Part shown: positions 1-64,000 of the stretch, one piece after another
Numbering within the stretch: the stretch's first letter is position 1
Layout of the letters: each line of letters begins with the position of its first letter
Sequence record: PZ296772.1
Origin: a phage
Reading direction: 5' to 3' (one strand)
Length of the DNA: 64,000 nt
Made by a program: the position numbers and the translations under genes
Notes under the pieces: generated by a model
Seen by the model: the letters and a program-made list of their open reading frames with translations, nothing else
Database searches by the model: none
Told to the model about the DNA's origin: nothing

Positions 1-24
1 ATCCGGCAACTGATATCACTGTAC

Positions 25-360
25 GTGGATATGGTATTAATGAGCCTATCCAATTGGTCGAATATGACCTTGCCACCGATGAGGAAATTCCTTATGTCGA
101 TTGAAGATATTAAAGGCTACAAGCCGCATACCGACGATAAAATCGGTAAAGTGAACGCTATTAAAGATGCAGAAGTCCGTCTTGGATTGTTGTTTGATGC
201 TCTGATTGAAGAAGCATATATCTTGAAAGAAAATGAAACAGAGCAACAAACCAAAGAAGATATGGATGCAGTACAGGCTCTTAAGTATGCTAAGCAACAT
301 CTAAAAGAAGCCAGCATGTGGGCCTGTCGTGCAGTATTTCGACCTGAGGAAAAATACTAA
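25..360 (+). CDS. hypothetical protein (start uncertain, may begin upstream)
   Basis: 111-aa ORF co-oriented with flanking early genes; no motif recognised. Confidence 0.35.
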   Translation: MDMVLMSLSNWSNMTLPPMRKFLMSIEDIKGYKPHTDDKIGKVNAIKDAEVRLGLLFDALIEEAYILKENETEQQTKEDMDAVQALKYAKQHLKEASMWACRAVFRPEEKY

Positions 361-575
361 TGGCTTCTACTATTACCGGGTTATTGGACTTTCAAGAAAA
401 AGTCAACAAAATTTGTAGTGAATACTTAAAGTATCTTGAAGAAGACCTTGAAGATTGTAAGGAAGAAGGCGAAGAAGACTATGCTGACCAACGTCGTCGC
501 CAAATCGAAGAGATGAGGCATTTCGCCAATATGGTATCTAAAGAATCTTGGGCTTTAACTCCATTTTATCAATAA
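360..575 (+). CDS. hypothetical acidic protein
   Basis: 71-aa ORF, start overlaps previous stop (taATGg). Confidence 0.4.
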   Translation: MASTITGLLDFQEKVNKICSEYLKYLEEDLEDCKEEGEEDYADQRRRQIEEMRHFANMVSKESWALTPFYQ

Positions 576-579
576 AGTA

Positions 580-628
580 GTTTACTTCTCCTCTAGTTGT
601 GTTACTATAGACATGTCAACTAGAGGAG
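580..628 (+). promoter_or_regulatory. early promoter-like cassette inside inverted repeat
   Basis: GTTTAC, 17-nt spacer, TACTAT; flanked by 12-bp inverted repeat ctcctctagttg/caactagaggag that includes the regB RBS. Confidence 0.5.
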
Positions 629-636
629 AAATCAAA

Positions 637-1095
637 ATGACTATCAATTCAGACGTTTTTATCCGCCGTAATAAACTCCGTCGAATCTTTGAAACGGAGT
701 TCCGCAAAATAAATGCCGGTATAAAAGATGCTGCAAAGTCTCTTGGGCTACCCGGCTTTCATATCAAGTATTCTCAACATCTCTTAGATCGTGCCATCCA
801 GAGAGAAATAGATGAGAATTACGTTTTTGAATTATTTCGTAAAGTAAAAAATCATGTTAAAGAAGTTGCAGAATTTTTATCAATGCCGGCACGTCCAGAT
901 GTTGATGAAGATTTTGTCGAAGGTGTCGAATATCGCCCGGGCCGTTTAGAAATAACTGATGGAAATCTTTGGTTAGGACTTACAGTTTGTCGCGAAAATC
1001 CAGCGTTCAAAATGAAGACTCTTCAATGCAGAATGGCTATTATTAACAGTAAACGACTACCAGGAAAAGCTTCTAAAGCAGTGATTAAAATCTAG
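637..1095 (+). CDS. regB: RegB sequence-specific endoribonuclease
   Basis: Start moved to ATG after GAGGAG RBS; ~153 aa; strong recalled similarity to T4 RegB (FIRRNKLRR, HLKYSQHLLDRAIQREIDE, RPGRLEITDGNLWLG, QCRMAIINS.RLPGKASKAVIK). Confidence 0.85.
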   Translation: MTINSDVFIRRNKLRRIFETEFRKINAGIKDAAKSLGLPGFHIKYSQHLLDRAIQREIDENYVFELFRKVKNHVKEVAEFLSMPARPDVDEDFVEGVEYRPGRLEITDGNLWLGLTVCRENPAFKMKTLQCRMAIINSKRLPGKASKAVIKI

Positions 1096-1103
1096 AGGTA
1101 AAC

Positions 1104-1646
1104 ATGAGAAAAGCACTACTCGCTGGTCTATTTGCTCTTTCATTATCAGCACATAGCTCCGAGCATACTTTTAGTAATGTCCAACTCGATAACTTGAATT
1201 ATGCTTATCAGTTTGGGGAGCAGTTTTCTAAGGATGGAAAATTTAAAACGCATGAAAATATGCATAAGAAAGGACTTGGATACATAATGGCCGCAATACT
1301 ATGGCAGGAATCATCTGCTGGTATTAATCTTAAAGATAAGAAAGGTCACCATGCGTATGGAATGTTCCAAAACTATCTACCAACAATGAGGGCAAGAATT
1401 AACCAGCTTGGTTATAATATGACTGATGCCCAAATTAAGAAAATGCTATCTAAGCGGTCTAATTCAACCAGATGGGCTTATATCGAATTTTCTTATTGGT
1501 TAAATATACATAACGGGGATATAAGAAAAGCTATATCCTCATACAATGCGGGATGGAAGACAAGTGCTGGAAGTAAATATGCTTCTGAAGTCCTAGAAAA
1601 GGCTAATTACCTTAAATCAAATAAACTACTGGAAATAAAAGAATGA
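1104..1646 (+). CDS. secreted lytic transglycosylase-like protein
   Basis: N-terminal signal peptide (MRKALLAGLFALSLSAHS); lysozyme-like/SLT motifs WQESS, YGMFQ, SYNAG. Confidence 0.5.
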   Translation: MRKALLAGLFALSLSAHSSEHTFSNVQLDNLNYAYQFGEQFSKDGKFKTHENMHKKGLGYIMAAILWQESSAGINLKDKKGHHAYGMFQNYLPTMRARINQLGYNMTDAQIKKMLSKRSNSTRWAYIEFSYWLNIHNGDIRKAISSYNAGWKTSAGSKYASEVLEKANYLKSNKLLEIKE

Positions 1647-1990
1647 CCAAAATGTTGGCTTTAATAGTTGGCTTGGTTTCATTTAACGCTCTTGCTAATA
1701 CTACATATACTGATGTAACGGAGTATACAAACAGAACGGCGTCTGATTATTGTGGTAAAAGTCAAGAGTGTAAAGTAGATTTTTCACAAAAATTGTTATA
1801 TGCGTATAAAGACGGAGAAAAAGATGGGGCGTCTAGTAGGTTCAAGGCGTCTACCTTAATTAAACGATATCATAAAAAATGGCAAATATTAGAATGCTCG
1901 GTGGCGGAACCTAAAGATAAGGCAGCATGCAATTCTATGGTAGACCGCCTAGTTGACTCTTATACTAGAGGACTTGCAGCAAGTGATTAA
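1643..1990 (+). CDS. secreted hypothetical protein
   Basis: Signal peptide MTKMLALIVGLVSFNALA; 115 aa; position matches T4 vs region (name not asserted). Confidence 0.45.
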   Translation: MTKMLALIVGLVSFNALANTTYTDVTEYTNRTASDYCGKSQECKVDFSQKLLYAYKDGEKDGASSRFKASTLIKRYHKKWQILECSVAEPKDKAACNSMVDRLVDSYTRGLAASD

Positions 1991-2450
1991 AAACTATATC
2001 AAGGGCGATATTGTCGCCCTGTTTTCTAAAGGTAATAATATTGCTCATGGGTGTAATTGTTTTCATACAATGGGCGCCGGTGTAGCAGGACAATTAGCAA
2101 AGGCTTATCCAAAAATTCTGGAAGCCGATAAACTTCAAACTGTATATGGAGATGAGTCTAAACTCGGGACTTATTCAGTTTATGAAAAATATTTTAAGAC
2201 CCATAAAGCTTATTGCTTTAATCTTTATACACAGTTTGAGCCGGGACCTAATTTTGAGTGCTCTGCTTTAATGAATTGTATAATAGAATTAAATGAATTC
2301 GGAAAGAATAAGATAACAAAGCCTGTAATTTATATGCCAAGAATTGGTGCAGGTATCGGTGGTGGAAACTGGGATGTCATCGAAGAGATTTTAGATACAT
2401 ATTCCACTAAACTAGAAATTGTGATTGTTGATTGGGAACCATTGTTATGA
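1983..2450 (+). CDS. macro domain protein (ADP-ribose binding/hydrolase-like); start uncertain (GTG 1983 or TTG 1953)
   Basis: Macro-domain signature GDIVALFSKGNNIAHGCNCFHTMGAGVAGQLAKAYP (cf. GDIT..DAIVNAAN..GGGVAGAI) and PRIGAGIGGGNWDVI. Confidence 0.5.
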   Translation: MIKNYIKGDIVALFSKGNNIAHGCNCFHTMGAGVAGQLAKAYPKILEADKLQTVYGDESKLGTYSVYEKYFKTHKAYCFNLYTQFEPGPNFECSALMNCIIELNEFGKNKITKPVIYMPRIGAGIGGGNWDVIEEILDTYSTKLEIVIVDWEPLL

Positions 2451-2659
2451 ATATACACTATCCACATCCATATGACCCAAAGAATAAGACAGTAATTATT
2501 CGTCAATGGGAACGCATTTGTCGTACTAAATGTCCAATTAATAGTCCACATGATGTAGATAAAGACTACATCGGAACATTCGTTGAATATACCTTTATTG
2601 ATAAGAAAGGCCGTAAACAACATGTAGAAGAATATTGCTTAAAGGTGACATGGCTATGA
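2432..2659 (+). CDS. hypothetical protein
   Basis: 75-aa ORF, start overlaps upstream stop. Confidence 0.4.
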   Translation: MGTIVMNIHYPHPYDPKNKTVIIRQWERICRTKCPINSPHDVDKDYIGTFVEYTFIDKKGRKQHVEEYCLKVTWL

Positions 2660-2862
2660 GTCAAACAAAAATTCTTACAGGTGCTAAATGCGAAAAATGC
2701 GAATGGCCTGTAGTTTTTGCTTTATGCAATGACGAAATGGCTTGTGATTTTGATTATTGGTGTTACTGTTCGAACAAAGGTTGTAGCAATCATAAAGGTG
2801 AAGGGTTTTACTCAGGATTTTACCCTTACCCGGATTTCGTTAAAGAAGGTGAACCTAAATGA
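2635..2862 (+). CDS. hypothetical Cys-rich protein
   Basis: CEKCEW..C..C..C.C...C pattern, possible zinc-binding. Confidence 0.4.
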   Translation: MLKGDMAMSQTKILTGAKCEKCEWPVVFALCNDEMACDFDYWCYCSNKGCSNHKGEGFYSGFYPYPDFVKEGEPK

Positions 2863-3041
2863 AATTGACTAAAGAAGAGAAAACTAAACTGTTCGAACTT
2901 ATCCATGACCTATTGGATGAACAAGCAGCCACCAGTGCGTATGATGAATACGCTCCTTTGACAGACGAAGAATATCAAGCATTGATGGAATCATTTGACA
3001 GGAAAGAACAAGAACTCATTGACTATGTGAATTCACTATAA
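2859..3041 (+). CDS. hypothetical acidic protein
   Basis: 60-aa ORF, coupled start (aATGa). Confidence 0.4.
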   Translation: MKLTKEEKTKLFELIHDLLDEQAATSAYDEYAPLTDEEYQALMESFDRKEQELIDYVNSL

Positions 3042-3050
3042 GGGACTCTT

Positions 3051-3632
3051 ATGGCTAGTTTAATTTTTACATATGCAGCAATGAACGCAGGTAAGTCTGC
3101 TTCATTACTTACTGCCGCACATAACTATAAAGAACGTGGCATGGGTGTATTAGTTCTTAAACCGGCTATTGATACTCGTGATTCAAAAGGTGAAATAGTC
3201 TCTCGCATTGGTATTCGTCAGGATGCCAATATAATTACAAAAGACATGGATATCTTTGAATTTTATAAATGGGCTGCAGCACAAAAGGATATTCACTGTG
3301 TATTTGTTGACGAAGCTCAGTTCTTAACTACTGAAAAGGTGTATCAACTTAGTCGTATTGTTGACGTATACAATGTGCCGGTAATGGCATATGGACTACG
3401 AACAGATTTTAAAGGTAATCTATTTGAAGGTTCTCAAGCATTAATGGCTATCGCCGATAAGCTTGTTGAACTTAAAGGTGTCTGTCATTGCGGTAAAAAG
3501 GCCACAATGGTAGCTAGAGTCGCGGAAGACGGACTTCCAATTACAGATGGCAGTCAAATTGAAATTGGTGATACTGATAGATATGTGTCATTATGCCGGA
3601 AGCATTGGAATGATTTGACAGGGTTGTTATAA
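3051..3632 (+). CDS. tk: thymidine kinase
   Basis: 193 aa; P-loop AAMNAGKSASLL; TK motifs VFVDEAQF and C-terminal zinc ribbon CHCGKKAT...CRKHW; matches recalled T4 Tk. Confidence 0.9.
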   Translation: MASLIFTYAAMNAGKSASLLTAAHNYKERGMGVLVLKPAIDTRDSKGEIVSRIGIRQDANIITKDMDIFEFYKWAAAQKDIHCVFVDEAQFLTTEKVYQLSRIVDVYNVPVMAYGLRTDFKGNLFEGSQALMAIADKLVELKGVCHCGKKATMVARVAEDGLPITDGSQIEIGDTDRYVSLCRKHWNDLTGLL

Positions 3633-3659
3633 ATACTAATATCTAACCAAGAGGTATAT

Positions 3660-3872
3660 ATGCAGCAATTAAACGAAAGACAACTTCGTAATCTTACTGT
3701 AACCCAATTGGATGAAATCCGAAGAGAATTAGGACATTCTATTTCTCATTTAAACGAGGATATCCGTCAAACTGGTTCTAAAGCTGATTATACACGCAAG
3801 CGCAAGCTGGAAAAATACCTCGCAGATGTTAAGGCCGTCCAAAGGCGAAAAATAAATACTGGCCAAAATTAA
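3660..3872 (+). CDS. hypothetical protein
   Basis: 70-aa ORF with GAGG RBS. Confidence 0.45.
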
Positions 3873-3884
3873 CAGGAGGCCTAT

Positions 3885-4187
3885 ATGGCCTTAAGAGCGA
3901 TAGCCATTGTGGCGATGCTGGGGTTTTTTGCAGCAACGACTCCTATTGTTGGCACTGCATATGTTGACCCGTACTTTGATAACTTTATGGAATCAGGGAT
4001 TAAAAACGTATATACTTTGTTCGAAATTCAAAATGTCGAGAATTCTGAAAAATTCTATAAGTATATGGCAAAGCATTACAAAAATAGCCCCTGTGATGAT
4101 GCATTTGAATGCCAGGAACAAGGCATAAAAACTGCCAGACAATTTGCCGAGTTCATGAAAATAAAATTAGAGCCTACATCTATCTAA
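3885..4187 (+). CDS. rI: lysis inhibition regulator RI
   Basis: Signal-anchor MALRAIAIVAMLGFF; recalled similarity to T4 RI (VDP.FD.FMESGI..VY.LFE, NIKLE). Confidence 0.7.
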   Translation: MALRAIAIVAMLGFFAATTPIVGTAYVDPYFDNFMESGIKNVYTLFEIQNVENSEKFYKYMAKHYKNSPCDDAFECQEQGIKTARQFAEFMKIKLEPTSI

Positions 4188-4219
4188 TCAAAGCCCCTTC
4201 CGAAAGGTTGGGGCTTTTT
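4185..4219 (+). terminator. rho-independent terminator (copy 1 of 35-bp direct repeat)
   Basis: Stem aagcccc/ggggctt, 12-nt loop, T5 run; identical sequence recurs at 4808..4842. Confidence 0.6.
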
Positions 4220-4220
4220 G

Positions 4221-4228
4221 TATAAATA
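4221..4228 (+). promoter_or_regulatory. T4-type late promoter TATAAATA
   Basis: Exact TATAAATA about 25 nt upstream of the 4253 ATG. Confidence 0.45.
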
Positions 4229-4252
4229 TCCTTGTAAACTAAGAGAGGATAT

Positions 4253-4810
4253 ATGAAATTTTTAAAATACATAAGTTGGGTTGTTCTTGTTCCTATAGAT
4301 TGGATCGCAGCGATTTTAGCAATTATTCTAGCACCATTTGTAGTTCCATTCCATAGTGAAAAAACAGGTAAACTACCTTATGGCTTTGACTGGATGATGA
4401 CTTACGATAATCCTATCGATGGTGACCGTGGTCATGTTGAACGTTGGTCTAAAATACGTAAAATTCCTGTTATAGGTAAATATGCTCAACGCGTAGCTTG
4501 GTTATGGCGCAACAAAGCATATAATTTTTCGTATCATGTTTTAGGTCGCGAAGCTTCATCAGAATGGCACTATAAAGGCAACGCTGAAACTAAATCTGGA
4601 TCTCCTGATCCGGCACATCATGGATATCTTTTAGTTTGGAACGAGTCTGCATGGGGATTATTCGCTGCTATACCTTATCTTAAGGTTGGTGGTATTACAT
4701 TTTATCTGCGTGTTTACTGTGGTTGGAAACTTAAGAGTCTTTTGAGTCGTCCTATTCCACGCGCAATGCTTTCATTCCATATCAACCCTTTACGATATTA
4801 CAAAAACTAA
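4253..4810 (+). CDS. membrane protein
   Basis: 185 aa; N-terminal transmembrane segment; flanked by identical terminators. Confidence 0.55.
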   Translation: MKFLKYISWVVLVPIDWIAAILAIILAPFVVPFHSEKTGKLPYGFDWMMTYDNPIDGDRGHVERWSKIRKIPVIGKYAQRVAWLWRNKAYNFSYHVLGREASSEWHYKGNAETKSGSPDPAHHGYLLVWNESAWGLFAAIPYLKVGGITFYLRVYCGWKLKSLLSRPIPRAMLSFHINPLRYYKN

Positions 4811-4842
4811 TCAAAGCCCCTTCCGAAAGGTTGGGGCTTTTT
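4808..4842 (+). terminator. rho-independent terminator (copy 2 of 35-bp direct repeat)
   Basis: Same hairpin and T-run as 4185..4219. Confidence 0.6.
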
Positions 4843-4853
4843 TGCATTTAACA

Positions 4854-4905
4854 GTTTACTTCTCCTCAGGTTGTGTTATAGTAGACCTTACTTACTAGAG
4901 GAGAA
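4854..4905 (+). promoter_or_regulatory. early promoter-like cassette
   Basis: GTTTAC, 17 nt, TATAGT; flanking tctcctc/gaggaga inverted repeat. Confidence 0.5.
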
Positions 4906-4909
4906 CGTT

Positions 4910-5089
4910 ATGTCACGTAAAGAAAAAATTTCTAAGTTAATGTTTTTGATTGAAGAGTATGCTAACGCTGTATCTGATTGGGAAAATGCCCATGGGTGTG
5001 AAGACGGTGATATCGACATTAACAGAGCTATGAAAAAGATGGCTGATACGCACACCGAATTGCAAATGTATGTTAACGAGATTATGTGA
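4910..5089 (+). CDS. hypothetical protein
   Basis: Start moved to ATG after GAGGAG RBS; 59 aa. Confidence 0.45.
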   Translation: MSRKEKISKLMFLIEEYANAVSDWENAHGCEDGDIDINRAMKKMADTHTELQMYVNEIM

Positions 5090-5096
5090 GGATATT

Positions 5097-5303
5097 ATGC
5101 TTTACGATTATACTGGAAAATCTGAAGACGGTGTACTTGAACTTTTACCTGAAAGCGCTGAAGATGATGATACGGTGGTGATGTTTTGTAAAAATGGTCC
5201 TGGGGATAAGGGATGGATTTATCTTCGTCAAGAAAATGACTTAATTGTTTTGGACCCTAAACAAGTTGAAGAACTTTATCAACATTTAAAACACAATCGG
5301 TAG
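5097..5303 (+). CDS. hypothetical acidic protein
   Basis: Start at internal ATG with GAGGA RBS. Confidence 0.45.
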   Translation: MLYDYTGKSEDGVLELLPESAEDDDTVVMFCKNGPGDKGWIYLRQENDLIVLDPKQVEELYQHLKHNR

Positions 5304-5341
5304 TTTACATCTTGGTAGGACTGTGTTATAGTAGTCCTACC
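5303..5341 (+). promoter_or_regulatory. early promoter-like cassette inside inverted repeat
   Basis: GTTTAC ... gtgTTATAGT flanked by perfect 9-bp inverted repeat ggtaggact/agtcctacc. Confidence 0.5.
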
Positions 5342-5469
5342 AAAAACAAATGGAGAACAAAATGAAACTTTTGCTTATCGCTTATGTTGTAGTACAATAC
5401 AATTATCCAATGTTTACTTATAACATGGTAAACGGCATAGTGAATCTTATTGAAGCGAGTATGGTAAAA

Positions 5470-5649
5470 TGACCCGTGAACAAGCTAATAAATTGATGGA
5501 CCTTATCCGTGACTTACGTGAAGCCGATTCAGATTTGAATGATGTAGCTTATCACGCGGTAAATGATAACGTAGACTTTTATGAAAATCAGGTTGATGCT
5601 TGTCAGAATGATTTGGTGAATTTTGTTGAAACTTTAATTGGTGAATAAT
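5470..5649 (+). CDS. hypothetical small protein (below the ORF-track threshold)
   Basis: 59-aa ORF MTREQANKLMDLIRDLREADSDL... filling the gap before 5650. Confidence 0.3.
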
Positions 5650-6180
5650 ATGAAAACTGTAATTGAAACGACTGAGTTGTTTGGTGATTTATGTATTGAA
5701 AAACGCGGGTATGCTTACGTTCTGACACAAGAAGATGATGCGGTTACTATTCTTCCTATGGAACTGGACAAGATTTTGAAACTCAATCCACCAGGCCATG
5801 CATCTGTAATTAACATTAACGAAGACCTTCAAGTTAGTTTTTATCATGGACTTTATAGTGGGGTTAATATCGAAACAGAAGACGAATGTTTTTCTATTAA
5901 TAATTGGAAAACATTCGTCACTAAAGTGAAAGAATTCATGGAATCTGAAACAGCCAAAAAGGCCAAACTTCAATGGGCTAAATGCCGTAATGCTTTTATT
6001 ACAAATCCGGACAACCCTGACTATACAACAGTCCTGAGTGTTAATCCTTCTTATGAAGATGGTGATGTTGTAGTTATTCGCCAAATTGATGACCTTCGTC
6101 AACATATCGTTGCATTAGACAAAGATGAAGCAGTTGCTCTTAAAGCTTATCTTGATTCTATTATCCCAACTTTGAAATAA
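5650..6180 (+). CDS. hypothetical protein
   Basis: Start moved to ATG after GGTGA; 176 aa. Confidence 0.5.
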   Translation: MKTVIETTELFGDLCIEKRGYAYVLTQEDDAVTILPMELDKILKLNPPGHASVININEDLQVSFYHGLYSGVNIETEDECFSINNWKTFVTKVKEFMESETAKKAKLQWAKCRNAFITNPDNPDYTTVLSVNPSYEDGDVVVIRQIDDLRQHIVALDKDEAVALKAYLDSIIPTLK

Positions 6181-6189
6181 GGAATTATT

Positions 6190-6663
6190 ATGATTATCAA
6201 TGAAAACTCTTGGCACTATAAAATTTATGCCGCATTCAATAGTACATGGAATCGTCCGAAAACATTATGTGCTTATTTTTGGAAAACGTTTATTCCGGTA
6301 TTAGCTGTTTCGATTATTGGATTTGCGATTTTAGCAGCAGCCACAATCATTGGCCAGGAAATTTTAACTAAATTCTTTGTTTTTAGCAGTCTATGGACAT
6401 TAGTTCCAGCCTCAATTGGTATAGGCATTTTAACAATATCAGTAATGGTTCTTATTGCTGTCGGGGCGGTAATTGGTCCATCTTGGTTGTTAGACAAATA
6501 TAACGACAGAAAATATTATAAAGAAATTGAGCTCATTGCACAAAACCAAGAACGAATTAAAAATGGACTTGGGCCTATTGAACGTAAGAAATCATTAATA
6601 GGTGAATACCTTAAAGCTCGTAAAGAAAAAGTCTGTCCTACCCTTGAATATAAGGCTAAATGA
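6190..6663 (+). CDS. membrane protein
   Basis: Two or three predicted transmembrane segments. Confidence 0.5.
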   Translation: MIINENSWHYKIYAAFNSTWNRPKTLCAYFWKTFIPVLAVSIIGFAILAAATIIGQEILTKFFVFSSLWTLVPASIGIGILTISVMVLIAVGAVIGPSWLLDKYNDRKYYKEIELIAQNQERIKNGLGPIERKKSLIGEYLKARKEKVCPTLEYKAK

Positions 6664-7649
6664 TGAAAACAATTATGAAAGGCTACTTTGGTAGCCACCT
6701 TTATGGAACGTCTACTCCTGAATCTGACGTCGATTTTAAAGAAATTTATGTCCCTCACGCTCGTGATATCTTGACCGGTAATGTTAAAGAACACATGAGC
6801 AAGAACACGAATAACACATCATCTAAAAACACTAAAGATGATATTGACCACGAGTTGTATAGTCTCAAATATTTCTTTAAACTAGCTGCAGATGGTGAAA
6901 CCGTCGCATTAGATATGCTTCACACTCCACCAAGTCTAGTAGTTAAATCTGATTTGCCTGATGTATGGAAGTATATTCAAGATAACAGGTCTCGTTTCTA
7001 TACCACTAACATGAAATCTTATTTAGGGTACGTCCGTAAGCAAGCTTCTAAATACGGTGTCAAGGGTTCTCGTCTGGCTGTTCTCCGCCAAGCCCTTAAA
7101 CGTTCTAATGAATGGGGACAATACTTTGATAATGGTGCAGTAATTCGTTTATCACATATGAAGAATGTTCTGCCTGTAGGTGAATTTGCTTCATGGGTTG
7201 AAACTGAAAACGAGAAAACAGGTAAGCAAACATTCTATAGTCTGTTGGACCGTAAATTCCAAGATACGTTAACCAATAAAGAGTTCAATGCCATCCTGGT
7301 TAAACTTGAAGAGAACTACGGTGAACGTGCTCGTAAGGCAGAAGCCAATGAAGGTATTGATTGGAAAGCATTGAGTCATGCATGCCGTGGTGGACTTCAG
7401 CTCTTAGAAATTTACAAAACCGGCGACCTGGTTTACCCGCTTAAGGATGCTCCATTTATTCTCGATGTTAAGCTTGGTAAACATACATTTAAAACTGTAC
7501 AAGAATTCCTAGAAGATATCGTTGACCAAGTTGAACATGCGGCAGAACAAGCTGCTAAGAACGGTATGCAGCAAAAAGTAGATATGAGTTTCTGGGATGA
7601 CTTCCTTGAGCAAGTCTACTTAGAAAACCACAATTCATACTATAAATGA
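6660..7649 (+). CDS. Pol-beta-superfamily nucleotidyltransferase-like protein
   Basis: N-terminal minimal nucleotidyltransferase motif YFGSHLYGTSTPESDVDF (GS...[DE]xD). Confidence 0.5.
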   Translation: MMKTIMKGYFGSHLYGTSTPESDVDFKEIYVPHARDILTGNVKEHMSKNTNNTSSKNTKDDIDHELYSLKYFFKLAADGETVALDMLHTPPSLVVKSDLPDVWKYIQDNRSRFYTTNMKSYLGYVRKQASKYGVKGSRLAVLRQALKRSNEWGQYFDNGAVIRLSHMKNVLPVGEFASWVETENEKTGKQTFYSLLDRKFQDTLTNKEFNAILVKLEENYGERARKAEANEGIDWKALSHACRGGLQLLEIYKTGDLVYPLKDAPFILDVKLGKHTFKTVQEFLEDIVDQVEHAAEQAAKNGMQQKVDMSFWDDFLEQVYLENHNSYYK

Positions 7650-7651
7650 TA

Positions 7652-7670
7652 AGGGCCTTCGGGCCCTTTA
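7652..7670 (+). terminator. terminator-like hairpin
   Basis: agggcc-TTCG-ggccct stem-loop followed by ttt. Confidence 0.4.
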
Positions 7671-7696
7671 GGGGGTCAAAATATTTTTAAAAAGTA

Positions 7697-7733
7697 GTGT
7701 ACATGCTTTTAGGATATGTTATTATAGACCTAT
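7697..7733 (+). promoter_or_regulatory. early promoter-like
   Basis: GTGTAC ... gtTATTATagacctat, same -10 context as other cassettes. Confidence 0.4.
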
Positions 7734-7742
7734 CGAAACGAA

Positions 7743-8744
7743 ATGAGTAAATTGGAGAATAAAATGTTCAACGTTCAAATCAAAAAAGGTATCTATCGTA
7801 ATAACGAAATCTCCGGTTCTTATGTTGCCACAAAGACCTGGTTCCCGGCAAAGCTTAATCCTGAATGTTCCCACTTAGGTGACGGTAAAATTTTCGTTAT
7901 GATTGATGGTTCTGAACGTGGAGTATGGGTCTTCAAATCAGATATCGTAATGGAAGGAGCTGAGACATCACCAGTTGCAGTTGTTGAAAGCACTGAAGAT
8001 ATGAAAACTCGTATCAACAAACGCTTTAAAGTAATGAACATGATGACGAATGGCATTATCGATGGCAAAATTCGTTCACTCATTATTTCAGGTGCAGCCG
8101 GTATTGGTAAGACGTATTCTCTGGATAGAGCGCTTAATAATGCTAATGATAACGGTTTCATCAAATACAAAAGCATTAATGGTAAAATCTCAGGTATTGG
8201 CCTTTACGAACAACTTTGGCTCAACCGTGATGCAGACAGCGTTCTCTTAATCGACGACGTTGACGTATTCTCGGATATGGATATCTTGAACCTTCTTAAA
8301 GCAGCATTAGATACTGGTGATAAACGCAAAGTTTGCTGGAGCACTGCATCATCTTATCTTGATGATAAGGGTATTGATAAAGAATTTGAGTTTGAAGGTA
8401 CTATCGTTTTCATTACAAACGTTGATATCGATAAAGAGTTAGAACGTGGTTCGAAACTTGCTCCACACCTTCAAGCTTTAGTATCTCGTTCAGTGTATCT
8501 TGACCTTGGAGTACACTCTAATGAAGAGATTATGGTTCGAGTTGAAGATGTAATATTATCTACTGACATGATGCAGAAACGTGGTCTGACGGATGCAGAA
8601 ACGTATAAAGCATTGTCCTGGATGAAGGCTAACATATCTCGTCTTCGCAATGTGTCATTACGTACGGCTCTTTATGTAGCAGATTTTATTTCAACTGATA
8701 AAGATGGTTGGGAGGAAATCTCTGAAGTAACTTTACTGAAATAA
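7743..8744 (+). CDS. AAA+/P-loop ATPase
   Basis: Walker A ISGAAGIGKTYSL and Walker B VLLIDDVD. Confidence 0.55.
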   Translation: MSKLENKMFNVQIKKGIYRNNEISGSYVATKTWFPAKLNPECSHLGDGKIFVMIDGSERGVWVFKSDIVMEGAETSPVAVVESTEDMKTRINKRFKVMNMMTNGIIDGKIRSLIISGAAGIGKTYSLDRALNNANDNGFIKYKSINGKISGIGLYEQLWLNRDADSVLLIDDVDVFSDMDILNLLKAALDTGDKRKVCWSTASSYLDDKGIDKEFEFEGTIVFITNVDIDKELERGSKLAPHLQALVSRSVYLDLGVHSNEEIMVRVEDVILSTDMMQKRGLTDAETYKALSWMKANISRLRNVSLRTALYVADFISTDKDGWEEISEVTLLK

Positions 8745-8882
8745 GCTTATAGGAAGTTCTGAGGTAACAAAAGCCATAAAGATGAATAATCATATGGCTT
8801 ACCTCAAAGAAGGACACCAGGAACCTACTGAGGGCATAGAAATATTTAAAAATAATGATGTACAAATCAAAGAGGATATGTT

Positions 8883-9170
8883 ATGGATTTTATGCAAAAA
8901 ATTAAAGCCGCAGTCGAACTCTATGCTCATCGTATGGTTAGTTCTACAATGCAATATAGCGAGGAGGTTCGCCAGGACTCTTCCTTGAAAGGAAAAACTA
9001 AAGCCTTAATTACCTTAGATCGTTTGCAAAAGAATGCCATAGAGATGCTCCAGTACGATAAGGATGTGTATAAGAAAGAACAGGAAGAGAAACTTAAATC
9101 TGAAAAATTACAAAAAATCCCGAAGTCGGTTTGGTTCAGTGGAAAAAATACCGAAAAAAGTTTCTTTTAG
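8883..9170 (+). CDS. hypothetical protein
   Basis: 95-aa ORF with AGAGGA RBS; preferred over overlapping 8782..8988 frame. Confidence 0.4.
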   Translation: MDFMQKIKAAVELYAHRMVSSTMQYSEEVRQDSSLKGKTKALITLDRLQKNAIEMLQYDKDVYKKEQEEKLKSEKLQKIPKSVWFSGKNTEKSFF

Positions 9171-9172
9171 TT

Positions 9173-9208
9173 GTTTACAAGGTCTATGATTATGTTATTA
9201 TAGACCTA
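9173..9208 (+). promoter_or_regulatory. early promoter-like cassette inside inverted repeat
   Basis: GTTTAC, 17 nt, TATTAT; aggtctat/atagacct inverted repeat. Confidence 0.5.
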
Positions 9209-9228
9209 TCAACTACTGGAGGTAAAAC

Positions 9229-9756
9229 ATGAACGCTAAAGATATTTTCAACCTGGTAAATTATAACGACGGTAAATTTAAATCTGAAGCACAAAGCAAG
9301 TTCTTTAATGACGTTGCTTATGGTAACGAGATTACCGTGGACGGAGGTCAGATTTTCAAATCTCGCTGGAATTGGATTGTTATCATCGATTCGGTTGGAA
9401 TTGTGGAAGTCTACAAAAACACTAACAAAAAACGTACATTATTCTGGTCTCGTGAAACTAACGAGCAGTACAAAAAGGATAAAGCATCTCGTTTATCCAA
9501 AGTAACCCAGGAAGATATCGAGTTTATCAAGAAAGATATCGAGATGTACGAAAATTTAATCGCTGAAGACCAGGCAGTACTCGATAAGTTTGATGAAATT
9601 AAAGCTTCTCGTGAAATCCCTGACTTCATGAAAGAAACAGTAAACGAACGATACGCTCTCACTTCAGAACGTATTGCAAACTATACAAAACAGAAAGCAG
9701 AACGTATTAGTACTCTTCGGAAATTTGAAGAACGTTTAAAGTCGGTTCACGCATAA
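9229..9756 (+). CDS. hypothetical protein
   Basis: 175 aa, RBS GGAGG. Confidence 0.5.
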   Translation: MNAKDIFNLVNYNDGKFKSEAQSKFFNDVAYGNEITVDGGQIFKSRWNWIVIIDSVGIVEVYKNTNKKRTLFWSRETNEQYKKDKASRLSKVTQEDIEFIKKDIEMYENLIAEDQAVLDKFDEIKASREIPDFMKETVNERYALTSERIANYTKQKAERISTLRKFEERLKSVHA

Positions 9757-9783
9757 ACGCTTTACCCAAGGACGGGTTATAAT
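9755..9783 (+). promoter_or_regulatory. MotA-box-like middle promoter candidate
   Basis: aaaCGCTTTA, 13 nt, TATAAT (Mot box consensus wwwTGCTTtA, one mismatch). Confidence 0.4.
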
Positions 9784-9818
9784 GGTTTTGAGTTCCAATT
9801 CAATCTGAGGAAATAGTT

Positions 9819-10814
9819 ATGAGCATTACATCTGATGCGGTAAAACATGAAATTAACGGTTTATGTGCTTCACAGATTAAAGTGTGGTTTAAAGACCATA
9901 ACGATCGCAGAGCACTTAATTATGAGCAAATTGCTATCCAAGTTCATCAATTACTGACAAGTAAATTTGATTTTCATATGCCGTCTGAAATCTATACTAA
10001 TCTGCCGCGAGCACTTATTAAAGCGTGTAAAGGTTATGGAAAATCAATGGCTGACGGAATATTCAGCGCGCTGAATAAACTTAACGTTCTGTCGATGATT
10101 AACTCTAACAACATCCTGCGTAATCTAGGACGTACTGATTTGTTCGGTCGTGAACAGTGTAAAATGCCTTTGAAATGGATTGTTGCCCATCTTAACGAGA
10201 ACCAAACACGTTTTATGGCTGTAACAGCACGTTTACAAATGGGCCTAGATCGTCAGATGAACTTTAAAACTCATCCACGTTATTCAGGTTCAACAAACTT
10301 TTATAAATGTGAGCTTCAAAAGGTTGGTGGCAAAACTGTCTTAGTAGTTCGTGTAACGTTTGAAGGACGTCGTCAAGGATATTTTGACATAATCGGCTCT
10401 GGACTTAAACATTGTGGATTTATCGACGAAGTTGATATCAAGCGAGACGGCATTGGATACCGTATTGGGTATGTTTGTACTCTTAAAGAAGAGATTTCAG
10501 GACCAGCACCAGGACTAAAAGACGTTAGATATAAAGACGAGCTCGTTGAAGAAATAAAAGAAGTTGAATATGATATCAACCAAGAAGATGCTCTTAAAGA
10601 CCTTATTGATGAACTGAACCAAGACGTTATTCCGGTTCAGAAATTTGAATCAAAACATGCTGAGCAAATCAAATACTTTGAAGCTTTGATTAACGAACTT
10701 AATGTAACTATTCAACAGACTGATGATGAAATCTCACGATTAGCGGGCTTAAACGGTAAAAATAAAACAGAACGAGCTAATCTTATTCAAGTAGTAAAAC
10801 TTCTTAAGGAATGA
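9819..10814 (+). CDS. hypothetical protein with C-terminal coiled-coil
   Basis: 331 aa; heptad-like C-terminal ~70 aa. Confidence 0.5.
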   Translation: MSITSDAVKHEINGLCASQIKVWFKDHNDRRALNYEQIAIQVHQLLTSKFDFHMPSEIYTNLPRALIKACKGYGKSMADGIFSALNKLNVLSMINSNNILRNLGRTDLFGREQCKMPLKWIVAHLNENQTRFMAVTARLQMGLDRQMNFKTHPRYSGSTNFYKCELQKVGGKTVLVVRVTFEGRRQGYFDIIGSGLKHCGFIDEVDIKRDGIGYRIGYVCTLKEEISGPAPGLKDVRYKDELVEEIKEVEYDINQEDALKDLIDELNQDVIPVQKFESKHAEQIKYFEALINELNVTIQQTDDEISRLAGLNGKNKTERANLIQVVKLLKE

Positions 10815-10843
10815 TGTACAACCAAGGATGGTTGGAGTATAAT
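10815..10843 (+). promoter_or_regulatory. promoter with CAACCA-N4-TGGTTG palindrome (family member 1)
   Basis: tGTACAaccaaggatggttggagTATAAT; palindrome in the spacer. Confidence 0.5.
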
Positions 10844-10869
10844 AAATTTTTCAACATGAGGAATATAAA

Positions 10870-11829
10870 ATGGCTTTTATTACACGTAGAGAACTTATCA
10901 AAGAATTTACCTCGAACGCATATACTCCAGGACCTAATCCTATCCGTATGCCTGTAAAGACTCCTGAAGAGATTGAGGAAATCTGTTCATATTATGGGAT
11001 TAATTCTCGTATGTTTACTCAATTTGAATGCGTTACTAACACACCCGTTAAAGAGTTCATTAAAAATGGTGAGTTCAGCCGTTTATTAGCCAAACAGAAA
11101 CTTCGTAATTTTTGTATCGGCGGCTGCGGACAATATTTTGCTAAACAGTTCCGAAATAACCTTAACAATCTGATGGCCATTGCTTCTCGTATTCGTCCTC
11201 AAGCAATTAACATGAAACATTTGAAATATACTTACGATAAGTTAGAAATCATGGTTATCAGTGAGAATGAGTTCACTCTTACATATAAACCTAAGAATGA
11301 TAACGTTGCTCGTGTATTCCACCAAGCGCTAGAAGTGTTAGGCGATAATATCCATGAGATTAAAGCAATTTATTCTCGTGAGCTTAATATTATCGACCCT
11401 ATCAAGAATAAGGGCCATATCGCTATCCAGGCTCGTGTATCTATTGGTAAAAAGGTTCCTGCGCCATGGTGGCACAAAGACTCTGAATACTATCAAAATC
11501 TTAAAAAGGAAAATGCATTGTTTGAAGGCAATATTACAGCAACACCAGTCGGTAATGCAGAGGTTCTAGGCGCATATTCTCCAGCACAATCTGGTATGTT
11601 TAAAGGTTTGCCAAATGTGTGCAAACTGTCGGCAGTAAAACTAAATGTTTCTAATGACCTTCTTCCGGCAGAAGATTATCATTACAACCAAATCAAGGCT
11701 ACTGTAGACCAACTGTCCGTTGAACTTGACAAAGCACAAGCTAAGCTTCGTGATGCTCAAAGTGTTGTAACGAATCTCCAGTTGCAGTATTCTAAACTTT
11801 TTAATGCAATGAATGCATTAAAATCATAA
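10870..11829 (+). CDS. hypothetical protein with C-terminal coiled-coil
   Basis: 319 aa; C-terminal LDKAQAKLRDAQSVVTNLQLQYSKL. Confidence 0.5.
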   Translation: MAFITRRELIKEFTSNAYTPGPNPIRMPVKTPEEIEEICSYYGINSRMFTQFECVTNTPVKEFIKNGEFSRLLAKQKLRNFCIGGCGQYFAKQFRNNLNNLMAIASRIRPQAINMKHLKYTYDKLEIMVISENEFTLTYKPKNDNVARVFHQALEVLGDNIHEIKAIYSRELNIIDPIKNKGHIAIQARVSIGKKVPAPWWHKDSEYYQNLKKENALFEGNITATPVGNAEVLGAYSPAQSGMFKGLPNVCKLSAVKLNVSNDLLPAEDYHYNQIKATVDQLSVELDKAQAKLRDAQSVVTNLQLQYSKLFNAMNALKS

Positions 11830-11833
11830 AACG

Positions 11834-11863
11834 GTTTACAACCAAGGATGGTTGGAATATAAT
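11834..11863 (+). promoter_or_regulatory. promoter with CAACCA-N4-TGGTTG palindrome (family member 2)
   Basis: GTTTACaaccaaggatggttggaaTATAAT. Confidence 0.5.
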
Positions 11864-11891
11864 GAATCTATCTTAACGAGAGGAAAATATT

Positions 11892-12842
11892 ATGACACGT
11901 TCACATTACATTGAATACTTTGCCGGGCTTATCGCTAACGTTCATGCCCAGCGCGCTTCTGGTGCACTAGGATTTGATGTTCCACACCGAGATGTAGTAA
12001 GTGGTATTCTTCGTGATTTTGGTACATACACAGGTCAAGAAAATCATATCTGTAAAGATACTCAAAATGCATATTCTCATTCATTAGGGACACTGCTTCA
12101 ATGGTTCAAACGTTCTCGTTTATTATCTTCTACTGTAGCTCGTGATAACATCAAAAACTTTATGAAGCCGAGCTTTATTAAATCTGTGACATCTAAAACC
12201 GATTTGGTTGAATTCACTATTGTTAATGATGTTAAAAAGACTCATTTGGCTGATTGGTTATCTACCATTCCTGAAACTAAATTTGCTGATAAATTTGCTT
12301 GTGAATTCAATAACCAAGTGAATATGCTTTTTAAACATTCTCGTAAATTATTCACGGGCGGTGATGGTCGTACAAATAAAGTTCATGTTAAAGATTGGGT
12401 TACTGCAGTATTCAAACCAACCGGTAATGGTAACGCATCATTATCAATTGATATCCAGGTTCCTTATTACTACTCACGTAATCTCGGTACCATGAAAGCT
12501 GAAGAAATTAATAAGCATAACAAAACCGTTCGTTCGTTGTCTTATAAACTTATTACATTGTTAGAGACTATGGATGTTGTTGAAACGTTCGACGAGTCCG
12601 AAGATAACGGTTCAATGTTATACAGTTCTCGCACCCGAATTAAGCTGAGGAACCCTAACGAGTATAAACTTAAGACTATTAAAGAACCTAAAGTAGAAAA
12701 AGTTGACAACTTGAGCGAAGAACGTGAGTACCTCAAATCTCGTCTGAAAGAAGTCGAAGCCCAGATTAAAGAACAGACTAAATCGTTAAAAGCTCTGAAT
12801 GCGAAAGCGGATGGTTTACGAAATGCCATTGAGGTGTTATAA
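11892..12842 (+). CDS. hypothetical protein with C-terminal coiled-coil
   Basis: 316 aa; C-terminal EEREYLKSRLKEVEAQIKEQTKSLKALNAKADGLRNAIEVL. Confidence 0.5.
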   Translation: MTRSHYIEYFAGLIANVHAQRASGALGFDVPHRDVVSGILRDFGTYTGQENHICKDTQNAYSHSLGTLLQWFKRSRLLSSTVARDNIKNFMKPSFIKSVTSKTDLVEFTIVNDVKKTHLADWLSTIPETKFADKFACEFNNQVNMLFKHSRKLFTGGDGRTNKVHVKDWVTAVFKPTGNGNASLSIDIQVPYYYSRNLGTMKAEEINKHNKTVRSLSYKLITLLETMDVVETFDESEDNGSMLYSSRTRIKLRNPNEYKLKTIKEPKVEKVDNLSEEREYLKSRLKEVEAQIKEQTKSLKALNAKADGLRNAIEVL

Positions 12843-13147
12843 TGAATCTACGTCTTCTAGAGGATATTGATATGAGCACTAATCATGGCTTAGTTAAGTT
12901 TATTGATGATAGTTCAAAGATTGAATTTGTTCAGCGAGATAAAATCCTCGGTGAAGAAGAGTTCGTTCCTCCGGCATGGAACGAAATAATGAAAATGGTT
13001 GAACGACGTGAAAATGCTGCCAAATCGGCAGCAAAACATCCATGCCCAGAATGTGGAACTATCCAGGTCCAACTGGTTAACTGGACCACTGATAACTTGA
13101 AATTGAAATGCCGTAAATGCTTCCACAAATTTGAGAGAACAATATAA
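12842..13147 (+). CDS. zinc-ribbon protein
   Basis: C-terminal CPECG...(17)...CRKC. Confidence 0.45.
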   Translation: MNLRLLEDIDMSTNHGLVKFIDDSSKIEFVQRDKILGEEEFVPPAWNEIMKMVERRENAAKSAAKHPCPECGTIQVQLVNWTTDNLKLKCRKCFHKFERTI

Positions 13148-13560
13148 TGAGATATAGCCTTCGTTGTTTTATCGCAGCTTTAGTTTTTGCCATTATTCCA
13201 TTCATTTGGAACAGCCAGAATACTTACATGGAAACTAAAGTAATTCCTGTGGAGGTAGTGGAATTAATCTCAGGCCAATCTACAGGAAAATATTCTAAAT
13301 TAGAATTTATTGCAGTCTATAAAGATGAGCAAGGACGAGTTTTTGACAGGCATGTATCACCATCGTTTTATACGCTTCTGAATAAAGGTGATACGATAGC
13401 TATAGAAATTCGTGAGATGGATATTCAGCAAAATACTCGAGATAACATCATTTGGTTCTTTGGTACAGTGCTGATGTTTTCTATCGGTATCACAGGTTTT
13501 ATTACATGTATTGTATTTGGCATTGCATATTTAATCGATGAAAGGAAAAATAATGTTTAA
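13147..13560 (+). CDS. membrane protein
   Basis: N-terminal and C-terminal hydrophobic segments. Confidence 0.45.
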   Translation: MRYSLRCFIAALVFAIIPFIWNSQNTYMETKVIPVEVVELISGQSTGKYSKLEFIAVYKDEQGRVFDRHVSPSFYTLLNKGDTIAIEIREMDIQQNTRDNIIWFFGTVLMFSIGITGFITCIVFGIAYLIDERKNNV

Positions 13561-13816
13561 AGTGTACGGGTATGACTCTACTATTCATAAATGCATTTAT
13601 TGTGATAATGCGAAACGATTGCTGACTGTTAAGAAACAGCCATTCGAATTCATTAATGTTATGCCAGAAAAAGGTGTGTTCGATGATGAGAAAATTGCTG
13701 AGCTTCTGGTTAAGCTTGGACGTGAATCACAAGTCGGATTGACTATGCCACAGATATTTGCTCCTGATGGAAGTCATATTGGTGGATTTGACCAACTGCG
13801 AGAATATTTTAAATGA
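13553..13816 (+). CDS. nrdC: glutaredoxin/thioredoxin NrdC
   Basis: Start moved to ATG after AAAGGA; 87 aa; MFKVYGYDSTIHKCIYCDNAKRLL with CxxC; matches recalled T4 NrdC. Confidence 0.8.
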   Translation: MFKVYGYDSTIHKCIYCDNAKRLLTVKKQPFEFINVMPEKGVFDDEKIAELLVKLGRESQVGLTMPQIFAPDGSHIGGFDQLREYFK

Positions 13817-14109
13817 GTATTGATTTAACTTTCCCGGGCTCTTATGACCAGGGTAAATTAGAAGCTTTGTTATATCAAGAAATGTGTTCTCGTGCTAAGA
13901 ACGATATCCAATATGCTATCGATAATCCATGGGGTGAATTTCGTATATTAATGGGTAATCGAATCATAGGTGTTCAATGGCGATTCGTTGGTCTTGAACC
14001 TGAAGACTACGAAGAAAACGAGCACGGTGACTGGATTCCTGTTGGTGAATATCACTGGGAATACGGTGGTCCTGATTTCGAAGTTTCCTGTGCCTGGGTA
14101 GAACAATAA
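13813..14109 (+). CDS. hypothetical protein
   Basis: 98-aa ORF with coupled start. Confidence 0.4.
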   Translation: MSIDLTFPGSYDQGKLEALLYQEMCSRAKNDIQYAIDNPWGEFRILMGNRIIGVQWRFVGLEPEDYEENEHGDWIPVGEYHWEYGGPDFEVSCAWVEQ

Positions 14110-14127
14110 ACTGCGAGAATATTTTAA

Positions 14128-14484
14128 ATGACATATTCATTAAATCTTAAAGATTTCCAAGATGCATACGAAGTTTGTGTATCAGAGCTTGGTCCTGAAT
14201 CTCCATCTATTATTGAAGTTTTAAATGTGCTCCCTTCATCATTAGCGTATGAAGCCAAATCATGGGGATGGAATGATACTATTGTTCGTGATGACTTGTA
14301 TGTCCTGATGAATGACATGATGGTTAAAAAGGCAGAACCGGTTGCACCAATGGTTACCATTACCGTTGAAGAATATAATCGCCTGCAAGCCATTGAAGAG
14401 CTTCTGTGGAACATTGAATGTGACCTGCCGTCAGGGCTAGAATCCTGGATTGATTATGAAGAGCTCAATAAACTCCGGGGTTAA
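14128..14484 (+). CDS. hypothetical acidic protein
   Basis: 118-aa ORF. Confidence 0.4.
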   Translation: MTYSLNLKDFQDAYEVCVSELGPESPSIIEVLNVLPSSLAYEAKSWGWNDTIVRDDLYVLMNDMMVKKAEPVAPMVTITVEEYNRLQAIEELLWNIECDLPSGLESWIDYEELNKLRG

Positions 14485-14533
14485 ACCGTGGTATTCTGCT
14501 CGATGGGAGACTGTCGAGCCAGACGTCGAAACG

Positions 14534-14563
14534 GTTTACAACGACGAAGAACCATGTTATGAT
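14534..14563 (+). promoter_or_regulatory. early promoter-like
   Basis: GTTTAC, 18 nt, TATGAT; cgtcg/cgacg palindrome around the -35. Confidence 0.4.
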
Positions 14564-14612
14564 GAACCTTCAATAAATGAATTAATTGATATGGAAATGG
14601 GAAGAGATTATT

Positions 14613-14783
14613 ATGCAAGTTAAATTATTGTACCGTTTATTAAAAAACGGCAAGCATGATTGGTATTTGCTTATTAAAACCGATCCGAATTTTTTCTCTG
14701 GACAACCATTTACAGTTCGTCCTACTAAACGTCAGCTTCGCAAAGCTAAACGTTCTCATCGTAACTTTTATAGAGAATATTGA
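14613..14783 (+). CDS. small basic protein with VRPTKRQ tail
   Basis: Start at internal ATG after GGGAAGAG; C-terminal FTVRPTKRQLRKAKR shared with 44045..44257. Confidence 0.35.
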   Translation: MQVKLLYRLLKNGKHDWYLLIKTDPNFFSGQPFTVRPTKRQLRKAKRSHRNFYREY

Positions 14784-14784
14784 T

Positions 14785-15198
14785 ATGAATATTTCTGAAA
14801 CTCGCGGTAAATGGTTCAAGATTGTTAAAGAAGACGAAGAACTACAAGACAAGTTTCCTGAATTAAAGAAAGGAACAATCCTCAAGGTAATTGGTACTAC
14901 TACCGAAGATGGTTATGGCGACCATGGCATTATCGAAGTGATGTTGAACACAGGTGAGAAACTTTGCATCTATGACCGTGATACTTCTCTTTGGTGCTTC
15001 TGGGAATCCCATTCAATAGATGAACTCGAAGAAATTGACCAAGTAGTTTGTGATGGTGGACTTGGCGAATTCGAAGGTGAACGTATTTCTTATGCTTTAG
15101 CTAAATTAGCTGGTCAAGAAAATAATGACGGTTATGAAGGTAATCTGATGCAAGCCGCAGCGGAATACATTGAATATTTAGAAAGACGTTTAAGTTAA
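14785..15198 (+). CDS. hypothetical acidic protein
   Basis: Start moved to internal ATG; 137 aa. Confidence 0.45.
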   Translation: MNISETRGKWFKIVKEDEELQDKFPELKKGTILKVIGTTTEDGYGDHGIIEVMLNTGEKLCIYDRDTSLWCFWESHSIDELEEIDQVVCDGGLGEFEGERISYALAKLAGQENNDGYEGNLMQAAAEYIEYLERRLS

Positions 15199-15203
15199 TA
15201 AAT

Positions 15204-15230
15204 ACCCTTATCTATTTAAGGTAAGGGTTT
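15204..15230 (+). terminator. hairpin immediately upstream of gene 49 (terminator or RBS-occluding structure)
   Basis: accctta / taagggt stem with 11-nt loop, ending 4 nt before the ATG. Confidence 0.35.
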
Positions 15231-15233
15231 ATC

Positions 15234-15707
15234 ATGTTATTATCAGGCGCAAAATATAAAGAAGAAAAACAAAAATTTTATGATGCACAGAATGGTAAGT
15301 GTCCTATTTGCCACCGTGAATTAGACCCTGATGTTCAAGGTAACCATCTTGACCACGACCATGAATTAAACGGGCCAAAAGCTGGTAAGGTTCGTGGTTT
15401 ACTATGTAACCTGTGCAATGCAGCAGAAGGTCAAATGAAGCATAAGTTCAACCGTTCTGGTCTTAAAGGTCAAAACGTTGATTACCTCGAATGGCTTGAA
15501 GCTCTTCTTGCTTATTTGAAACAAGATTATTCTGATAATAATATCCATCCTAATTTTGTTCCAGACAAAACTAAAGAGTTCTCAAGACTAGGTAAAGAGG
15601 AAATGATGACTGAGATGCTTCAAAGAGGATTTGAATATAATGAATCTGATACTAAAACACAATTAATAGCTTCATTCAAAAAGCAGCTTAGAAAGAGTTT
15701 AAAATGA
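15234..15707 (+). CDS. 49: endonuclease VII (Holliday junction resolvase)
   Basis: 157 aa; zinc motif CPIC...CNLCN and HLDHDHELNGPKAGKVRGLLC; near-identical to recalled T4 gp49. Confidence 0.9.
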   Translation: MLLSGAKYKEEKQKFYDAQNGKCPICHRELDPDVQGNHLDHDHELNGPKAGKVRGLLCNLCNAAEGQMKHKFNRSGLKGQNVDYLEWLEALLAYLKQDYSDNNIHPNFVPDKTKEFSRLGKEEMMTEMLQRGFEYNESDTKTQLIASFKKQLRKSLK

Positions 15708-16241
15708 CGATTGAAAAAGAAATTGAAGGACTAATTCATAAAACTAATAAAGACCTTTTAAACGAGAATGCTAATAAAGATTCTCGTGTTTTTCCAACTC
15801 AACGGGACCTTATGGCTGGTATTGTGTCTAAACACATTGCCAAAAATATGGTCCCGTCTTTTATTATGAAAGCGCATGAAAGCGGAATTATCCATTTCCA
15901 CGATATTGATTATTCCCCTGCTCTTCCATTTACTAATTGCTGTTTAGTAGATTTAAAAGGAATGCTTGAGAACGGATTTAAGCTCGGTAATGCACAGATT
16001 GAAACTCCTAAATCAATCGGCGTTGCTACTGCAATTATGGCGCAAATTACTGCACAGGTTGCTTCCCACCAATATGGCGGAACGACTTTTGCGAATGTAG
16101 ATAAAGTACTTTCTCCTTATGTTAAACGCACCTATGCAAAACATATTGAGGATGCAGAAAAATGGCAAATCGCTGATGCGTTGAATTATGCTCAATCTAA
16201 AACAGAAAAAGATGTATATGACGCGTTTCAGGCGTATGAGT
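15704..16241 (+). CDS. nrdD: anaerobic ribonucleoside-triphosphate reductase NrdD, exon 1
   Basis: ORF interrupted by an in-frame stop 2 codons past the predicted 5' splice site; P1 pairing defines the exon end. Confidence 0.8.
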
Positions 16242-16452
16242 TAATTTAATTCAGGCTCATGTAAAACCGGTCTAAACGGGGAACCTCTCTAGTAGACAAT
16301 CCCGTGCTAAATGTTCTTTTGAACTAAATGCCTAACGACTAACCGTGATGAATGTAGCGGTGTAGAATAGAAGCTAATGCTATTCGAAACGGCCGGCATC
16401 GAAAGATGAAGATATAGTCTAATCTGCATGGCGACATGCAGCAGTCATCTTG

Positions 16453-16460
16453 TATAAATA
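16453..16460 (+). promoter_or_regulatory. T4-type late promoter TATAAATA inside intron
   Basis: Exact TATAAATA about 30 nt upstream of the endonuclease ATG. Confidence 0.45.
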
Positions 16461-16489
16461 AGATTATCTTATGAATACGAGGTGAAACA

Positions 16490-17260
16490 ATGAAATGGAT
16501 AAAAAGACGTTGTACTAAAATAAAAGATAAAGACGCATTTACATACTTAGTTAAGTTTTCTAATGGCGACATTTATATCGGTTATAAAAAATTTAGAACA
16601 ATTAAAAACAAGCCCACAAACTGGAAAACTTACACAACGTCATCTAAGTATATAAATGAACGCTTAAAAACTGATACACCTACTAAATGGATAATTTTAA
16701 AAACATTTGATAGTTATAAAGATGCATTAAAACATGAAGAAGAGGTCATACGTAAATATTTTTATAGCAAAAAATGTTTAAATAAATCCATAGGCGGTAA
16801 AAAGTTTTATAAGCATCCGGATACTGAAGAACATATTCAAAAATTAAGAGATGCTCATAAGGGTAAAGTGTTATCCGAATCTCATAAAAACAATATAAAA
16901 TCTTCTGTGGCTGAATATTATGCTAAAAACAGAAGATCTAAGGAACATGTGCAAAATAATATCAATAGTCGAAAAAGTAAAAAACAAGTATCGATAAAGC
17001 TTAAAAATAAAACTTTTAGAAGTTTTAAAAAAGCAGCGGAATATTTAAATTGCACTGAAAGTGAAGTCGAAACTCATCCTCTTGTTTTGAGTATTAAGAC
17101 TACTATTCATAAAGTTCCTGAATATGTGGTTGTTGACGGTATTAAGTATACGTCTTATATAGAAGCAGCTAAAGCGCTAAATTTTCATCCTAGCACTATA
17201 AAAGAACGTTGCATATCTATGGACTATCCAAATTTTGTTGTTTCATATAAACGGGCATGA
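16490..17260 (+). CDS. intron-encoded GIY-YIG homing endonuclease (I-TevII-like)
   Basis: 256 aa in the 3' part of the intron; GIY-YIG-like TYLV..DIYIGY; NUMOD3-like basic repeats (HKGKVLSESHKNNIKSS); C-terminal HTH-like IKYTSYIEAAKALNFHPSTIKERC. Confidence 0.75.
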   Translation: MKWIKRRCTKIKDKDAFTYLVKFSNGDIYIGYKKFRTIKNKPTNWKTYTTSSKYINERLKTDTPTKWIILKTFDSYKDALKHEEEVIRKYFYSKKCLNKSIGGKKFYKHPDTEEHIQKLRDAHKGKVLSESHKNNIKSSVAEYYAKNRRSKEHVQNNINSRKSKKQVSIKLKNKTFRSFKKAAEYLNCTESEVETHPLVLSIKTTIHKVPEYVVVDGIKYTSYIEAAKALNFHPSTIKERCISMDYPNFVVSYKRA

Positions 17261-17274
17261 ATTTGCGACTCATG

Positions 17275-18566
17275 CTGAATATAATGATGAAGTAAATACA
17301 CTTTTCAGCTCTAATGGTCAAACGCCTTTTGTAACAATTACATTTGGTACGGGAACTGACTGGACTGAACGAATGATTCAGAAAGCAATTCTGAAAAATC
17401 GTATTAAAGGTCTTGGTCGTGATGGGATAACTCCTATTTTCCCTAAGCTTGTTATGTTCGTTGAAGAAGGTGTTAATCTTTATAAAGATGATCCGAACTA
17501 TGATATTAAGCAGCTTGCTTTAGAGTGTGCAAGCAAAAGGATGTATCCTGATATTATTTCAGCTAAGAACAATAAAGCTATCACTGGTTCATCTGTTCCT
17601 GTTTCTCCAATGGGTTGCCGTAGTTTCTTGAGCGTATGGAAAGATTCGACTGGTAATGAAATTCTTGATGGACGTAATAATCTTGGTGTTGTAACACTGA
17701 ATCTTCCTCGCATCGCGTTAGATTCTTATATTGGAACACAGTTCAATGAACAGAAATTTATCGAATTGTTCAATGAACGAATGGATTTATGTTTTGAAGC
17801 TTTGATGTGTAGAATTAGTTCCTTAAAAGGAATTAAAGCTACTGTTGCTCCTATTCTTTACCAAGAAGGTGCATTCGGGGTTCGTCTTAAACCCGATGAC
17901 GATATAATTGAGTTATTTAAAAACGGTAGAAGTTCAGTGTCTTTAGGATACATTGGTATTCACGAATTGAATATTCTTATCGGTCGTGATATTGGACAAG
18001 AAATTTTAACTAAAATGAATGCTCATCTTAAACAGTGGACTGAAAGAACTGGGTTTGCTTTTAGTTTGTATTCTACTCCTGCTGAAAACCTTTGCTATCG
18101 CTTCTGTAAACTTGATACAGAAAAATATGGAAGTGTAAAGGATGTTACTGATAAAGGTTGGTACACTAACAGTTTCCATGTTTCAGTAGAAGAAAATGTT
18201 ACTCCGTTTGAAAAGATTTCTCGTGAAGCGCCATATCATTTCATTGCGACAGGTGGTCACATTTCTTATGTTGAACTTCCTGATATGAAAAATAACTTAA
18301 AAGGTCTTGAGGCTGTATGGGATTATGCCGCACAACATTTAGATTATTTTGGTGTTAATATGCCAGTAGATAAATGTTTTACATGTGGAAGTACCCATGA
18401 AATGACTCCTACTGAAAACGGATTTGTTTGTTCTATTTGCGGAGAAACTGATCCTAAAAAGATGAATACCATAAGAAGAACATGTGGTTATTTGGGAAAT
18501 CCGAACGAACGCGGATTTAATCTCGGTAAAAATAAAGAAATCATGCATAGGGTTAAACACCAATGA
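17275..18566 (+). CDS. nrdD: anaerobic ribonucleoside-triphosphate reductase NrdD, exon 2
   Basis: NGQTPFVTITFG; zinc ribbon CFTCGS...CSICGE; C-terminal glycyl-radical motif RRTCGYLG. Confidence 0.85.
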
Positions 18567-19033
18567 ATTATGATAGATTTTATCCCTGTGATTTTGTGAA
18601 TGGCCCTGGATGCAGGGTCGTTCTTTTCGTCACAGGTTGTTTGCATAAATGCGAAGGGTGTTATAATAAATCAACATGGAATGCTAGAAATGGTATTCCA
18701 TTCACTGGTGAAACACTGGAACAATTAATTGAATGTTTGAATAATGATTATACAGAAGGATTAACTATAACTGGGGGAGACCCTCTTTATCCTGATAACA
18801 GAGATGTGATTCATTGCATTGTTCAAACAGTAAAAAATCTTTATCCCAGTAAAAGCATTTGGTTGTGGACAGGATATAAGTTTGAAGATATTAAACAACT
18901 AGAAATGCTTAAATATGTTGATGTTATTATTGATGGGAAGTATGAGAAAAATCTTCCGACCAAAAAGCTGTGGCGAGGATCAGATAATCAGCGACTTTGG
19001 TCAAATACCGATGGGGTGTGGAAACATGATTAA
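18563..19033 (+). CDS. nrdG: anaerobic RNR activating enzyme (radical SAM)
   Basis: 156 aa; CLHKCEGC radical-SAM cluster motif; coupled to nrdD stop. Confidence 0.85.
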   Translation: MNYDRFYPCDFVNGPGCRVVLFVTGCLHKCEGCYNKSTWNARNGIPFTGETLEQLIECLNNDYTEGLTITGGDPLYPDNRDVIHCIVQTVKNLYPSKSIWLWTGYKFEDIKQLEMLKYVDVIIDGKYEKNLPTKKLWRGSDNQRLWSNTDGVWKHD

Positions 19034-19148
19034 ATTGAATTACATTATGGATACTATAAATGATATGATTTTTCATTTTGGTCCAGAATTTTATTCCCAA
19101 TATAGTTTAGTGCTTATCAATGCTTGGTTAATTAATTAAGGATAAAAT

Positions 19149-19364
19149 ATGTATAAATTTCGTAAAGGTTTAGCTGATTTTCTTACAACTGTAACATTCT
19201 TTCTGTTTATGGCAGTTGGAGCTATTTTTCTTATTCCTTTTACTGGTGTATTTTTCGTGATTAGTTTAATTTCTCCAGAAAAGGGCTTATCTTCTAATGA
19301 GTTCAATGAGCGTCTGGATAAAATTACTAACAAACTGAATTCTGTTCTTGATAAAAAGGCTTAA
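19149..19364 (+). CDS. membrane protein
   Basis: 71 aa with central hydrophobic segment. Confidence 0.45.
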   Translation: MYKFRKGLADFLTTVTFFLFMAVGAIFLIPFTGVFFVISLISPEKGLSSNEFNERLDKITNKLNSVLDKKA

Positions 19365-19366
19365 TT

Positions 19367-19684
19367 ATGATTAGTTTTGAGCGGTACGTGGTAGAGAGTT
19401 GGAATGGGTTTGATATGTTCGGTAATGACTATTATTTTTACGAATGTAATCTAAATCCTAGTTTTTGGGCTGGACGTGAACGAGATCTCGAAGAAATTAA
19501 TGCTCGTGCCGAATTGTTAGGTGAACTGCCTACAGTTTATTTTACATTTGATGAATCCGGCTTCGTTATCCAGGTTTATTTTCCTGAAGAAAACTCGGGT
19601 GAGGATTCTGTTAATCCTCCTTATTGGGCTTACCAAGGAATTATTTCTCGTGGAACAAAACTCGAACTTAAAGAACAAGATTGA
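19367..19684 (+). CDS. hypothetical protein
   Basis: 105-aa ORF. Confidence 0.45.
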   Translation: MISFERYVVESWNGFDMFGNDYYFYECNLNPSFWAGRERDLEEINARAELLGELPTVYFTFDESGFVIQVYFPEENSGEDSVNPPYWAYQGIISRGTKLELKEQD

Positions 19685-19973
19685 AATTTATGGCATCCCT
19701 GAAGAAGTTGGACGTTGTCCAGGATGTTATACTGTTACAAAACTTTTAAAGGAGCTCAATGTTCCTTATACATTTTATAAAGTCCTCACTAATAATGGTA
19801 AGATTGAATACGACCGTCCTTTAATCGTATCTCTTGCTAAACGTGCAGGATTCACTTCACTTAATATTCGTTATCCTGTCATATTTTTAAATGATAAGAA
19901 ACAAAAGAATATTGCAGAGTTTAAAAAGTCCTTGATTTCATTAGGATACGACTCTGATATCATAGAAGATTGA
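19650..19973 (+). CDS. nrdH: glutaredoxin/thioredoxin-fold protein (NrdH-like); probable GTG start
   Basis: KIEIYGIPEEVGRCPGCYTV with CPGC redox motif and YPVIF; GTG at 19650 has AAGGA about 10 nt upstream; overlaps upstream gene. Confidence 0.5.
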   Translation: MEQNSNLKNKIEIYGIPEEVGRCPGCYTVTKLLKELNVPYTFYKVLTNNGKIEYDRPLIVSLAKRAGFTSLNIRYPVIFLNDKKQKNIAEFKKSLISLGYDSDIIED

Positions 19974-19979
19974 CCAGGT

Positions 19980-19998
19980 GCCGCCTGGTCTTCTTTAT
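19980..19998 (+). terminator. terminator-like hairpin
   Basis: gaccagg-tgccg-cctggtc stem-loop with weak T-rich tail. Confidence 0.35.
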
Positions 19999-20083
19999 CC
20001 TATTTCTAATATAATCCATTGGAATCTTCACTTCACTATCTCCTTGTGCCCCTCTCAAATCAAAAATATTTTTCATAAAACAG

Positions 20084-20111
20084 TTTACATCCTCGATAGA
20101 TGTGTTAAGAT
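20084..20111 (+). promoter_or_regulatory. early promoter-like
   Basis: GTTTAC, 17 nt, TAAGAT. Confidence 0.45.
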
Positions 20112-20139
20112 TAAACCAACTGCTATAGAGGAAAACAAA

Positions 20140-20322
20140 ATGACAATTGAAGATAAAGAAATTAAGGTTGACCAGTACTATTCTGTCAACGGTAACGCAG
20201 TACAGATAACCGGAGTTTCAAGCCTGGATGTTTGGTACCGTTCAATCAAATATCCAGAAATTGGTGAAATGCTTTGTGACCGTAGTATCTTCTGTTCAAT
20301 TGCGAAGGAAATTAAGCCATGA
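20140..20322 (+). CDS. hypothetical protein
   Basis: Start moved to ATG after AGAGGA; 60 aa. Confidence 0.45.
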   Translation: MTIEDKEIKVDQYYSVNGNAVQITGVSSLDVWYRSIKYPEIGEMLCDRSIFCSIAKEIKP

Positions 20323-20567
20323 TTAGTTTAGATTCAAAGAAGGTTGTTCTAACCCTTAAAGTTAATGACGAGCATCCGGTATTCATTACCATTTCCGATT
20401 TGCATGTTGAAATTGCTAATGGCGTTCGTACTTATCAAGCAAATAAAACTCATTGGGACTATATCCCAATGTTGACGCTTACTCAGCGTTTAGAATCAAT
20501 CGGTCTTAAAGACCTTTCAGTAAGTGAAGTGAATTTTATCAAACGCATTGTATCAATCAACCTCTGA
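20319..20567 (+). CDS. hypothetical protein
   Basis: 82-aa ORF, coupled start. Confidence 0.45.
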   Translation: MISLDSKKVVLTLKVNDEHPVFITISDLHVEIANGVRTYQANKTHWDYIPMLTLTQRLESIGLKDLSVSEVNFIKRIVSINL

Positions 20568-20574
20568 GGTACTT

Positions 20575-20868
20575 ATGGGTAAAACATATCGTCGTAAAGA
20601 TTTGAAAGTTCGCGATTACGACTATTTTGGTAAGCGTAAAGCTCCTGACGGTGTTAGCCACAAAGACATGGTTGAAAACATCTTCCGCTCAGATAAATGG
20701 AAACGTATGAAAGGTGTTGATTCTGAAGTCAAGAACGAAATGAATCGACAACTCCGCAAAGAAGTTCGTAAGTTGAAAAAAGATGTTTACAGTAAAGAAG
20801 ATTATGATTATAATACTTCTCATACTGAAGCCAAACGTAAAGCTAACGAATGTTATCGTTACAGTTGA
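20575..20868 (+). CDS. highly basic Lys/Arg-rich protein
   Basis: Start moved to ATG after GAGG; about 30% K+R. Confidence 0.45.
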   Translation: MGKTYRRKDLKVRDYDYFGKRKAPDGVSHKDMVENIFRSDKWKRMKGVDSEVKNEMNRQLRKEVRKLKKDVYSKEDYDYNTSHTEAKRKANECYRYS

Positions 20869-20875
20869 GGAAATT

Positions 20876-21007
20876 ATGAATATCAAACGCTGGCTTTTTA
20901 AGCAAGGGTTCTACACTTTAAATTCTGCTCCAAAAGGCGATACAACTAAGTGGTCAGTAAATGACTGGATTAAATTTATTGATGAAAACGGTAACTGGAA
21001 AATTTAA
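20876..21007 (+). CDS. hypothetical small protein
   Basis: 43-aa ORF with GAGGA RBS; upstream part of the track ORF overlaps the previous gene. Confidence 0.35.
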   Translation: MNIKRWLFKQGFYTLNSAPKGDTTKWSVNDWIKFIDENGNWKI

Positions 21008-21208
21008 ATGAATCCTGAAAATATTGTGTCATGGCAACTTCGTGAAGAACGTGCAGAATTCTTTGCCAATATGAAACTCAACGGCGTTGAGGATGAAGAC
21101 TTCTTACGTTGGTTCTGGATTTACAAATACAAAGAATGCCAGCACGCTGTACTACTGACTTGTGCAGTTATGTACGAAGGCTGGAAAGGCGCTAAAAAGT
21201 TCGGTTAA
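21008..21208 (+). CDS. hypothetical protein
   Basis: 66-aa ORF, coupled start (taaATG). Confidence 0.4.
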   Translation: MNPENIVSWQLREERAEFFANMKLNGVEDEDFLRWFWIYKYKECQHAVLLTCAVMYEGWKGAKKFG

Positions 21209-21211
21209 TAA

Positions 21212-21250
21212 TGTACAACGATAGGAAGACATGTTATTATCTTCCTATCG
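21212..21250 (+). promoter_or_regulatory. promoter inside inverted repeat
   Basis: TGTACA ... TATTAT flanked by perfect 10-bp inverted repeat cgataggaag/cttcctatcg. Confidence 0.5.
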
Positions 21251-21271
21251 TCTTAAAATGAGGAAAATATC

Positions 21272-21511
21272 ATGGCCCAAGAATTAGATTTTATCAAATT
21301 CAAAAAACACCTCGACGTTAAAATTGGGGATTCAATTGTTAGGATTGAGTATGACATTTTAACAGATGCTATTACTGTTAGTTGTGATGGAAATAGTTTC
21401 AGCTTCGATACAACCGAAAACAAATACCCAATCTATAAAGGCATCTTTGATATGGGTGTTGATATCACTCCACGTGATACAAATTACTTACTTTTCATGC
21501 TTAAAAAATAA
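21272..21511 (+). CDS. hypothetical protein
   Basis: 79 aa; RBS GAGGAAAA. Confidence 0.45.
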   Translation: MAQELDFIKFKKHLDVKIGDSIVRIEYDILTDAITVSCDGNSFSFDTTENKYPIYKGIFDMGVDITPRDTNYLLFMLKK

Positions 21512-21576
21512 TATACAACTCTTGAGAGATGAGTATAATTCTCTAGTTGGATAATAAAATAACCGAGGAAAATAAT

Positions 21577-21909
21577 ATGTCTACTAAAATCAAAAACGTA
21601 GTTAATTCTTTCGCTTTCGATAAAGTTGTTGCTCTTCTGGAATCCGGCAATATTGTTACTCCTCAAGTTCTTGACGCGTGGGAATTCCGTCTTTATGAAA
21701 TCATGCAAAAACATGGCCAGAAAATTGGACGTAATTCTATTCGCGAAATTCTAGTACAATATATTCTTTCTGAATTTGACGTTGCTGCATTTGGTGTTGA
21801 ATCTAAAGCTTATCAGAAACATGAAATCTCTGAAAAGACTATCCGTCGTATGAAAAATCAACGTAAGAAAAAATTCGTTGACCTGAAAATTGTTAAGGCG
21901 GTAAAATGA
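21577..21909 (+). CDS. hypothetical protein
   Basis: Start moved to ATG after GAGGAAAA; 110 aa. Confidence 0.45.
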   Translation: MSTKIKNVVNSFAFDKVVALLESGNIVTPQVLDAWEFRLYEIMQKHGQKIGRNSIREILVQYILSEFDVAAFGVESKAYQKHEISEKTIRRMKNQRKKKFVDLKIVKAVK

Positions 21910-22133
21910 GCGTATTAACAGAAACTTTGATTAATGACCTGCGTCTAGCTGGTTACGAAGTTGGTACAAATAGCCTAGGTCTTCCTCAGATTGAAGGTCC
22001 TGGATTTATTCTAGAATATGAATTCAAACAATGGTGGTTATATGCTACGGTTGACGATGCGTTGAATATTGATTTCGTTGACCAATTTGATTCGCTGGAT
22101 GCTGCTCTTGAAGCAGCAAAGGAACTAGAATGA
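21906..22133 (+). CDS. hypothetical acidic protein
   Basis: 75 aa, coupled start. Confidence 0.4.
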   Translation: MSVLTETLINDLRLAGYEVGTNSLGLPQIEGPGFILEYEFKQWWLYATVDDALNIDFVDQFDSLDAALEAAKELE

Positions 22134-22399
22134 AATTAACTCGAATCAGTATAACTGAAGAAAAGCTTGGCGAATTTTATGTTGACGAATACATGAAAGT
22201 CACGTATTTTCCATTCGTTAAAGGTGTTGGTTTTTGGGAAACTCATGTATCTCAATTAAACGAAGGCGACTATAACGAAACACATGAGAACTTTTTAGAT
22301 TTTCTTTATAATGCCGGTCTTACTGAGCTTTATATCGATATCCATGAGTTCAAACGTTTAATGGAAAAAGTGTTTCAGGCTTATTGTTTGCTCCGATAG
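22130..22399 (+). CDS. hypothetical protein
   Basis: 89 aa, coupled start. Confidence 0.4.
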   Translation: MKLTRISITEEKLGEFYVDEYMKVTYFPFVKGVGFWETHVSQLNEGDYNETHENFLDFLYNAGLTELYIDIHEFKRLMEKVFQAYCLLR

Positions 22400-22406
22400 T
22401 ATCTCG

Positions 22407-22442
22407 TGCTTTAAGATAGGTCTCTAAATATTATGATATAAT
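22407..22442 (+). promoter_or_regulatory. promoter-like region upstream of gene 55
   Basis: TGCTTTA Mot-box-like element, ataggtct/agacctat inverted repeat and TATAAT. Confidence 0.4.
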
Positions 22443-22471
22443 AGACCTATGAATTGAGCCAAGAGGTACTT

Positions 22472-23029
22472 ATGACTGAACAAAAACCTAAAAATAACTA
22501 TGTGAATAATAAAGAGCTTCTCGCCGCTATAATCGAGTGGAAAAAGGAGCTCTTAAATAATAAAGACCCAAACAAAATTATTCGTCAGAATGATACCATC
22601 GGTTTAGCAATTATGCTTATCGCCGAAGGCCTGTCCAAACGTTTCAACTTTTCAGGATATACCCAGTCTTGGAAGCAGGAGATGATTGCAGATGGGATTG
22701 AAGCCTCTATTAAGGGACTTCATAATTTCGACGAAACTAAGTACAATAACCCACATGCATACATAACTCGAGCTTGTTTTAATGCTTTTGTCCAACGTAT
22801 CAAAAAAGAACGTAAGGAAGTTGCAAAGAAATATAGTTACTTCGTTCATAATGTCTACGACAGTCATGACGATGATATGGTAGCGTTGGTAGATGAAACG
22901 TTTATTCAAGACATCTACGATAAAATGACGCATTATGAAGAATCCGCTTATAAAGCTCCTGGGGCTGAAAAGAAGGAAGTTGTTAGCGATTCGCCTAGTT
23001 TGGATTTTTTATATGAGGATGACAATTGA
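22472..23029 (+). CDS. 55: late-transcription sigma factor gp55
   Basis: Start moved to ATG after AAGAGG; 185 aa as in T4; N-terminus [23 protein letters not shown] matches recalled T4 gp55. Confidence 0.8.
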
Positions 23030-23228
23030 CATCTCTAACTACTTAGAAGAACCTTTTGACGAAGCAATCCCTTATTTGGTAAAACTGTTGGGTCGTGAAT
23101 TTAAAATTAATTTTGACATCGACCCTTTGAACCCACATGACGTGTCATTTTCGATAAATGGGACTCCGGTTGAGTATGAGTTCTGTATTGAAGAGGATGG
23201 ACGTTTTTATTTTAATTTAATGAGATAA
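23019..23228 (+). CDS. hypothetical protein
   Basis: Internal ATG start overlapping the gp55 stop. Confidence 0.35.
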
Positions 23229-23229
23229 T

Positions 23230-23553
23230 ATGACTACCGAGATTATTGAAAATAAAGAAGCAGAAGATGCAGTAGCTAAAATGCTACAAGAAATCCAAAA
23301 GAAAAATGAAGCTGAAGCACGTAAAAAATCCGAAAAGATTCTTAAAAAGAATCGTTTTGAACTAAACCGTCTTTATGCTCATGCTCAAGAAGCAGCAATT
23401 CAAAACAACTTCGAAGCTTACGAATATGCTATTAAGAAATCTCGGGATATTCTACGACAACCATATAATGACAAGTTAATTAAAATCCAGTGGGTTACTA
23501 CTCGTCAGGCTATTGAGGACATCATTAATGGCGCTAGTTCAAACAAAGTTTAA
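23230..23553 (+). CDS. hypothetical protein
   Basis: 107 aa, charged and helical. Confidence 0.45.
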   Translation: MTTEIIENKEAEDAVAKMLQEIQKKNEAEARKKSEKILKKNRFELNRLYAHAQEAAIQNNFEAYEYAIKKSRDILRQPYNDKLIKIQWVTTRQAIEDIINGASSNKV

Positions 23554-23773
23554 ACGATTGAAGCTGAACGCAGGGTTCACCCTTAAATTGGGAGGTCCTC
23601 TTTGTGTTAAAATCTCTGAAAAGGAATATCACGACAGTTCTATTACAGAAATTTGTCCACCTATTGTAAAGGCAGACCCAAAACAACTCGTGTGGGTTGA
23701 TTCATTTCAAGTTAAGAAATGGTGGAAACGATGAGAGAAATCGATTTAGGCATTTTCTGAGAGGTGATTATGC

Positions 23774-23947
23774 ATGACGAACATCCCGACTTCTGAAAAT
23801 TTCGATAAAATCCGTAAAGGCAAAGCAGAAAGAATGAGACGTTTTAAAGAGTCTTATGATAAAGCTAAAGCCGAAGGAACTATTACGTACAAGCCCATTC
23901 GATTTAAAAGTTCAAATGAGCCTCTGTACGGTGTACTATGTGGATAG
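23774..23947 (+). CDS. hypothetical small protein (below ORF-track threshold)
   Basis: 57-aa ORF MTNIPTSENFDKIRKGKAER... with GAGAGG RBS, ending at a strong terminator. Confidence 0.3.
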   Translation: MTNIPTSENFDKIRKGKAERMRRFKESYDKAKAEGTITYKPIRFKSSNEPLYGVLCG

Positions 23948-23970
23948 GAACTCTTCGGAGTTCCTTTTTT
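23947..23970 (+). terminator. rho-independent terminator
   Basis: ggaactc-TTCG-gagttcc followed by T6. Confidence 0.65.
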
Positions 23971-24016
23971 GCTTTATAAACGGATGATAGAATGAATTAA
24001 CTAATGAGGAAATAAT

Positions 24017-25036
24017 ATGAAAATTTTGCACTTAGGCGACTTCCATATCGGAGTCAAACAAGACGACCCATGGGTTCAAGATATTCAACGTGATGGTATT
24101 CGTCAAGCAATTGAATACTCTAAGAAACACGGGATTAAAACTTGGATTCAGTACGGCGATTGGTTTGACGTCCGTAAAGCAATAACACATCGTACAATGG
24201 AATTCAATCGTGAAATCGTTGATATGATTTCTAAAGCAGGCATTCACGTTCATGTCACGATAGGAAACCATGACATGGCGTTTAAGAATACAATAACACC
24301 TAACACTGTTTCTGAATTGTTAACTCAATTTGAAAACTTTACTATTTACGAGCGTCCGACTACTGTAGATTTTGACGGATGTCTGATTGATATCGTTCCA
24401 TGGATGTGTGAAGAAAATACAGGTGAAATCTTAGAGCACATCAAGACTTCTTCCGCAGCGTATTGTGTTGGGCACTGGGAACTGAACGGCTTTTATTTCT
24501 ATAAAGGAATGAAGTCTCATGGGCTTGAACCTGATTTCTTAAAGACCTATAAACAAGTCTGGTCCGGCCACTTCCACACAATCTCTGAAGCTGCTAACGT
24601 CAAATATATTGGGACACCATGGACCCTTACTGCAGGCGATGAGAACGACCCACGCGGATTCTGGGTATTTGACACTGATGTTGAACGTATGGAATTTATT
24701 CCTAATGAAACAACATGGCATCGACGAATCACTTATCCGTTTAAAGGCAAAATCAATTATTCTGATTATACTAATCTAGCCGTACGTGTTATAGTATCAG
24801 AAATTGATTCAGAGTTGACTAAGTTTGAATCTGAACTTGAAAAAGTAGTTCACTCTCTTCGTATGGTTTCTAAAGTTGATAACAGTGTTGAATCTGATGA
24901 TGACCAGGAAATCGAGATTAAATCACTTCAAGATATCATTAAAGAATATATTGACGCGATTCCAGATATCTCAGACGAAGACAGAGAAGCGCTGGTCAAA
25001 TATTCCAACGAACTTTATATTGAGGCAACACAATGA
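24017..25036 (+). CDS. 47: recombination endonuclease subunit gp47 (Mre11-like)
   Basis: 339 aa; phosphoesterase motifs LGDFHIG, GDWFD, IGNHD, GHWE; matches recalled T4 gp47. Confidence 0.9.
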   Translation: MKILHLGDFHIGVKQDDPWVQDIQRDGIRQAIEYSKKHGIKTWIQYGDWFDVRKAITHRTMEFNREIVDMISKAGIHVHVTIGNHDMAFKNTITPNTVSELLTQFENFTIYERPTTVDFDGCLIDIVPWMCEENTGEILEHIKTSSAAYCVGHWELNGFYFYKGMKSHGLEPDFLKTYKQVWSGHFHTISEAANVKYIGTPWTLTAGDENDPRGFWVFDTDVERMEFIPNETTWHRRITYPFKGKINYSDYTNLAVRVIVSEIDSELTKFESELEKVVHSLRMVSKVDNSVESDDDQEIEIKSLQDIIKEYIDAIPDISDEDREALVKYSNELYIEATQ

Positions 25037-25290
25037 CTTTAGATGAATTTAACAATGCTGGGCTCGGGCTTGAAGTTGAAATAGACGTTAAAGATGATGA
25101 TGGATTCGAGAACACCATCAAGTATTGGATTGAGCCATTACGCGTTGAAGGCAATGAAGTTAAAGCAGTTCATGTCTGCACCGACTGGGCTATTGAATTT
25201 AGCTTTAATATAATGGACAACGATACTCCCGGCTCTATTCTTAAAATGGCTGAAGCGTGTATCGAGGATGCGTATAATGACGAAGACTGA
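25033..25290 (+). CDS. hypothetical acidic protein
   Basis: 85 aa, coupled start. Confidence 0.45.
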   Translation: MTLDEFNNAGLGLEVEIDVKDDDGFENTIKYWIEPLRVEGNEVKAVHVCTDWAIEFSFNIMDNDTPGSILKMAEACIEDAYNDED

Positions 25291-25516
25291 TTATAAAATC
25301 CATCGTCATGAATTTAGTATTGGTGACGGTTATATTGGTATCGTTGAATGGACTGAGAATTACGAGGAATCAACTCCTCGTTTCTTTGGAACAATGTATG
25401 TTACCTGTGAGTACGCACCAGGTGTTGTTATGTATGCAGAACTAGATGAATATTTTGCTGATAGAGATGACATGTTAAAATATGTAGAGGACTTCATTCG
25501 AAGAGAATACATATGA
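25268..25516 (+). CDS. hypothetical protein
   Basis: 82 aa, coupled start. Confidence 0.45.
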   Translation: MRIMTKTDYKIHRHEFSIGDGYIGIVEWTENYEESTPRFFGTMYVTCEYAPGVVMYAELDEYFADRDDMLKYVEDFIRREYI

Positions 25517-27201
25517 AATCATTTAAATTAAATCGTGTTCGTTATCAAAACATCATGTCGGTAGGTGGGAATCCTATTGATATCCAATTAGATAAAGTCC
25601 AAAAGACATTAATCACCGGTAAAAACGGCGGTGGTAAATCTACGATGTTAGAAGCCATTACTTTCGGACTTTTCGGTAAACCATTTCGTGATGTTAAGAA
25701 AGGACAAATCATTAACAGCACGAATAAGAAAGAGCTCTTAGTTGAGCTTTGGATGGAATTCGATGATAAAAAATACTTCATTAAACGCGGCCAAAAGCCC
25801 AATATTTTCGAAATCTCCGTTGACGGTGTTCGTCTTGATGAATCTGCCAGCAGTCGGGACTTCCAAGAAGAATTTGAACGTAGCATCGGAATGTCATACG
25901 CGTCTTTTAAACAAATCGTTGTGCTTGGGACGGCAGGGTATACCCCTTTCATGGCTCTTAGCACCCCTGCTCGTAGAAAACTTGTCGAAGACCTTTTAGA
26001 AGTCGGCACACTCGCTGAAATGGATAAAATCAATAAGTCTCAAGTTCGAGAACTTAATTCCCAGGGACAAGTTCTAGATGCCAAGAAAGATGGTATTATC
26101 CAACAAATTAAGATTTATAACGAGAATATTGAACGTCAAAAGAAATTATCTGGTGATAATGTAGCGCGTCTACAGAATATGTATGACGATCTAGCCAAAG
26201 AAGCTCGTTCATTAAAAGCAGAAATCGAAGAAGCTAATGAGCGACTACTTAATATCGTTCTTGATGAAGACCCTACTGAGGCATTCAACAAGATCGGACA
26301 AGAAGCATTCTTGATTAAATCTAAAATTGACTCATATAACAAAGTTATTAAGATGTATCATGATGGCGGTACATGTCCTACTTGTGCATCACAGTTGCAC
26401 CAGGGTGATCCTATTGTCTCTAAGATTACCGATAAGCTTCACGAATGTAATCACTCATTCGAGCAACTTACATGTCACAGAGATAATCTGAGTGTCCTAG
26501 TGGACGAATATAGAGCTAATGTTAAGACTAAACAGGACCTTGCATCTGATATTCGTACCAAGAAACAAGCAATGATTGCCACTATTGATAAAGCTAAGAA
26601 AGTTAAAGCTGCAATAGAGCAAGCCTCAGCAGAATTTATCGACCATGCTGATGAGATAGCTTTGCTTCAAAAAGAACTTGATAAAATCATTAAAACAAAA
26701 TCAGACATCGTTCTTGAAAAATACCATCGTGGTATTATCACAGATATGTTAAAAGATTCTGGTATTAAAGGTGCTATCATTAAAAAATATGTGCCTTTGT
26801 TCAACAAGCAGATTAACCATTATCTTAAAATCATGGAAGCTGATTACGTGTTTTCTATTGACGAAGAATTCAATGAATCTATAAAATCACGTGGTCGTGA
26901 AGACTTTAGTTATGCTTCATTTAGTCAAGGTGAAAAGGCCCGTATCGATATCGCACTGTTGTTTACATGGCGAGATATTGCTGAAAAGGTCTCTGGTGTT
27001 AAAATCAACACTCTGATTCTTGATGAGGTTTTTGATGGTGCTGTCGATTCTGAGGCTGTTAAGGCTATAGATACCATCCTTGGTAGTTTACAAAATACTA
27101 ATGTGTTCATTATCTCTCATCGAGATCATGACCCTCAACGTTATGGACAACATCTTCAAATGAGCAAAGTTGGACGATTTACTGTAATGACTGTTTCATA
27201 A
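25513..27201 (+). CDS. 46: recombination endonuclease subunit gp46 (Rad50/SbcC-like ATPase)
   Basis: 562 aa; Walker A GKNGGGKST; central coiled coil with zinc hook CPTC; signature FSQGEKAR; Walker B LILDEVF. Confidence 0.9.
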   Translation: MKSFKLNRVRYQNIMSVGGNPIDIQLDKVQKTLITGKNGGGKSTMLEAITFGLFGKPFRDVKKGQIINSTNKKELLVELWMEFDDKKYFIKRGQKPNIFEISVDGVRLDESASSRDFQEEFERSIGMSYASFKQIVVLGTAGYTPFMALSTPARRKLVEDLLEVGTLAEMDKINKSQVRELNSQGQVLDAKKDGIIQQIKIYNENIERQKKLSGDNVARLQNMYDDLAKEARSLKAEIEEANERLLNIVLDEDPTEAFNKIGQEAFLIKSKIDSYNKVIKMYHDGGTCPTCASQLHQGDPIVSKITDKLHECNHSFEQLTCHRDNLSVLVDEYRANVKTKQDLASDIRTKKQAMIATIDKAKKVKAAIEQASAEFIDHADEIALLQKELDKIIKTKSDIVLEKYHRGIITDMLKDSGIKGAIIKKYVPLFNKQINHYLKIMEADYVFSIDEEFNESIKSRGREDFSYASFSQGEKARIDIALLFTWRDIAEKVSGVKINTLILDEVFDGAVDSEAVKAIDTILGSLQNTNVFIISHRDHDPQRYGQHLQMSKVGRFTVMTVS

Positions 27202-27227
27202 ACGCTTTAACACGATGTGGTTATAAT
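27200..27227 (+). promoter_or_regulatory. MotA-box-like middle promoter inside inverted repeat
   Basis: aaaCGCTTTA, 12 nt, TATAAT; -10 flanked by gatgtggt/accacatc inverted repeat. Confidence 0.45.
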
Positions 27228-27255
27228 GACCACATCAAATTAAATGGAGAACAAC

Positions 27256-27444
27256 ATGGAGTATTCAACTGGCCAACATCTTCTCGTTGTCCCTGAAATT
27301 AAAAAATATGTTTTGACCAATACGTTTTCAGGTGAAGAACATATTGTTACTGAACAAATGCTCAAATCTGCTTTTAAAGATGAGTATAATAAAATAATGT
27401 CTAATCGCAATTCCGCCTGGACAGTTACCGACTTCTACGAATAA
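27256..27444 (+). CDS. hypothetical protein
   Basis: Start moved to ATG after GGAGAA. Confidence 0.4.
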   Translation: MEYSTGQHLLVVPEIKKYVLTNTFSGEEHIVTEQMLKSAFKDEYNKIMSNRNSAWTVTDFYE

Positions 27445-27456
27445 GAGAGAAATAAT

Positions 27457-27873
27457 ATGTTTACTACTGCTAAAGGTTTCACTGCTGCTGATCTGAAAGT
27501 TACTTCTATCCGTACTGACGTTAACCCACATAACCATAATCGTGTTCGTAAAGCATGGGTCCTGCATTGTGATGACGCAAGTGCTAAAAAACTTCAATCT
27601 TTGCCACAAGAAACTCGTTTTATGATTTATGGTTTTATTGATAACGATGTATCTGATATGTGGATTCATCTGATGCGTAAGCACTATAAAGATTCTATTG
27701 AAGCTGGCGGAAAAATCGTTCTTGATAAAGACGGTTCTGAGCGTCTGGAAGATTTATATTGTGTTGATGCAGACGAACAACTAATTGCAGCTGGCGAAAT
27801 TGTTGCTTCTAAAATTCCAGAATATATTGAATCATTGCCTGAAGCTATTAAAAAGCAGATGGTTGCTGCATAA
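27457..27873 (+). CDS. hypothetical protein (position of T4 rpbA)
   Basis: 138 aa immediately upstream of gene 45; name by synteny only. Confidence 0.4.
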   Translation: MFTTAKGFTAADLKVTSIRTDVNPHNHNRVRKAWVLHCDDASAKKLQSLPQETRFMIYGFIDNDVSDMWIHLMRKHYKDSIEAGGKIVLDKDGSERLEDLYCVDADEQLIAAGEIVASKIPEYIESLPEAIKKQMVAA

Positions 27874-27915
27874 TAAATTTGTTATAAACTTTGAATTGTC
27901 TTGAAAGGAAATAAA

Positions 27916-28602
27916 ATGAAACTGTCTAAAGATACTATTGCTATTCTGAAAAACTTTGCCTCTATTAACTCCGGTATTCTGCTGAGTCAAGGTAAATTTA
28001 TTATGACTCGTGCAGTTAATGGCACTACTTATGCGGAAGCAAATATCTCTGATGAAATTGATTTTGACGTAGCACTTTATGATTTGAATAGCTTCTTAAG
28101 CATTTTGAGTCTAGTGTCTGATGATGCTGAAATTTCAATGCACACTGATGGTAATATTAAAATTGCAGATACACGTTCCACAGTTTATTGGCCTGCCGCT
28201 GACAAGAGCACTATTGTTTTTCCTAATAAGCCAATTCAATTCCCAGTGGCTTCTGTGATTACTGAAATTAAAGCCGAAGACCTTCAACAATTGCTTCGAG
28301 TTTCACGTGGTCTTCAGATTGATACAATTGCTATTACAAATAAAGATGGTAAAATTGTTATCAATGGCTATAATAAAGTTGAAGATTCAGGACTAACTCG
28401 TCCTAAGTATTCTTTGACTCTTACCGATTATGATGGTTCTAACAACTTTAACTTCGTAATCAATATGGCTAATATGAAAATCCAGCCAGGTAACTATAAA
28501 GTAATGCTGTGGGGAGCCGGTGATAAAGTTGCAGCCAAGTTTGAAAGCTCTCAAGTAAGTTATATTATTGCGATGGAAGCCGATTCTACCCACGACTTCT
28601 AA
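27916..28602 (+). CDS. 45: sliding clamp gp45
   Basis: Start moved to ATG after AAAGGAAA; 228 aa as in T4; MKLSKDTIAILKNFASINSGILL matches recalled T4 gp45. Confidence 0.85.
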   Translation: MKLSKDTIAILKNFASINSGILLSQGKFIMTRAVNGTTYAEANISDEIDFDVALYDLNSFLSILSLVSDDAEISMHTDGNIKIADTRSTVYWPAADKSTIVFPNKPIQFPVASVITEIKAEDLQQLLRVSRGLQIDTIAITNKDGKIVINGYNKVEDSGLTRPKYSLTLTDYDGSNNFNFVINMANMKIQPGNYKVMLWGAGDKVAAKFESSQVSYIIAMEADSTHDF

Positions 28603-28604
28603 GT

Positions 28605-28632
28605 CAAAGCTTTACGTTTAATGTAGTACGAT
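28605..28632 (+). promoter_or_regulatory. MotA-box-like middle promoter candidate upstream of gene 44
   Basis: caaaGCTTTA, 12 nt, TACGAT. Confidence 0.35.
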
Positions 28633-28677
28633 TATGGAGGAGAAATCCTCCAGTTTAATGATAATGAGGAAAATTAC

Positions 28678-29640
28678 ATGATTACTATCAATTCCAAAGA
28701 ACACATTCTAGAACAGAAATATCGTCCTTCTTCCATTGACGAATGTATTCTGCCTGCGTATGACCATGAAACATTCAAGTCTTTAGTATCTAAAGGAAAA
28801 CTTCCTCATATTATTTTGCACTCTCCTTCTCCTGGTACAGGTAAAACAACTGTAGCAAAAGCATTATGTAATGATATCAATGCCGAAATGATGTTCGTCA
28901 ACGGTTCTGATTGTAAGATTGATTTTGTGCGTGGCCCGTTAACTGCATTCGCTCGTTCAGTCTCAATGGAAGGCAAGCCTAAAGTTATTGTTATTGATGA
29001 ATTCGACCGTAGTGGTCTCGCCGAATCACAACGTCACCTTCGTACGTTTATGGAAGAATTCTCTAGTAACTGCTCTATTGTTATTACTGCTAACAACATC
29101 GATGGAATTATTGAACCATTACGTAGTCGTTGTCGAGTTATCGAATTCGGACGTCCAACCGAAGAAGATAAAATCTCGATGATGAAGAAAATGATTCATC
29201 GTATGGTTGAAATCTGTAAGAATGAAAATATCGAAATCGCTGATATGAAAGTTGTTGCAGCTCTGGTTAAAAAGAACTTCCCGGACTTTCGTCGTACAAT
29301 TGGTCAATTAGACCAGTACTCGTCTAAAGGTGTTCTTGATGCAGGTATTCTGTCTATCGTAACTAATGACCGTGGCACAGTCTCTGACGTTATCGAAGCA
29401 ATGAAGAATAAAGATATCAAACAGCTTCGTGCATTAGCTCCAAAATATGCTGCAGATTATTCATGGTTCATCGATAAATTAGTTTCAGAATGTTATGACC
29501 AAGTTGCACCTGGTAAAAGTATTATTTCGCTTTACGAAATTGCAGGCGAAAATAATAAGTTTCATGGACTAGCAAGTAATATTGAATTACATGTTATGTA
29601 TATGCTTCTTCAACTGACCTGCGAACTGACTTGGAAATAA
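28678..29640 (+). CDS. 44: clamp loader large subunit gp44 (AAA+)
   Basis: Walker [11 protein letters not shown], Walker [12 protein letters not shown] motif RSRCRVIEF. Confidence 0.9.
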
Positions 29641-29641
29641 T

Positions 29642-30205
29642 ATGAACTTATTTGATGATGACGTCCAGCTTAACGAGCACCAAATTGCATGGAAGTCTAA
29701 TGACGCTGATGCGATCCAAAAATGTGCTGATATGTTTAAAGAAAAACCTGAGAATGAATTCTTTAAAATCATTAATGCTATTAATGAAAAGAAACCTATG
29801 TCAATTGCTCAGGTCGACTACTCAAAATTTATGGTTGAGAACTCATTATCCCAGTTCCCAGAATGTATGCCAGCTGTTTACATGATGAACTTAGTCGGTT
29901 CTGAATTAAGTGATGAAGCGCACTTCAACTATATGATGGCGGCAATTCCGCGTGGTCGACGATTCTCTAAATGGGCTAAACTAGTAGAAGACACTTCAGA
30001 GTTACTAGTTATCAAACTGTTGATGAAACATTACACAATCAACATGAATGATGCTACCGAGTATAAGCGGCTCCTTGAAAAAAATAACAAGTTGCCAATA
30101 GTCCTTAAAGAACTGAAGGCCATGGTCACTGATGAATTTCTCAAAGAAGTTACCAAAAACGTGAAAGAACAAAAACAATTTAAAAAATTAGCATTGGAAT
30201 GGTAA
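29642..30205 (+). CDS. 62: clamp loader small subunit gp62
   Basis: 187 aa immediately downstream of 44, as in T4. Confidence 0.75.
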
Positions 30206-30207
30206 AA

Positions 30208-30576
30208 ATGATTGAAATTAAATTGAAGAACCCCGAAGATTTTCTGAAAGTCAAAGAGACTTTGACCCGTATGGGCATCGCTAATAACAAGGATAAAGTT
30301 CTTTATCAGTCCTGTCATATCCTCCAAAAGCAAGGTAAGTACTATATCGTCCACTTTAAAGAAATGTTGCGTATGGATGGACGTCAGGTTGATATCGACG
30401 GTGAAGACTATCAGCGACGTGATTCGATTGCCCAGTTGCTTGAAGACTGGGGATTGATTATTATTGAAGACTCTGCTCGTGAAGATCTATTTAGTCTGAC
30501 TAATAACTTCCGAGTTATCTCTTTTAAACAGAAAGATGACTGGACTTTGAAAGCAAAATATACAATTGGTAATTAA
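30208..30576 (+). CDS. regA: translational repressor RegA
   Basis: Start moved to ATG; 122 aa; near-identical to recalled T4 RegA (KVKETLTRMGIANNKDKVLYQSCHIL, FKEMLRMDGRQV). Confidence 0.85.
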   Translation: MIEIKLKNPEDFLKVKETLTRMGIANNKDKVLYQSCHILQKQGKYYIVHFKEMLRMDGRQVDIDGEDYQRRDSIAQLLEDWGLIIIEDSAREDLFSLTNNFRVISFKQKDDWTLKAKYTIGN

Positions 30577-30580
30577 AGCA

Positions 30581-30598
30581 ATGGGACTTCGGTCCCAT
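30581..30598 (+). promoter_or_regulatory. hairpin between regA and gene 43 (terminator or part of the gp43 translational operator)
   Basis: atgggac-TTCG-gtcccat stem-loop followed by ggagTATAAT. Confidence 0.35.
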
Positions 30599-30657
30599 TT
30601 GGAGTATAATAAGTTCATCAACAAACAAAAGACAATAACTCGTCTAAAGGAAATTAA

Positions 30658-33369
30658 ATGAAAGAATTTTACTTAACGGTTGAACAGATTGGTGATTCAA
30701 TTTTTGAACGTTACATCGATTCTAATGGCCGTGAACGTACTCGTGAAGTAGAATATAAACCATCACTGTTTGCTCATTGTCCAGAAAGTCAGGCTACGAA
30801 ATATTTCGATATCTACGGTAAGCCGTGTACTCGTAAGTTGTTCGCTAATATGCGTGATGCCTCCCAATGGATTAAACGCATGGAAGATATCGGACTTGAA
30901 GCACTTGGCATGGACGATTTCAAATTGGCGTATTTGTCTGACACTTATAACTATGAAATCAAATACGACCATACAAAAATTCGTGTGGCTAACTTCGACA
31001 TCGAAGTAACATCTCCGGATGGGTTCCCTGAGCCGTCACAAGCAAAACATCCAATTGATGCTATCACCCATTATGACTCAATTGATGACAGGTTTTATGT
31101 ATTTGACCTTTTGAATTCTCCATACGGTAATGTGGAAGAATGGTCTATCGAAATTGCGGCTAAGCTTCAAGAACAAGGTGGTGATGAAGTTCCATCCGAA
31201 ATTATCGATAAAATCATTTATATGCCGTTCGATAACGAAAAAGAATTGTTGATGGAATATCTCAACTTCTGGCAACAGAAAACTCCTGTCATTTTGACTG
31301 GATGGAACGTTGAGTCATTTGATATTCCATATGTGTATAACCGAATCAAGAATATTTTTGGCGAATCAACTGCGAAACGTTTATCACCACATCGTAAAAC
31401 TCGTGTTAAAGTTATCGAAAACATGTATGGTTCTCGTGAAATCATTACATTGTTCGGTATCTCTGTTCTTGATTACATTGACCTTTACAAAAAATTCTCT
31501 TTTACCAATCAACCGTCATATTCTCTGGATTACATTTCAGAATTTGAATTGAACGTTGGTAAACTGAAATACGACGGCCCTATTTCTAAGCTTCGTGAAA
31601 GCAATCACCAACGATATATTTCTTATAACATTATCGACGTGTATCGTGTATTGCAAATTGATGCTAAGCGTCAGTTCATCAACTTGAGCTTGGACATGGG
31701 TTATTATGCTAAAATTCAGATTCAATCCGTGTTCAGTCCAATTAAAACTTGGGACGCTATTATTTTTAATAGCCTTAAAGAACAAAACAAGGTGATTCCA
31801 CAAGGTCGTTCGCATCCAGTTCAACCTTACCCAGGTGCTTTTGTTAAGGAACCTATTCCAAATCGATACAAATATGTTATGAGCTTCGACCTCACATCTC
31901 TGTATCCAAGTATTATTCGCCAAGTGAATATTAGTCCGGAAACAATAGCAGGAACGTTTAAAGTAGCTCCATTGCATGATTATATTAACGCTGTTGCTGA
32001 ACGTCCTTCTGATGTGTACAGTTGTTCTCCTAACGGCATGATGTATTATAAAGACCGTGATGGTGTAGTTCCAACTGAAATCACTAAGGTCTTTAATCAA
32101 CGTAAAGAACATAAAGGTTACATGCTTGCAGCTCAACGTAATGGTGAAATAATTAAAGAGGCATTGCATAATCCTAATTTTTCTGATGACGAACCGTTAG
32201 ATGTTGATTATCGTTTCGACTTCAGCGATGAGATTAAAGAAAAGATTAAAAAGTTGTCTGCTAAATCTCTTAATGAAATGTTGTTTAGAGCTCAACGTAC
32301 TGAAGTTGCAGGTATGACTGCACAAATTAACCGTAAATTGCTTATCAACTCACTTTATGGTGCACTTGGCAACGTTTGGTTCCGTTATTACGATTTGCGT
32401 AATGCTACTGCAATCACAACATTCGGGCAAATGGCTTTACAGTGGATTGAACGTAAAGTCAATGAATATCTGAATGAAGTTTGTGGTACAGAAGGCGAAG
32501 CTTTCGTTCTATATGGTGATACAGACTCCATTTACGTATCTGCAGATAAAATTATTGATAAGGTTGGTGAATCTAAATTCCGTGATACCAACCATTGGGT
32601 AGACTTCTTAGATAAGTTCGCTCGTGAACGTATGGAACCTGCTATTGATAGAGGTTTCCGTGAAATGTGCGAATACATGAATAATAAGCAACATTTGATG
32701 TTCATGGACCGAGAAGCTATCGCTGGACCTCCGCTTGGTTCTAAAGGTATTGGCGGATTTTGGACTGGTAAGAAACGTTATGCATTAAACGTGTGGGATA
32801 TGGAAGGCACTCGTTACGCTGAGCCTAAACTCAAAATCATGGGTCTAGAGACTCAGAAATCTTCGACTCCTAAAGCAGTACAGAAAGCTCTTAAGGAATG
32901 TATTCGTCGTATGCTTCAGGAAGGTGAAGAATCATTACAAGAATATTTTAAAGAGTTTGAAAAAGAATTCCGTCAATTGAATTATATTAGCATCGCGTCG
33001 GTATCTTCTGCGAATAACATCGCTAAATATGATGTTGGTGGATTCCCTGGTCCCAAATGCCCGTTCCATATTCGTGGAATTCTGACGTATAACCGGGCTA
33101 TCAAAGGTAATATCGATGCACCACAAGTTGTAGAAGGTGAAAAAGTATATGTTCTGCCTTTACGTGAAGGAAACCCATTCGGTGATAAATGTATCGCATG
33201 GCCTTCTGGTACTGAAATCACAGATTTAATTAAAGACGACGTACTTCATTGGATGGACTACACTGTTCTCCTTGAGAAGACATTTATTAAACCACTTGAA
33301 GGATTCACATCAGCAGCGAAACTCGATTACGAGAAGAAAGCATCTCTGTTCGATATGTTCGATTTTTGA
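30658..33369 (+). CDS. 43: family B DNA polymerase gp43 (RB69-type)
   Basis: 903 aa; exo motifs FDIEV, YNIIDV; pol motifs DLTSLYPSII, LYGDTDSIYV; N-terminus MKEFYLTVEQIGDSIFERYIDSNGRERTREVEYKP matches recalled RB69 gp43. Confidence 0.95.
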   Translation: MKEFYLTVEQIGDSIFERYIDSNGRERTREVEYKPSLFAHCPESQATKYFDIYGKPCTRKLFANMRDASQWIKRMEDIGLEALGMDDFKLAYLSDTYNYEIKYDHTKIRVANFDIEVTSPDGFPEPSQAKHPIDAITHYDSIDDRFYVFDLLNSPYGNVEEWSIEIAAKLQEQGGDEVPSEIIDKIIYMPFDNEKELLMEYLNFWQQKTPVILTGWNVESFDIPYVYNRIKNIFGESTAKRLSPHRKTRVKVIENMYGSREIITLFGISVLDYIDLYKKFSFTNQPSYSLDYISEFELNVGKLKYDGPISKLRESNHQRYISYNIIDVYRVLQIDAKRQFINLSLDMGYYAKIQIQSVFSPIKTWDAIIFNSLKEQNKVIPQGRSHPVQPYPGAFVKEPIPNRYKYVMSFDLTSLYPSIIRQVNISPETIAGTFKVAPLHDYINAVAERPSDVYSCSPNGMMYYKDRDGVVPTEITKVFNQRKEHKGYMLAAQRNGEIIKEALHNPNFSDDEPLDVDYRFDFSDEIKEKIKKLSAKSLNEMLFRAQRTEVAGMTAQINRKLLINSLYGALGNVWFRYYDLRNATAITTFGQMALQWIERKVNEYLNEVCGTEGEAFVLYGDTDSIYVSADKIIDKVGESKFRDTNHWVDFLDKFARERMEPAIDRGFREMCEYMNNKQHLMFMDREAIAGPPLGSKGIGGFWTGKKRYALNVWDMEGTRYAEPKLKIMGLETQKSSTPKAVQKALKECIRRMLQEGEESLQEYFKEFEKEFRQLNYISIASVSSANNIAKYDVGGFPGPKCPFHIRGILTYNRAIKGNIDAPQVVEGEKVYVLPLREGNPFGDKCIAWPSGTEITDLIKDDVLHWMDYTVLLEKTFIKPLEGFTSAAKLDYEKKASLFDMFDF

Positions 33370-33409
33370 TATAATACCATGGACGGTAAACTAATTAAAT
33401 GAGAGAAAT

Positions 33410-34045
33410 ATGAAAACTACTCCTATTACTATCGCTATTGACGCAATCATAAAACAAGCTTCTTCTTTGGCCGCTATGGCCAAAGTAATTAGTCAAAACC
33501 CTGCTCGTTATAATGCTATTCTAGAAACTCTTCGACGCCCGGGACTTAGTAATTATGAAAGCCGAGTAATTATTACAGGTGTTGGTAAGAATGCTAATAT
33601 TGCAACTAAAGCTTCTGAGACATTTGCTTCACTCGGTATCCCGAGTATGTACTTGAACACCGGGCACTATTCTCACGGTGATGCAGGATTTATTGCGCCT
33701 AATGATGTATTAGTTCACATCAGTCGTTCTGGTAAGACTGAAGAAATGATAGGTGTTGCTAAACATCTTCGTATGATTCGTCCTCAGGTTAAACAGATTC
33801 TGTTACATTGTAACCCTGACATTCCACAAGAATACGAAGCTCTTTTTGATTATACGTTCTGTACCGGTATCGCGGTAGAAGTTGACGAGAACTCTTTAGC
33901 TCCGACAATGTCAACCACATTGTTGTTAGCGCTTATCGATACGTTCGCTATCAACCTTTCGTCTGAGCGTGGATTTACCTCTAATGACTTCCTTAAGTTC
34001 CACCCTGGTGGTGCACTAGGTGCCATGTTACGAGGCGAACAATGA
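33410..34045 (+). CDS. SIS-domain sugar-phosphate isomerase (arabinose-5-phosphate isomerase-like, no CBS domains)
   Basis: SIS motifs GVGKNANIATKA, HISRSGKTEE and C-terminal FHPGGALG typical of KdsD/GutQ/KpsF isomerases. Confidence 0.65.
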   Translation: MKTTPITIAIDAIIKQASSLAAMAKVISQNPARYNAILETLRRPGLSNYESRVIITGVGKNANIATKASETFASLGIPSMYLNTGHYSHGDAGFIAPNDVLVHISRSGKTEEMIGVAKHLRMIRPQVKQILLHCNPDIPQEYEALFDYTFCTGIAVEVDENSLAPTMSTTLLLALIDTFAINLSSERGFTSNDFLKFHPGGALGAMLRGEQ

Positions 34046-34185
34046 AAGCAATAACAATAGGACTTTTACTATTGATGCTTGTCATGACTATCTACTGGAG
34101 CTTAACGGCTCCAGTAATGATTCCAACACTTGTAATTGGATGGATTATGATTGGTCTACAGGCAAAGTATGAATGCTTTAACTAG
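34042..34185 (+). CDS. small hydrophobic protein (below ORF-track threshold)
   Basis: 47-aa ORF MKAITIGLLLLMLVMTIYWSLTAPVMIPTLVIGWIMIGL..., two transmembrane-like segments, coupled start. Confidence 0.3.
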   Translation: MKAITIGLLLLMLVMTIYWSLTAPVMIPTLVIGWIMIGLQAKYECFN

Positions 34186-34226
34186 AATAGTGTACAATAC
34201 ATCTACTTACCAATGAGGACCACAAC

Positions 34227-35912
34227 ATGAAAAAAGCTGTTATTCTTGGTGCTGGACTGGCAACTCGTTTGTATCCAATAACGCATCATATTCCAAAAGT
34301 TCTTGTGAACTATAAACAAGACACTATTCTGAGCAATTTGTATACAATTTATTCTGACCTTGGCGCAGATGAAATTATTGTAGTAGTTCATTCAAAATTT
34401 GCTGAAACTGTTCGAGCTTATTGTGAGCAAGAAGGGTTCAATGTGACTATTCGTACAGTTGATGAAGCGTATGGTTCTGCTTATGCTCTTGCTAAATTAC
34501 ACAAAGATTTAGACGGCCATAATGTAATTGTTAACTGGTGTGATATTATTCCTGATTTTGGTTCATGGTCTTGGAATGTTAACGCAATCTATGTTAAGGG
34601 TGACGAATGTCGGTATAATTTCGACGGTGAAAATATCACTAACGTAGGTTCAACAGGTGGTAATGTTGTAGGAATTTATCAGTTCAAAGACTGGGAATTC
34701 TATATGGGTTCTACTGATGAGGAAATTCATGAATACTGCAAAGGACGCGATTTCGTAGAATTCCTTTACAGCGGCGCATTCAATAAATCAGAGCTTATGA
34801 ATCTAATTGATTTAGGTGATATGCCTAAACTTGAAAAAGCTCATGAAGTTCGTGAACTTAATCGTAGTTTTAATGCAGTTGAAATTGGTGAAGAAACTGT
34901 AACTAAATTCGCATTAACCGAACAGGGTCGAGCTCTTCAGAAAGATGAGATTTCATGGTATCTTAAAGTGAAATCAGATTCAGTTCCTCAGTTAGTTTCT
35001 GTAAATGAAAATAACTTTGAAATGGAACGTATTAAAGGTAAGCCGGCATTTGAATATATTAAATCCAAATCAAGTCTTGCTCGTCCACAAATTGTTGATG
35101 CAATTTTAGATGCACTAAAATTCAGCACAGACACGTATTTTGTAAGTCCTGAAACTGTTCGTCGTGATTTCACTAAAGAATTCTATACGAAAGTTATTGA
35201 TCGTTGTGAAAGCATTCAGCCATTGATTGATTCATTTGGTAAAATCACACACGTGAACTACACTAAGATTGGACGTCTGAAGCCAATGCTGAAACAAGCT
35301 TTAGAACACCTTATTCGTTATCATAACCGTTCTCAGGGACAGTACTCTGTTATTCATGGTGACCCGAACTTCAGTAATACTATGATTACTGATAACGGCG
35401 AAGTCAAGTTTATCGACCCTCGTGGATATTTTGGCGAAACCAAGATTTACGGGCCAAAATTGTATGATGAAGCTAAAGTGCTTTATGCTGTTTCAGGTTA
35501 TGATGAATTCAATGCTAATCCGACCTGGGGACAGTTTACTATTGATGAAACAACTTGTAATGTGACTATTAACATCAATCCATTAATTTACAAATATGGA
35601 AAGATGAGTTCGTTTAACGAGTATCATCATTTGGCTGTAGCAATTATCTGGATTGCATTAGGTGGTTATTTCAAGAATAATCCACTTAAAGCGGTAGCCG
35701 CATATTATAAAGGTATGGAACTTCTGACTAAGCAATTACGTAACATGGGCCGTGTACTTCAAGATGGCTCTATTAGTTATGACGTAGCAGAACCTGTAAC
35801 GGCTACTCTGATTACAAAAAATCCTGGTAAATGGGTACTAACTGATAAAGAAACTGGTGTTTCCTATCGTCCAATCGGTGGCGATATCACTCATCAATGG
35901 GAACGAATCTAA
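34227..35912 (+). CDS. bifunctional sugar-1-phosphate nucleotidyltransferase / APH-type anomeric sugar kinase
   Basis: N-terminus ILGAGLATRLYPIT (NTP-transferase G-x-G-T-R-L); C-terminus kinase catalytic loop VIHGDPNFSNTMI and metal-binding FIDPRG. Confidence 0.6.
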   Translation: MKKAVILGAGLATRLYPITHHIPKVLVNYKQDTILSNLYTIYSDLGADEIIVVVHSKFAETVRAYCEQEGFNVTIRTVDEAYGSAYALAKLHKDLDGHNVIVNWCDIIPDFGSWSWNVNAIYVKGDECRYNFDGENITNVGSTGGNVVGIYQFKDWEFYMGSTDEEIHEYCKGRDFVEFLYSGAFNKSELMNLIDLGDMPKLEKAHEVRELNRSFNAVEIGEETVTKFALTEQGRALQKDEISWYLKVKSDSVPQLVSVNENNFEMERIKGKPAFEYIKSKSSLARPQIVDAILDALKFSTDTYFVSPETVRRDFTKEFYTKVIDRCESIQPLIDSFGKITHVNYTKIGRLKPMLKQALEHLIRYHNRSQGQYSVIHGDPNFSNTMITDNGEVKFIDPRGYFGETKIYGPKLYDEAKVLYAVSGYDEFNANPTWGQFTIDETTCNVTININPLIYKYGKMSSFNEYHHLAVAIIWIALGGYFKNNPLKAVAAYYKGMELLTKQLRNMGRVLQDGSISYDVAEPVTATLITKNPGKWVLTDKETGVSYRPIGGDITHQWERI

Positions 35913-36298
35913 TGCATCGTGTAGAAAACATGCTTAATCTTTGTTTTGATGTCGACGATTGTATAACAGAGTGGAATAACAATCGTGATTACGTGAACTT
36001 CAAGCCAGACGTCGAAATGGTGACTGCCATTAATGCCCTGTATGATGCAGGGCATACCATAACGCTTTACACTGCTCGTGGTATGAAGTCAGTAGGTCCT
36101 GGACGTATAGCAATTGACATTCTACCGAGTCTGATTCAGAACTTGGAAAACATTGGTTTGAAGTACCATAATTTGCTAACACATAAACCAGTATATGATT
36201 GGATTATCGACGACAAAGCTATGCGTCCTGACGAATTCAAAGCTCTTATGAATAAAGGCGAATTCGAAACATTTAAATCATATAAACCGAACCTATAA
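35912..36298 (+). CDS. HAD-like phosphatase (small)
   Basis: Start at ATG overlapping upstream stop; motif I CFDVDDCIT (DxDx-). Confidence 0.4.
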   Translation: MHRVENMLNLCFDVDDCITEWNNNRDYVNFKPDVEMVTAINALYDAGHTITLYTARGMKSVGPGRIAIDILPSLIQNLENIGLKYHNLLTHKPVYDWIIDDKAMRPDEFKALMNKGEFETFKSYKPNL

Positions 36299-36346
36299 TA
36301 ATTTAAGTAAGACCTGCAAAAAAACCATCGCATCAATTAACGTGAG

Positions 36347-37516
36347 ATGCAAAAAATGAATACTTTTAAAATCGGAACGAATTTTGATTTAGCTCTTCTT
36401 GATAAAATCGTAGAGCTCAATAAAACTTATCCTAATAGCTTGATAAACGAAGTGTACGGCTCTACAAGAGAAATGGCTTTTGTAGCAGCCAGACCTGATT
36501 TTAGGCTTCCTGACGTTGACAAAAAGATGTTAGAAGATTACGTTAAACGTTGTAACGAATTAGGTATTTGCTTTAACTATACACTCAACACGATAAATCC
36601 TGGTTCAAAAAGAGAACTAGTTGAGTGGAAGAAGAAAGCTATTCAGGATTATGTTCAGTATCTTTGGTCAATAGGCGTATGGCGTATTACTATCGCTAAC
36701 CCTGTTGTTATGGAAATTGTTCGTGAAGTAAATAAAGACATTGAGATTGAAGTTTCAACAATTCTACATGTTGATGCTGTAACTCAAATCAAATACTTGC
36801 ATGACCAATATAATATCAAAAAGGTCTGCTGTGGAATTCATAAGAACCGTTCAGTTTCTTTCCTGAAGCGTGCAGCAGAGTTTTGCAATAAGAACAATAT
36901 AATATTTGAAGTTCTTGTAAATGAGTTCTGTTCTAATGCTGGTAAAGGGTATACAACACATTGTAGCTATCGTGACTCTTGCTATATTTTCCATAGTACT
37001 GATGTTACAGCTGATGATGCTAAATCCTTAAATGGATATCCAATGCAGCACTGTATTAAAGCTCGTGATACAGACCCATTTAACTGGTTGAGAACTCGTT
37101 TTGTTCGTCCTCAAGATTTGAAACTTTATAATGATATTGGTATCACTCAATTCAAAGTTTCAGGACGTACAGGTAGCACAGACTACATTTTGAAAGTTCT
37201 TGAAGCATACGCTTCTGAAAAGTTTGAAGGTAATTTGTTAGAACTGTGGAAGCCTTTAGAGACTATTTTCACTCTTGAAAACGAAACCGAGTTTTCACAT
37301 ACAGTAAATATTGAAACCTCTTTGTTAGATGGCTTTTTAGAAAAAAGGTGGTTCAGACATCCAGATTTCGATTGTGCTAATGAAATCTGTGGGACGACGT
37401 GTACATATTGTGAAAGATATTATAAACGTCAGTTATCTAAAAACGGGTTAGCAGAAAACTCTATATCTATTATTGATATAACTAACTCTGATGACGCTTT
37501 GAGGTACCCGGAATGA
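36347..37516 (+). CDS. peptidase-U32-family-like protein (putative Fe-S enzyme)
   Basis: Central region resembles recalled U32 pattern (FNYTLNTI...GVWRITIANPVVMEIVRE...IEVSTILHV...NRSVSFLKRAAE); multiple Cys (CSNAGKG..HCSYRDSC, CANEICGTTCTYC). Confidence 0.35.
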   Translation: MQKMNTFKIGTNFDLALLDKIVELNKTYPNSLINEVYGSTREMAFVAARPDFRLPDVDKKMLEDYVKRCNELGICFNYTLNTINPGSKRELVEWKKKAIQDYVQYLWSIGVWRITIANPVVMEIVREVNKDIEIEVSTILHVDAVTQIKYLHDQYNIKKVCCGIHKNRSVSFLKRAAEFCNKNNIIFEVLVNEFCSNAGKGYTTHCSYRDSCYIFHSTDVTADDAKSLNGYPMQHCIKARDTDPFNWLRTRFVRPQDLKLYNDIGITQFKVSGRTGSTDYILKVLEAYASEKFEGNLLELWKPLETIFTLENETEFSHTVNIETSLLDGFLEKRWFRHPDFDCANEICGTTCTYCERYYKRQLSKNGLAENSISIIDITNSDDALRYPE

Positions 37517-37752
37517 TTTCTAGAAAAACTTTTAATCACCAACTTAATGAAGAGATTTTGACTACGAAACTGAACACTAACGAACAAATTCTTAAAAAGG
37601 CCCTTATGGGCCTGTTTGAAACCAAAGCGGCTAAAGTGATTAAAGAACCTGTTCAATTGGAATACTACGCTGATGCATTTCTTCACAGTGTTCTTGGAAG
37701 TATCGATGCTGAAGCTTTACGGTATACCAACATTGCCAAGAAATTCAAATAA
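37513..37752 (+). CDS. hypothetical protein
   Basis: 79 aa, coupled start. Confidence 0.4.
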   Translation: MISRKTFNHQLNEEILTTKLNTNEQILKKALMGLFETKAAKVIKEPVQLEYYADAFLHSVLGSIDAEALRYTNIAKKFK

Positions 37753-37775
37753 GCTTTACGAATCGAGTATATAAT
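37749..37775 (+). promoter_or_regulatory. MotA-box-like middle promoter candidate upstream of gene 42
   Basis: ataaGCTTTA, 11 nt, TATAAT. Confidence 0.4.
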
Positions 37776-37794
37776 AAATTGTATTGAGGTAAAC

Positions 37795-38511
37795 ATGGGA
37801 AAACATAACACAATGAAATATATCAAAGCCGCAGATTTTCAAGCCGCATTTAAAGCAGTCAATCGTGAAATTTTAGAAAACCCAGAATTCGTAACTGATT
37901 CTCGTATTGGACGTTGTAATGAAATTGGGTCTATGACAGTAGTTGTTGACACTCCATCATCATTCAAAATGACCGACCCACGTATTAACCGCATCTCTTA
38001 TGAATATGCTGAAGACTTCTGGAAGTTTATGATTTCTGGTGGTACTGACGCAGAAGAAGCGTTTAAGGCATACCCTAATGTCGCTAAATTTATTTCTAAA
38101 CCCAAATCAGACGCTTTGCCGGCGAACTTCAACACTTTCTATGGTCCTCGCATTGCGGCCCAATTACCAGCTCTTCTAAAAGAACTTAAAGAGAAGCCTA
38201 ACTCTCGAAGAGTTGTGTTCCAAATTCTAGAAAGTTCTGATCAGGCTTTGCTTGATTCGGACGAAACGCTTGAATATCCATGTACTGACTCAGTGACTTA
38301 TTATATTCGTGATGGTAAGCTTTATACCCACTGTCATATGCGTTCTCAGAACTGTGCTGTTGTTATGCAGTTGGATTTTTATCTCCAAGGAAAATTACTT
38401 CATTATATCGCTAACGAATGCGGTGTAGAAGTAGGTGATTATACTCATACCATGGTAAGTGCCCATGTGTTTGAACGTGATTTTGATTATGTTAAAGGAT
38501 TCCTTGACTAA
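37795..38511 (+). CDS. 42: dCMP hydroxymethylase (divergent)
   Basis: Thymidylate-synthase fold: nucleophile YPCTD, then HMRSQNCAVVMQLDF with Asp where TS has the PFNIAS Asn; T4 gene 42 position. Confidence 0.65.
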   Translation: MGKHNTMKYIKAADFQAAFKAVNREILENPEFVTDSRIGRCNEIGSMTVVVDTPSSFKMTDPRINRISYEYAEDFWKFMISGGTDAEEAFKAYPNVAKFISKPKSDALPANFNTFYGPRIAAQLPALLKELKEKPNSRRVVFQILESSDQALLDSDETLEYPCTDSVTYYIRDGKLYTHCHMRSQNCAVVMQLDFYLQGKLLHYIANECGVEVGDYTHTMVSAHVFERDFDYVKGFLD

Positions 38512-39410
38512 TGGCTATTTTCCGCGTACCTATCTTGAGTATGCGGTCTTATGAAACTGGACAGTATGCTATCCTTAAGGATGGCAACTTCCAACTTCAT
38601 TTGCACCGTGCTAATCCAGGTGATGTGATTACATATCCACGTAATGCATCTGATATTAAAGAATGTGAACGTCTTTTCCCGGAATTTAAGTTTGTTCCAT
38701 TATGGTATAAAGATAACGCGTATAACACTCGTAAATATTTCTGGTCTGAAAATGAATTTGTGGTTGATTCATTAATTGCTTATTATGATTGTGATTTTCT
38801 AATCACAGATATCACTGGATATGATGGCGCTTTTGACGTAGAATTCAATTTCAATATCACTGCAGACCCTAATAAACCACGTTTTTATATTGATGAATTC
38901 TTAAAAACCGACATGTTGTCTGTTAATCGTTCAATCCAAACAACTGTGTTGAATAAACGTCAAAAGGAAGTGCTGGTTAACGCTGGTGCCGATGGTAATA
39001 AGATTATCGTAACGCAGAAAGTTATACGTCCTTCCGTCATGCAGCGTCTTGTAGGTGATTTGGCTCCTATTCATCTAGATGGTATTTTTCATCCATTTCG
39101 AATTAGTGACCCATGCTATCGTTTTGAACAAGTTGTTGAATGCGCAATTCAATTAGGTCAACCGCTTTATATAACTGATCCAAATAATAGTTTCGACAGA
39201 AATAAGTATCCTGAAGAAGCGCTGATTCGAATTTTTAATCCAACTAAAACTGAGTACTATCAAATTCTTAAAGGACGTCCGAAGATTCAATATTTCGAAA
39301 ATCCTGAAGAAGTATTCCATCCAGGTCTTGGTGAGTTCATCTACTTTAATGCTTTAATTTCTTCACCGTATAATATACCTAAATACGAAGATGTCGTAAT
39401 CGAGGAATAA
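38511..39410 (+). CDS. hypothetical protein occupying the T4 beta-glucosyltransferase position
   Basis: 299 aa, coupled to the gp42 stop; no recognisable similarity to recalled T4 beta-gt. Confidence 0.45.
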   Translation: MAIFRVPILSMRSYETGQYAILKDGNFQLHLHRANPGDVITYPRNASDIKECERLFPEFKFVPLWYKDNAYNTRKYFWSENEFVVDSLIAYYDCDFLITDITGYDGAFDVEFNFNITADPNKPRFYIDEFLKTDMLSVNRSIQTTVLNKRQKEVLVNAGADGNKIIVTQKVIRPSVMQRLVGDLAPIHLDGIFHPFRISDPCYRFEQVVECAIQLGQPLYITDPNNSFDRNKYPEEALIRIFNPTKTEYYQILKGRPKIQYFENPEEVFHPGLGEFIYFNALISSPYNIPKYEDVVIEE

Positions 39411-39411
39411 A

Positions 39412-39960
39412 ATGGCTAAAATTATTTTAGTAGATGGCCCGGATAATGCCGGTAAAACAACTTTCATTAATGACGTAATGGAAATTAGTGAAAGATATGT
39501 AAAGATTGATTTCCCTAAACGAACAATTGATGGACGTTTCGATGTTAAGTCTCGAAATGAAGTTGGCTGTTTCGAAACGATGTTGAATTATTTAGACCCT
39601 ACTAAGATTTATCTGTTAGACCGTGGATATATTAGTAACTGGGTTTATGGACGTATTCGACAAGATGCGGACTCAGTTCTTGACGTTTATGAACAGGATT
39701 ATGTTCGTCTTTGCCAAAACCATGATGTGTTCACAATTATTTTAACACGTAACGAAATGACTGAAAGTTTTGAAGACGACCTTATTACTTTGTCTTCATT
39801 AGGTTTTAATACAGTCATTTCATATTTTGAAGAGTTTGCAATTCATAACAAAATCCAAACGTATCAATTACTTAATCATGATGGTGCTAACAAAGTTATA
39901 GGATTTAATGCAAGCGAACGTAATAATTTGATTACAGAAATCATCAAATGGGCTCGTTAA
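39412..39960 (+). CDS. P-loop nucleoside/nucleotide kinase-like protein
   Basis: Walker A VDGPDNAGKTT; LLDRGYISNWVYG resembling the dNK/TMPK DR(Y) motif. Confidence 0.5.
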   Translation: MAKIILVDGPDNAGKTTFINDVMEISERYVKIDFPKRTIDGRFDVKSRNEVGCFETMLNYLDPTKIYLLDRGYISNWVYGRIRQDADSVLDVYEQDYVRLCQNHDVFTIILTRNEMTESFEDDLITLSSLGFNTVISYFEEFAIHNKIQTYQLLNHDGANKVIGFNASERNNLITEIIKWAR

Positions 39961-40058
39961 GAGCCATTTAAAGTTTTAAATGCTGTATAACCCTTAGTAT
40001 ATAATCATCTTATCTTTTAAACATGAGTAAAATATAATGATGCCTATGGAAAAATACA

Positions 40059-41231
40059 ATGTCTGATTTAAAATCTCGTCTGATTAAAGCTTCTACTTCT
40101 AAAATGACTGCAGACTTGACTAAGTCTAAGCTGTTTAATAATCGTGATGAAGTCCCTACTCGTATTCCGATGTTGAATATTGCACTAGGTGGTGCTCTGA
40201 ATGCAGGATTGCAATCAGGCTTGACTATTTTTGCTGCTCCTTCTAAACACTTTAAAACGTTGTTTGGGCTGACTATGGTTGCAGCGTATATGAAGAAATA
40301 TAAAGATGCAATCTGTTTGTTTTATGACTCGGAATTCGGTGCTTCAGAATCTTATTTTCGTTCAATGGGTGTCGATTTAGACCGTGTAGTTCATACACCA
40401 ATTCAGTCTGTCGAACAACTTAAAGTCGATATGACTAATCAGCTTGACGCTATTGAACGCGGTGATAAAGTTATTATCTTTATCGATTCAATCGGTAATA
40501 CTGCATCTAAGAAAGAAACCGAAGATGCGTTGAACGAGAAAGTTGTAGGTGATATGTCTCGTGCTAAGGCACTTAAATCTCTTTTCCGTATTGTGACCCC
40601 GTATCTGACTATTAAAGATATTCCGTGTGTTGCAATTAACCATACCGCAATGGAAATTGGCGGATTGTATCCTAAAGAGATTATGGGCGGTGGTACAGGT
40701 ATTCTTTATTCTGCCAACACAGTATTTTTTATCTCTAAACGTCAGGTTAAAGAAGGTACAGAATTGACCGGTTATGACTTCACGTTGAAAGCAGAAAAAT
40801 CTCGCACCGTTAAAGAAAAATCTACTTTCCCAATCACGGTTAATTTTGATGGTGGTATCGACCCATTCAGTGGCTTGCTAGAAATGGCAACTGAAATCGG
40901 TTTTGTGGTTAAGCCTAAAGCCGGGTGGTATGCTCGTGAATTCCTTGACGAAGAAACAGGTGAAATGATTCGTGAAGAAAAATCATGGCGTGCTAAAGCT
41001 ACTGATTGTGTAGAATTCTGGGGACCTTTGTTTAAACACAAACCTTTCCGAGATGCAATTGAAACCAAATATAAACTAGGTGCTATCTCTTCTATTAAAG
41101 AAGTTGATGACGCTGTTAACGACCTTATTAATTGCAAAGCAACAACTAAGGTTCCAGTTAAAACTTCTGATGCTCCATCTGCAGCAGATATAGAAAACGA
41201 CCTTGACGAAATGGAAGATTTCGATGAATAA
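40059..41231 (+). CDS. uvsX: RecA-like recombinase UvsX
   Basis: 390 aa; MSDLKSRLIKASTSK, Walker A, FDGGIDPFSGLLEMA, WYAREFLDEETGEMIREEKSWRAK; near-identical to recalled T4 UvsX. Confidence 0.9.
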   Translation: MSDLKSRLIKASTSKMTADLTKSKLFNNRDEVPTRIPMLNIALGGALNAGLQSGLTIFAAPSKHFKTLFGLTMVAAYMKKYKDAICLFYDSEFGASESYFRSMGVDLDRVVHTPIQSVEQLKVDMTNQLDAIERGDKVIIFIDSIGNTASKKETEDALNEKVVGDMSRAKALKSLFRIVTPYLTIKDIPCVAINHTAMEIGGLYPKEIMGGGTGILYSANTVFFISKRQVKEGTELTGYDFTLKAEKSRTVKEKSTFPITVNFDGGIDPFSGLLEMATEIGFVVKPKAGWYAREFLDEETGEMIREEKSWRAKATDCVEFWGPLFKHKPFRDAIETKYKLGAISSIKEVDDAVNDLINCKATTKVPVKTSDAPSAADIENDLDEMEDFDE

Positions 41232-41565
41232 TCTCGATGATTTAAATCTAGAAATCGTTGATGAATCCCCTTCTTTGGAAGGGGAGGACATTCGCAAAGA
41301 ACGAGTGTTTAATGAATCTCTTAAAATTATCCGTTCAGCAATGGAAAATGTCATTCAAGAGATTCTGATTACACTTGAAGACGGTTCACATCATATAGTC
41401 TATATTACAAAACTAGACTGGGTTGATGGTAAAATCGTAATGGACTTTGCAGTTCTTGACCAGGACAGAAAAGCAGAACTTGCACCACATGTTGAAAAAT
41501 GTGTTACAATGCAAGTACAACAAGCTTTTAATGAACGAACCAAGAAAAAATTTAAATTCTTTTAA
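41224..41565 (+). CDS. 40: head vertex assembly chaperone gp40 (by position)
   Basis: Start moved to ATG overlapping uvsX stop; 113 aa between uvsX and 41. Confidence 0.5.
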   Translation: MNNLDDLNLEIVDESPSLEGEDIRKERVFNESLKIIRSAMENVIQEILITLEDGSHHIVYITKLDWVDGKIVMDFAVLDQDRKAELAPHVEKCVTMQVQQAFNERTKKKFKFF

Positions 41566-41574
41566 GGAGTTATC

Positions 41575-43017
41575 GTGGTAGAAATTATTTTGTCTCATCT
41601 CGTATATGACCAGGCTTATTTTTCTAAGGTCTGGCCTTATATGGATTCTGAGTATTTTGAGCGTGGACCGGCAAAAAATGTCTTTAAAATTATAAAGAGC
41701 CACGTTAACGAATATAATGCAATGCCATCCATCAATGCATTAAAGGTGGCTTTAGATAACAGTTCTTTAACTGAAGCCGAATATAAAGGAACTTCAGACC
41801 TAATTGAAAAATTGGCTGATACTCCTGAAGACCACGAATGGTTGGTTAAAGAAACTGAGAAATATGTCCAGCAAAAAGCGATGTATAATGCTACATCCAA
41901 AATCATTGAGATTCAGTCTAATGCTGAACTACCTCCAGAACAACGTAACAAGAAAATGCCTGACGTAGGAGCTATTCCTGATATTATGCGTCAAGCACTT
42001 TCAATTTCGTTCGATAGTTATGTTGGACATGACTGGATGGAAGACTACGAAGCACGCTGGCTTTCTTATCTGAACAAAGCACGTAAGGTCCCGTTCAAAT
42101 TAAACATTCTGAATAAAATCACTAAAGGTGGTGCTGAAACCGGTACACTAAACGTTTTAATGGCTGGTGTTAACGTTGGTAAATCTTTAGGCCTTTGTTC
42201 ACTTGCTGCAGATTATCTTCAAACAGGTCATAATGTTCTTTATATTTCCATGGAAATGGCTGAAGAAGTTTGTGCTAAGCGTATAGATGCAAACATGCTT
42301 GACGTATCGCTCGATGATATCGATGATGGTAATGTATCTTATGCTGAATATAAAGCCAAGATGGAAAAATGGCGTTCAAAATCCACATTAGGACGTTTAG
42401 TAGTTAAACAGTATCCTACCGGTGGAGCTAATGCTAATACATTTCGTGCATTGCTTAATGAGTTAAAACTTAAGAAGAACTTTGTGCCATCCGTAATCAT
42501 GGTTGATTACTTAGGTATTTGTGGGTCTTGTCGTATCAGAGTTTACACTGAAAATAGCTACACATTAGTTAAAGCTATCGCAGAAGAACTTCGTGCATTA
42601 GCAGTAGAATCTGAAACAGTTTTATGGACTGCAGCTCAAGTAGGACGTGCAGCATGGGATGCTTCGGATATGAACATGAGCGATATTGCAGAATCAGCAG
42701 GTTTACCAGCAACGGCAGATTTCATGTTGGCCGTAATTGAAACCGAAGAACTTGCACAAGCTGAACAACAACTTATCAAACAAATCAAATCACGATATGG
42801 TGATAAGAATAAATGGAATAAATTCCTGATGGGTGTACGTAAAGGCAACCAAAAATGGATTGAGATTGAGCAAGAAGGCATGAACACACCTAACACAGTA
42901 AATGAAAACGCAGGTGCTCAGATGCGTCAGGCAGAGGTGAATCGTACGGAACGCGTAGGTAAAGCCAAAGCAACACGGGCTGACCTAGATAGCTTAGCCA
43001 ATGAGTTAAAATTTTAA
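41575..43017 (+). CDS. 41: replicative DnaB-like helicase gp41
   Basis: GTG start after AAGGAG; Walker A AGVNVGKS; near-identical to recalled T4 gp41. Confidence 0.9.
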   Translation: MVEIILSHLVYDQAYFSKVWPYMDSEYFERGPAKNVFKIIKSHVNEYNAMPSINALKVALDNSSLTEAEYKGTSDLIEKLADTPEDHEWLVKETEKYVQQKAMYNATSKIIEIQSNAELPPEQRNKKMPDVGAIPDIMRQALSISFDSYVGHDWMEDYEARWLSYLNKARKVPFKLNILNKITKGGAETGTLNVLMAGVNVGKSLGLCSLAADYLQTGHNVLYISMEMAEEVCAKRIDANMLDVSLDDIDDGNVSYAEYKAKMEKWRSKSTLGRLVVKQYPTGGANANTFRALLNELKLKKNFVPSVIMVDYLGICGSCRIRVYTENSYTLVKAIAEELRALAVESETVLWTAAQVGRAAWDASDMNMSDIAESAGLPATADFMLAVIETEELAQAEQQLIKQIKSRYGDKNKWNKFLMGVRKGNQKWIEIEQEGMNTPNTVNENAGAQMRQAEVNRTERVGKAKATRADLDSLANELKF

Positions 43018-43024
43018 TAAAAAA

Positions 43025-43043
43025 GGAGACTTCGGTCTCCTTT
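43025..43043 (+). terminator. terminator-like hairpin
   Basis: ggagac-TTCG-gtctcc followed by ttt. Confidence 0.5.
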
Positions 43044-43047
43044 CGGG

Positions 43048-43077
43048 GTTTACATCTTCCTCTAGGCATGATATGAT
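43048..43077 (+). promoter_or_regulatory. early promoter-like
   Basis: GTTTAC, 18 nt, TATGAT. Confidence 0.45.
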
Positions 43078-43106
43078 GAACTTACACCAACCAAGAGGAA
43101 AACATT

Positions 43107-43481
43107 ATGAATATGTCTCAAGCAATTTTTACTGCAATCACCGAAAACAAAACTGTTGAAGTAGTTTCTCCGCTGGCAACCTACGTTATTCTTGCTCCTA
43201 AAACTATTGTATCTCGTATGGAAAACACGGGCAAACGTATCGTACAAATAGTTGGAGCTGGAAATCAAAAACTTGATTATCTACGAACCATCAAAGCTTA
43301 TGAACATTTCCAACTCGAAAAAGGTTCTCCTATCCAGGTAGAACTCGTAAATGGTGATATCGTTCGAGCAATGTTCCATCATTTCTATGCATTGAATGAC
43401 CCATCTAAAGCGGTTCGTTTAATTGCATACGACGCAAACCAAAACGAAATCAACGCAGATATATCTAAATTACATTTTTAA
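43107..43481 (+). CDS. hypothetical protein
   Basis: 124 aa, RBS AAGAGGAAAA. Confidence 0.45.
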   Translation: MNMSQAIFTAITENKTVEVVSPLATYVILAPKTIVSRMENTGKRIVQIVGAGNQKLDYLRTIKAYEHFQLEKGSPIQVELVNGDIVRAMFHHFYALNDPSKAVRLIAYDANQNEINADISKLHF

Positions 43482-43482
43482 G

Positions 43483-43532
43483 TTTACTTCTCCAGTAGTT
43501 GTGTTATTATAGACCCTATCAACTACTGGAGA
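43483..43532 (+). promoter_or_regulatory. early promoter-like cassette inside inverted repeat
   Basis: GTTTAC, 17 nt, TATTAT; perfect 12-bp inverted repeat ctccagtagttg/caactactggag includes the RBS. Confidence 0.5.
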
Positions 43533-43537
43533 ACAAA

Positions 43538-43855
43538 ATGAAAACCATCGATTGTAAAGCAGAATTTAAGATTTTTTATCACGGTTCAAGTAGTTCAGCT
43601 AACATCAAAAACATGCTTTGTCCTCCTGAAGAAACAGGAGTTCTGTCTGAAACAGGACGTAAGAAAAACTTGGATCGTGTATTCTTTACTGAAGATATCG
43701 GTTTAGCAAAGATTTATGCAGGACGAGCAGCACGCTCTTATGGAGGTGAACCACGTCTCTATCGAGTAATTTCTCCGGTAGATGTAGTTCAAATGAATGA
43801 TACTAAAGGCGCTACAGTTTATCACGCTGAATGGGCATTTTGCGAGGAAATATGA
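43538..43855 (+). CDS. hypothetical protein with possible minimal ADP-ribosyltransferase-like (Arr-like) motifs
   Basis: Start moved to internal ATG; FYHGSSS, VFFTEDIGLAKIYAG and RLYRVISP loosely resemble recalled Arr-type H-Y-E transferases. Confidence 0.4.
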   Translation: MKTIDCKAEFKIFYHGSSSSANIKNMLCPPEETGVLSETGRKKNLDRVFFTEDIGLAKIYAGRAARSYGGEPRLYRVISPVDVVQMNDTKGATVYHAEWAFCEEI

Positions 43856-44043
43856 GCAAATTAACTAAAGTTACTTTTATTGGCTGGTTTAAAAGCGGTG
43901 AGATGTTCACTAAAGATATCATGTTATCAGGCGACCGTGAAGAAATCGAGTGGGTTGCGGTACAACTTGCTGAAGTGAACAACGCATTAGTTAAAGCATT
44001 TGTTAATGACGAGAAAGTTTTTGAAGCTGATTTCAGAGGATAA
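43852..44043 (+). CDS. dmd: Dmd (discriminator of mRNA degradation, antitoxin-like)
   Basis: Start moved to ATG overlapping upstream stop; 63 aa; FIGWFKSGEMFTKDIM and AEVNNALVKAFVNDEKVFEADFRG match recalled T4 Dmd. Confidence 0.65.
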   Translation: MSKLTKVTFIGWFKSGEMFTKDIMLSGDREEIEWVAVQLAEVNNALVKAFVNDEKVFEADFRG

Positions 44044-44044
44044 T

Positions 44045-44257
44045 ATGTATTCAACTGTGTTTAAACCATCAACATACGAATTTGCATCAACTACACAATG
44101 GAAAGCTCTTATTCTGGAAGGATGGGAACTAATGATGGACTGTGAAGCATCTGAAAAGTTTCCACACGGCAAAGTGGACTTCGTTAAATTTGCTGTACGT
44201 CCGACTAAACGACAGATTCGTCAAGAAAAACGCAAATTTCGCAAAAGTTTAAAATAA
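44045..44257 (+). CDS. small basic protein with VRPTKRQ tail
   Basis: Start at ATG after AGAGGA; C-terminal FAVRPTKRQIRQEKRKFRK paralogous to 14613..14783. Confidence 0.4.
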   Translation: MYSTVFKPSTYEFASTTQWKALILEGWELMMDCEASEKFPHGKVDFVKFAVRPTKRQIRQEKRKFRKSLK

Positions 44258-44259
44258 CT

Positions 44260-44289
44260 GTTTACAAGCACCACATACTGTGTTACTAT
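44260..44289 (+). promoter_or_regulatory. early promoter-like
   Basis: GTTTAC, 18 nt, TACTAT. Confidence 0.45.
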
Positions 44290-44317
44290 CTTTCTATCAA
44301 CTACAGAGGAAATTGAA

Positions 44318-44686
44318 ATGAAAAAATTAATCGCTTTAGCAATGGTATTTGGATTAACCGGATGTGGTGCCCATGGCTTTATTCCTAATAACGTTGGCCA
44401 ACTGATTTACAATCCGAATGTTAAACAATATGAACAACCTAAAGTTGAAGTGGAAGACCCGGTTACTGTAGGTAATCGAATGATTCAAGCTGATGCTCAT
44501 GCTCAACGTTATCGTGATTCTGATACTGTAGCTATGTCAAAAGAACAACGTGTTAAAGAACATTGCTTACAGGCTACTGAAATCGCATTCATTCGCTATG
44601 TTGAAACAACTGGTAAAGAGCCTACCCAGAAACAAATCGCAAATAACTACGTCCAGTGTATTGAACGTTTAAACAAATTTAATTAA
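44318..44686 (+). CDS. lipoprotein
   Basis: Signal peptide plus lipobox MVFGLTGC. Confidence 0.5.
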   Translation: MKKLIALAMVFGLTGCGAHGFIPNNVGQLIYNPNVKQYEQPKVEVEDPVTVGNRMIQADAHAQRYRDSDTVAMSKEQRVKEHCLQATEIAFIRYVETTGKEPTQKQIANNYVQCIERLNKFN

Positions 44687-44689
44687 TTG

Positions 44690-44720
44690 GTTTACACCAA
44701 AGTTAAAATAAGATACTATA
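44690..44720 (+). promoter_or_regulatory. early promoter-like
   Basis: GTTTAC, about 19 nt, TACTAT. Confidence 0.4.
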
Positions 44721-44747
44721 AACATAACAAATCAAGAGGAAATTAAC

Positions 44748-44996
44748 ATGGAATTATTCGTGGCTAGTTCAGTAGCAGTTTTAATCGCAGGTATTGGTTC
44801 AATCATCATTTACATGTTGCCTTGGGTAATCGCACTTATTCGTGGCACAAAAAGCACAACAGCAATCTTCTTTGTATCTTTACTCTTTAACTGGACGATG
44901 GTTGGTTGGATTGGAACTTTAATTTGGTCTATCGTTGCCGAAAAGAAATCTGCTCAGCAGCCTCAACAAGTAATTATTATTCGCGAAAAAGAATAA
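44748..44996 (+). CDS. membrane protein
   Basis: Two transmembrane segments. Confidence 0.45.
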   Translation: MELFVASSVAVLIAGIGSIIIYMLPWVIALIRGTKSTTAIFFVSLLFNWTMVGWIGTLIWSIVAEKKSAQQPQQVIIIREKE

Positions 44997-45000
44997 ACTT

Positions 45001-45035
45001 GTTTACATTATAGATGGACTATAGTATAGTAGTCC
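45001..45035 (+). promoter_or_regulatory. early promoter-like cassette inside inverted repeat
   Basis: GTTTAC, 18 nt, TATAGT; ggacta/tagtcc inverted repeat. Confidence 0.45.
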
Positions 45036-45059
45036 TATCAAATCAACTAAGGAGTTAAA

Positions 45060-45353
45060 ATGAAAAAGTTATCATTGGCAGCAATCTTACTCGCAGTATC
45101 ATGTGCACCAGCTCCAGTTACGGCAGGTTATGATAAAGACCTCTGTGAGTGGTCAATGACTGCAAATCAAGAAGATGTTGAACAACAAATCTTCTCTGAT
45201 ATCATGAACATCACTAAACGAGACCGTCCTAATATGGTTAATAAAGTTGTTGAACAACTTAAGTCTGGTGGTATCATGCAGTACAATTATGTTTTGTATT
45301 GTGACCCTAATTTCGATAACAAAGATATCGTAACCGAAATCACAGGTGAATAA
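45060..45353 (+). CDS. sp: Spackle periplasmic protein
   Basis: 97 aa with signal peptide; AGYDKDLCEWSMTA, SGG.MQYNYVLYCD match recalled T4 Sp. Confidence 0.7.
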   Translation: MKKLSLAAILLAVSCAPAPVTAGYDKDLCEWSMTANQEDVEQQIFSDIMNITKRDRPNMVNKVVEQLKSGGIMQYNYVLYCDPNFDNKDIVTEITGE

Positions 45354-45354
45354 T

Positions 45355-46005
45355 ATGATTTATTACATGCACAAAAACGCGCCATTTAAATATGGTAAAT
45401 TTCCTAATGCACAATGTTATAATATAACGCCGAATGAAAATAATAACGGTTATCATATTGGTGTAATTTTTGTAATTGTTAAAGATAACGAAATCGTTGC
45501 CTGGGCTGATTTTAAAGGTACAACGTATGATGTTAATCCGGTGCCTTTCACATATTATAATATAATGGATTTGGCATATGATTATAATTGGTTTAATCAT
45601 GACGCGTTGGCTCATATTGAAGGTGTAGGATTTGACATCTCTTATTCTAGTTATTCATTATGTCCTATGAGCCGAGCTCACGGTAAAGATGCATCATATC
45701 TTTCATTTCGGAAACGTGTAAACTTCAAACGTAGTACAGAGTATGTCGGTGGACTCTTTGTTAAAGATAATAAAATAACCCGTATTAGTTATCCTTTAAG
45801 TGTAGGTCAAAAAGATGTTGATGTTGATTTAGACTTAACCGAAAATAACATTAATCATATTGCTTCCGTGTATTTTGATATCGATGAAAAAATTGTAGTG
45901 TGTGGATACGAATTACCGCCTGAAGAAAAGGCTGAAACAATTGAAGTCGAATTAGAAATTTCTGTTGATGACCAAATATTTAATGCATTTATGAATCGAG
46001 GTTAA
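45355..46005 (+). CDS. hypothetical protein
   Basis: Start moved to ATG after GGTGA; 216 aa. Confidence 0.5.
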   Translation: MIYYMHKNAPFKYGKFPNAQCYNITPNENNNGYHIGVIFVIVKDNEIVAWADFKGTTYDVNPVPFTYYNIMDLAYDYNWFNHDALAHIEGVGFDISYSSYSLCPMSRAHGKDASYLSFRKRVNFKRSTEYVGGLFVKDNKITRISYPLSVGQKDVDVDLDLTENNINHIASVYFDIDEKIVVCGYELPPEEKAETIEVELEISVDDQIFNAFMNRG

Positions 46006-46006
46006 A

Positions 46007-46204
46007 ATGACTACTGCAATTTGCACTGGTTCTAAAATTAGTGTTTTTACAAGTTTTGAAGATTACGAAGTTGTTTCAAAACACCAATGCCATATTAGCG
46101 TAAAAGCTAATGATGGTGTAATTTGGAATATTCCGCAGTATGAAGGCACTACATATGAAGTCACAGATATAAATGGTGACAAAGCAATCTTTGTAATTGA
46201 TTAA
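46007..46204 (+). CDS. hypothetical protein
   Basis: 65 aa. Confidence 0.4.
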   Translation: MTTAICTGSKISVFTSFEDYEVVSKHQCHISVKANDGVIWNIPQYEGTTYEVTDINGDKAIFVID

Positions 46205-46223
46205 ATATACTCAGGAGGTACCT

Positions 46224-46691
46224 ATGGGTATTATTAACACTGCAATAGATTCTGTTTACGCATATAAGTTTATTCGACTAATGCAAAAACCTTTTACCGA
46301 ATGGAAAGCATACGAAGCCAAAATCATCGATGAACGTGGAAGTGTTCTTAAACGTCCTTCTACTCCCGAAGAGAAAGCAGCGTATACACCTTTTCATGCT
46401 TCAGTTCGTTCAATGAAGCGAATGATGAGCACTGTTCCGGGTCTTAATGGAATGGCCTCAATGATGTCTGCCTGGAGTGCTGTAGCTTCACGCTATAACA
46501 TTACGGAAGAACAACAGAAAGAAATATTTAAAGAACTCCCTTTATTTGAGGATATGGTTGCTGGTGATTCAGGTGGCAGCCCTCAAGCTATTGCATCAGG
46601 AACAACTACAGGTGCAGTCGTAAATAAAGGTCCAGAACAAATTCCTTCCAAGAAAAGAAAGCGAATTAAAGTAAATATTAATAAGTTGTGA
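46224..46691 (+). CDS. hypothetical protein
   Basis: Start moved to ATG after CAGGAGG; 155 aa. Confidence 0.45.
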   Translation: MGIINTAIDSVYAYKFIRLMQKPFTEWKAYEAKIIDERGSVLKRPSTPEEKAAYTPFHASVRSMKRMMSTVPGLNGMASMMSAWSAVASRYNITEEQQKEIFKELPLFEDMVAGDSGGSPQAIASGTTTGAVVNKGPEQIPSKKRKRIKVNINKL

Positions 46692-46697
46692 TATGAT

Positions 46698-46717
46698 GGC
46701 CTTATTAATTTAAGGCC
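46698..46717 (+). promoter_or_regulatory. RNA hairpin abutting the gene 61 RBS
   Basis: ggcctta-ttaatt-taaggcc stem-loop directly upstream of GGAG-N9-ATG; no T-run. Confidence 0.3.
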
Positions 46718-46730
46718 TCTGGAGAATACT

Positions 46731-47753
46731 ATGGCTGAATGGATAGATAATGAATTTGCGTATCGTGCGTTTTCTCACCTACCTCGTTTTAGACAAATCA
46801 ATAATTCAAGCACATTTAAATTAACATTTCGTTGTCCAGTTTGTGGCGACTCCCAGACAGATGCAATGAAAGCTCGTGGATGGTATTATGGCGGTACTCC
46901 TGGTAATGTACATTGCTATAATTGTCAATACCACAATACAATTTCCGGATACTTAAAAGAATATGACGAAGAGCTTTATCGCGAATATCTAATGGAAGTT
47001 CGTAAAGAAAAAGCTAGAATGGAACCAAAGATTGAAAAGGTTCCTGAAGCTAAGCCGGAGCCAGAGAAAAAGACTATAAATTCTTTGCCGTCTTGTTCTC
47101 GTCTGGACAAGCTGCCTGAAGAGCATCCTATTGTGAAATATGTTAAGTCTCGATGCATTCCTAAAGAATCATGGAACAGATTATGGTTCACATTAGAATG
47201 GCCTAAATTGGTCAACAAGATTCAACCTGGTACGTATAAGAAAGAGATTCCCGAACCACGTTTAGTGATTCCTATTTTTAATAAAGACGGGAAGGCTGAG
47301 TCATTCCAAGGACGTGCACTTCGTAAAGATGCTCCTCAGAAATATATCACTATTAAAGCGTTTGAGTCTGCAACAAAAATTTATGGTGTTGAACGTGTTA
47401 AGGAAGGGGACGTCTGGGTAATGGAAGGCCCTATTGATAGTTTATTCATACCCAATGCAATCGCTATTACAGGCGGCTCAATAGATTTAGATGTGGTACC
47501 ATTTAAAGAACGTCGGGTATGGGTAATGGATAATGAACCTAGGCATCCGGATACTATAGCTCGCATGAAGCGATTAGTTGATGCAGGCGAACGTGTCATG
47601 TTCTGGGACCGAGCTCCATGGAGATCAAAGGATGTGAATGATATGGTAATGAAAGAAAATGCAACACCACAAGAAATTTTAGAATATATGAAACAGAATA
47701 TTTCAAGTGGGTTGCATGCTAAAATGAGATTATCTCGTTATTCGAAGATTTAA
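46731..47753 (+). CDS. 61: DNA primase gp61
   Basis: 340 aa; zinc ribbon CPVCGDS...CYNCQYH; WIDNEFAYRA, KYITIKA, RVWVMDNEPRHPDTI match recalled T4 gp61. Confidence 0.9.
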   Translation: MAEWIDNEFAYRAFSHLPRFRQINNSSTFKLTFRCPVCGDSQTDAMKARGWYYGGTPGNVHCYNCQYHNTISGYLKEYDEELYREYLMEVRKEKARMEPKIEKVPEAKPEPEKKTINSLPSCSRLDKLPEEHPIVKYVKSRCIPKESWNRLWFTLEWPKLVNKIQPGTYKKEIPEPRLVIPIFNKDGKAESFQGRALRKDAPQKYITIKAFESATKIYGVERVKEGDVWVMEGPIDSLFIPNAIAITGGSIDLDVVPFKERRVWVMDNEPRHPDTIARMKRLVDAGERVMFWDRAPWRSKDVNDMVMKENATPQEILEYMKQNISSGLHAKMRLSRYSKI

Positions 47754-47947
47754 ACAAGCCCTATAATAGCAAAGGCCAAATCAACTACAGTATCCAATGG
47801 AACAGAAGGAACTATAATACCATGGGCAACTAACAATGGCGCAATCCCGAAGTTCCATGAAATAATGCCACCTACAACTATTGCAGCGATAGCAGTTTTC
47901 TTTTTATTGCCTTTAATAGCGTTGATTAACGATGGAAGTTTAAACAT
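47750..47947 (-). CDS. small membrane protein (minus strand)
   Basis: 65 aa with two hydrophobic segments; minus-strand RBS AAGGAG 5 nt before ATG; no competing + ORF in the 61-56 gap. Confidence 0.5.
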   Translation of the reverse strand: MFKLPSLINAIKGNKKKTAIAAIVVGGIISWNFGIAPLLVAHGIIVPSVPLDTVVDLAFAIIGLV

Positions 47948-48035
47948 AATATCTCCTTAGTTACCTATTATTTATTACGCTTTATAAAATTAATGTTAGA
48001 ATTAACTCTCTTATACTGAATTGAAAGGAAAAATT

Positions 48036-48557
48036 ATGGCACACTTTAACGAATGTTCACAACTTATTTCTGGTGTTGATAAAGCAGAAGAAGCTTATTT
48101 TAATGCTCTGATTCACGAAGATAAAGACCCACTGCAGGTAATGCTTGATATGCAGAAATCTTTACAGGTTCGTTTGGCAAATGATAAGCCTGAACATAAC
48201 AAACATCCTGATGAATTGGCTACTGCCGGTGATGTTGTTGATTGGCTGCGTAATCAGAAAGATTATATTGATGATGAATTCCGTGAACTGCTGACTTCAC
48301 TTGGCGGTATGAGCAATGGTGAAAAAGCCGCTAGCTCTGTATGGAAGCCGTGGAAAGCACAACATGCTGAATATCGTAATCGTCGTATCGATGAACTGTC
48401 TCCTGAAGACCAGCTTGAAATTAAATTCGAGATGATTGACATCCTCCACTTTGTTCTGAATATGTTCCAAGGTCTGGGTCTTTCTGCTGAAGAAATCTTT
48501 AAACTTTACTACTTGAAAAACCAACACAACTTTGAACGCCAGGATAACGGTTACTAA
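48036..48557 (+). CDS. 56: dCTP pyrophosphatase gp56 (MazG-like)
   Basis: Start moved to ATG after AAAGGAAA; MAHFNEC, DPLQVMLDMQ, TAGDVV.W, IDDEFRELLTSLG, LEIKFE..DI.HFVLNMF match recalled T4 gp56. Confidence 0.85.
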   Translation: MAHFNECSQLISGVDKAEEAYFNALIHEDKDPLQVMLDMQKSLQVRLANDKPEHNKHPDELATAGDVVDWLRNQKDYIDDEFRELLTSLGGMSNGEKAASSVWKPWKAQHAEYRNRRIDELSPEDQLEIKFEMIDILHFVLNMFQGLGLSAEEIFKLYYLKNQHNFERQDNGY

Positions 48558-48563
48558 TTAAGT

Positions 48564-48571
48564 TATAAATA
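48564..48571 (+). promoter_or_regulatory. T4-type late promoter TATAAATA for soc
   Basis: Exact TATAAATA about 30 nt upstream of soc ATG. Confidence 0.5.
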
Positions 48572-48602
48572 CACCTGTAATTAAACAACAAAGGAGTTAA
48601 TT

Positions 48603-48839
48603 ATGGGTGGTTACGTTAATATCAAAACCTTTACGCATCCTGCCGGTGAAGGCAAAGAAGTTAAAGGTATGGAAGTTTCTGTACCGTTTGAGATTTATTC
48701 AAACGAACATCGGATTGCAGATTCTCATTACCAAATCTTTCCATCAGAAAAGGCAGCATATTCTACTGTAGTTTCTGATGCGGCTGATTGGAAAACTAAG
48801 AATGCCGCAATGTTTACCCCTACACCAGTAAGTGGTTAA
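48603..48839 (+). CDS. soc: small outer capsid protein Soc
   Basis: 78 aa; GYVNIKTF and HYQ.FPSEKAAYSTV match recalled T4 Soc. Confidence 0.8.
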   Translation: MGGYVNIKTFTHPAGEGKEVKGMEVSVPFEIYSNEHRIADSHYQIFPSEKAAYSTVVSDAADWKTKNAAMFTPTPVSG

Positions 48840-48846
48840 ATAATTT

Positions 48847-48872
48847 AAGGAATCCTTCGGGATTCCTTTTTT
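48847..48872 (+). terminator. rho-independent terminator
   Basis: aaggaatcc-TTCG-ggattcctt followed by T6. Confidence 0.7.
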
Positions 48873-48881
48873 GTTTCTACA

Positions 48882-48911
48882 GTTTACAACCACTAAAAAC
48901 TGTGTTAAGAT
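48882..48911 (+). promoter_or_regulatory. early promoter-like
   Basis: GTTTAC, 18 nt, TAAGAT. Confidence 0.45.
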
Positions 48912-48939
48912 ATTTTTACTTACTCAAGAGGAGAACAAT

Positions 48940-49167
48940 ATGTTAAATCGTTGGATTAAACCTAATAACACATTAGGTGCTTTGATTGCTCAAGAAGTTT
49001 CATTGAAATACGGCCTTGGATATTATGATGATGTAGTCGTACACTCGTTCATGATGGATGGTGAAAACGTCAAATTTAATGCCGAAATCCGTTGGGATGA
49101 CGGTGGTGTTCGTTTTGTTCGAGGAACAATTAATGCTTACGATGCTGAAGAAGTTGTTTGCTGTTAA
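48940..49167 (+). CDS. hypothetical protein
   Basis: Start moved to ATG after AAGAGGAG; 75 aa. Confidence 0.4.
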   Translation: MLNRWIKPNNTLGALIAQEVSLKYGLGYYDDVVVHSFMMDGENVKFNAEIRWDDGGVRFVRGTINAYDAEEVVCC

Positions 49168-49350
49168 ACCAGGCGAAGGTATGATGCCGATTCCTGATAC
49201 ACACGAAAAAAGTTGGGAATACATTGGTGATGGAATGATGGAAGAAGTTGTTCGTCCAAAAACAAAACAGGTTAATGCTTCAAGCTCTTCCGATTATAAT
49301 CATTCATACGTATCGTCTTGGCCTGGTGATTCTGGGTCAAGTTATTCTGA

Positions 49351-49557
49351 TTGTGGTTCAAGCTCAGGGAGCTGCGAATGAACAGAATAGTAAAATGGTT
49401 TAAAAGCTTGAATGATGGTGTCGGTCCGGAAGATTGGCTGGATGTTCTTGAAGAGAATATGGCTAAAGAATTCCAGAAACACGAAGAGAAGCTCGTCGAA
49501 GATGAAGGCGAACGTATTGTAAAACTTTATATGGGTGAACCATCGAGGAAATTATAA
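49351..49557 (+). CDS. hypothetical protein
   Basis: 68 aa. Confidence 0.35.
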   Translation: MWFKLRELRMNRIVKWFKSLNDGVGPEDWLDVLEENMAKEFQKHEEKLVEDEGERIVKLYMGEPSRKL

Positions 49558-50021
49558 TGGATGCTATGTTATTTAAAATGTATTTGCTTGAAGCCAAGTC
49601 GTTTAAACATATACCAGTAGAAGATAAGACTCCACTAGAAATAGCTATTCTCATTAACAAAAGTCTAAATAATCCGCAATATATCGTAGAAGAATTCTGC
49701 AAATTGCAGATTCCTAAAGGTTACAAAATTCGTGTAGAGCGAGTTGGAGCTATTACTCATTCTAAAAATTCTCCGTTTAGTCTTGAAGAAGGCATAAAGG
49801 ACTTAGGTTATGAATCTACGGAAAATGCAGTTTATGTGAATCCTGAAAAGCGTTTAGACTTGTTTGAAAAGCGAGACCATAAGTATTTTGCCAAAAAATA
49901 CTTTATTACATCATTAGCAGATTTAATCCATTTGCAACGAGCTATTTGGAAATTTTTTAAGACAAAAGGTGTAGTACTAGAAACATTCTCTGAACCTGCT
50001 AGTTTTTATCTCGGTGAATAA
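49557..50021 (+). CDS. hypothetical protein
   Basis: 154 aa, coupled start. Confidence 0.45.
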   Translation: MDAMLFKMYLLEAKSFKHIPVEDKTPLEIAILINKSLNNPQYIVEEFCKLQIPKGYKIRVERVGAITHSKNSPFSLEEGIKDLGYESTENAVYVNPEKRLDLFEKRDHKYFAKKYFITSLADLIHLQRAIWKFFKTKGVVLETFSEPASFYLGE

Positions 50022-50022
50022 T

Positions 50023-50202
50023 ATGGACTTGATGAGTATGTTTGATGAGCCTGAAGTTGAGGCTCCTAAAGTGCATCGTAGTGAACTTGTTGATGAACTA
50101 GATAGTATTATACAACGACACGGCTTTAGTTTACCTGTTGAAGCCCTGAAAGACCTTGCCTCTTATTATGACGACCCTCCACCATGGAGTCCTTGGAAAT
50201 GA
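50023..50202 (+). CDS. hypothetical acidic protein
   Basis: Start moved to internal ATG after GGTGA. Confidence 0.35.
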   Translation: MDLMSMFDEPEVEAPKVHRSELVDELDSIIQRHGFSLPVEALKDLASYYDDPPPWSPWK

Positions 50203-50362
50203 AAGAGAAATTTAAAGAGAAATTCTTACTAGAAATCAAGGAAAAAGACTTTGAGACATGGTATCGAATGGTGAAAGGGTTGACATTGCTTTTTAAAGCA
50301 TCCTTATTCATGTTAGAACAACCTGGTCCTGATGGACCTTTAGTAGGAAAGCTTAAAAAGTA

Positions 50363-50391
50363 GTTTACATTCCCTCCTCTCGTGTTATGAT
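50363..50391 (+). promoter_or_regulatory. early promoter-like
   Basis: GTTTAC, 17 nt, TATGAT. Confidence 0.45.
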
Positions 50392-50418
50392 AGGCTTATC
50401 TTTAAATGGAGGTCTATC

Positions 50419-51000
50419 ATGACATGTCAATCTGAACTTCAAGAACATGAATACCTAACAAATCTGATTGATAGCAAATTCACCCGCCAAGAACAAAACA
50501 TTCTCTGGGCCTGCACCGATTCTAAGGAAGACCCGGATTTCCACTATGAATTAGACCATCTTGTTCGTAAGCATATGACTTCTACAGTGCCAGTAGAACT
50601 CTACCGTGGTGTAACTCCAGAAGAAGTAGAACGTCTTTCCCTTCTTTCTGTGGGATGCCATTGGTCTCCTGGACGAGTAACATCGTTCACAACTGATTTC
50701 AGTACAGCTCGTCAATTCTCCGGGAGATGGGAATATCAGACGTACACTATTCTTAGTCTCAGGAATGCTCCATTCATTTTTGATTACTACCAAAACATGG
50801 TTAACATTGTACTTGCCGGAAAGAACCCTAAGCATGTTATGGAAGAAACGCGTGTTGACGTCCTAGATATGATTGAATCTGAACAAGAATACATGGTCTC
50901 AGGTATCTCTAGATTTGAGATTGTGGAAATTGAAGAGTTAGAGTATGACCCTTTGCCTCGAGTATACAAAATCATTCACTTAAAGATGTTGAATTTTTAG
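50419..51000 (+). CDS. modA: ADP-ribosyltransferase, ModA/ModB type (first of pair)
   Basis: R-S-E motifs: LYRGV, SFTTDF, EQEYMVSG; paralogous to next ORF; symbol by recalled T4 order. Confidence 0.55.
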   Translation: MTCQSELQEHEYLTNLIDSKFTRQEQNILWACTDSKEDPDFHYELDHLVRKHMTSTVPVELYRGVTPEEVERLSLLSVGCHWSPGRVTSFTTDFSTARQFSGRWEYQTYTILSLRNAPFIFDYYQNMVNIVLAGKNPKHVMEETRVDVLDMIESEQEYMVSGISRFEIVEIEELEYDPLPRVYKIIHLKMLNF

Positions 51001-51030
51001 TGTACAAACTCTACCTACGATGATACTATA
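51001..51030 (+). promoter_or_regulatory. early promoter-like
   Basis: TGTACA, 18 nt, TACTAT. Confidence 0.4.
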
Positions 51031-51057
51031 CTTTTATCAACCAGAGGAGAAACCTAA

Positions 51058-51666
51058 ATGTTTATGCCGTATAACGAGTGTGAAATTGAAGAAATGGTTC
51101 GTCGTGCTCAAAACCCCGAATATCAAGATGTATTGCAGTACGAAATTGATAGTCAATTCAGCGACATTGAACAAAGTGTACTGTGGCAGTGTATGGAAAA
51201 CAAGCCAGACTGTATTCAACAGGAGTTAAGTTCAATCGTTCGTAGAAATTGGACGTCTTCTGTTCCTGAGACAATGTATCGTGGAATCTCTAAGAAAACT
51301 ATGGCCACACTCGATGATAAAGGCATTGGTAGTATTATTAAATTTGACAGAGTAATGAGCTTTAGTCCAGTGTTTGGTGTAGCACGTAACTTCGCTTCAT
51401 ATAATTTTTATGGAACATTTAATATGTTCTGCGTCAAAGATGCACCATTTGCTTTCAACTTCCGTGAACATATGCTTAATATGATTCTGGCTGCACCATC
51501 TTGTGAGTTCAATGGAGCTTTCCCTGAAGCGACAAGACGGTCTAATGCTAGACTTATATCTGACGAATGTGAATTTATGCTCCCTATAGGGACTACACTG
51601 CGTGTAGATTCTATTATTCAAGATGGACGTTATACAATCTGGAATCTGTCTATTGTTGGTTACTGA
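51058..51666 (+). CDS. modB: ADP-ribosyltransferase, ModA/ModB type (second of pair)
   Basis: R-S-E motifs: MYRGI, SFSPVF, ECEFMLPIG; symbol by recalled T4 order. Confidence 0.55.
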   Translation: MFMPYNECEIEEMVRRAQNPEYQDVLQYEIDSQFSDIEQSVLWQCMENKPDCIQQELSSIVRRNWTSSVPETMYRGISKKTMATLDDKGIGSIIKFDRVMSFSPVFGVARNFASYNFYGTFNMFCVKDAPFAFNFREHMLNMILAAPSCEFNGAFPEATRRSNARLISDECEFMLPIGTTLRVDSIIQDGRYTIWNLSIVGY

Positions 51667-51740
51667 CTGGATTGGAATAACCGGATGGAACTCAGAACCA
51701 TTATAACACATAAAAAATTAAAGCATTTTACGAAAAAAGT

Positions 51741-51769
51741 GTGTACACTACCTGAGGGCATGATATTAT
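51741..51769 (+). promoter_or_regulatory. early promoter-like
   Basis: GTGTAC, 17 nt, TATTAT. Confidence 0.4.
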
Positions 51770-51818
51770 AGACCTATCAGCTAAATGACCTAACGTCCGT
51801 AAGACAGAGGAAAATATT

Positions 51819-52565
51819 ATGTTATCAAATAATAAAATTAACAAAATCAATCGTCGTCTTGACCACACCAGAGCTTCTGCGAAGAGACGCTCTAAGGATT
51901 TTAACTTAGATTTTAATTACCTTAAAAACATTCTTGATCAAAAGGTCTGCGCTTACTCAGGTGAATCTTTCAATAACTCTGTTGAAGGTGAGAAATTATC
52001 CTTAGAACGTTTTAATAATGATATAGGCTACATTAAAGGTAATGTTATCCCAGTTAAGAAAAAATATAACACGGCTCGTTCTGATTTAACATTAGAAGAA
52101 CTTATTGAGAAACGTGATGCCATTGCAAGACGTATTGCTAATCCTTCTGCCCGTAAAGTAGAGAAACTTAATCTTGACGAGAAGAAATGGGCCCAAATTA
52201 AAAAGGTTTATGGTACTATTTTAAAAATCCGAGCAAAACGTGAAAACCGTGTTAAGCATATGGCGAACATGATGAAAAATCAACCTTTATCTAACGAATC
52301 TAAACTTAGAATTGTTGCTTTGAAAGCACGCATTAATGGCTCACATCAAGCAGAAGGCCATGAACTTACTAAACTCAACGTTCTTCTTAAAGGCTCTGAC
52401 TGGAAAACTAAAACTAAATTAACTGACGCCGAATCGCTTTTCGATACATATGATAAAGTTATCCAAGGTCTGCAACGTTTTGAAAAGATCGGTTTCATTG
52501 GTAAATTAAAATTGAAACGTGGCCTACCACTTAGCGCATCATTATTCCAACTGATTAAAGGTTAA
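51819..52565 (+). CDS. hypothetical protein (position of T4 srd)
   Basis: 248 aa between the mod pair and dda; name by synteny only. Confidence 0.4.
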   Translation: MLSNNKINKINRRLDHTRASAKRRSKDFNLDFNYLKNILDQKVCAYSGESFNNSVEGEKLSLERFNNDIGYIKGNVIPVKKKYNTARSDLTLEELIEKRDAIARRIANPSARKVEKLNLDEKKWAQIKKVYGTILKIRAKRENRVKHMANMMKNQPLSNESKLRIVALKARINGSHQAEGHELTKLNVLLKGSDWKTKTKLTDAESLFDTYDKVIQGLQRFEKIGFIGKLKLKRGLPLSASLFQLIKG

Positions 52566-52567
52566 TT

Positions 52568-52879
52568 ATGGTTTATGTATATGCAATAGTTTATCGAGAT
52601 ATGGAAGGATTTACTGTCCCGGTTCCACTTGATGAGCATCGTCCTGCAGTATTTTTTAGAAAGGATATTGCAGATAAAGTTTTCGATACTTTGAAAACAC
52701 AGTATAAAACAGATTTAAAAATGGGAGTTCTAAGAATGGTCGAAACTCCGCGTAAGTTCTGGTTTAATAAGCTTGAAATGAAACACGTTAAACTAGATGC
52801 GGAGACGCAAAAATTGTATCAACGAATCCTGGACACAGGCCGTATTGTTAGTATTCCAATTGCAGGGACTTTACGATGA
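52568..52879 (+). CDS. hypothetical protein
   Basis: 103 aa immediately upstream of dda. Confidence 0.45.
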   Translation: MVYVYAIVYRDMEGFTVPVPLDEHRPAVFFRKDIADKVFDTLKTQYKTDLKMGVLRMVETPRKFWFNKLEMKHVKLDAETQKLYQRILDTGRIVSIPIAGTLR

Positions 52880-54189
52880 CATTTGATGATTTGACTGAAG
52901 GCCAGAAAAACGCCTTCAACGTTGTTATGGAAGCTATTAAAGAAAAGAAACATCATGTAACTATTAATGGACCTGCTGGTACAGGTAAAACAACCCTTAC
53001 TAGATTCATCGTTGAAGCCCTTATTTCTTCTGGAGAATCAGGTATTATTTTAGCAGCCCCTACACATGCTGCTAAAAAGGTTCTAAGCAAACTTGCGGGT
53101 CAAGAAGCATCGACTATTCATAGCATTCTTAAAATCAACCCAACTACATACGAAGAAAACGTATTATTTGAACAGAAAAAGGTTCCAGACTTAGCCTTGT
53201 GTCGTGTACTGTTATTTGATGAAGCGTCAATGTGCGACCGTTCTCTGTTTAAAATAATGTTAGCTAGTATCCCTAAATGGTGTACAGTAATTGGAATCGG
53301 CGACCGATGCCAGATTCGTCCGGTAGACCCAGGCGAATCAACTGCGTATCTAAGTCCTTTCTTCACTCACAAAGACTTCGTGCAATGCAACCTTACAGAA
53401 GTTAAACGTAGCAATGCACCAATTATTGATGTTGCGACTGATATTCGTAACGGCAAATGGATTTACGATAAAGTAGTTGATGGGCACGGTGTTCACGGAT
53501 ATACAGACCTTAAATCGTATATGATGAACTATTTTAACGTCGTTAAAACTCCTGAAGACCTTTTCGAAAATCGAATGATGGCATTCACAAATAAGTCGGT
53601 GGACAAGTTAAATTCAATTATTCGCCGAAAACTTCTTGAAACAGAAAAACCATTTATTAAAGACGAAGTCATTGTTCTACAAGAGCCGTTTACTAAGACA
53701 TATAAGCTAGATGGTAAAAATATGACCGAAATGCTTTTCAATAACGGTCAATTCGTTCGTATTCGAGATGCTGTAGAAACGTCTACATTCGTTAAAGCAC
53801 GTGGTGTTTCAGGCGAATATATGATACGATACTGGAATCTTACAGTAGAAACGTATGGGGATGATGAAGAATACATCCGCGAAGATATAAAGGTTATTTC
53901 TTCTGAAGAAGAGCTTTATAAATTCAATTTGTTTTTGGCTAAGACCGCAGAAACATACAAATTTTGGAATAAAGGTGGTAAAGCTCCATGGAGCGAATTC
54001 TGGGATGCTAAACGTATGTTCACTAAGGTGAAGGCACTACCAGTATCAACCTTCCATAAGGCCCAGGGTATGTCTGTTGACACGGCCTTTGTTTATACAC
54101 CGTGTATCCATTACGCCGATTCAGAATTAGCTAAACAGTTATTGTATGTCGGCACAACTCGTGGTCGGTTTGACGTCCATTTTATTTGA
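52876..54189 (+). CDS. dda: Dda SF1 DNA helicase
   Basis: 437 aa; motif I GPAGTGKTT, motif II LLFDEASM, C-terminal VGTTRG; matches recalled T4 Dda. Confidence 0.85.
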   Translation: MTFDDLTEGQKNAFNVVMEAIKEKKHHVTINGPAGTGKTTLTRFIVEALISSGESGIILAAPTHAAKKVLSKLAGQEASTIHSILKINPTTYEENVLFEQKKVPDLALCRVLLFDEASMCDRSLFKIMLASIPKWCTVIGIGDRCQIRPVDPGESTAYLSPFFTHKDFVQCNLTEVKRSNAPIIDVATDIRNGKWIYDKVVDGHGVHGYTDLKSYMMNYFNVVKTPEDLFENRMMAFTNKSVDKLNSIIRRKLLETEKPFIKDEVIVLQEPFTKTYKLDGKNMTEMLFNNGQFVRIRDAVETSTFVKARGVSGEYMIRYWNLTVETYGDDEEYIREDIKVISSEEELYKFNLFLAKTAETYKFWNKGGKAPWSEFWDAKRMFTKVKALPVSTFHKAQGMSVDTAFVYTPCIHYADSELAKQLLYVGTTRGRFDVHFI

Positions 54190-54198
54190 GAGAAAATT

Positions 54199-54876
54199 AT
54201 GAGCACTGATGTTATTATAGATTTTGAAACATTCGGCAATACATCAAAAGCGGCTGTTATTGACCTTGCGGTTATTGCATATAATTCCGACCCTGAAGTT
54301 GTTGAATCATTTGAAGAACTTGTTCAACGAGGTAAGCGAATTAAATTTAATTTAGCTTCTCAGAAAGGGAAGCGAGTTTTCGCTAAATCCACTATGAAAT
54401 GGTGGAAAGAACAATCGGCTGAAGCACGTAAAAACTTGGCTCCGTCTGAAGACGATGTCACTACGCTTGAAGGCATTAAAATCTTTTTAGACTATTGCCG
54501 AGCTAATAAAGTTGACCAATGGAAATCACAGATGTGGTGTCGTGGTATGAGCTTTGACTTCCCGATATTGGTCGATTTGATTCGTGACCTCTATCGTGAT
54601 GAAGGTGTTCCTGAACCAGAGATTGATACTGATAAATTAGAACCGGTTAAATTCTGGGCTCAACGTGATATTCGTACGGCAATCGAAGCTTACTCGTTGA
54701 CACGAGGATTAAGTATGTGTCCATTACCGATGGGTACGCTAAAAGGATTCGTTGCCCATGATAGTATTCATGATTGTGCTAAAGATATTTTGATGTTAAA
54801 ATATGCTCAGCGTTATGCGCTTGGTCTTGAAGATGTCCCTGAGAATCCTGACCCGTTAAGTGTAAAACAGCGATAA
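54199..54876 (+). CDS. dexA: exonuclease A (DnaQ-like)
   Basis: 225 aa; Exo I motif IDFETFG; T4 dexA position. Confidence 0.65.
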   Translation: MSTDVIIDFETFGNTSKAAVIDLAVIAYNSDPEVVESFEELVQRGKRIKFNLASQKGKRVFAKSTMKWWKEQSAEARKNLAPSEDDVTTLEGIKIFLDYCRANKVDQWKSQMWCRGMSFDFPILVDLIRDLYRDEGVPEPEIDTDKLEPVKFWAQRDIRTAIEAYSLTRGLSMCPLPMGTLKGFVAHDSIHDCAKDILMLKYAQRYALGLEDVPENPDPLSVKQR

Positions 54877-54882
54877 AATCAG

Positions 54883-54911
54883 TTTACAACCAAGGACGGT
54901 TGGAGTATAAT
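54883..54911 (+). promoter_or_regulatory. promoter with CAACCA-N4-CGGTTG palindrome (family member 3)
   Basis: GTTTACaaccaaggacggttggagTATAAT. Confidence 0.5.
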
Positions 54912-54941
54912 CTTTCTATCTTAACCAAACGGGAAACAATT

Positions 54942-55436
54942 ATGAATATCAATACTACGTCTACTTACATCCTGAAAGACGAAAAACAAATCAACTGGTA
55001 CGGTGCTTCAGTGCGAGCTTATGAAAAGTTTTGTGAAATTTTAGGTGCCACTCAAGGTAATAGTTTCACTATTGTTAACTTCATTAAACAAGTTGAAGGC
55101 CCTTGGTTATTCTTAGAAATTAAAAATTCATACGGTACAATTTCTACTACTGCCATCCCAAGCACCGACTTTGAACTGTTGATTGAAGAAGCACCTGTTA
55201 AAGATGGTCTCCACTTTGATATGGATATCGTTTGTATGTACGGTACTCTGATTAAGCCTATTGAGCCTACTGATTTATTGTGTAAATATGTTTCAATTCG
55301 ACGCCCATTCGATGGTCCAGTAAATGGATGGGTAACTGACCAGTGGATTGAAGATGGGGTTGAACTTCTGAACGTTGTTCATGCCGGTGATTTTAGTGTG
55401 GTTCCACGTAGTGCAGTAGTTAATATTCTAAATTAA
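54942..55436 (+). CDS. paralog-family protein 1 (shared C-terminal domain)
   Basis: Start moved to ATG; C-terminal TDQWIEDGVELLNVVHAGDFSVVP shared with 55498 and 55963. Confidence 0.5.
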   Translation: MNINTTSTYILKDEKQINWYGASVRAYEKFCEILGATQGNSFTIVNFIKQVEGPWLFLEIKNSYGTISTTAIPSTDFELLIEEAPVKDGLHFDMDIVCMYGTLIKPIEPTDLLCKYVSIRRPFDGPVNGWVTDQWIEDGVELLNVVHAGDFSVVPRSAVVNILN

Positions 55437-55438
55437 TG

Positions 55439-55468
55439 TTGTACATCCAAGGATGGATGGAGTATAAT
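55439..55468 (+). promoter_or_regulatory. promoter with degenerate CATCCA-N4-TGGATG palindrome (family member 4)
   Basis: tGTACAtccaaggatggatggagTATAAT. Confidence 0.5.
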
Positions 55469-55497
55469 GAATTCAATTTAACAAAGAGAGAAAAATT

Positions 55498-55953
55498 ATG
55501 ATTACTATTGGTGAAATTAAGCGTGTATCAACTGCATCCCGGTCTAAAGCCGCAGGTCGTCTGGTTGAAGTGGTAGGACTTCGCACAAATGGCATGGGAC
55601 GCATTAAAGAAGTTAAAGTTCGAATCATTCCTAGTTTTGGACGTCAGGATACTCAGCACGCTTACGTAAGTCCTAAATTCTTGGAAACTCCTGTGAGCGC
55701 TCATTTTGCTTCTACTGAACCTAATGCACAGTTCAAATGGGCCTTGTGTAAAGGTGTTGAATTCCAGACTGATAAAGAATTTGACTTCATCGATGAATAC
55801 GGTTATCCAAGCAAAACTGATACTATGTGTGGCTTCATTAGTGACCAATGGGTTGAAGATGGTGAAAAGTTATACAATATCGTATTCTTAGGTGACTTCC
55901 GAGTTGTTAAAGAATCTGAAATCACTCGTTATGTGTCTCCTCGTAAAGCTTAA
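55498..55953 (+). CDS. paralog-family protein 2 (possible MotB-like by position)
   Basis: 151 aa; SRSKAAGRLVEV and CGFISDQWVEDGEKLYNIVFLGDF shared with neighbour; MotB assignment is recollection only. Confidence 0.5.
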   Translation: MITIGEIKRVSTASRSKAAGRLVEVVGLRTNGMGRIKEVKVRIIPSFGRQDTQHAYVSPKFLETPVSAHFASTEPNAQFKWALCKGVEFQTDKEFDFIDEYGYPSKTDTMCGFISDQWVEDGEKLYNIVFLGDFRVVKESEITRYVSPRKA

Positions 55954-55962
55954 GGAATTATT

Positions 55963-56382
55963 ATGAATATTGTAAATCTCTCTACAGGTGATTACGTATA
56001 TGTATCTGTTGCTTCTCGCTCTAAAGTTGCCGGGAAGTTGGTTGAAGTTCTTTCTGTGAGTGATCCGGTTTTTGGTCGTAACCAAGTTAAAGTTCGTGAC
56101 GCCGATGGTAACATTGGTTACGTTAAAAGCCAATTTATTGAACCAGAAGAAAAAGCGTTCAAATGGAAACTGGGCAGATCAGTTTTAGTTGTAAAAGACT
56201 ACGAGTTCACCATTGCCGCTGCGACAGATGGAACACCGTGGACAACGAATCAAGTTGCTGGTTTTATTTCGGACCAATGGGTAGAAGATGGTGTTAAGCT
56301 TTATAACATTGTTTTCGCTGGGCAGTTCATGGTAGTTCCTGAGTTCCAAATCAAAAAATATTGTCCAGCATCTTTTGCATAA
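55963..56382 (+). CDS. paralog-family protein 3
   Basis: 139 aa; SRSKVAGKLVEV and AGFISDQWVEDGVKLYNIVFAGQF, clear tandem paralog of 55498. Confidence 0.5.
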   Translation: MNIVNLSTGDYVYVSVASRSKVAGKLVEVLSVSDPVFGRNQVKVRDADGNIGYVKSQFIEPEEKAFKWKLGRSVLVVKDYEFTIAAATDGTPWTTNQVAGFISDQWVEDGVKLYNIVFAGQFMVVPEFQIKKYCPASFA

Positions 56383-56386
56383 AGTT

Positions 56387-56415
56387 GTTTACTTCTCCTC
56401 CGGTTTTGATATTAT
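56387..56415 (+). promoter_or_regulatory. early promoter-like cassette
   Basis: GTTTAC, 17 nt, TATTAT; tctcctccggtt/aaccagaggaga near-inverted repeat. Confidence 0.45.
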
Positions 56416-56441
56416 AACCATATCAACCAGAGGAGAATAAT

Positions 56442-56966
56442 ATGTTAGTTTACCGCGTAGAACGTAGTTTTTGTACTCAACGTGAATCATTACCAGGAAT
56501 TGCTATCGAAGATGGTAAAGCCGTCAGAATTTGGGAAACCTCTTGGAATAAAGAACCTCGCTCACCATACGGTTGGTCAGGCACCGACAACTCTGAAGAA
56601 ACATGGGAGTTCCTTGATAAACATGGAATACTCTCAGGTAACTTCTACCATCATGGCGACAACTATAATGTCCCTAATCGTCCTACAGTAAATGAAGACA
56701 AACTCCTTGAACAAAATATCTTAAGATACCATAGAATTGAGCACACATTTGAATTGAACGAAGATTGGGCTCAAGGGTTCTATTTTGGATTTGAAAGTGT
56801 TGACGCGGTTTATGCATGGTTTGATGACCAGGTGGATGTTGAACTCTTGAAAGCTAAAGGATACTACATCGCTGTCTATGAAGCACCCGATTTCATCCTC
56901 GGAAGTTGTCAATTAATGTTTAGACGTTCATTGGCAGAACAAGTTGATTTTATTTTGCTAAAATGA
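56442..56966 (+). CDS. hypothetical protein
   Basis: 174 aa, RBS GAGGAG. Confidence 0.5.
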   Translation: MLVYRVERSFCTQRESLPGIAIEDGKAVRIWETSWNKEPRSPYGWSGTDNSEETWEFLDKHGILSGNFYHHGDNYNVPNRPTVNEDKLLEQNILRYHRIEHTFELNEDWAQGFYFGFESVDAVYAWFDDQVDVELLKAKGYYIAVYEAPDFILGSCQLMFRRSLAEQVDFILLK

Positions 56967-56994
56967 TGTACAACAACTATGGTCTATGATACTA
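56967..56994 (+). promoter_or_regulatory. early promoter-like cassette
   Basis: TGTACA ... TATGATACTAT; ggtctat/atagacc inverted repeat. Confidence 0.4.
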
Positions 56995-57023
56995 TAGACC
57001 TATCAAAACAAGAGGAGAATATT

Positions 57024-57251
57024 ATGAAACGTCAAATCATTAAAAACGTAACTACTGATTCAAACATCGATGAGTTTGAAGATGTTCTGTTTAATCCTGA
57101 TTTAGTTGTTGTACAGAAAAACTGGACCGAATTTTTATGCTACACCGAAGTGGTTTACGTTTACGAAAAACTCGGCGATGAAATGCCTATCTATGGTATC
57201 TTCCGTGAAATCACTGAAAATGGTACAACTTATTGGAAGGAAACTTACTAA
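57024..57251 (+). CDS. hypothetical protein
   Basis: Start moved to ATG after AGAGGAGAA; 75 aa. Confidence 0.4.
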
Positions 57252-57661
57252 TGGCTAATAAATTCCGCGTTAACTCATGGTACCAATTTATAGATAAACG
57301 TGCCCAAGAAGAGTTTATTAAAGACCACACTGATAATGGGATTTATGCACGACGTCTTGGCATGGAACCATTTAAAGTATTAGATGTTGACCATCTCGGA
57401 CGTCCTACTAAAATTTTAACATCTACTGGCACGGTTGGATACGCAACAGGCGGTGATATCCTTGATGAAAACTTTATCTGGCTCTCCACGAATGAAGCAG
57501 AGTTCTTTGACGAAGTTGAAAATCCATATCAAGCGTCCGAAGAGCAAGATTCTGGTGAACTTGGCGAATTGTCTGAATTTCCTGTGATGACGATTACTAT
57601 CGAAAATAATGACCAGGCATGGTCTTTGTATCAAATGTTGAAAGCACATTTTAAGGAATAA
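57251..57661 (+). CDS. hypothetical protein
   Basis: Start moved to internal ATG overlapping upstream stop; 136 aa. Confidence 0.4.
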
Positions 57662-57663
57662 TA

Positions 57664-57843
57664 ATGCCATTATACGACTATAAATGCCAATCTAAAGATT
57701 GTGGCCATGAATATGAAAAAATTAAAAGAATTTCTGAACGAGAAAACGATGTTTGCCCTGAATGTCATCGTTTGTCTACTCGTCGGGTTTCTGCTCCTAA
57801 ACATGTGAACGGTGGTTTTTACGACTTACTTAAGAAGGGTTAA
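57664..57843 (+). CDS. zinc-ribbon small protein (FmdB-like), below ORF-track threshold
   Basis: 59-aa ORF MPLYDYKCQSKDCGHEYEKIKRISERENDVCPECHRL... with CxxxxC...CPxC; fills the gap between 57661 and 57846. Confidence 0.45.
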   Translation: MPLYDYKCQSKDCGHEYEKIKRISERENDVCPECHRLSTRRVSAPKHVNGGFYDLLKKG

Positions 57844-57845
57844 TT

Positions 57846-58271
57846 ATGGCTTTTAAAGGTTTTGAAGTTGGTAAGAAATATCGTATTATCAAAGGACAGG
57901 AAGATAATTTCTTGAGAATTCTTAATACGACTGGTAAACGTCTTAATACTAATCTGCATACTACTTTATTGACCAAAGATTTTATTGTGGAAGAGATGAT
58001 TGGTTACGGCGTTTCGGTTATTGCCGTAGAAGCCGTAGGCGATTATGGGCGAACTATTCATAGTATGCAAGGTGATATTCTGCTTTATGGTGCAGAATTT
58101 AAATTCTTTGAAGAAGTTCCGGAACCAGATACAGCTGTCGATTTCAAAAAAGGCTCTATAGAATTTGTTGATGGTTCGGTGATCGTATCAGGCGATGTGG
58201 TCATTACAGTTAAAAGTGAACAAGGGCGTTTGGCTGCAATTGATACACTTCAGAAAATTAAATTTAAATAA
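57846..58271 (+). CDS. hypothetical protein
   Basis: 141 aa, followed by a terminator. Confidence 0.45.
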   Translation: MAFKGFEVGKKYRIIKGQEDNFLRILNTTGKRLNTNLHTTLLTKDFIVEEMIGYGVSVIAVEAVGDYGRTIHSMQGDILLYGAEFKFFEEVPEPDTAVDFKKGSIEFVDGSVIVSGDVVITVKSEQGRLAAIDTLQKIKFK

Positions 58272-58288
58272 GGGCTTCGGCCCTTTTT
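58271..58288 (+). terminator. rho-independent terminator
   Basis: agggc-TTCG-gccct followed by T5. Confidence 0.6.
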
Positions 58289-58334
58289 GCTTTAGATTTC
58301 GGATGATAGAATACCTTCATAACGAGGAGACAAC

Positions 58335-60152
58335 ATGATTAAAAATGAAATTAAGGTATTGTCAGATGTAGAACATATTAAGAAACGTAGTGGTATGTAT
58401 ATTGGTTCTTCGGCCAAAGAAGCACATGAGCGTTTTTTGTTTGGTAAATATCAACAAGTTGAATATGTTCCTGGTCTGGTTAAATTAATCGATGAGATTA
58501 TTGACAACTCGGTCGATGAAGCTATTCGTACATCATTTAAGTTTGCAAATAAAATTGATGTGCAAATTAAAAATAATCAAGTTTCGGTGGAAGATAACGG
58601 ACGTGGTATTCCTCAAGGTTTAGTTACAGACCAAACAGGTGAACAAATTCCTGGGCCTGTAGCAGCCTGGACTATTCCAAAGGCCGGTGGTAACTTTGGT
58701 GATGACTCTGAACGCAAGACTGGTGGTATGAACGGTGTCGGGAGTAGTTTAACTAATATCTTCTCTACGTTGTTTACAGGCATTACGTCAGATGGCGAAA
58801 ATGAAATCACTGTTAACTGTTCAAACGGAATGGAAAACAAATCATGGTCTTCTAAGAAATCTAAAGGTAAAGGCACTAAAGTAATCTTCACTCCTGATTT
58901 CTCTTCATTTGAAGAGCATAATTTATCTCAAATTTATTTAGATATTACTTTAGACCGACTTCAAACATTAGCAGTCGTTTATCCTGATATCAAGTTCACA
59001 TTTAATGGTAAAAAGGTTGATGGTAATTTTAAACGATTTGCTAAACAATTTGGTGAAGATAACATCATTCAAGAAAATGATAAAGTCTCTATAGCATTCA
59101 CAACATCACCAGATGGCTTCCGTCATTTAACTTATGTGAATAACATCCATACTAAAAATGGCGGACATCATGTTGAATGTGTAATGGATGATATCTGCGA
59201 ACATCTTTTGCCGGGTATTAAAAAGAAATATAAAGGTATTGAAGTCACTAAAGCTCGTGTTAAAGAATGCCTCACAATGTTGATGTTTATTAGAGACATG
59301 AGCAACGTGCGTTTTGATTCTCAGACTAAAGAACGTTTAACGTCGACGTATGGTGATATTCGTAATCATATCCAATTAGATGCTAAGAAAATTGCTCAGG
59401 CACTTCTTAAAAACGAAGCCTTGATTATGCCTATTGTTGAAGCAGCATTAGCTCGTAAATTGGCGGCAGAAAAGGCTGCAGAAACTAAAGCAGCTAAAAA
59501 GGCAACTAAAGCTAAAGTTCATAAGCATATTAAAGCTAACCAATGTGGTAAAGATGCAGATACGACATTGTTCTTAACAGAAGGTGATTCGGCAATTGGT
59601 TATCTCATTGATGTTCGTGACCGTGAACTACACGGTGGATTCCCATTACGTGGTAAGGTGATGAATAGCTGGGGTATGTCATATGCTGATATGATGAAGA
59701 ACAAAGAGCTCTTTGATATCTGTGCTATCACAGGTCTTATTCTTGGTGAAAAGGCAGAGAATACGAACTATCGTAATATTGCAATTATGACTGATGCCGA
59801 TCATGACGGTCTTGGAAGTATTTATCCGGCTTTGCTTGCTTTCTTTAGTAATTGGCCTGAATTGTTTGAACAAGGACGTATTCGCTTTGTTAAAACGCCT
59901 GTAATTATTGCACAAATTGGCAAAACTCAAAAATGGTTTTATACTGTAGCTGAGTATGAAGAAGTTAAAGATACACTGCCTAAGCATAGTATTCGATACA
60001 TCAAGGGATTAGGCTCCCTTGAAAAGTCAGAATATCGTGAAATGATTCAGAACCCAGTGTACGACGTAGTTAAACTTCCTGAAAATTGGAAAGAACTATT
60101 TGAAATGCTCATGGGTGATGATTCAGAACTTCGTAAAGAATGGATGTCCTAA
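58335..60152 (+). CDS. 39: DNA topoisomerase II large subunit (GyrB-like), single fused gp39+gp60-equivalent ORF
   Basis: 605 aa; GHKL ATPase motif LIDEIIDNSVDEA, GGMNGVGSS; Toprim LTEGDSA and DADHDG in one frame. Confidence 0.85.
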   Translation: MIKNEIKVLSDVEHIKKRSGMYIGSSAKEAHERFLFGKYQQVEYVPGLVKLIDEIIDNSVDEAIRTSFKFANKIDVQIKNNQVSVEDNGRGIPQGLVTDQTGEQIPGPVAAWTIPKAGGNFGDDSERKTGGMNGVGSSLTNIFSTLFTGITSDGENEITVNCSNGMENKSWSSKKSKGKGTKVIFTPDFSSFEEHNLSQIYLDITLDRLQTLAVVYPDIKFTFNGKKVDGNFKRFAKQFGEDNIIQENDKVSIAFTTSPDGFRHLTYVNNIHTKNGGHHVECVMDDICEHLLPGIKKKYKGIEVTKARVKECLTMLMFIRDMSNVRFDSQTKERLTSTYGDIRNHIQLDAKKIAQALLKNEALIMPIVEAALARKLAAEKAAETKAAKKATKAKVHKHIKANQCGKDADTTLFLTEGDSAIGYLIDVRDRELHGGFPLRGKVMNSWGMSYADMMKNKELFDICAITGLILGEKAENTNYRNIAIMTDADHDGLGSIYPALLAFFSNWPELFEQGRIRFVKTPVIIAQIGKTQKWFYTVAEYEEVKDTLPKHSIRYIKGLGSLEKSEYREMIQNPVYDVVKLPENWKELFEMLMGDDSELRKEWMS

Positions 60153-60168
60153 GCTCCTTCGGGAGCTT
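60151..60168 (+). terminator. terminator-like hairpin
   Basis: aagctcc-TTCG-ggagctt followed by cattttaatttt. Confidence 0.5.
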
Positions 60169-60194
60169 CATTTTAATTTTAATAAGGCTTAATT

Positions 60195-61295
60195 ATGAAA
60201 GTTATGTTTATCCCATCTCGTGCAGTCCCATTTAATCCTGACCGTGTACAAGGTGGACTTGAAGCAGTACATTTAAATGTGTTGAAATATCTTGTGTCCA
60301 TCGGTGCTGATATTGATTATATCGGCTTTGATAATGACACGTTTGGTGACTGGAAAGTTACACACCATCCTGTTGGTCATCTGACTAAATTCAGTCTAGG
60401 TATGAGTTATACTATGGCTCGTAAGATTGTTGAACTAGCCGGCATCCATGAATACGATTTTGTTGTTACTATGGAACCGACTAAACTAACCGTCCAAGCA
60501 ATTAAAGACGCAGGTCTCTCTAAAGTTCATAAGAATTTTATGGCTACGCCATTTGAACCGGTGTCTCGTGGTATTGTTCAAATTTGGGATCAGACTATCC
60601 AGATTCACAAGAACGGTGGGAAGAGCTATGCTCCTACTAAAGCCTTCCGTGAATTTGAACGTAAATATTGTCATATGACTTCAGCTCTTACTGACAAAAT
60701 TGATTATGACTACTGGCGTGAAAATCCATTATTTGAACCTGATGACTACCCGGTTATTTGTTTGAATGAAAAACCTGAAGTTCTTCCGGCAACTGATTTG
60801 ATTATTAGTGCTCAACGTTATGACACTAAGATGCGTCGCACTGATGTTGCTCTTGAAGCAATTAAAGCACTAGGCGAAAATGGTATTGGTTATTGTCCAA
60901 GCAAATGGGCACCACCAGCTAAATATCCTGTTATTATTGATGCTCCACACAGTGAAATCATGGAACGTCTTAAAACAGCTAAAGCACTTATTAATACATG
61001 TCCTGACACAGGTACGGTAGAGAATAGTTCTATTGAAGCCATCTCTAAAGGTGTCCCTGTAATCCAGTTAGTTTTTAAGGATTATCCTCATGCGACATTC
61101 GAATACGACCCAGATACTGTGCGTGTAGAAATTGATTCCTCTACTCCTAAGAAAGAAGTAGTTGCGCTTTACACAAAAGCTGTATTAGAATTCACTGACA
61201 CATACAAAGCTCGAGTTAAACGTGCTGAAGCAGTATGGAAGAAGTATAATCGAGATGCAGTTGTTGCGATGTGGGATAAAATCTTCACAGCGTAA
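60195..61295 (+). CDS. GT-B-fold glycosyltransferase (candidate DNA hmC glycosyl/arabinosyl transferase)
   Basis: 366 aa; N-terminal MKVMFIPSRAVPFNPDRVQGGLEAVHLNV and C-terminal ENSSIEAISKGVPVIQ resembling the GT4/GT-B donor-binding motif; between 39 and rIIA. Confidence 0.55.
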   Translation: MKVMFIPSRAVPFNPDRVQGGLEAVHLNVLKYLVSIGADIDYIGFDNDTFGDWKVTHHPVGHLTKFSLGMSYTMARKIVELAGIHEYDFVVTMEPTKLTVQAIKDAGLSKVHKNFMATPFEPVSRGIVQIWDQTIQIHKNGGKSYAPTKAFREFERKYCHMTSALTDKIDYDYWRENPLFEPDDYPVICLNEKPEVLPATDLIISAQRYDTKMRRTDVALEAIKALGENGIGYCPSKWAPPAKYPVIIDAPHSEIMERLKTAKALINTCPDTGTVENSSIEAISKGVPVIQLVFKDYPHATFEYDPDTVRVEIDSSTPKKEVVALYTKAVLEFTDTYKARVKRAEAVWKKYNRDAVVAMWDKIFTA

Positions 61296-61387
61296 ATCCT
61301 GAATAGCCTGAGGCACTATTACACATAAGATGATAAATTATATGGTCTTTAGTAATAGTGCCCTAGGAATCTACTGAAGAGAATATT

Positions 61388-61588
61388 ATGAGAACATATA
61401 ACGTGGACTTGGAACTTTTTGATAAAGCGGTGCTCCGGGAATTCCGGCTTATCCAAAGATTTTTTGATATCGAGTCAGCAGAGTCATTTAAAGAACGCTT
61501 TAAAGAAATTCGATATAAAATACAAACCGATACAGCTACTAAAGAAGAACTTCTTGAAGTAGCAGAAATTTTTAAACGTAACTTGTGA
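61388..61588 (+). CDS. hypothetical protein (rIIA-proximal small ORF)
   Basis: 66 aa immediately upstream of rIIA. Confidence 0.4.
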   Translation: MRTYNVDLELFDKAVLREFRLIQRFFDIESAESFKERFKEIRYKIQTDTATKEELLEVAEIFKRNL

Positions 61589-61600
61589 TGAGAGAAAAAT

Positions 61601-63814
61601 ATGATTATTGAAACAGCTAAAGAAACGATTATTGGTTCAGGCGGTAAGAGCACAGCATTCACTATTCAAGGCAATAGCAAAGTTTATAAGATTTTGTCTA
61701 ATGACCTTTATACAAACAAAGAATTGGCTTGTGTACGTGAATTAATCACAAACTGTATCGATGGACAAATTCTTAATGGTTGCACTGATAAGTTTATTGT
61801 TCAGGCTCCAGGTCGTTTAGACCCACGTTTTGTAGTTCGAGACTTTGGTCCTGGCATGAGCGATTTCACCATTAGAGGTAATGACGAAGAGCCAGGAATC
61901 TATAACTCATATTTTGCTTCAACTAAAACATCGAGTAACGATTTCATTGGCGGATTCGGACTCGGCTCTAAAGCTCCACTAGCATATACCGATACGTTTA
62001 ACCTTACGTCTTATCACAACGGTGAAGTTCGTGGTTACGTAATCTACCAAGATGACAGTGGTCCACAGATTAAGCCGACCTTTGTAGATAAGATGGGCCC
62101 TGATGACCGTACGGGTGTAGAAGTAGTTGTGCCGGTTAACCCAGAAGATTTTGAAAAGTTCGCATCTGAAATTGCATATGTTATGCGTCCTCTAGGTGAT
62201 ATTGCAGAAGTTCGCGGTGTTAAAGATATTAAATACTTTCCTGAATTTGACGATGTATATTTGGCTAAGGAAGCTCCATGGGGTGAACGTGGTAATATCA
62301 TGGCTGTTTATGGTGGTATTGTATATCCAATCGGAAGTGTTATTAAAGAACAAACATGGATGATGACGCGATGCACTACAGCTTATATTAAATTCCCTAT
62401 GGGTGAACTAGATGTAGCCCCGTCTCGTGAAGCATTGTCATTTGATAAACGTACAGTAGCAAATATCCATAAACGCGTTGCAGAAATTGATGCAAAATTA
62501 TTTGCTGAAGATTCTAAGAAATGGATTGATTGTGAATATCCACGTCATGTATTCCGTGAAATCGATTCTCTTGGTTACTCTGCTCGTAAATACATGGAAA
62601 AAGCTGGTTCTAATATTGAATCACTGAAATATTCTAAAGAACAGCTAACTTATTCTGAGTTGTACAAACGTTTTAAAATGGGACCCGAATGGTGCAACCT
62701 TGGTGTTGTATATGATATCGTTTCAGACCCACGACTTCGTCGTATTCGTGAAAGCGGAAGCTCGTCTGCAACTATTTCAATTAATAGCCTGCTAGGTATT
62801 AGTCGTAAGCATATTGATATTGTTATTGACGATGTGAAAGGCCGCGTACCAATGATGCGTGCTCTGAACGATGCTTTGACTTCCACAGATGCATCAACAC
62901 TCGTTGATAAGGTTCCTTCCGGATATGGTAGTAGCGTATTATTCATTAACCCGGAAGATGAAGTTGCAATGAAACTTCTGGAACGATTAAAGGTTATTTT
63001 CGCTGGTGATAGCCTTAAATTTTATAAGACCTCTGAAATTCTTGCATTAGTTAAACCGTGGATTGAAGTTAAAGAACGTTCATCGCAGCCTCGTCCTAAA
63101 TCCCCAAGTGCTCATCGGTTCTTTAAGAACGAAAAAGATGTTTGGGTATCAGAAGACCTTTTTATTCCGGCCAGTAAAGCTGATGAGATTCAAGGTTATG
63201 TTGTAATTCGTAATCGTTCTAATGCTGAATGTCTTGATGCAGATAAAGGTTGGTTGAACTATGATTCAAATTTCTTGACCCGTATTGCTGATTTGTCAGG
63301 TATTAAAGAGTTCACTGTAGTTCGCCCACAGATTGCTAAGAAAGTTCGTAAACTTGGTGAAGTAGAATGTTTGTTCGAAAAATCAATTAATGACTATGTT
63401 ATGCTAATTGATAAAGTGGATTATGATGAGTATGTATCACCAAGTCGTAGAGCACAGCCTTATTTGAATCATATTACTCGTAATGAAGAGCTTAATTTCC
63501 TTAGTAAATATTTTAGCTCTAAGAACAAAGAAATCAGTAAAGACTTTGCAAAACTCTCAACAGTAAATAATCGCTGGGGATGGAATCGATTCGCAGGTGC
63601 TGATAACAAAGACCTGAACAGGAAGTTAGAATTGTGTGCTAAAATTTTCGATAAGCTTAAAGATAATGCTTACGATAATGATGATAAAATGGTTATTGAA
63701 TTCGAAACCAATTATCATATTGTGTCAGAATACATGGGACGACGTGGTACTCTTTCCAAAGAACAGGTCGCTCAAATCGTTAAATTCATGAAGGCCGTGG
63801 AAGCGGCCAAATAA
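61601..63814 (+). CDS. rIIA: rIIA protein
   Basis: 737 aa; N-terminus MIIETAKETIIGSGGKS...KVYKILSNDLYTNKELACVRELITNCID matches recalled T4 rIIA. Confidence 0.8.
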   Translation: MIIETAKETIIGSGGKSTAFTIQGNSKVYKILSNDLYTNKELACVRELITNCIDGQILNGCTDKFIVQAPGRLDPRFVVRDFGPGMSDFTIRGNDEEPGIYNSYFASTKTSSNDFIGGFGLGSKAPLAYTDTFNLTSYHNGEVRGYVIYQDDSGPQIKPTFVDKMGPDDRTGVEVVVPVNPEDFEKFASEIAYVMRPLGDIAEVRGVKDIKYFPEFDDVYLAKEAPWGERGNIMAVYGGIVYPIGSVIKEQTWMMTRCTTAYIKFPMGELDVAPSREALSFDKRTVANIHKRVAEIDAKLFAEDSKKWIDCEYPRHVFREIDSLGYSARKYMEKAGSNIESLKYSKEQLTYSELYKRFKMGPEWCNLGVVYDIVSDPRLRRIRESGSSSATISINSLLGISRKHIDIVIDDVKGRVPMMRALNDALTSTDASTLVDKVPSGYGSSVLFINPEDEVAMKLLERLKVIFAGDSLKFYKTSEILALVKPWIEVKERSSQPRPKSPSAHRFFKNEKDVWVSEDLFIPASKADEIQGYVVIRNRSNAECLDADKGWLNYDSNFLTRIADLSGIKEFTVVRPQIAKKVRKLGEVECLFEKSINDYVMLIDKVDYDEYVSPSRRAQPYLNHITRNEELNFLSKYFSSKNKEISKDFAKLSTVNNRWGWNRFAGADNKDLNRKLELCAKIFDKLKDNAYDNDDKMVIEFETNYHIVSEYMGRRGTLSKEQVAQIVKFMKAVEAAK

Positions 63815-63823
63815 GGAAACATT

Positions 63824-64000
63824 ATGTACAATATCAAATGCTTGTCCCAAGAAGAACAGTTAGAAGCTTACGGTCTGGTTGAATCAGGCAAATGGACTCG
63901 TAAAGAAATTGCCGATTACTTCGACATTTCAACAGATACTCTTCGTAAGATTGTTAAGAATTTTAAAGCTGAAGAGAAAGCAGCTGAATTTGAAGACGAA
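63824..64000 (+). CDS. rIIB: rIIB protein, 5' partial (runs off window end)
   Basis: ATG after AAGGAAA; MYNIKCLSQEEQ... matches recalled T4 rIIB N-terminus (MYNIKCL). Confidence 0.7.
   Translation, partial: MYNIKCLSQEEQLEAYGLVESGKWTRKEIADYFDISTDTLRKIVKNFKAEEKAAEFEDE

Follow-up and report, generated by a model that had tools for sequence, protein, structure and literature searches.

Host takeover by ADP-ribosylation is classically studied in the T4-like phages, with Alt, ModA, and ModB as the examples. The gene described here would add to these a fourth ADP-ribosyltransferase (ART), from another clade; T4 itself lacks the gene, which has, therefore, never been studied genetically.

Two described groups should be kept in mind when reading this locus. 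The rifampin ADP-ribosyltransferases (Arr) possess an HGT motif, Tyr49, and a catalytic Asp84 within DPN[VL]; the rifampin loop, [LV]TK[KR]P, lies between strands 5 and 6, and the C-terminal helix alpha-2 (M126, L130, L133; M[RK][DE]xL) forms the main hydrophobic pocket (PMC6092378). Among phages, Iyer, Burroughs, Anantharaman, and Aravind predicted in 2022 an H-Y-[EDQ] ART next to Dmd in T4-like phages, which they presented as a type II toxin–antitoxin system; they list these p0068-like ARTs with the H-Y-[EDQ] ARTs most often encountered in viruses and treat the genuine Arr-family genes of actinophages apart from them (PMC9503650). The identification given below was, thus, already known as a computational prediction, and what we offer is confirmation rather than discovery. 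A few GenBank/RefSeq records also name homologues "ADP-ribosyl transferase" or "rifampin ADP-ribosyl transferase," and our literature search found no experimental work on the family. Throughout, "the window" is the whole stretch of DNA that was analyzed, 64,000 nucleotides of phage sequence record PZ296772.1.

The gene, its neighbors, and its distribution

The ORF begins with an ATG at 43538 and ends with a TGA at 43853-43855 (+ strand, 105 codons), and it encodes a 105-aa protein of sequence MKTIDCKAEFKIFYHGSSS...AFCEEI. A Shine–Dalgarno sequence, GGAG, is present at 43528-43531, that is, 6 nt 5' of the ATG. A longer reading from a TTG at 43499 (118 aa) was rejected because the homologues begin with MKT and the Shine–Dalgarno sequence fits the ATG. 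This ORF is a real gene: its homologues share the starting methionine, it is under constraint, and it has a homologue in 610 phage records. The preliminary description of this DNA had called a 105-aa ORF here, directly upstream of an antitoxin-like dmd, and both the ORF and the identity of its neighbor hold (Table 1).

Table 1. Features of the ART locus, with coordinates in the window
Feature	Coordinates	Strand	Evidence or remark
uvsX	40059-41231	+	
Gene 40	41203-41565	+	
Helicase gene 41	41575-43017	+	
124-aa ORF (phrog_10668), no assigned function	43107-43481	+	
Sigma-70/T4-early-type promoter-like site: (G)TTTACT, 16-nt spacer, TG-TATTAT	43483-43510	+	Consensus match
14-bp perfect hairpin	43488-43533 (arms 43488-43501, 43520-43533)	+	RNA fold
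Predicted minimal ART-fold protein, Arr-like (phrog_2110)	43538-43855	+	phrog match 5e-60; family with no assigned function
HG[ST] motif, codons H15-G16-S17	43580-43588	+	Strand 1; aligns with Arr-ms His19-Gly20-Thr21
E-x-G-R-K-K-N-L loop, then V-F-F-T (strand 2), codons E38-T51	43649-43690	+	
dmd, 63 aa (phrog_2102)	43852-44043	+	Pfam Dmd 2.4e-20
61.4-like DUF7279 ORF	44045-44257	+	

The ATG of dmd shares 4 nt (ATGA) with the stop codon of the ART gene, and dmd has its own Shine–Dalgarno sequence, GAGG. Because the consensus scan revealed no promoter-like site between the two genes, dmd is probably carried on the same early transcript as ART. Together, the 124-aa ORF and the ART gene occupy the space equivalent to the 58-bp gap that separates gene 41 from dmd in T4; Yersinia phage phiR1-RT has no 124-aa ORF between its gene 41 and its ART gene. 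We list the 124-aa ORF as positional context. The interval from 43000 to 44300 matches Escherichia phage PTK (Mosigvirus-type) at 100% identity and many Mosigvirus records at 98-99.9%.

The promoter-like site upstream of the ART gene scored 9/12 in the consensus scan and has an extended -10 TG. Sites of the form GTTTAC...TAnnAT also precede the neighboring cassettes (43049-43077 and 44261-44289), making three consecutive cassettes with such a site. The -10 element upstream of ART falls in the loop of a perfect hairpin, the 3' arm of which contains the GGAG of the gene. The calculated stability of this hairpin is -21.2 kcal/mol (z = -4.4), and none of 200 shuffled sequences was as stable; it is kept in HX01, where an A-U pair has become G-U, and phiR1-RT has a shorter version (ATCTCC/GGAGAT). 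From consensus matching and folding, we infer that the promoter and the hairpin together control ART synthesis. Host RNA polymerase would start at the early-type promoter, within the hairpin, right after infection; the promoter-proximal ART-dmd mRNA would be made without the 5' arm and would have a free ribosome-binding site, and in transcripts reading through from gene 41 or the 124-aa ORF, the site would be sequestered. Under such control, ART synthesis would be confined to a short early pulse. The T4 genes e, soc, 49, and I-TevI use a comparable hairpin device, though the one described here would employ an early-type promoter. A terminator-like site within the CDS (43623-43640) was rejected, as one match equals the 1.0 expected by chance.

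Homologues of the protein form 148 clusters in a large protein collection. By host, the phage records that contain the gene include Escherichia (216), Klebsiella (116), Acinetobacter (68), Aeromonas (62), Enterobacter (29), and Vibrio (14). The gene is under strong purifying selection, with a dN/dS of ~0.12 when compared with Yersinia phage phiR1-RT (dN 0.119, dS 1.02) and ~0.14 when compared with HX01 (dN 0.008, dS 0.060). Synonymous sites are saturated in comparisons with RB43 and the Aeromonas phages; the similarity is, therefore, old and maintained rather than the product of recent transfer. Relative to the window, the identity of ART is 89.5% in JS98, 71.6% in Acinetobacter phage Apostate, and 67.6% in Aeromonas phage 65, against values for gp41 of 67.9%, 58.8%, and 44.7%, respectively, where JS10 stands in for JS98 and the similar-sized avDM6 for Aeromonas phage 65. 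Judged by these identities, the replicative helicase gp41 is less conserved than ART across the T4-like genera.

Two laboratory-phage records possess a frameshift in the ART gene, namely Bas47, where a homopolymer of five T residues has become six, and the RB43 reference; if these frameshifts are genuine, the phages can do without the gene on laboratory hosts. A scan of genome contigs brought up mostly contigs of phages that had been binned as bacterial, together with two homologues from CPR bacteria, the neighbors of which were uninformative; one distant relative lies on a 546-bp contig that offers no gene context. In other genera, the genes that neighbor ART belong to PHROGs with no assigned function. 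Among these, a protein of 250-306 aa (phrog_7439/7204, likewise with no assigned function) is the conserved upstream neighbor in RB43, Matisse, and Aes508, and in these three phages Srd is found a few genes downstream.

Fold, relationship to Arr, and conserved residues

Used on its own, the ART protein gave no match in Pfam (even at E values up to 10), NCBIfam, PADLOC, or the sequences of the PDB, and a narrow profile of 53 sequences returned only noise from the PDB. Comparison of this narrow profile with a single Arr sequence using hhalign recovered the expected alignment, but with a probability of just 6.8%, so that a broader profile was needed. An exhaustive profile search collected 220 relatives, many of which are modules of ~95 residues within large multidomain proteins. 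At E values up to 0.01, the Pfam family Arr-ms (PF12120) was matched by 72 of the 124 relatives scanned (best 1.8e-9); several of these score above the 25-bit gathering cut-off, although their matches cover only profile positions 1-67 of 99, and the ART protein itself does not reach this threshold.

With a family profile of 120 sequences, the score against Arr-ms was 21.8 bits (E 0.0013 for a PDB-sized search), and profile–profile comparison with an Arr-family alignment (hhalign) gave a probability of 96.8% (E 2.9e-10), aligning residues 11-84 of ART with 15-82 of Arr-ms. The paired blocks, with ART given first, are F-Y-H15-G-S and Y-L-H19-G-T, E38-x-G-R41 and E40-x-G42-R43, V-F49-F-T51 and I48-Y49-I50-T51, and R-L-Y-R-V-I-S-P and R-I-F-I-V-E-P. 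The preliminary description had noticed FYHGSSS near the N-terminus, a central block, and RLYRVISP, had likened their order to that of small H-Y-E-class transferases such as Arr, and had named HHpred and Foldseek as ways of checking this. The blocks are located at residues 13-19, 48-62 (VFFTEDIGLAKIYAG), and 73-80, the profiles pair them with Arr in the same order (FYHGS/YLHGT, VFFT/IYIT, and RLYRVISP/RIFIVEP), and what had been a weak motif-level call now gains support from both profile links.

The structural comparison agrees. AlphaFold, supplied with the 53-sequence alignment, produced a model with a pLDDT of 89.1 and a pTM of 0.80, in which a strand (13-18) is followed by a long loop, a second strand (48-51), a helix (54-68), and the strands 72-81, 84-87, 94-97, and 99-104; this predicted structure has the split beta-sheet of the ART fold. 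When it was searched against the PDB using Foldseek, Arr-ms (2HW2) ranked first (E 4e-3, probability 1.00, TMq 0.60), as expected of the ART-like fold that had been proposed, followed by a second Arr entry and then by Tpt1 structures. Among viral predicted structures, the best match after two orthologues was a 94-aa protein (37% identity, E 4e-9) that UniProt names "Rifampin ADP-ribosyl transferase."

Residue conservation was counted over 120 diverse family members. H15 and G16 are invariant (120/120), the former being the putative NAD-binding histidine that aligns with His19 of Arr, and E38 (119/120), R41 (117/120), and T51 (117/120) are nearly so. Y60, on the helix that follows strand 2, is invariant or nearly invariant across the same sequences. 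Position 49, which aligns with Tyr49 of Arr, is Phe in 118 sequences and Tyr in two, that is, an aromatic residue that here possesses no hydroxyl. E38, in the loop between strands 1 and 2, is the sole acidic residue that is invariant family-wide. An equivalent of Asp84 of Arr could not be identified, and the profile alignment ends at residue 84, just before D83/D84 of Arr; the sequence in this region, V-V-Q-M-N-D-T-K-G, has no DPN motif. Position 87 (N87 here) is N, S, or Q in 98 of the 120 sequences, D88 is variable (Asn in HX01, Lys in phiR1-RT), and the conservation of E103 does not extend beyond the T4-like subgroup.

We hold with high confidence that the protein has an ART fold and shares ancestry with Arr. 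The N-terminal two-thirds, or NAD+-binding half, is homologous to Arr and includes His15, E38-x-G-R41-K-K-N, F49/T51, and Y60/R63; the acceptor half differs and is specific to each subgroup. Within the H-Y-[E/D/Q] clade, the family stands beside Arr as its sister group and is not itself an Arr, and "Arr-like" should be understood here as a statement about fold and ancestry, not about the modification of rifampin. Because the tyrosine is replaced by Phe and no conserved acid occupies the position of Asp84, the canonical H-Y-E triad seems incomplete, and the protein could be a weak enzyme or a binder only. As predicted from its sequence, it is a minimal single-domain enzyme of the ART superfamily, with a core of ~93-95 residues.

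Dmd and the candidate functions

In the wider family, the ART module lies within, or at the C-terminal ends of, proteins of 200-3,900 residues. It is joined to a lambda-type portal domain and a 2H/Acb1-like phosphoesterase in P0159, stands beside ART-PolyVal in P0131, P0139, and P0160 (the last of which also includes NUDIX), accompanies GNAT and Toprim in P0177, and is found with DUF7178 as well. Such proteins resemble the polyvalent proteins, which are thought to be delivered into the host by phages and plasmids (PMC5512222). By analogy, the wider family suggests an effector that is directed against the host cell as infection begins, alongside other NAD/ADP-ribose and nucleotide-processing domains, and it is the location of the module in polyvalent-type multidomain proteins that leads us to favor a role in host takeover or counter-defense.

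On balance, and with confidence only a little above even, we favor an active NAD+-dependent ADP-ribosyltransferase that is produced early and serves takeover or counter-defense by modifying a conserved acceptor, be it a host component, a nucleic acid, or a small molecule. The protein would bind NAD+ and ADP-ribosylate an acceptor seated on the C-terminal sheet that is specific to the family, where H96, W99, and E103 are the candidate residues in the T4-like subgroup; Dmd would be a neighbor and not an antitoxin dedicated to ART. Among the nearest relatives of solved structure, Arr modifies the hydroxyl of a small molecule, Tpt1/KptA acts on RNA phosphates, and AcrIF11 targets a defense protein, which makes a non-canonical acceptor plausible.

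The published alternative casts ART as a toxin and gives Dmd, encoded downstream, the part of its dedicated antitoxin in addition to the inhibition of RnlA/LsoA (Iyer et al. 2022; PMC9503650), and several observations speak for it. A toxin-like gene precedes an antitoxin-like one, the two overlap by 4 nt, and they probably share a single transcript; the two genes are side by side in Mosigvirus and JS98-type phages, and contiguous in pEC-M719-6WT.2; and a place at the C-terminal end of multidomain proteins is frequent for toxin modules. Yet the adjacency is restricted to these two groups of phages, ATGA overlaps are commonplace among T4-like genomes, and it is not obvious why a strictly lytic phage should shield its host from its own early protein. 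Dmd, the known inhibitor of RnlA and LsoA, was detectable by tblastn in 799 records, a search in which divergent copies of so small and fast-evolving a protein could be missed; nearly all are from phages of Escherichia, Shigella, Yersinia, and Salmonella, whereas over half of the 610 ART records are from phages of other genera. Conversely, at least ~380 Escherichia-phage records have dmd without ART (597 vs 216). T4 itself carries dmd 58 bp after gene 41 with neither ART nor the 124-aa ORF, Bas47 retains dmd beside its frameshifted ART, and in phiR1-RT an ART gene whose product is 85% identical stands in the same place after gene 41 and is followed directly by spackle. In RB43, Matisse (Klebsiella), Konradin (Acinetobacter), Aeromonas phages 65 and Aes508, and a Vibrio phage, the gene is found in other early regions, and no Dmd signature was seen downstream of it. 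By the distributions detected, each gene, thus, often occurs without the other: an obligate toxin–antitoxin pair is rejected, and the toxin–antitoxin reading as a whole is weakened to the point where we consider it unlikely, though for Mosigvirus it keeps a small probability.

Three other functions were weighed against that of an active early enzyme. The ART fold could be a non-catalytic shell that acts as a sponge for NAD+ or an NAD-derived signal, or that docks onto a host protein; nucleotide-signal sponges, such as Tad1/Tad2 and Acb2, are an established phage strategy, and this would suit a very small protein in which Tyr has become Phe, the position of Arr D84 is occupied by no conserved Glu or Asp, and the most conserved residues all lie within the NAD-binding half. 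The invariant His15, Glu38, and Arg41, however, look like an active site and not just a pocket, the majority of relatives still score as members of the Arr-ms family, and PARP-family ARTs that have no catalytic Glu are still active (e.g., PARP10, which is H-Y-I); we regard such a shell as improbable. A true Arr-type transferase, acting on rifamycin-like antibiotics and so shielding host RNA polymerase, or on another diffusible compound, could be proposed from the Foldseek result and the link to Pfam Arr-ms, and small-molecule targets have been raised for the Arr-family proteins of phages (PMC9503650). The same authors place the T4-like gene outside the Arr family, though, and the determinants described for Arr, namely the [LV]TK[KR]P loop, DPN[VL]/Asp84, and helix alpha-2, are all missing (PMC6092378). 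As every rifampin-binding element of Arr is absent, a rifamycin-modifying enzyme is rejected, and we find the broader Arr-type proposal very improbable. An RNA 2'-phosphotransferase of the Tpt1/KptA kind, which would work in RNA repair with the phage RNA ligase and kinase against host anticodon nucleases, is suggested by the Slopekvirus ART gene, located five genes upstream of RNA ligase 2, and by the one fusion that contains a 2H phosphoesterase domain. The structural match to Tpt1, however, covers 75 residues of the NAD-binding C-lobe, the 105-aa protein has no N-terminal RNA-binding lobe, and the profiles link it to Arr instead; Tpt1 activity was, therefore, rejected as a reading, and we would be equally surprised to see this proposal borne out.

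Beyond the active early enzyme that we prefer, a bolder proposal can be made, to which we assign a slim chance: that the protein is the smallest self-sufficient ART known, in which the catalytic acid has moved to E38 or has been dispensed with, and that it modifies a non-protein acceptor in a counter-defense widely shared by the non-T4 Straboviridae. The acceptors that come to mind are an RNA or DNA end or base, and an NAD-derived or cyclic-nucleotide immune signal. Such a role would explain why ART is conserved above the replicative helicase.

The gene is carried by more than 600 sequenced phages that infect Escherichia, Klebsiella, Acinetobacter, Aeromonas, and Vibrio, and many of these phages are candidates for therapy. 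Its product is unusually small for an ART and unusually well conserved, and it would define a minimal ART scaffold. Its nearest relatives modify small molecules or RNA, not proteins, and the acceptor could, therefore, reveal a new host vulnerability or a new chemistry of counter-defense.

Comparison with known systems

Tpt1/KptA shares with the ART protein the NAD-binding C-lobe alone, has in addition an N-terminal RNA-binding/catalytic lobe, and showed no sequence-profile link to it. Most of the Arg-His-Arg-Arg catalytic tetrad of Tpt1 is carried by that N-terminal lobe. AcrIF11, an anti-CRISPR mono-ADP-ribosyltransferase (6KYF), targets Cas8f of the type I-F Cascade, for which no counterpart is known in the case of ART, and it has no detectable sequence relationship to the protein. 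Alt, ModA, and ModB of T4 are, like ART, ADP-ribosyltransferases of this phage group that are made early or injected, and they reprogram host proteins; they belong, however, to the R-S-E clade, are 200-680 aa in length, and are unrelated to ART in sequence. In phage Bas47, which is near-identical here, two ModA-type genes follow ~6-7 kb further downstream.

Arr (Arr-ms 2HW2, Arr-2 9IBA, PF12120) has in common with ART the fold and the NAD-binding two-thirds, that is, HG[ST], E-x-G-R, [IV]-[YF]-[IF]-T, the helix that follows, and R-[IL]-[FY]-x-V-x-P, and both are very small single-domain proteins. Arr, though, is ~140 aa in length compared with 105 aa; its Tyr49 is Phe in ART, while its HGT is kept as HGS; the counterpart of its rifampin loop is ~8 residues shorter and has lost the motif; and its helix alpha-2 has no equivalent, as ART ends at residue 105. 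Arr is an antibiotic-resistance gene, whereas ART is phage-encoded and lies behind an early-type promoter.

On the basis of its verbal description (PMC9503650), the p0068-like family and the ART family are very probably the same. Its authors read ART and Dmd as a type II toxin–antitoxin system, and the distributions given here do not support an obligate pairing; the arrangement that they describe, an ART directly upstream of Dmd in T4-like phages of Escherichia, Shigella, and Salmonella, fits this locus exactly.

Frameshifts in the reading frame of the predicted ADP-ribosyltransferase (ART)

Bas47, a member of the BASEL collection, is 99.9% identical to the window at the ART locus, yet it carries five thymines where the window has six (see table), and the reading frame is thereby lost ahead of the YHG motif, the predicted NAD-binding region. 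The deposited annotation records here just an 80-aa ORF that starts at the internal Met26, and the adjacent dmd is intact. The shift reflects either a natural knock-out, in which case ART would be dispensable on E. coli K-12, or a sequencing error in the homopolymer.

A second frameshift occurs in the RB43 reference sequence, where a 1-nt insertion (GAAAGC to GAAAGGC) shifts the frame of the ART homologue past about codon 24; at the corresponding site of RB43-GVA, the homologue is intact. In the RB43 annotation this gene is recorded as similar to RB69ORF040c, an earlier designation for the ART family.

Coordinates of features at the ART locus and at related loci (window positions refer to PZ296772.1)
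Feature	Sequence	Position	Remark
Hairpin GGAGAC-TTCG-GTCTCC, then TTT	window	43020-43050	directly after gene 41 stop codon
Early-type promoter-like site	window	43049-43077	
124-aa ORF, phrog_10668	window	43107-43481	
14-bp hairpin with embedded early-type promoter-like site	window	43488-43533	consensus match and folding
T6 run	window	43572-43577 (+)	codons 12-14 of ART
T5 site matching the T6 run	Bas47/AlbertHofmann, MZ501047 (L016)	12572-12577	
1-nt insertion	RB43, NC_007023.1 (L017)	about 300-310	
Intact site	RB43-GVA, HE858210.2 (L002)	about 2570-2575	
phrog_7439/7204 protein before ART	RB43-GVA (L002)	1544-2464	
phrog_7439/7204 protein before ART	Klebsiella phage Matisse (L003)	1593-2462	
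phrog_7439/7204 protein before ART	Aeromonas phage Aes508 (L007)	1682-2440	
Region with doubtful product names	HX01, NC_018855.1 (L001)	3508-4149	
CPR-bacterial homologue	Candidatus Kaiserbacteria chromosome OY969413 (L013)	3902-4348	
CPR-bacterial homologue	Patescibacteria JAGWJP010000001 (L014)	3923-4354	

Neighbours and relatives of ART

The protein encoded directly upstream of ART is homologous among RB43, Matisse, and Aes508 (250-306 aa, 24-41% identity among the copies), with Srd encoded a few genes downstream; the upstream protein may be a conserved ART partner outside the Mosigvirus context. Some RefSeq product names near the HX01 locus look like transfer errors: "DNA polymerase" sits on a 70-aa 61.4-like DUF7279 ORF, and "iduronate sulfatase" on a 122-aa ORF with an N-terminal lipoprotein-like signal (MKKLIALAMVFGLTGC).

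ART homologues are also found in two CPR-bacterial genomes (143-148 aa, 48-49% identity). These proteins have about 45 additional residues at the N-terminus, as well as a C-terminal helix; an IS-type transposase adjoins one of the two. Among the multidomain relatives, the Arr-like mini-module is repeatedly located within about 20-100 residues of an ART-PolyVal domain on a single polypeptide (P0131, P0139, and P0160), a tandem of two distinct ART modules; in P0160 a NUDIX domain comes next.

Signals and insertion between gene 41 and dmd

The 3' arm of the hairpin preceding ART includes the Shine–Dalgarno sequence of the gene, and such folding would limit ART translation to transcripts begun at the embedded early-type promoter. 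The hairpin with its promoter-like site is kept in HX01, and phiR1-RT has a shorter form.

From its sequence, the hairpin behind gene 41 looks like a terminator or an RNA-stability element; a simple terminator scan made no call at this hairpin because the T-run is too short. The 124-aa ORF, which has no match in Pfam, is preceded by an early-type promoter-like site of its own and is absent from the corresponding position of phiR1-RT. Compared with T4, this ORF and ART form an insertion between gene 41 and dmd.

Follow-up and report, generated by a model that had tools for sequence, protein, structure and literature searches.

The closest described relatives of the genes studied here are MotB and MotB.1 of phage T4, which are encoded in the order dexA-motB.2-motB.1-motB-cef. 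According to two reports (PMC6070864, PMC7827196), T4 MotB binds DNA tightly and independently of sequence, co-purifies with H-NS and StpA, is toxic when overexpressed, has a 2-fold effect on burst size, changes the H-NS footprint and de-represses genes of the H-NS regulon. Patterson-West et al. 2021 (PMC7827196) described a C-terminal domain (CTD) shared by MotB and MotB.1 and the presence of two motB genes plus one motB.1 in RB69; in that work, HHpred put the MotB CTD in the OB fold, and either domain was left as the possible DNA binder. Kim et al. 2025 assigned the N-terminal domain (NTD) of MotB.1 to an LSm-like fold, a bent five-stranded antiparallel sheet common to GoF and Frd.2, and observed no phenotype upon deletion of T4 motB.1. 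With the CTD and the extra RB69 motB copy known since 2021 and the MotB.1 head fold since 2025, the relationship between these genes is already published, and finding it again is ordinary. Added here are the purifying selection, the charge gradient, the size of the family, and insertions within motB.1 in reference records.

The DNA analyzed, a stretch of 64,000 nucleotides from phage sequence record PZ296772.1 (the window), belongs to a Mosigvirus, an RB69-type, T4-like phage, and its locus is 99.5% identical in DNA to phage pEK20. The gene order dda-dexA-ORF1-ORF2-ORF3-ORF4-cef-goF-39.2-ORF-gp39 is the same in JS09 (96.8% DNA identity to the window at the locus) and in RB69, which is likewise close, and is comparable in T4, except that the motB.2 homologue lies on the opposite side in the window. 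The MotB clusters of RB69 (RB69p010-p013) and JS09 (JS09_0168-0170) have the same gene content and order, motB.1, motB, MotB-like, and motB.2, so that the window is another ordinary member of the genus at this cluster. ORF1, ORF2, and ORF3 belong to the MotB family and are located in the dexA-cef early region of the Tevenvirinae. The original prediction, made from the sequence alone, had placed three consecutive ORFs just downstream of dexA, and had proposed that one of them might be MotB, which maps near here in T4. All of this was borne out: the three ORFs are present (Table 1), the upstream landmark dexA, itself outside the MotB family, is recognized by Pfam, PHROG, and the DexA annotation in JS09 and RB69, and ORF2 is MotB. 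We consider it probable that the locus is the Mosigvirus MotB cluster, comprising three early genes whose products have a small conserved C-terminal β-barrel in common and fulfil the roles proposed below.

Table 1 Features of the MotB cluster in the window. Domain boundaries are given in residues of the respective product.
Feature	Position	Strand	Description	Basis
dexA	54199..54876	+	exonuclease A	Pfam Rv2179c-like E 4e-20; PHROG 255 exonuclease E 9e-82
Promoter-like site before ORF1	54883..54911	+	T4-early-type sigma-70, TTTACA-17-TATAAT, 11/12	consensus match only
ORF1	54942..55436	+	MotB.1 homologue, 164 aa from ATG, net charge -9, pI 4.6	phrog_2333 E 3.5e-81
ORF1 NTD	54942-55196	+	residues 1-85, predicted LSm-like/SH3-topology	AF2 model; Kim et al. 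2025 for fold
ORF1 linker			residues 86-107, low-confidence, carries FDMDxxxMYGTLxKP motif	AF2 model
ORF1 CTD	55263-55433	+	residues 108-164, shared domain	
Promoter-like site before ORF2	55440..55468	+	early type, TGTACA-17-TATAAT, 10/12	
ORF2	55498..55953	+	MotB orthologue, 151 aa, pI 8.5, net charge +2	annotated MotB in RB69, JS09
ORF2 NTD	55498-55686	+	residues 1-63, basic, KOW/SH3-like, N-terminal part net +6	
ORF2 linker			residues 67-76, disordered	
ORF2 CTD	55729-55950	+	residues 78-151, net -4	
ORF3	55963..56382	+	second MotB-like paralogue, of the Mosigvirus type, 139 aa, net charge 0	43% identical to ORF2
ORF3 NTD	55963-56142	+	residues 1-60, followed by short linker	
ORF3 CTD	56155-56379	+	residues 65-139	
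Promoter-like site before ORF4	56388..56415	+	early type, TTTACT-16-TATTAT, with TG	
ORF4	56442..56966	+	motB.2 homologue, 174 aa	phrog_1106 E 1.9e-45; annotated motB.2 in RB69, JS09

Pairwise BLASTP comparisons yielded significant similarity for all three pairs, far above chance. ORF2 and ORF3 are identical at 62 of 145 positions (E 2e-29) in an alignment that spans both the N-terminal block SRSK(A/V)AG(R/K)LVEV, which had been predicted for these two, and the C-terminal block predicted for all three. ORF1 matches ORF3 with an E-value of 3e-11 (18/29 identical over GW/FxxDQWxEDGxxLxNxVxxGxFxVVP) and ORF2 with one of 4e-10, and its likeness to both is confined to the final ~57 residues. At the DNA level, a 21-mer coding for DQWxEDG is present in all three genes (at 55337, 55842, and 56271), and a 48-mer coding for SRSK is common to ORF2 and ORF3. 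The three products all exceed the gathering score of 25 bits of Pfam motB (PF17613): ORF2 with 124.7 bits (E 4e-36, profile positions 2-157), ORF3 with 81.8 bits (E 6.6e-23), and ORF1 with 34.6 bits, the last over profile positions 82-153 only, which is the C-terminal part. They also match PHROG 1671, 'MotB-like', with E-values of 1.7e-63, 1.3e-50, and 7.6e-15, respectively. The core motif of the CTD, a domain of about 57-75 residues, is G[WFY][VI][TS]DQW[VI]EDGxxLxN[VI]VxxGxFxV[VI]P. In the alignment and the AF2 model, ORF2 and ORF3 combine it with a KOW-like head bearing the motif (V/I)SxxSRSKxAG; ORF1 does not, its head being a different, alpha/beta-decorated barrel, which makes it a MotB.1-type relative and not MotB proper. 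Simple triplication in tandem of a single small gene, as originally proposed, does not explain the locus: duplication stands for ORF2 and ORF3, which are whole-gene duplicates, and fails for ORF1, which has an unrelated, predicted LSm-like head joined to the shared CTD, indicating an origin by domain recombination.

The wider family fits this picture. Among 1.84 billion representatives, it forms 32 clusters, its CTD-bearing proteins have at least four head architectures, and the CTD is 70-88% identical between genera even where the heads differ. In an exhaustive profile search, all distant relatives paired a KOW-like head with the MotB CTD, which suggests that this is the ancestral layout and that ORF1 is a head-swap derivative, in which the CTD and the linker motif were retained and the KOW-like head was exchanged for an LSm-like barrel. 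A comparison of copy number across phages identified the second copy, of the ORF3 type, in about 208 of the 774 phage records with the MotB family.

T4-type MotB aligns over its full length with ORF2 and ORF3 at about 38-56% identity, has the same two-domain layout, and like them is located between dexA and cef. ORF2 shares the basic N-terminal barrel with T4 MotB; it is shorter (151 versus 162 residues) and less basic (+2 versus +6), and its CTD is acidic. By homology with T4 MotB, ORF2 most probably coats DNA early in infection irrespective of sequence, repositions the host nucleoid protein H-NS on DNA and thereby brings a modest gain in burst size, a function transferred from a protein ~40-50% identical, the biochemistry being that of the T4 protein only. 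The original prediction had called MotB a transcription modifier. That name is historical: in the two T4 reports (PMC6070864, PMC7827196), motB knockdown does not significantly change T4 transcripts, and MotB interacts functionally with H-NS.

ORF3 has no counterpart in the T4 cluster, from whose MotB it differs in its short linker and zero net charge. It begins 9 nt past the ORF2 stop, and that TAA overlaps its Shine-Dalgarno sequence, AAGGA. Orthologues with at least 80% identity are found in 208 phage records, 139 residues in length, each of which has a second, MotB place as well. ORF3 is interpreted as an ancient copy of the entire ORF2 gene that has stayed intact in the RB69-like lineage; as its net positive charge has been lost, a divergent function is probable.

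Over 98% of its length, ORF1 shares 44-51% identity with T4-type MotB.1 clusters (P0052-P0076), 46-47% with the intact, full-length T4-type protein, and 46.3% with MotB.1 of the T4 record OL964745. T4 MotB.1 has the same head-plus-CTD order and the same position in the motB cluster; its intact form has 143-145 residues, and ORF1 differs from it by an extra 22-residue linker segment (HFDMDIVCMYGTLIKPI), which is absent from T4 MotB.1 and is also found in KOW-headed relatives. In the AF2 model of ORF1 (pLDDT 78 overall), residues 1-85 form five strands and two helices with a pLDDT of ~76-86. Since ORF1 is strongly acidic, it is not expected to be a generic DNA coater, and since deletion of T4 motB.1 has no phenotype, ORF1 may contribute only under certain conditions or, in the laboratory, not at all. 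We also considered ORF1 and ORF3 as pseudogenes or decaying duplicates and rejected this, as both are intact ORFs with low dN/dS and lengths conserved in about 208 and 308 records.

The predicted fold of these proteins is a tandem of SH3-like barrels. The CTD does not conform to the cold-shock, DNA-binding type of OB fold, a five-strand barrel in which a helix separates the third strand from the fourth and whose nearest structural neighbors are OB-fold proteins. Its resemblance to SH3-like small β-barrels (NusG/Spt5 KOW, Tudor, PWWP, chromo, and the tandem Tudor of 53BP1) is at the level of fold and does not extend to sequence: Pfam searches for KOW or Tudor returned no match at E<=0.1 for ORF1, ORF2, or ORF3, and the MotB profile had no match among PDB sequences at E<=1. 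The net charge decreases from ORF2 with its basic NTD through ORF3 to ORF1, so that only ORF2 looks like a DNA-coating MotB, and MotB.1-type CTDs have a median net charge of -3 (118 proteins). From this we infer that ORF2 binds DNA mostly through its basic N-terminal barrel and that the shared CTD barrel is a common protein-contact or oligomerization module, not a DNA-binding surface, although the CTD of T4 MotB is mildly basic (net +2), so that the exclusion of the CTD from DNA binding is not uniformly valid. Together, the predicted fold and the charge differences offer a concrete, testable assignment of DNA binding and protein contact to separate domains. A more specific and speculative proposal, which we regard as having a small chance of being correct, is that the CTD does not bind DNA and is instead a Tudor-like docking or oligomerization module, by which a variety of nucleic-acid-binding heads reach a single shared partner. 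If so, the heads would be basic and KOW-like in MotB, neutral in the MotB-like copy, and LSm-like in MotB.1, and the proteins might either partner one another, as DNA-bridging mixed oligomers, or contact a host nucleoid or transcription protein such as H-NS/StpA.

The charges also bear on the improbable alternative that the three products are interchangeable, non-specific DNA-coating and nucleoid-compacting proteins whose duplication raises early MotB activity. The conserved CTD, the Pfam motB score of all three, the adjacency and apparently early nature of the genes, and the DNA-binding CTD left open in 2021 (PMC7827196) are in line with such redundant dosage. Set against it, the charges differ sharply (+2 with a +6 head in ORF2, 0 in ORF3, and -9 with a pI of 4.6 in ORF1), an acidic protein would be a poor non-specific DNA coater, the head of ORF1 differs, and ORF2 and ORF3, which are only 43% identical although purifying selection maintains each of them in about 208 genomes, display the pattern of diverged copies.

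Estimated from four genomes only, dN/dS was 0.27 for ORF1, 0.19 for ORF2, and 0.15 for ORF3; the CTDs alone gave 0.03-0.11. Purifying selection therefore acts on each of the three genes, and, contrary to what had been predicted from the apparent local duplication, they are not fast-evolving. At synonymous sites, ORF2 and ORF3 have diverged 3-11 times as much as the flanking genes, and metagenomic chimeras exist between ORF2 and ORF3 and between T4 MotB and ORF3; the locally high synonymous divergence points to the exchange of old alleles rather than positive selection. These data weigh on the idea, which we rate below redundant dosage, that the paralogues serve host interaction or counter-defense and diversify rapidly, with positive selection driving their duplication and divergence. 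Such an arms race would suit a dispensable, rearranged early region whose order is unlike that of T4, with lineage-dependent copy number, the several head architectures on one CTD, the raised synonymous divergence, and the chimeras. It agrees poorly with dN/dS values that stay well under 1 (0.03-0.27) for all genes and domains and with the conservation of the CTD across genera, a diversity that resembles shuffled conserved modules and not fast amino-acid change; no link to defense or anti-defense was found in searches that left out the PADLOC library.

For the kinship of the ORF1 head with GoF we rely on Kim et al. 2025, our own support consisting of PHROG cross-matches and a weak match to a GoF model in a BFVD structure search (rank 50, E 0.04). 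The ORF at 57846-58271 cross-matches phrog_2333 weakly (E 0.0014) and matches GoF by BLASTP with an E-value of 0.027. Least probable of all is that ORF1 acts through its LSm-like head as an RNA chaperone or RNA-stability factor with the MotB-type CTD as a leftover without a shared role, as might be supposed from the fold shared with Frd.2 and GoF, whose D25Y variant stabilizes gene 41 mRNA, and from the BFVD match: Kim et al. observed no strong post-transcriptional effect of MotB.1 (apparently the 119-residue form), hhalign comparisons of the ORF1 family alignment with the window's GoF (57251-57661) and with the ORF at 57846-58271 were not significant (probabilities of 1.9% and 0.6%), and constraint within ORF1 is strongest on the CTD (dN/dS 0.03 versus 0.22 for the NTD), which is hence not a relic.

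The short MotB.1 form comes from the T4 reference sequence (NC_000866.4/AF158101.6), in which an extra G, found in 1 of 15 T4-type records, falls inside the conserved domain and truncates MotB.1 to 119 residues. Constructs built on that annotation lack half of the conserved domain; this apparently applies to the assays of Kim et al. 2025. Should the docking proposal be correct, published negative results on T4 MotB.1 may be uninformative, since the 119-residue form is without barrel strands 3-5. In the RB69 reference, two single-base insertions split motB.1 into ORFs of 132 and 29 residues, in contrast to the window, JS09, NHEP11, and SHSML-52-1, where motB.1 is one intact ORF of 164 residues. 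What has been reported from RB69 as a '29-aa peptide' class corresponds to the frameshifted tail of motB.1 in the reference record and not to a separate gene. A programmed frameshift behind the short T4 and RB69 forms was rejected, because the extra bases are missing from all remaining T4 records and from four further Mosigviruses. Together with the domain assignment above, these corrections are of modest practical value for work on T4 early 'host-takeover' proteins.

The promoter-like site before ORF1 is part of a 52-nt block that is repeated upstream of ORF2 with 73% identity, and a longer, TTG-initiated reading of ORF1 would begin at 54900, upstream of the -10 hexamer of this predicted promoter. 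A consensus scan detected no promoter-like site directly before ORF3, which makes co-transcription with ORF2 probable, and no terminators were predicted between genes within 54900-56966. We infer that ORF1, ORF2, and ORF3 would all be expressed from the predicted early promoters, noting that the consensus matches in the region (16, versus 13.1 expected from shuffled sequence) are not above chance in total. ORF4, despite its name, lies outside the MotB family, and a Pfam search with it returned no match; by eye, it and T4 motB.2 look alike.

The three open reading frames named in the original prediction as a tandem paralogous triplet lie immediately after dexA on the + strand (ORF1, ORF2 and ORF3 in the table below). 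Pairwise comparison found significant similarity among them, but the claimed paralogy of all three stands end to end only for ORF2 and ORF3 (62/145 identical, E 2e-29). ORF1 matches these two through a C-terminal block alone (E 3e-11 and 4e-10), so its paralogy extends over the last ~57 residues, here called the C-terminal domain (CTD). At the DNA level, a 21-mer coding for DQWxEDG is repeated in all three genes and a 48-mer coding for SRSKxAG in ORF2 and ORF3.

Features of the motB region in the window, with properties of the encoded proteins and reference loci (dN/dS from four Mosigviruses; promoter-like sites are consensus matches of the T4 early type)
Feature	Coordinates	Strand	Length (aa)	Net charge	pI	dN/dS, whole gene	dN/dS, CTD	Description
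dexA	54199-54876	+						Pfam Rv2179c-like exonuclease; PHROG exonuclease; DexA annotation in related genomes
Early-promoter-like site before ORF1	54883-54911	+						11/12 consensus
52-nt repeat, first copy	54885-54936							upstream of ORF1
ORF1	54942-55436	+	164	-9	4.6	0.27	0.03	
Early-promoter-like site before ORF2	55440-55468	+						10/12 consensus
52-nt repeat, second copy	55442-55493							upstream of ORF2
ORF2	55498-55953	+	151	+2 (N-terminal part +6, CTD -4)	8.5	0.19	0.08	
ORF3	55963-56382	+	139	0	6.3	0.15	0.11	
Early-promoter-like site before ORF4	56388-56415	+						9/12 with TG
ORF4	56442-56966							phrog_1106
GoF	57251-57661							phrog_622, E 9e-39
RB69ORF005c-like ORF	57846-58271							phrog_622, E 1e-21
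T4 MotB				+6	9.2			
RB69 motB.1 and RB69p012	NC_004928.1 8376-8872 (RB69 locus L004 3877-4373)							split by insertions

This 2.9-kb part of the window shares 99.5% identity with Escherichia phages vB_EcoM-pEK20 and 172859UKE1; for JS09, a Mosigvirus (RB69-like, Tevenvirinae), the figure is 96.8%. In JS09 and RB69 the four genes are annotated as motB.1 (ORF1), MotB (ORF2), MotB-like (ORF3) and motB.2 (ORF4). With the gathering score of Pfam motB (PF17613) as membership cut-off, ORF2 (124.7 bits), ORF3 (81.8 bits) and ORF1 (34.6 bits, via its C-terminal part only) all belong to the family, and the whole of ORF1 falls in phrog_2333. We consider these identities close to certain, and the suggestion that one member is MotB was correct. 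The trio is real and correctly placed, in a gene family already described and a phage type already sequenced.

In the window the genes run srd, dda.1, dda, dexA, ORF1, ORF2, ORF3, ORF4, cef, goF, 39.2, the RB69ORF005c-like ORF and gene 39. In T4 it is dexA, motB.2, motB.1, motB, cef; T4 therefore has a single MotB, with motB.2 on the opposite side of the cluster. The motB.2 homologue follows the MotB genes in the window but lies between dexA and motB.1 in T4, and the cluster has been rearranged between genera. ORF4 has no Pfam hit and is unrelated to MotB despite its name. GoF and the RB69ORF005c-like ORF both match phrog_622 and so look like a second paralogue pair in the same early region; in T4, the second position is occupied by the unrelated short gene 39.1. 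The ORF at 57846-58271 also weakly matches the PHROG of ORF1 (E 0.0014), and direct pairwise and profile comparisons of the GoF and 57846-58271 relations gave no significance.

The paralogy of the trio is already known from the literature. Patterson-West et al. (2021, PMC7827196) describe MotB as a KOW-like N-terminal domain plus a CTD shared with MotB.1, whose N-terminal domain differs, and report further N-terminal types joined to the same CTD in other proteins; for RB69 they list two motB genes, one motB.1 and a 29-aa peptide. According to Kim et al. (2025, PMC12152347), the MotB.1 N-terminal domain, GoF and Frd.2 form one LSm-like/SH3-topology family, and deletion of T4 motB.1 leaves burst size and latent period unaffected. 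T4 MotB is a tight, sequence-independent DNA binder that co-purifies with H-NS and StpA (PMC6070864, PMC7827196). It raises burst size twofold, alters the footprint of H-NS and relieves repression of part of the H-NS regulon. T4 transcripts scarcely change.

A tblastn search with ORF3 detected the MotB family in 774 phage records. An ORF3 orthologue of at least 80% identity was present in 208, and all of these that appear among the rows listed have a second place as well; the remaining 566 gave only matches below 60%, corresponding to a single MotB, and none fell between 60 and 80%. The ORF2/ORF3 duplication is thus old and a hallmark of RB69-like phages. ORF1 matched 740 records. In 308 the match spans at least 80% of the query; in the rest, the matches listed cover residues ~103-164 only (70-88% identity). 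In the protein search, the MotB.1-type CTD was carried on heads varying in length and number (proteins of 143-145, 164-169, 178-183 and 241-252 aa), sometimes on a KOW-like head (P0121 and P0125). An exhaustive CTD profile search returned only 32 clusters at E<=1e-3 among 1.84 billion cluster representatives. The remoter ones all combine a KOW-like head with the CTD, often with the xDxDVxxMYxTP linker motif, as in ORF1. We infer that the KOW-head plus C-terminal barrel was the ancestral form, from which ORF1 arose by a head swap.

The AlphaFold2 model of ORF2 (mean pLDDT 84) contains two beta domains (residues 7-63 and 86-145; C-terminal blocks at pLDDT 91-94). In that of ORF1 (mean pLDDT 78), an alpha/beta-decorated five-stranded head spans residues 8-83 and a C-terminal barrel residues 116-163 (pLDDT 86-92); between them, residues 86-105 form a linker of low confidence. 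Each barrel consists of four strands, a short helix and a fifth strand, and the lack of a helix between strands 3 and 4 argues for reading MotB as a tandem pair of SH3-like (KOW/Tudor-type) barrels. The shared CTD is likewise read as an SH3-like barrel, not the OB fold suggested from HHpred. At the sequence level, no similarity was found to KOW or Tudor families (Pfam, E<=0.1) or to a solved structure (PDB, E<=1). The interdomain linker of ORF2, which the model predicts as disordered (residues 67-76), varies in length; NHEP11 (locus L005) carries a 42-nt in-frame insertion there (columns 1522-1563 of the four-Mosigvirus alignment A7, window ~55717/55718).

The paralogues are set apart by net charge, and the MotB.1-type CTD has a median net charge of -3 (n=118 proteins). 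On our best reading, ORF2 does the job of T4 MotB: it would coat DNA early in infection and remodel the nucleoid, acting on H-NS-bound DNA. Its basic N-terminal barrel would provide the main DNA-binding surface, and the invariant, often acidic C-terminal barrel would more likely be a common protein-contact or self-association module. Function has probably diverged in ORF3 and in ORF1, which would join the C-terminal module to an LSm-like head. We give this assignment of functions to domains roughly even chances; it is weakened because the CTD of T4 MotB itself is mildly basic.

Local duplication and divergence had also been called typical of fast-evolving genes; the substitution data do not bear out fast evolution here. 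In the window, JS09, NHEP11 and SHSML-52-1, four Mosigviruses whose genes are intact (alignment A7), a simple Nei-Gojobori count on this small sample gave dN/dS of 0.15-0.27 for whole genes and 0.03-0.11 for the CTD, the most constrained part of each gene. All three are therefore kept by purifying selection. Synonymous divergence is far higher in ORF2 (0.33) and ORF3 (0.47) than in dexA (0.04) or ORF4 (0.11), and 55498-56382 forms an island of old allelic diversity between nearly identical flanks (54199-54876 and 56442-56966). Three clean metagenomic chimeras combine an ORF2 head with ORF3 middle and tail (P0028), ORF2 head and middle with an ORF3 tail (P0031), and a T4 MotB head with an ORF3 tail (P0029). 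They suggest natural recombination or deletion between tandem paralogues or alleles, the alternative being assembly chimeras. Together, the divergence and the chimeras speak for an exchange of old alleles and for recombination between paralogues rather than for fast amino-acid change.

The 52-nt block repeated upstream of ORF1 and ORF2 (73% identity) holds the early-promoter-like -35/-10 elements and leader, and could serve as a substrate for modular shuffling in the region. The consensus scan found no promoter-like site of the T4 early type for ORF3, which is therefore likely to be transcribed together with ORF2; its start lies 9 nt beyond the ORF2 stop codon, and that codon overlaps its AAGGA ribosome-binding site. 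No terminator-like sites were predicted inside the cluster.

Comparison with reference records revealed frameshifts in motB.1. The T4 reference (NC_000866.4 = AF158101.6) reads GGATTGGAAGATGG where MT984581, the record aligned, reads GGATTGAAGATGG; in 13 other T4, T4T, RB55 and RB59 records the same stretch is one base shorter than in the reference. The extra G (about 7304-7305 of NC_000866.4, positions 3805-3806 of T4 locus L002; ATTGGAAGATGG versus ATTGAAGATGG) stops the reference MotB.1 at 119 aa (…DQWIGRWR*), inside the conserved C-terminal barrel. Without it, MotB.1 of MT984581 has 143 aa, ending …DQWIEDGVELLNVVHAGEYSVVPRSAVVAILN, and this intact form is a widespread cluster (P0059, 256 contigs). 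The 13.8-kDa MotB.1 of Kim et al. matches the truncated annotation, and the published MotB.1 experiments appear to have used that form. Compared with the window, JS09, NHEP11 and SHSML-52-1, the RB69 reference carries two single-base insertions, and these break motB.1 into two ORFs, one of 132 aa ending …RRPFRRSSEWMGN* and one of 29 aa, LKTVVELLNVVHAGDFSVVPRSAVVNILN. The 29-aa 'Category 3' peptide of RB69 (Patterson-West et al. 2021, PMC7827196) is the frameshifted tail of motB.1.

Follow-up and report, generated by a model that had tools for sequence, protein, structure and literature searches.

We analyzed a 64,000-nucleotide stretch of phage DNA (PZ296772.1; hereafter, the window), which is 99.7% identical to the BASEL phage Bas47 over 6 kb and belongs to an RB69-like Mosigvirus. 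Between the topoisomerase gene and rIIA, where an initial annotation had placed it, lies a 366-aa glycosyltransferase gene whose coordinates, ATG start, and AAGG site were confirmed (Table 1). The encoded protein matches PHROG 8302 over its full length (residues 1-366, E=8e-221) and has homologs in 212 phage records, one of which bears the label 'Tegunavirus'. Given these matches and a solved structure with ~98% identity, the ORF is a genuine gene, not a fortuitous reading frame. The terminator-like hairpin just upstream overlaps the topoisomerase stop codon, and the ribosome-binding site comes after it. A scan for sigma-70 promoters gave no enrichment (11 found versus 15 expected), and an AGCTTCA near-match, considered by eye as a T4 middle (MotA-type) promoter upstream of the ORF, was rejected because its spacing to any -10 element is wrong.

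Table 1. Features of the rIIA-proximal locus and of the arabinose module in the window.
Feature	Position	Strand	Length	Basis and remarks
SIS-domain arabinose-5-phosphate isomerase	33410..34045	+		Pfam SIS; RB69 gp55 equivalent; first step to UDP-arabinofuranose
Bifunctional sugar kinase and nucleotidyltransferase	34227..35912	+		Pfam NTP_transferase, weak kinase matches; AfhE / RB69 gp52:53 equivalent; makes the UDP-Araf donor
Small phosphatase	35897..36298	+		Position and annotation; AfhF / RB69 gp51 equivalent
Thymidylate-synthase (ThyA) homolog, 5-hydroxy-dCMP synthase	37795..38511	+		Pfam Thymidylat_synt; supplies the acceptor base
Second GT-B glycosyltransferase	38511..39410	+	299 aa	Intact equivalent of RB69 gp46:47
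Thymidylate-kinase-like nucleotide kinase	39412..39960	+		RB69 gp45 equivalent; PMC13326640 Table 1
Topoisomerase II large subunit	58335..60152		605 aa	5' of the 366-aa ORF
Terminator-like hairpin	60151..60168	+		7-bp GC-rich stem, TTCG loop, then T-rich run; terminator-like scan and direct reading
AAGG ribosome-binding site	60185..60188	+		8 nt 5' of the 366-aa ORF
Glycosyltransferase ORF	60195..61295	+	366 aa	ATG start; RB69 ORF003c/gp3 ortholog
Small ORF	61388..61588		66 aa	3' of the 366-aa ORF, before rIIA
rIIA	61601..63814			Downstream of the 366-aa ORF

Judged by its sequence, the 366-aa protein is the already published arabinosyltransferase ORF003c of RB69 and not a new enzyme. It is 97.5% identical to RB69 ORF003c (gp3, NP_861693) and ~98% identical to the 'phage HY126 glycosyltransferase' of PDB entries 9IQZ (apo) and 9IR0 (with UDP). 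Six substitutions separate it from the crystallized sequence (E176A, P181A, D182E, I231V, S316F, and K338E), and the differences from either protein suggest nothing that would point to a change in function. The earlier statement that an rIIA-proximal ORF of RB69 had been proposed as the arabinosyltransferase is correct, as this proposal was made for ORF003c by Thomas 2018 (PMC6024577). RB69 gp3 is also listed as 'beta-arabinosyltransferase 2' (PMC13326640), a two-enzyme model of arabinosylation appears in PMC13390438 as well, and the GenBank records of Bas46 and Bas47 annotate the gene as a DNA arabinosyltransferase.

The protein has a GT-B fold, as had been surmised from its motifs, and the quoted donor-binding motif, ENSSIEAISKGVPVIQ, is present at residues 276-291. 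When the fold was compared with known structures, as the initial annotation had proposed, a Foldseek search against the PDB returned 244 matches at E<=1e-3, and the best 50 of these 244 were all GT-B-fold proteins. After the self-match, these best 50 were mostly glycosyltransferases, including PimA, BshA, WaaG, and tetrahydrobiopterin glucosyltransferase, with a probability of 1.00. The query was an AF2 model built from a 6-sequence alignment, which matched 9ir0_A ('glycosyltransferase with UDP') with a TM score of 0.70. Because this model is of low confidence (pLDDT 57), it served only as the Foldseek query, no catalytic geometry was taken from it, and the GT-B assignment leans on the crystal entry. 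The ~98% identity to 9IQZ/9IR0 likewise supports a UDP donor, UDP being bound in the crystal structure.

Standard profiles do not suffice to demonstrate glycosyltransferase status, as the protein had no match in NCBIfam or, with the cutoff relaxed to E<=10, in Pfam. A family profile found no entry outside the ORF003c family among PDB sequences. Run against 1.84 billion representative proteins, the profile gave 11 matches, essentially the ORF003c family itself, with no bacterial donor lineage; one marginal non-family protein in that set (P0135, E=2e-4) has a sub-threshold Glycos_transf_1 match. The divergent metagenomic members P0127, P0128, and P0130, when searched against cultured phages, recovered only the same 211-212 records, and thus revealed no new host lineage.

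The ORF003c-family gene shares the window with a module comprising a 5hodCMP synthase, UDP-arabinose genes, and a second GT-B gene. This module had been placed at 33.4-37.5 kb but extends to ~39.96 kb, and in Mosigvirus the 366-aa gene lies 20 kb away from it, in a plastic region beside rIIA. As cited in PMC13326640, AfhE of HY126 has sugar kinase and nucleotidyltransferase activities and the AfhF-type phosphatase converts Araf-1,5-bisphosphate to Araf-1-P; the small phosphatase of the window had no Pfam match. The ThyA homolog is identical at 237 of 238 positions to RB69 gp48, a 5hodCMP synthase whose activity has been shown (PMC13326640). It is also ~99% identical to the proteins in PDB 9IQC/9IR2/9IQU, and its alignment displays RSQN (the ThyA D169->N signature) and N177->D.

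The 299-aa ORF follows the synthase gene directly, overlapping its stop codon by one base. The 366-aa protein is thus not the only clear glycosyltransferase-like protein in the window, as had been claimed, since this second ORF is also GT-B. The related claim that the 366-aa protein is the logical transferase for the module survives in part: its functional tie to the sugar-nucleotide module stands, but the status of only or logical candidate is not supported, as the 299-aa GT-B adjoins the ThyA-homolog gene and is universal among such modules. We regard the 299-aa protein as the probable, still putative, base-proximal arabinosyltransferase, forming the first, alpha linkage.

The module also contains a U32 protein (36347..37516), which in related phages has a chorismate mutase as its partner; this side observation may be worth more than the glycosyltransferase finding. 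A 79-aa ORF (37513..37752), tried as a diverged chorismate mutase, gave no signal by BLASTP or hhalign. Thanatos-2 TH2_068 (378 aa), which occupies the slot of the Acinetobacter paralogs, was considered as a hidden ORF003c homolog and rejected, being the U32 protein.

The DNA of RB69, NP, Bas46, and Bas47 carries arabinose ether-linked to 5-hydroxycytosine (PMC13326640, PMC13390438, PMC12923530). By NMR, the modified nucleotide of RB69 is beta-D-Araf-(1-3)-alpha-D-Araf-5-hydroxy-dC (PMC13326640); the DNA of Bas46 and Bas47 is doubly arabinosylated (PMC12923530), and that of Mosigvirus NP has mono- and di-arabinosylation at 1:4 (PMC13390438). Serratia phage LC53 DNA has a single arabinose, Shewanella phage Thanatos is described as mono-arabinosylated, Acinetobacter phage DLP3 DNA is tri-arabinosylated by NMR, and Acinetobacter phage Maestro is reported only as having arabinosylated 5hodC (the last three in PMC13326640).

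The distribution of the ORF003c family follows these differences. It has no copies in LC53 and Thanatos, both of which have a 299-aa-type GT-B, one copy in the di-arabinose Mosigvirus, and two neighboring copies in Acinetobacter phages, DLP3 and Maestro among them. All taxa that carry it (Mosigvirus and Acinetobacter T4-likes) also have a 299-aa-type GT-B, which occurs in further taxa as well, and in Acinetobacter phage DLP1 the two homologs lie within the module, right after the 299-aa-type gene and the kinase. This gene-dosage argument, which covers four lineages with described DNA chemistry, ties the family to more than one arabinose, so that the 366-aa protein is most likely a chain-extending (second) arabinofuranosyltransferase. 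The family distribution thus indicates transfer onto an already arabinosylated base and not the base-proximal transfer previously envisaged. In a neighbor-joining tree, the gp77-like and gp76-like clades of Acinetobacter are sisters and the Mosigvirus protein falls outside both; consequently, function is not transferable by 1:1 orthology.

Our preferred reading, which we consider probable, is that the 366-aa GT-B adds the second arabinofuranose to arabinosylated 5-hydroxycytosine in DNA and the 299-aa GT-B adds the first. The donor would be UDP-D-arabinofuranose, supplied by the module that the phage itself carries at 33.4-36.3 kb. Once the 299-aa enzyme had placed the first sugar, the soluble 366-aa enzyme would act on DNA cytosines that are already 5-O-(alpha-D-arabinofuranosyl)-5-hydroxycytosine, adding a second arabinofuranose in beta-1,3 linkage to give the di-arabinosylated base, the predominant form in Mosigvirus DNA. 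The second linkage would then be the work of the 366-aa rather than the 299-aa enzyme, presumably acting alone and with a stereochemical mechanism that we infer. In vitro, RB69 DNA receives a third arabinose when DLP3 gp76 and gp77 are supplied with UDP-Araf, and plain 5hoC DNA was not a substrate for any of the glycosyltransferases assayed (PMC13326640). Against this reading, the DLP3 proteins are active only as a pair and on the third sugar, not the second (PMC13326640).

The likely role of the second sugar is to thicken the coat on the DNA, defeating restriction enzymes and other DNA-targeting defenses. The phage can probably grow without the gene but would need it against certain defenses. 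Bas46 with an arabinosyltransferase termed 'Aat' deleted is viable and sensitive to a plasmid-borne defense. In a bolder version, which we think quite unlikely to hold as a whole, the single Mosigvirus enzyme would by itself be an inverting beta-1,3-D-arabinofuranosyltransferase that recognizes the DNA-attached sugar. Its incomplete action (mono:di ~1:4) would be context-dependent, the mixed mono/di epigenome would hedge against defenses that sense either form, and the relocation to the rIIA side would mark it as an exchangeable accessory counter-defense gene.

The 366-aa enzyme could instead be the primary transferase, placing the first arabinose on 5-hydroxycytosine and possibly the second too, with the 299-aa GT-B in some other or auxiliary role, although we find this unlikely. 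It is the original proposal for RB69 ORF003c (PMC6024577), it agrees with the Bas46 and Bas47 annotations, and a UDP-bound crystal structure has been deposited for the 366-aa type and not for the 299-aa type. The codes 9IQZ/9IR0 are also near those of the ThyA-homolog entries (9IQC/9IQU/9IR2), from which we infer a single deposition series whose depositors treated the 366-aa type as the key transferase. In addition, DLP3 gp79, of the 299-aa type, was inactive on 5hoC DNA in vitro (PMC13326640). However, the ORF003c family is missing from the once-arabinosylated LC53 and Thanatos, and ~135 further records have the module and a 299-aa-type enzyme without it. Its 11 relatives among 1.84 billion proteins are also far fewer than those of the 299-aa family, and its copy number follows the number of extra sugars.

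It is very improbable that the enzyme acts on something other than DNA, such as a lipid, LPS, a nucleotide-level intermediate, or a protein of host or phage origin, with its link to the module being coincidental. [quoted passage not shown] Nevertheless, the Acinetobacter homologs lie inside the module, the purified DLP3 proteins modify DNA (PMC13326640), and the family is confined to genomes having the module. Finally, an hmC-specific sugar transferase like T4 alpha/beta-glucosyltransferase, yielding arabinosyl-hydroxymethylcytosine and thus using the acceptor named in the initial annotation, is effectively refuted already: although the 2018 HPAEC/MALDI chemistry was read as ara-hmC (PMC6024577) and many records annotate the ThyA homolog as a dCMP hydroxymethylase, the four phages named above carry arabinosyl-5-hydroxycytosine, the MS/MS base fragment is at m/z 128.05 where hmC would yield 142.06 and NMR joins arabinose directly to C5 via oxygen (PMC13326640), independent data on Mosigvirus NP led to the ara-hmC assignment being called erroneous (PMC13390438), the window's ThyA homolog is 99% identical to a demonstrated 5hodCMP-making enzyme, and the Pfam T4 glucosyltransferase models are unmatched even at E<=10.

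A candidate genomic rule, by which the DNA carries one arabinose more than the genome has ORF003c-family copies, fits the four lineages considered here. Such a rule would be useful because the number of arabinoses on DNA alters which defenses a phage escapes, among them the restriction, CRISPR, and glycosylase defenses evaded by a therapeutic T4-like phage. For annotation, we suggest the name DNA arabinosyl-5-hydroxycytosine arabinofuranosyltransferase (second sugar, putative) for this gene, and not 'hmC-arabinosyltransferase'. The 299-aa ORF, currently unannotated, merits recognition as the probable base-proximal transferase.

Among known systems, RB69 ORF003c and the HY126 glycosyltransferase are practically the same 366-aa protein as that of the window, and RB69 ORF003c occupies the same slot, from the topoisomerase II large-subunit gene to rIIA, a position also described in PMC13390438. 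DLP3 gp77 and gp76 (the equivalents of DLP1_075/074), which extend the arabinose chain on DNA with UDP-Araf (PMC13326640), are 42% and 40% identical to it over their full length (E=1e-108 and 8e-99, respectively). These two are tandem paralogs, 58% identical to each other, that lie inside the module and act jointly on the third sugar (beta-1,5), whereas Mosigvirus has only one copy, relocated beside rIIA and outside both paralog clades. By the neighbor-joining tree, the window protein is not a 1:1 ortholog of gp77, the proposed second-sugar enzyme. The 299-aa GT-B (the type of RB69 gp46:47, DLP3 gp79, and Thanatos TH1_063) has no detectable sequence similarity to the 366-aa protein, and is shorter and far more common (349 versus 212 phage records).

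Outside its own family, the best structural neighbors of the 366-aa protein are GT4-type GT-B enzymes (PimA 2gej, BshA 3mbo, WaaG 8b62, and tetrahydrobiopterin glucosyltransferase 9v0l), at 11-15% identity. Direct reading of its sequence shows two features reminiscent of the GT4 donor site, a GG loop near the N terminus (G20-G21) and an E..E/GxPV motif in the C-terminal part. Compared with CAZy GT4, however, it matches neither Pfam Glycos_transf_1 nor Glyco_trans_4, and its invariant glutamates are spaced as E276-x4-E281, whereas the canonical GT4 motif is EX7E. Residues E94, R208, and R214 are invariant as well. Forming the proposed beta product from a UDP-alpha-D-sugar, should that be the donor, would also require a stereochemical outcome unlike that of retaining GT4 enzymes.

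The T4 alpha- and beta-glucosyltransferases share with the 366-aa protein the GT-B fold and a UDP-sugar donor. It is not a sequence member of their families, having no Pfam match at E<=10, and for RB69 ORF003c only a remote, HHpred-level relation to T4-type glucosyltransferases has been reported (PMC6024577). The T4-type enzymes put glucose on hmC, whereas here the acceptor would be the sugar on 5-hydroxycytosine and the sugar added D-arabinofuranose. The T-even enzymes carry out post-replicative glycosylation of C5-substituted cytosine in phage DNA, and we take the T2/T6 beta-1,6-glucosyl-alpha-glucose transferase to be the functional analog of a chain-extending DNA glycosyltransferase.

Over the 6 kb around the 366-aa ORF, the sequence is 99.8% identical to Escherichia phage PTK and 99.7% identical to phage AlbertHofmann (BASEL Bas47), both of the genus Mosigvirus, RB69 group. 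The ORF lies exactly where the initial annotation had placed it, has a ribosome-binding site (AAGG) 8 nt 5' of it, and shows nothing unusual in base composition; the motif quoted in that annotation, ENSSIEAISKGVPVIQ, corresponds to residues 276-291. The protein shares 97.5% identity with RB69 ORF003c, and the Bas47 record already labels the gene 'putative hmC-arabinosyltransferase'. A chain approximately 98% identical to it is found in PDB entries 9IQZ ('phage HY126 glycosyltransferase') and 9IR0 (the same 'with UDP'), released 2025-07-16, which probably come from He et al. 2026 (HY126 'Afh' genes).

Coordinates of the 366-aa ORF, neighboring features and the module for UDP-arabinofuranose and 5-hydroxycytosine (5hoC) synthesis
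Feature	Position	Strand	Remark
A5P isomerase			module gene 1
Kinase/uridylyltransferase			module gene 2
Phosphatase			module gene 3
U32 protein, 389 aa	36347..37516	+	module gene 4
79-aa ORF	37513..37752	+	module gene 5
ThyA homologue	37795..38511		module gene 6
299-aa ORF (GT1)	38511..39410	+	module gene 7; overlaps the ThyA-homologue stop codon by one base
Nucleotide kinase			module gene 8
Hairpin, TTCG loop	58270..58285		just past the gene preceding the topoisomerase gene
Topoisomerase II large subunit, 605 aa	58335..60152		5' of the 366-aa ORF
GC-rich hairpin, TTCG loop	60151..60168		overlaps the topoisomerase gene stop codon
366-aa ORF	60195..61295	+	ATG start
11-bp inverted repeat	61312..61322, 61352..61362		29-nt AT-rich loop
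66-aa ORF			3' of the 366-aa ORF, before rIIA
rIIA	61601..63814		3' of the 66-aa ORF

Terminator-like GC-rich tetraloop hairpins are in excess across 57600..61800 (8, versus 2.5 +/- 1.6 in shuffles), both tabulated TTCG-loop hairpins included. Reading the sequence also revealed a perfect inverted repeat, GGCACTATTAC ... GTAATAGTGCC, within the 92 nt that separate the glycosyltransferase stop codon from the 66-aa ORF.

The 366-aa protein has no match in Pfam, even at E<=10, or in NCBIfam; its sole family match is PHROG 8302, 'unknown function'. An AlphaFold model built from a 6-sequence alignment was poor (pLDDT 57), and this low-confidence model matches 9IR0 with a TM of 0.70. It returned 244 structural matches at E<=1e-3, with probability 1.00 among the best 50, the remainder of which are all GT-B-fold proteins, mostly glycosyltransferases (PimA, BshA, WaaG, tetrahydrobiopterin glucosyltransferase). 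The GT-B-like assignment made initially thus holds, and a GT-B fold and UDP-sugar donor are supported, mainly because of the deposited structure: the gene, the fold and, in a 98% identical crystal, UDP binding have been demonstrated. The ORF had also been called the only clear glycosyltransferase-like protein in the window, which is wrong, since the 299-aa ORF, GT1, is a second. GT1 is undetectable as a glycosyltransferase at the sequence level; the figures tabulated for it are 17.3 for sucrose-phosphate synthase, 16.6 for BshA, 15.9 for PimA, 14.2 for 9iqz_H and 13.0 for T4 alpha-GT. The module, whose enzymes are established, had been delimited to 33.4-37.5 kb; the real block, which lies between DNA polymerase and UvsX, is longer.

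Arabinose was found in RB69 DNA and read as arabinosyl-hmC by Thomas et al. 2018 (PMC6024577), who nominated ORF003c as the transferase using HHpred and Phyre2; this is the rIIA-proximal proposal to which the initial annotation referred. MS/MS and NMR identify the RB69 cytosines as beta-D-Araf-(1-3)-alpha-D-Araf-5-hydroxy-2'-deoxycytidine plus a mono-arabinosyl form, with the sugar ether-linked to 5-hydroxycytosine (Lee et al. 2026, NAR, PMC13326640). In the same work, the RB69 ThyA homologue gp48 makes 5hodCMP, no glycosyltransferase is active on plain 5hoC DNA, and the DLP3 homologues gp76 and gp77 transfer a third arabinose from UDP-Araf to RB69 DNA, but only when combined; the first transfer is attributed, as a proposal, to gp46:47, a single ORF split in the RB69 reference by a sequencing error, and gp3 (ORF003c) is proposed to be 'beta-arabinosyltransferase 2' (PMC13326640). 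Other, independent papers agree with this chemistry: Bas46 and Bas47 DNA is doubly arabinosylated (PMC12923530), and LC53 DNA was described as singly, Bas46 DNA as doubly arabinosylated. Di-arabinosyl-5hoC has been demonstrated in near-identical phages. Bas46 deleted for an arabinosyltransferase, 'Aat', becomes sensitive to a plasmid-borne defence (PMC13216743).

To assign the two transferases to steps, we compared gene dosage among phages with described DNA chemistry. Serratia phage LC53 and Shewanella phage Thanatos, with one arabinose on cytosine (as reported, for Thanatos), have GT1 only and no copy of the ORF003c family; the Mosigvirus phages RB69, NP, Bas46 and Bas47, with two arabinoses, have one copy, and Acinetobacter phage DLP3, with three, has two. 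X20, a relative of LC53, likewise has a module with GT1 only, and Acinetobacter phage Maestro, its DNA described only as arabinosylated 5hodC, has two copies. More broadly, the GT1 family occurs in 349 phage records (Mosigvirus and phages of Acinetobacter, Klebsiella, Enterobacter, Serratia, Yersinia, Proteus, Edwardsiella and Shewanella). The ORF003c family occurs in 212, confined to Mosigvirus (one copy, at least 95% identity) and Acinetobacter T4-likes (two copies, ~42% identity) apart from one record labelled Tegunavirus; divergent metagenomic members as queries recovered the same records. In the Acinetobacter phage DLP1 locus (L002:9001-11296), the two paralogues lie inside the module, directly after GT1 and the kinase, so genomic context, too, connects the family with the pathway.

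A chain-extending enzyme would be expected to show just such a dosage pattern, and we consider it probable that the 366-aa protein is one. A primary, base-proximal role, or a bifunctional one, is unlikely; the former is hard to reconcile with the dosage pattern. Action on a non-DNA acceptor seems very improbable. In Escherichia phage LH01 (PP434429.1, 2523..3619), the ORF003c orthologue aligns as two pieces annotated as two hypothetical proteins, reflecting a frameshift or else an error in sequencing; should the split be real, mono-arabinosyl DNA only would be expected.

The acceptor first suggested, hmC, is outdated. The window's ThyA homologue is identical to RB69 gp48 at 237/238 positions, ~99% identical to PDB 9IQC/9IR2/9IQU, and reads RSQN in alignment to canonical thymidylate synthase, versus RS(A/C)D in ThyA. 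D169N is a signature of 5hodCMP synthases, and an Asp at the N177 position confers cytosine specificity; both are visible here. As the enzyme is of the 5hodCMP-synthase type, the phage is predicted to make 5hoC rather than 5hmC, leaving an hmC-specific sugar transferase scarcely credible. In the pathway we propose, the module would make the donor, UDP-D-Araf, GT1 would attach the first sugar to O5 of the base in alpha linkage, and the 366-aa enzyme would then add the beta-1,3-Araf on DNA. The essentials are already published or deposited, in the proposal of 2018, the GenBank annotation, the PDB entries of 2025 and the papers of 2025-26 on chemistry and pathway. The present finding correctly rediscovers them, apart from an acceptor that is out of date and a factual error on glycosyltransferase number.

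Identity between the two Acinetobacter paralogues is 58%, and to the 366-aa protein it is 42% and 40%. In a neighbor-joining tree they form sister clades with the Mosigvirus protein outside both, which makes the Mosigvirus enzyme a co-orthologue of both gp76 and gp77 instead of the orthologue of gp77 in particular; the two-protein requirement seen in DLP3 need not hold for it. Being 58% identical sister clades, the tandem paralogues arose through a duplication within the Acinetobacter lineage. The gp76-like copy is altered at positions invariant in the six-sequence family alignment (e.g., VENSS to IEHGS, RGIVQ to RTLVS), changes that may be related to the reported joint-only activity.

A separate observation concerns the U32 protein, which belongs to the peptidase-U32 family (Pfam E=7e-11) and, in NCBIfam, matches UbiU weakly and below threshold. 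It occurs in 222 phage records at 80% identity or more, including Shewanella phage Thanatos-2, whose GT1 reaches only 47%, and in no Acinetobacter phage, though 57 have GT1. Besides the window, the loci concerned are those of related phages at L004:5796-7306, L007:4483-5894 and L005:9462-10598. Directly 3' of the U32 gene, Klebsiella phage KLB31 and Serratia phage X20 encode a genuine chorismate mutase (Pfam CM_2 38.5 and 44.6 bits, cut-off 27). U32-family proteins (TrhP, RlhA, UbiU/V) are prephenate-dependent, O2-independent hydroxylases, and chorismate mutase produces prephenate. This pairing suggests an anaerobic route to 5-hydroxycytosine beside the O2-dependent ThyA homologue, the oxygen coming from O2 in the characterised 5hodCMP synthase (PMC13326640). 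The observations would be consistent with an O2-independent back-up that serves phages whose hosts are facultative anaerobes and that phages of the strict aerobe Acinetobacter can do without. The NAR paper (PMC13326640) does not mention U32, chorismate or prephenate, and our search of the accessible literature returned no paper linking U32 or chorismate mutase to 5-hydroxycytosine, though He et al. 2026 and Mahler et al. 2025 may. The Mosigvirus-only 79-aa ORF fills the chorismate mutase slot but is unrelated to that enzyme, with no similarity by BLASTP or hhalign; at 81-96% identity it is conserved less well than the genes beside it, the U32 protein reaching 99% or more in most Mosigvirus records, and the database also holds shorter entries of ~50 aa.

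The ORF003c family is remarkably isolated in sequence. A six-member profile searched against 1.84 billion representative proteins yielded 11 matches, 10 of them family members or fragments, and found no further PDB sequence. Across 13 members, 48 positions are invariant, including G20-G21, E94, R125, R208, D210, R214, E276, E281, H299, E303 and D305. If GT4-type enzymes are a guide, the UDP-sugar site probably consists of the GG loop, R208 with R214, and the two glutamates E276 and E281, which are spaced E-x4-E in this family rather than in the canonical EX7E arrangement of GT4-type enzymes.
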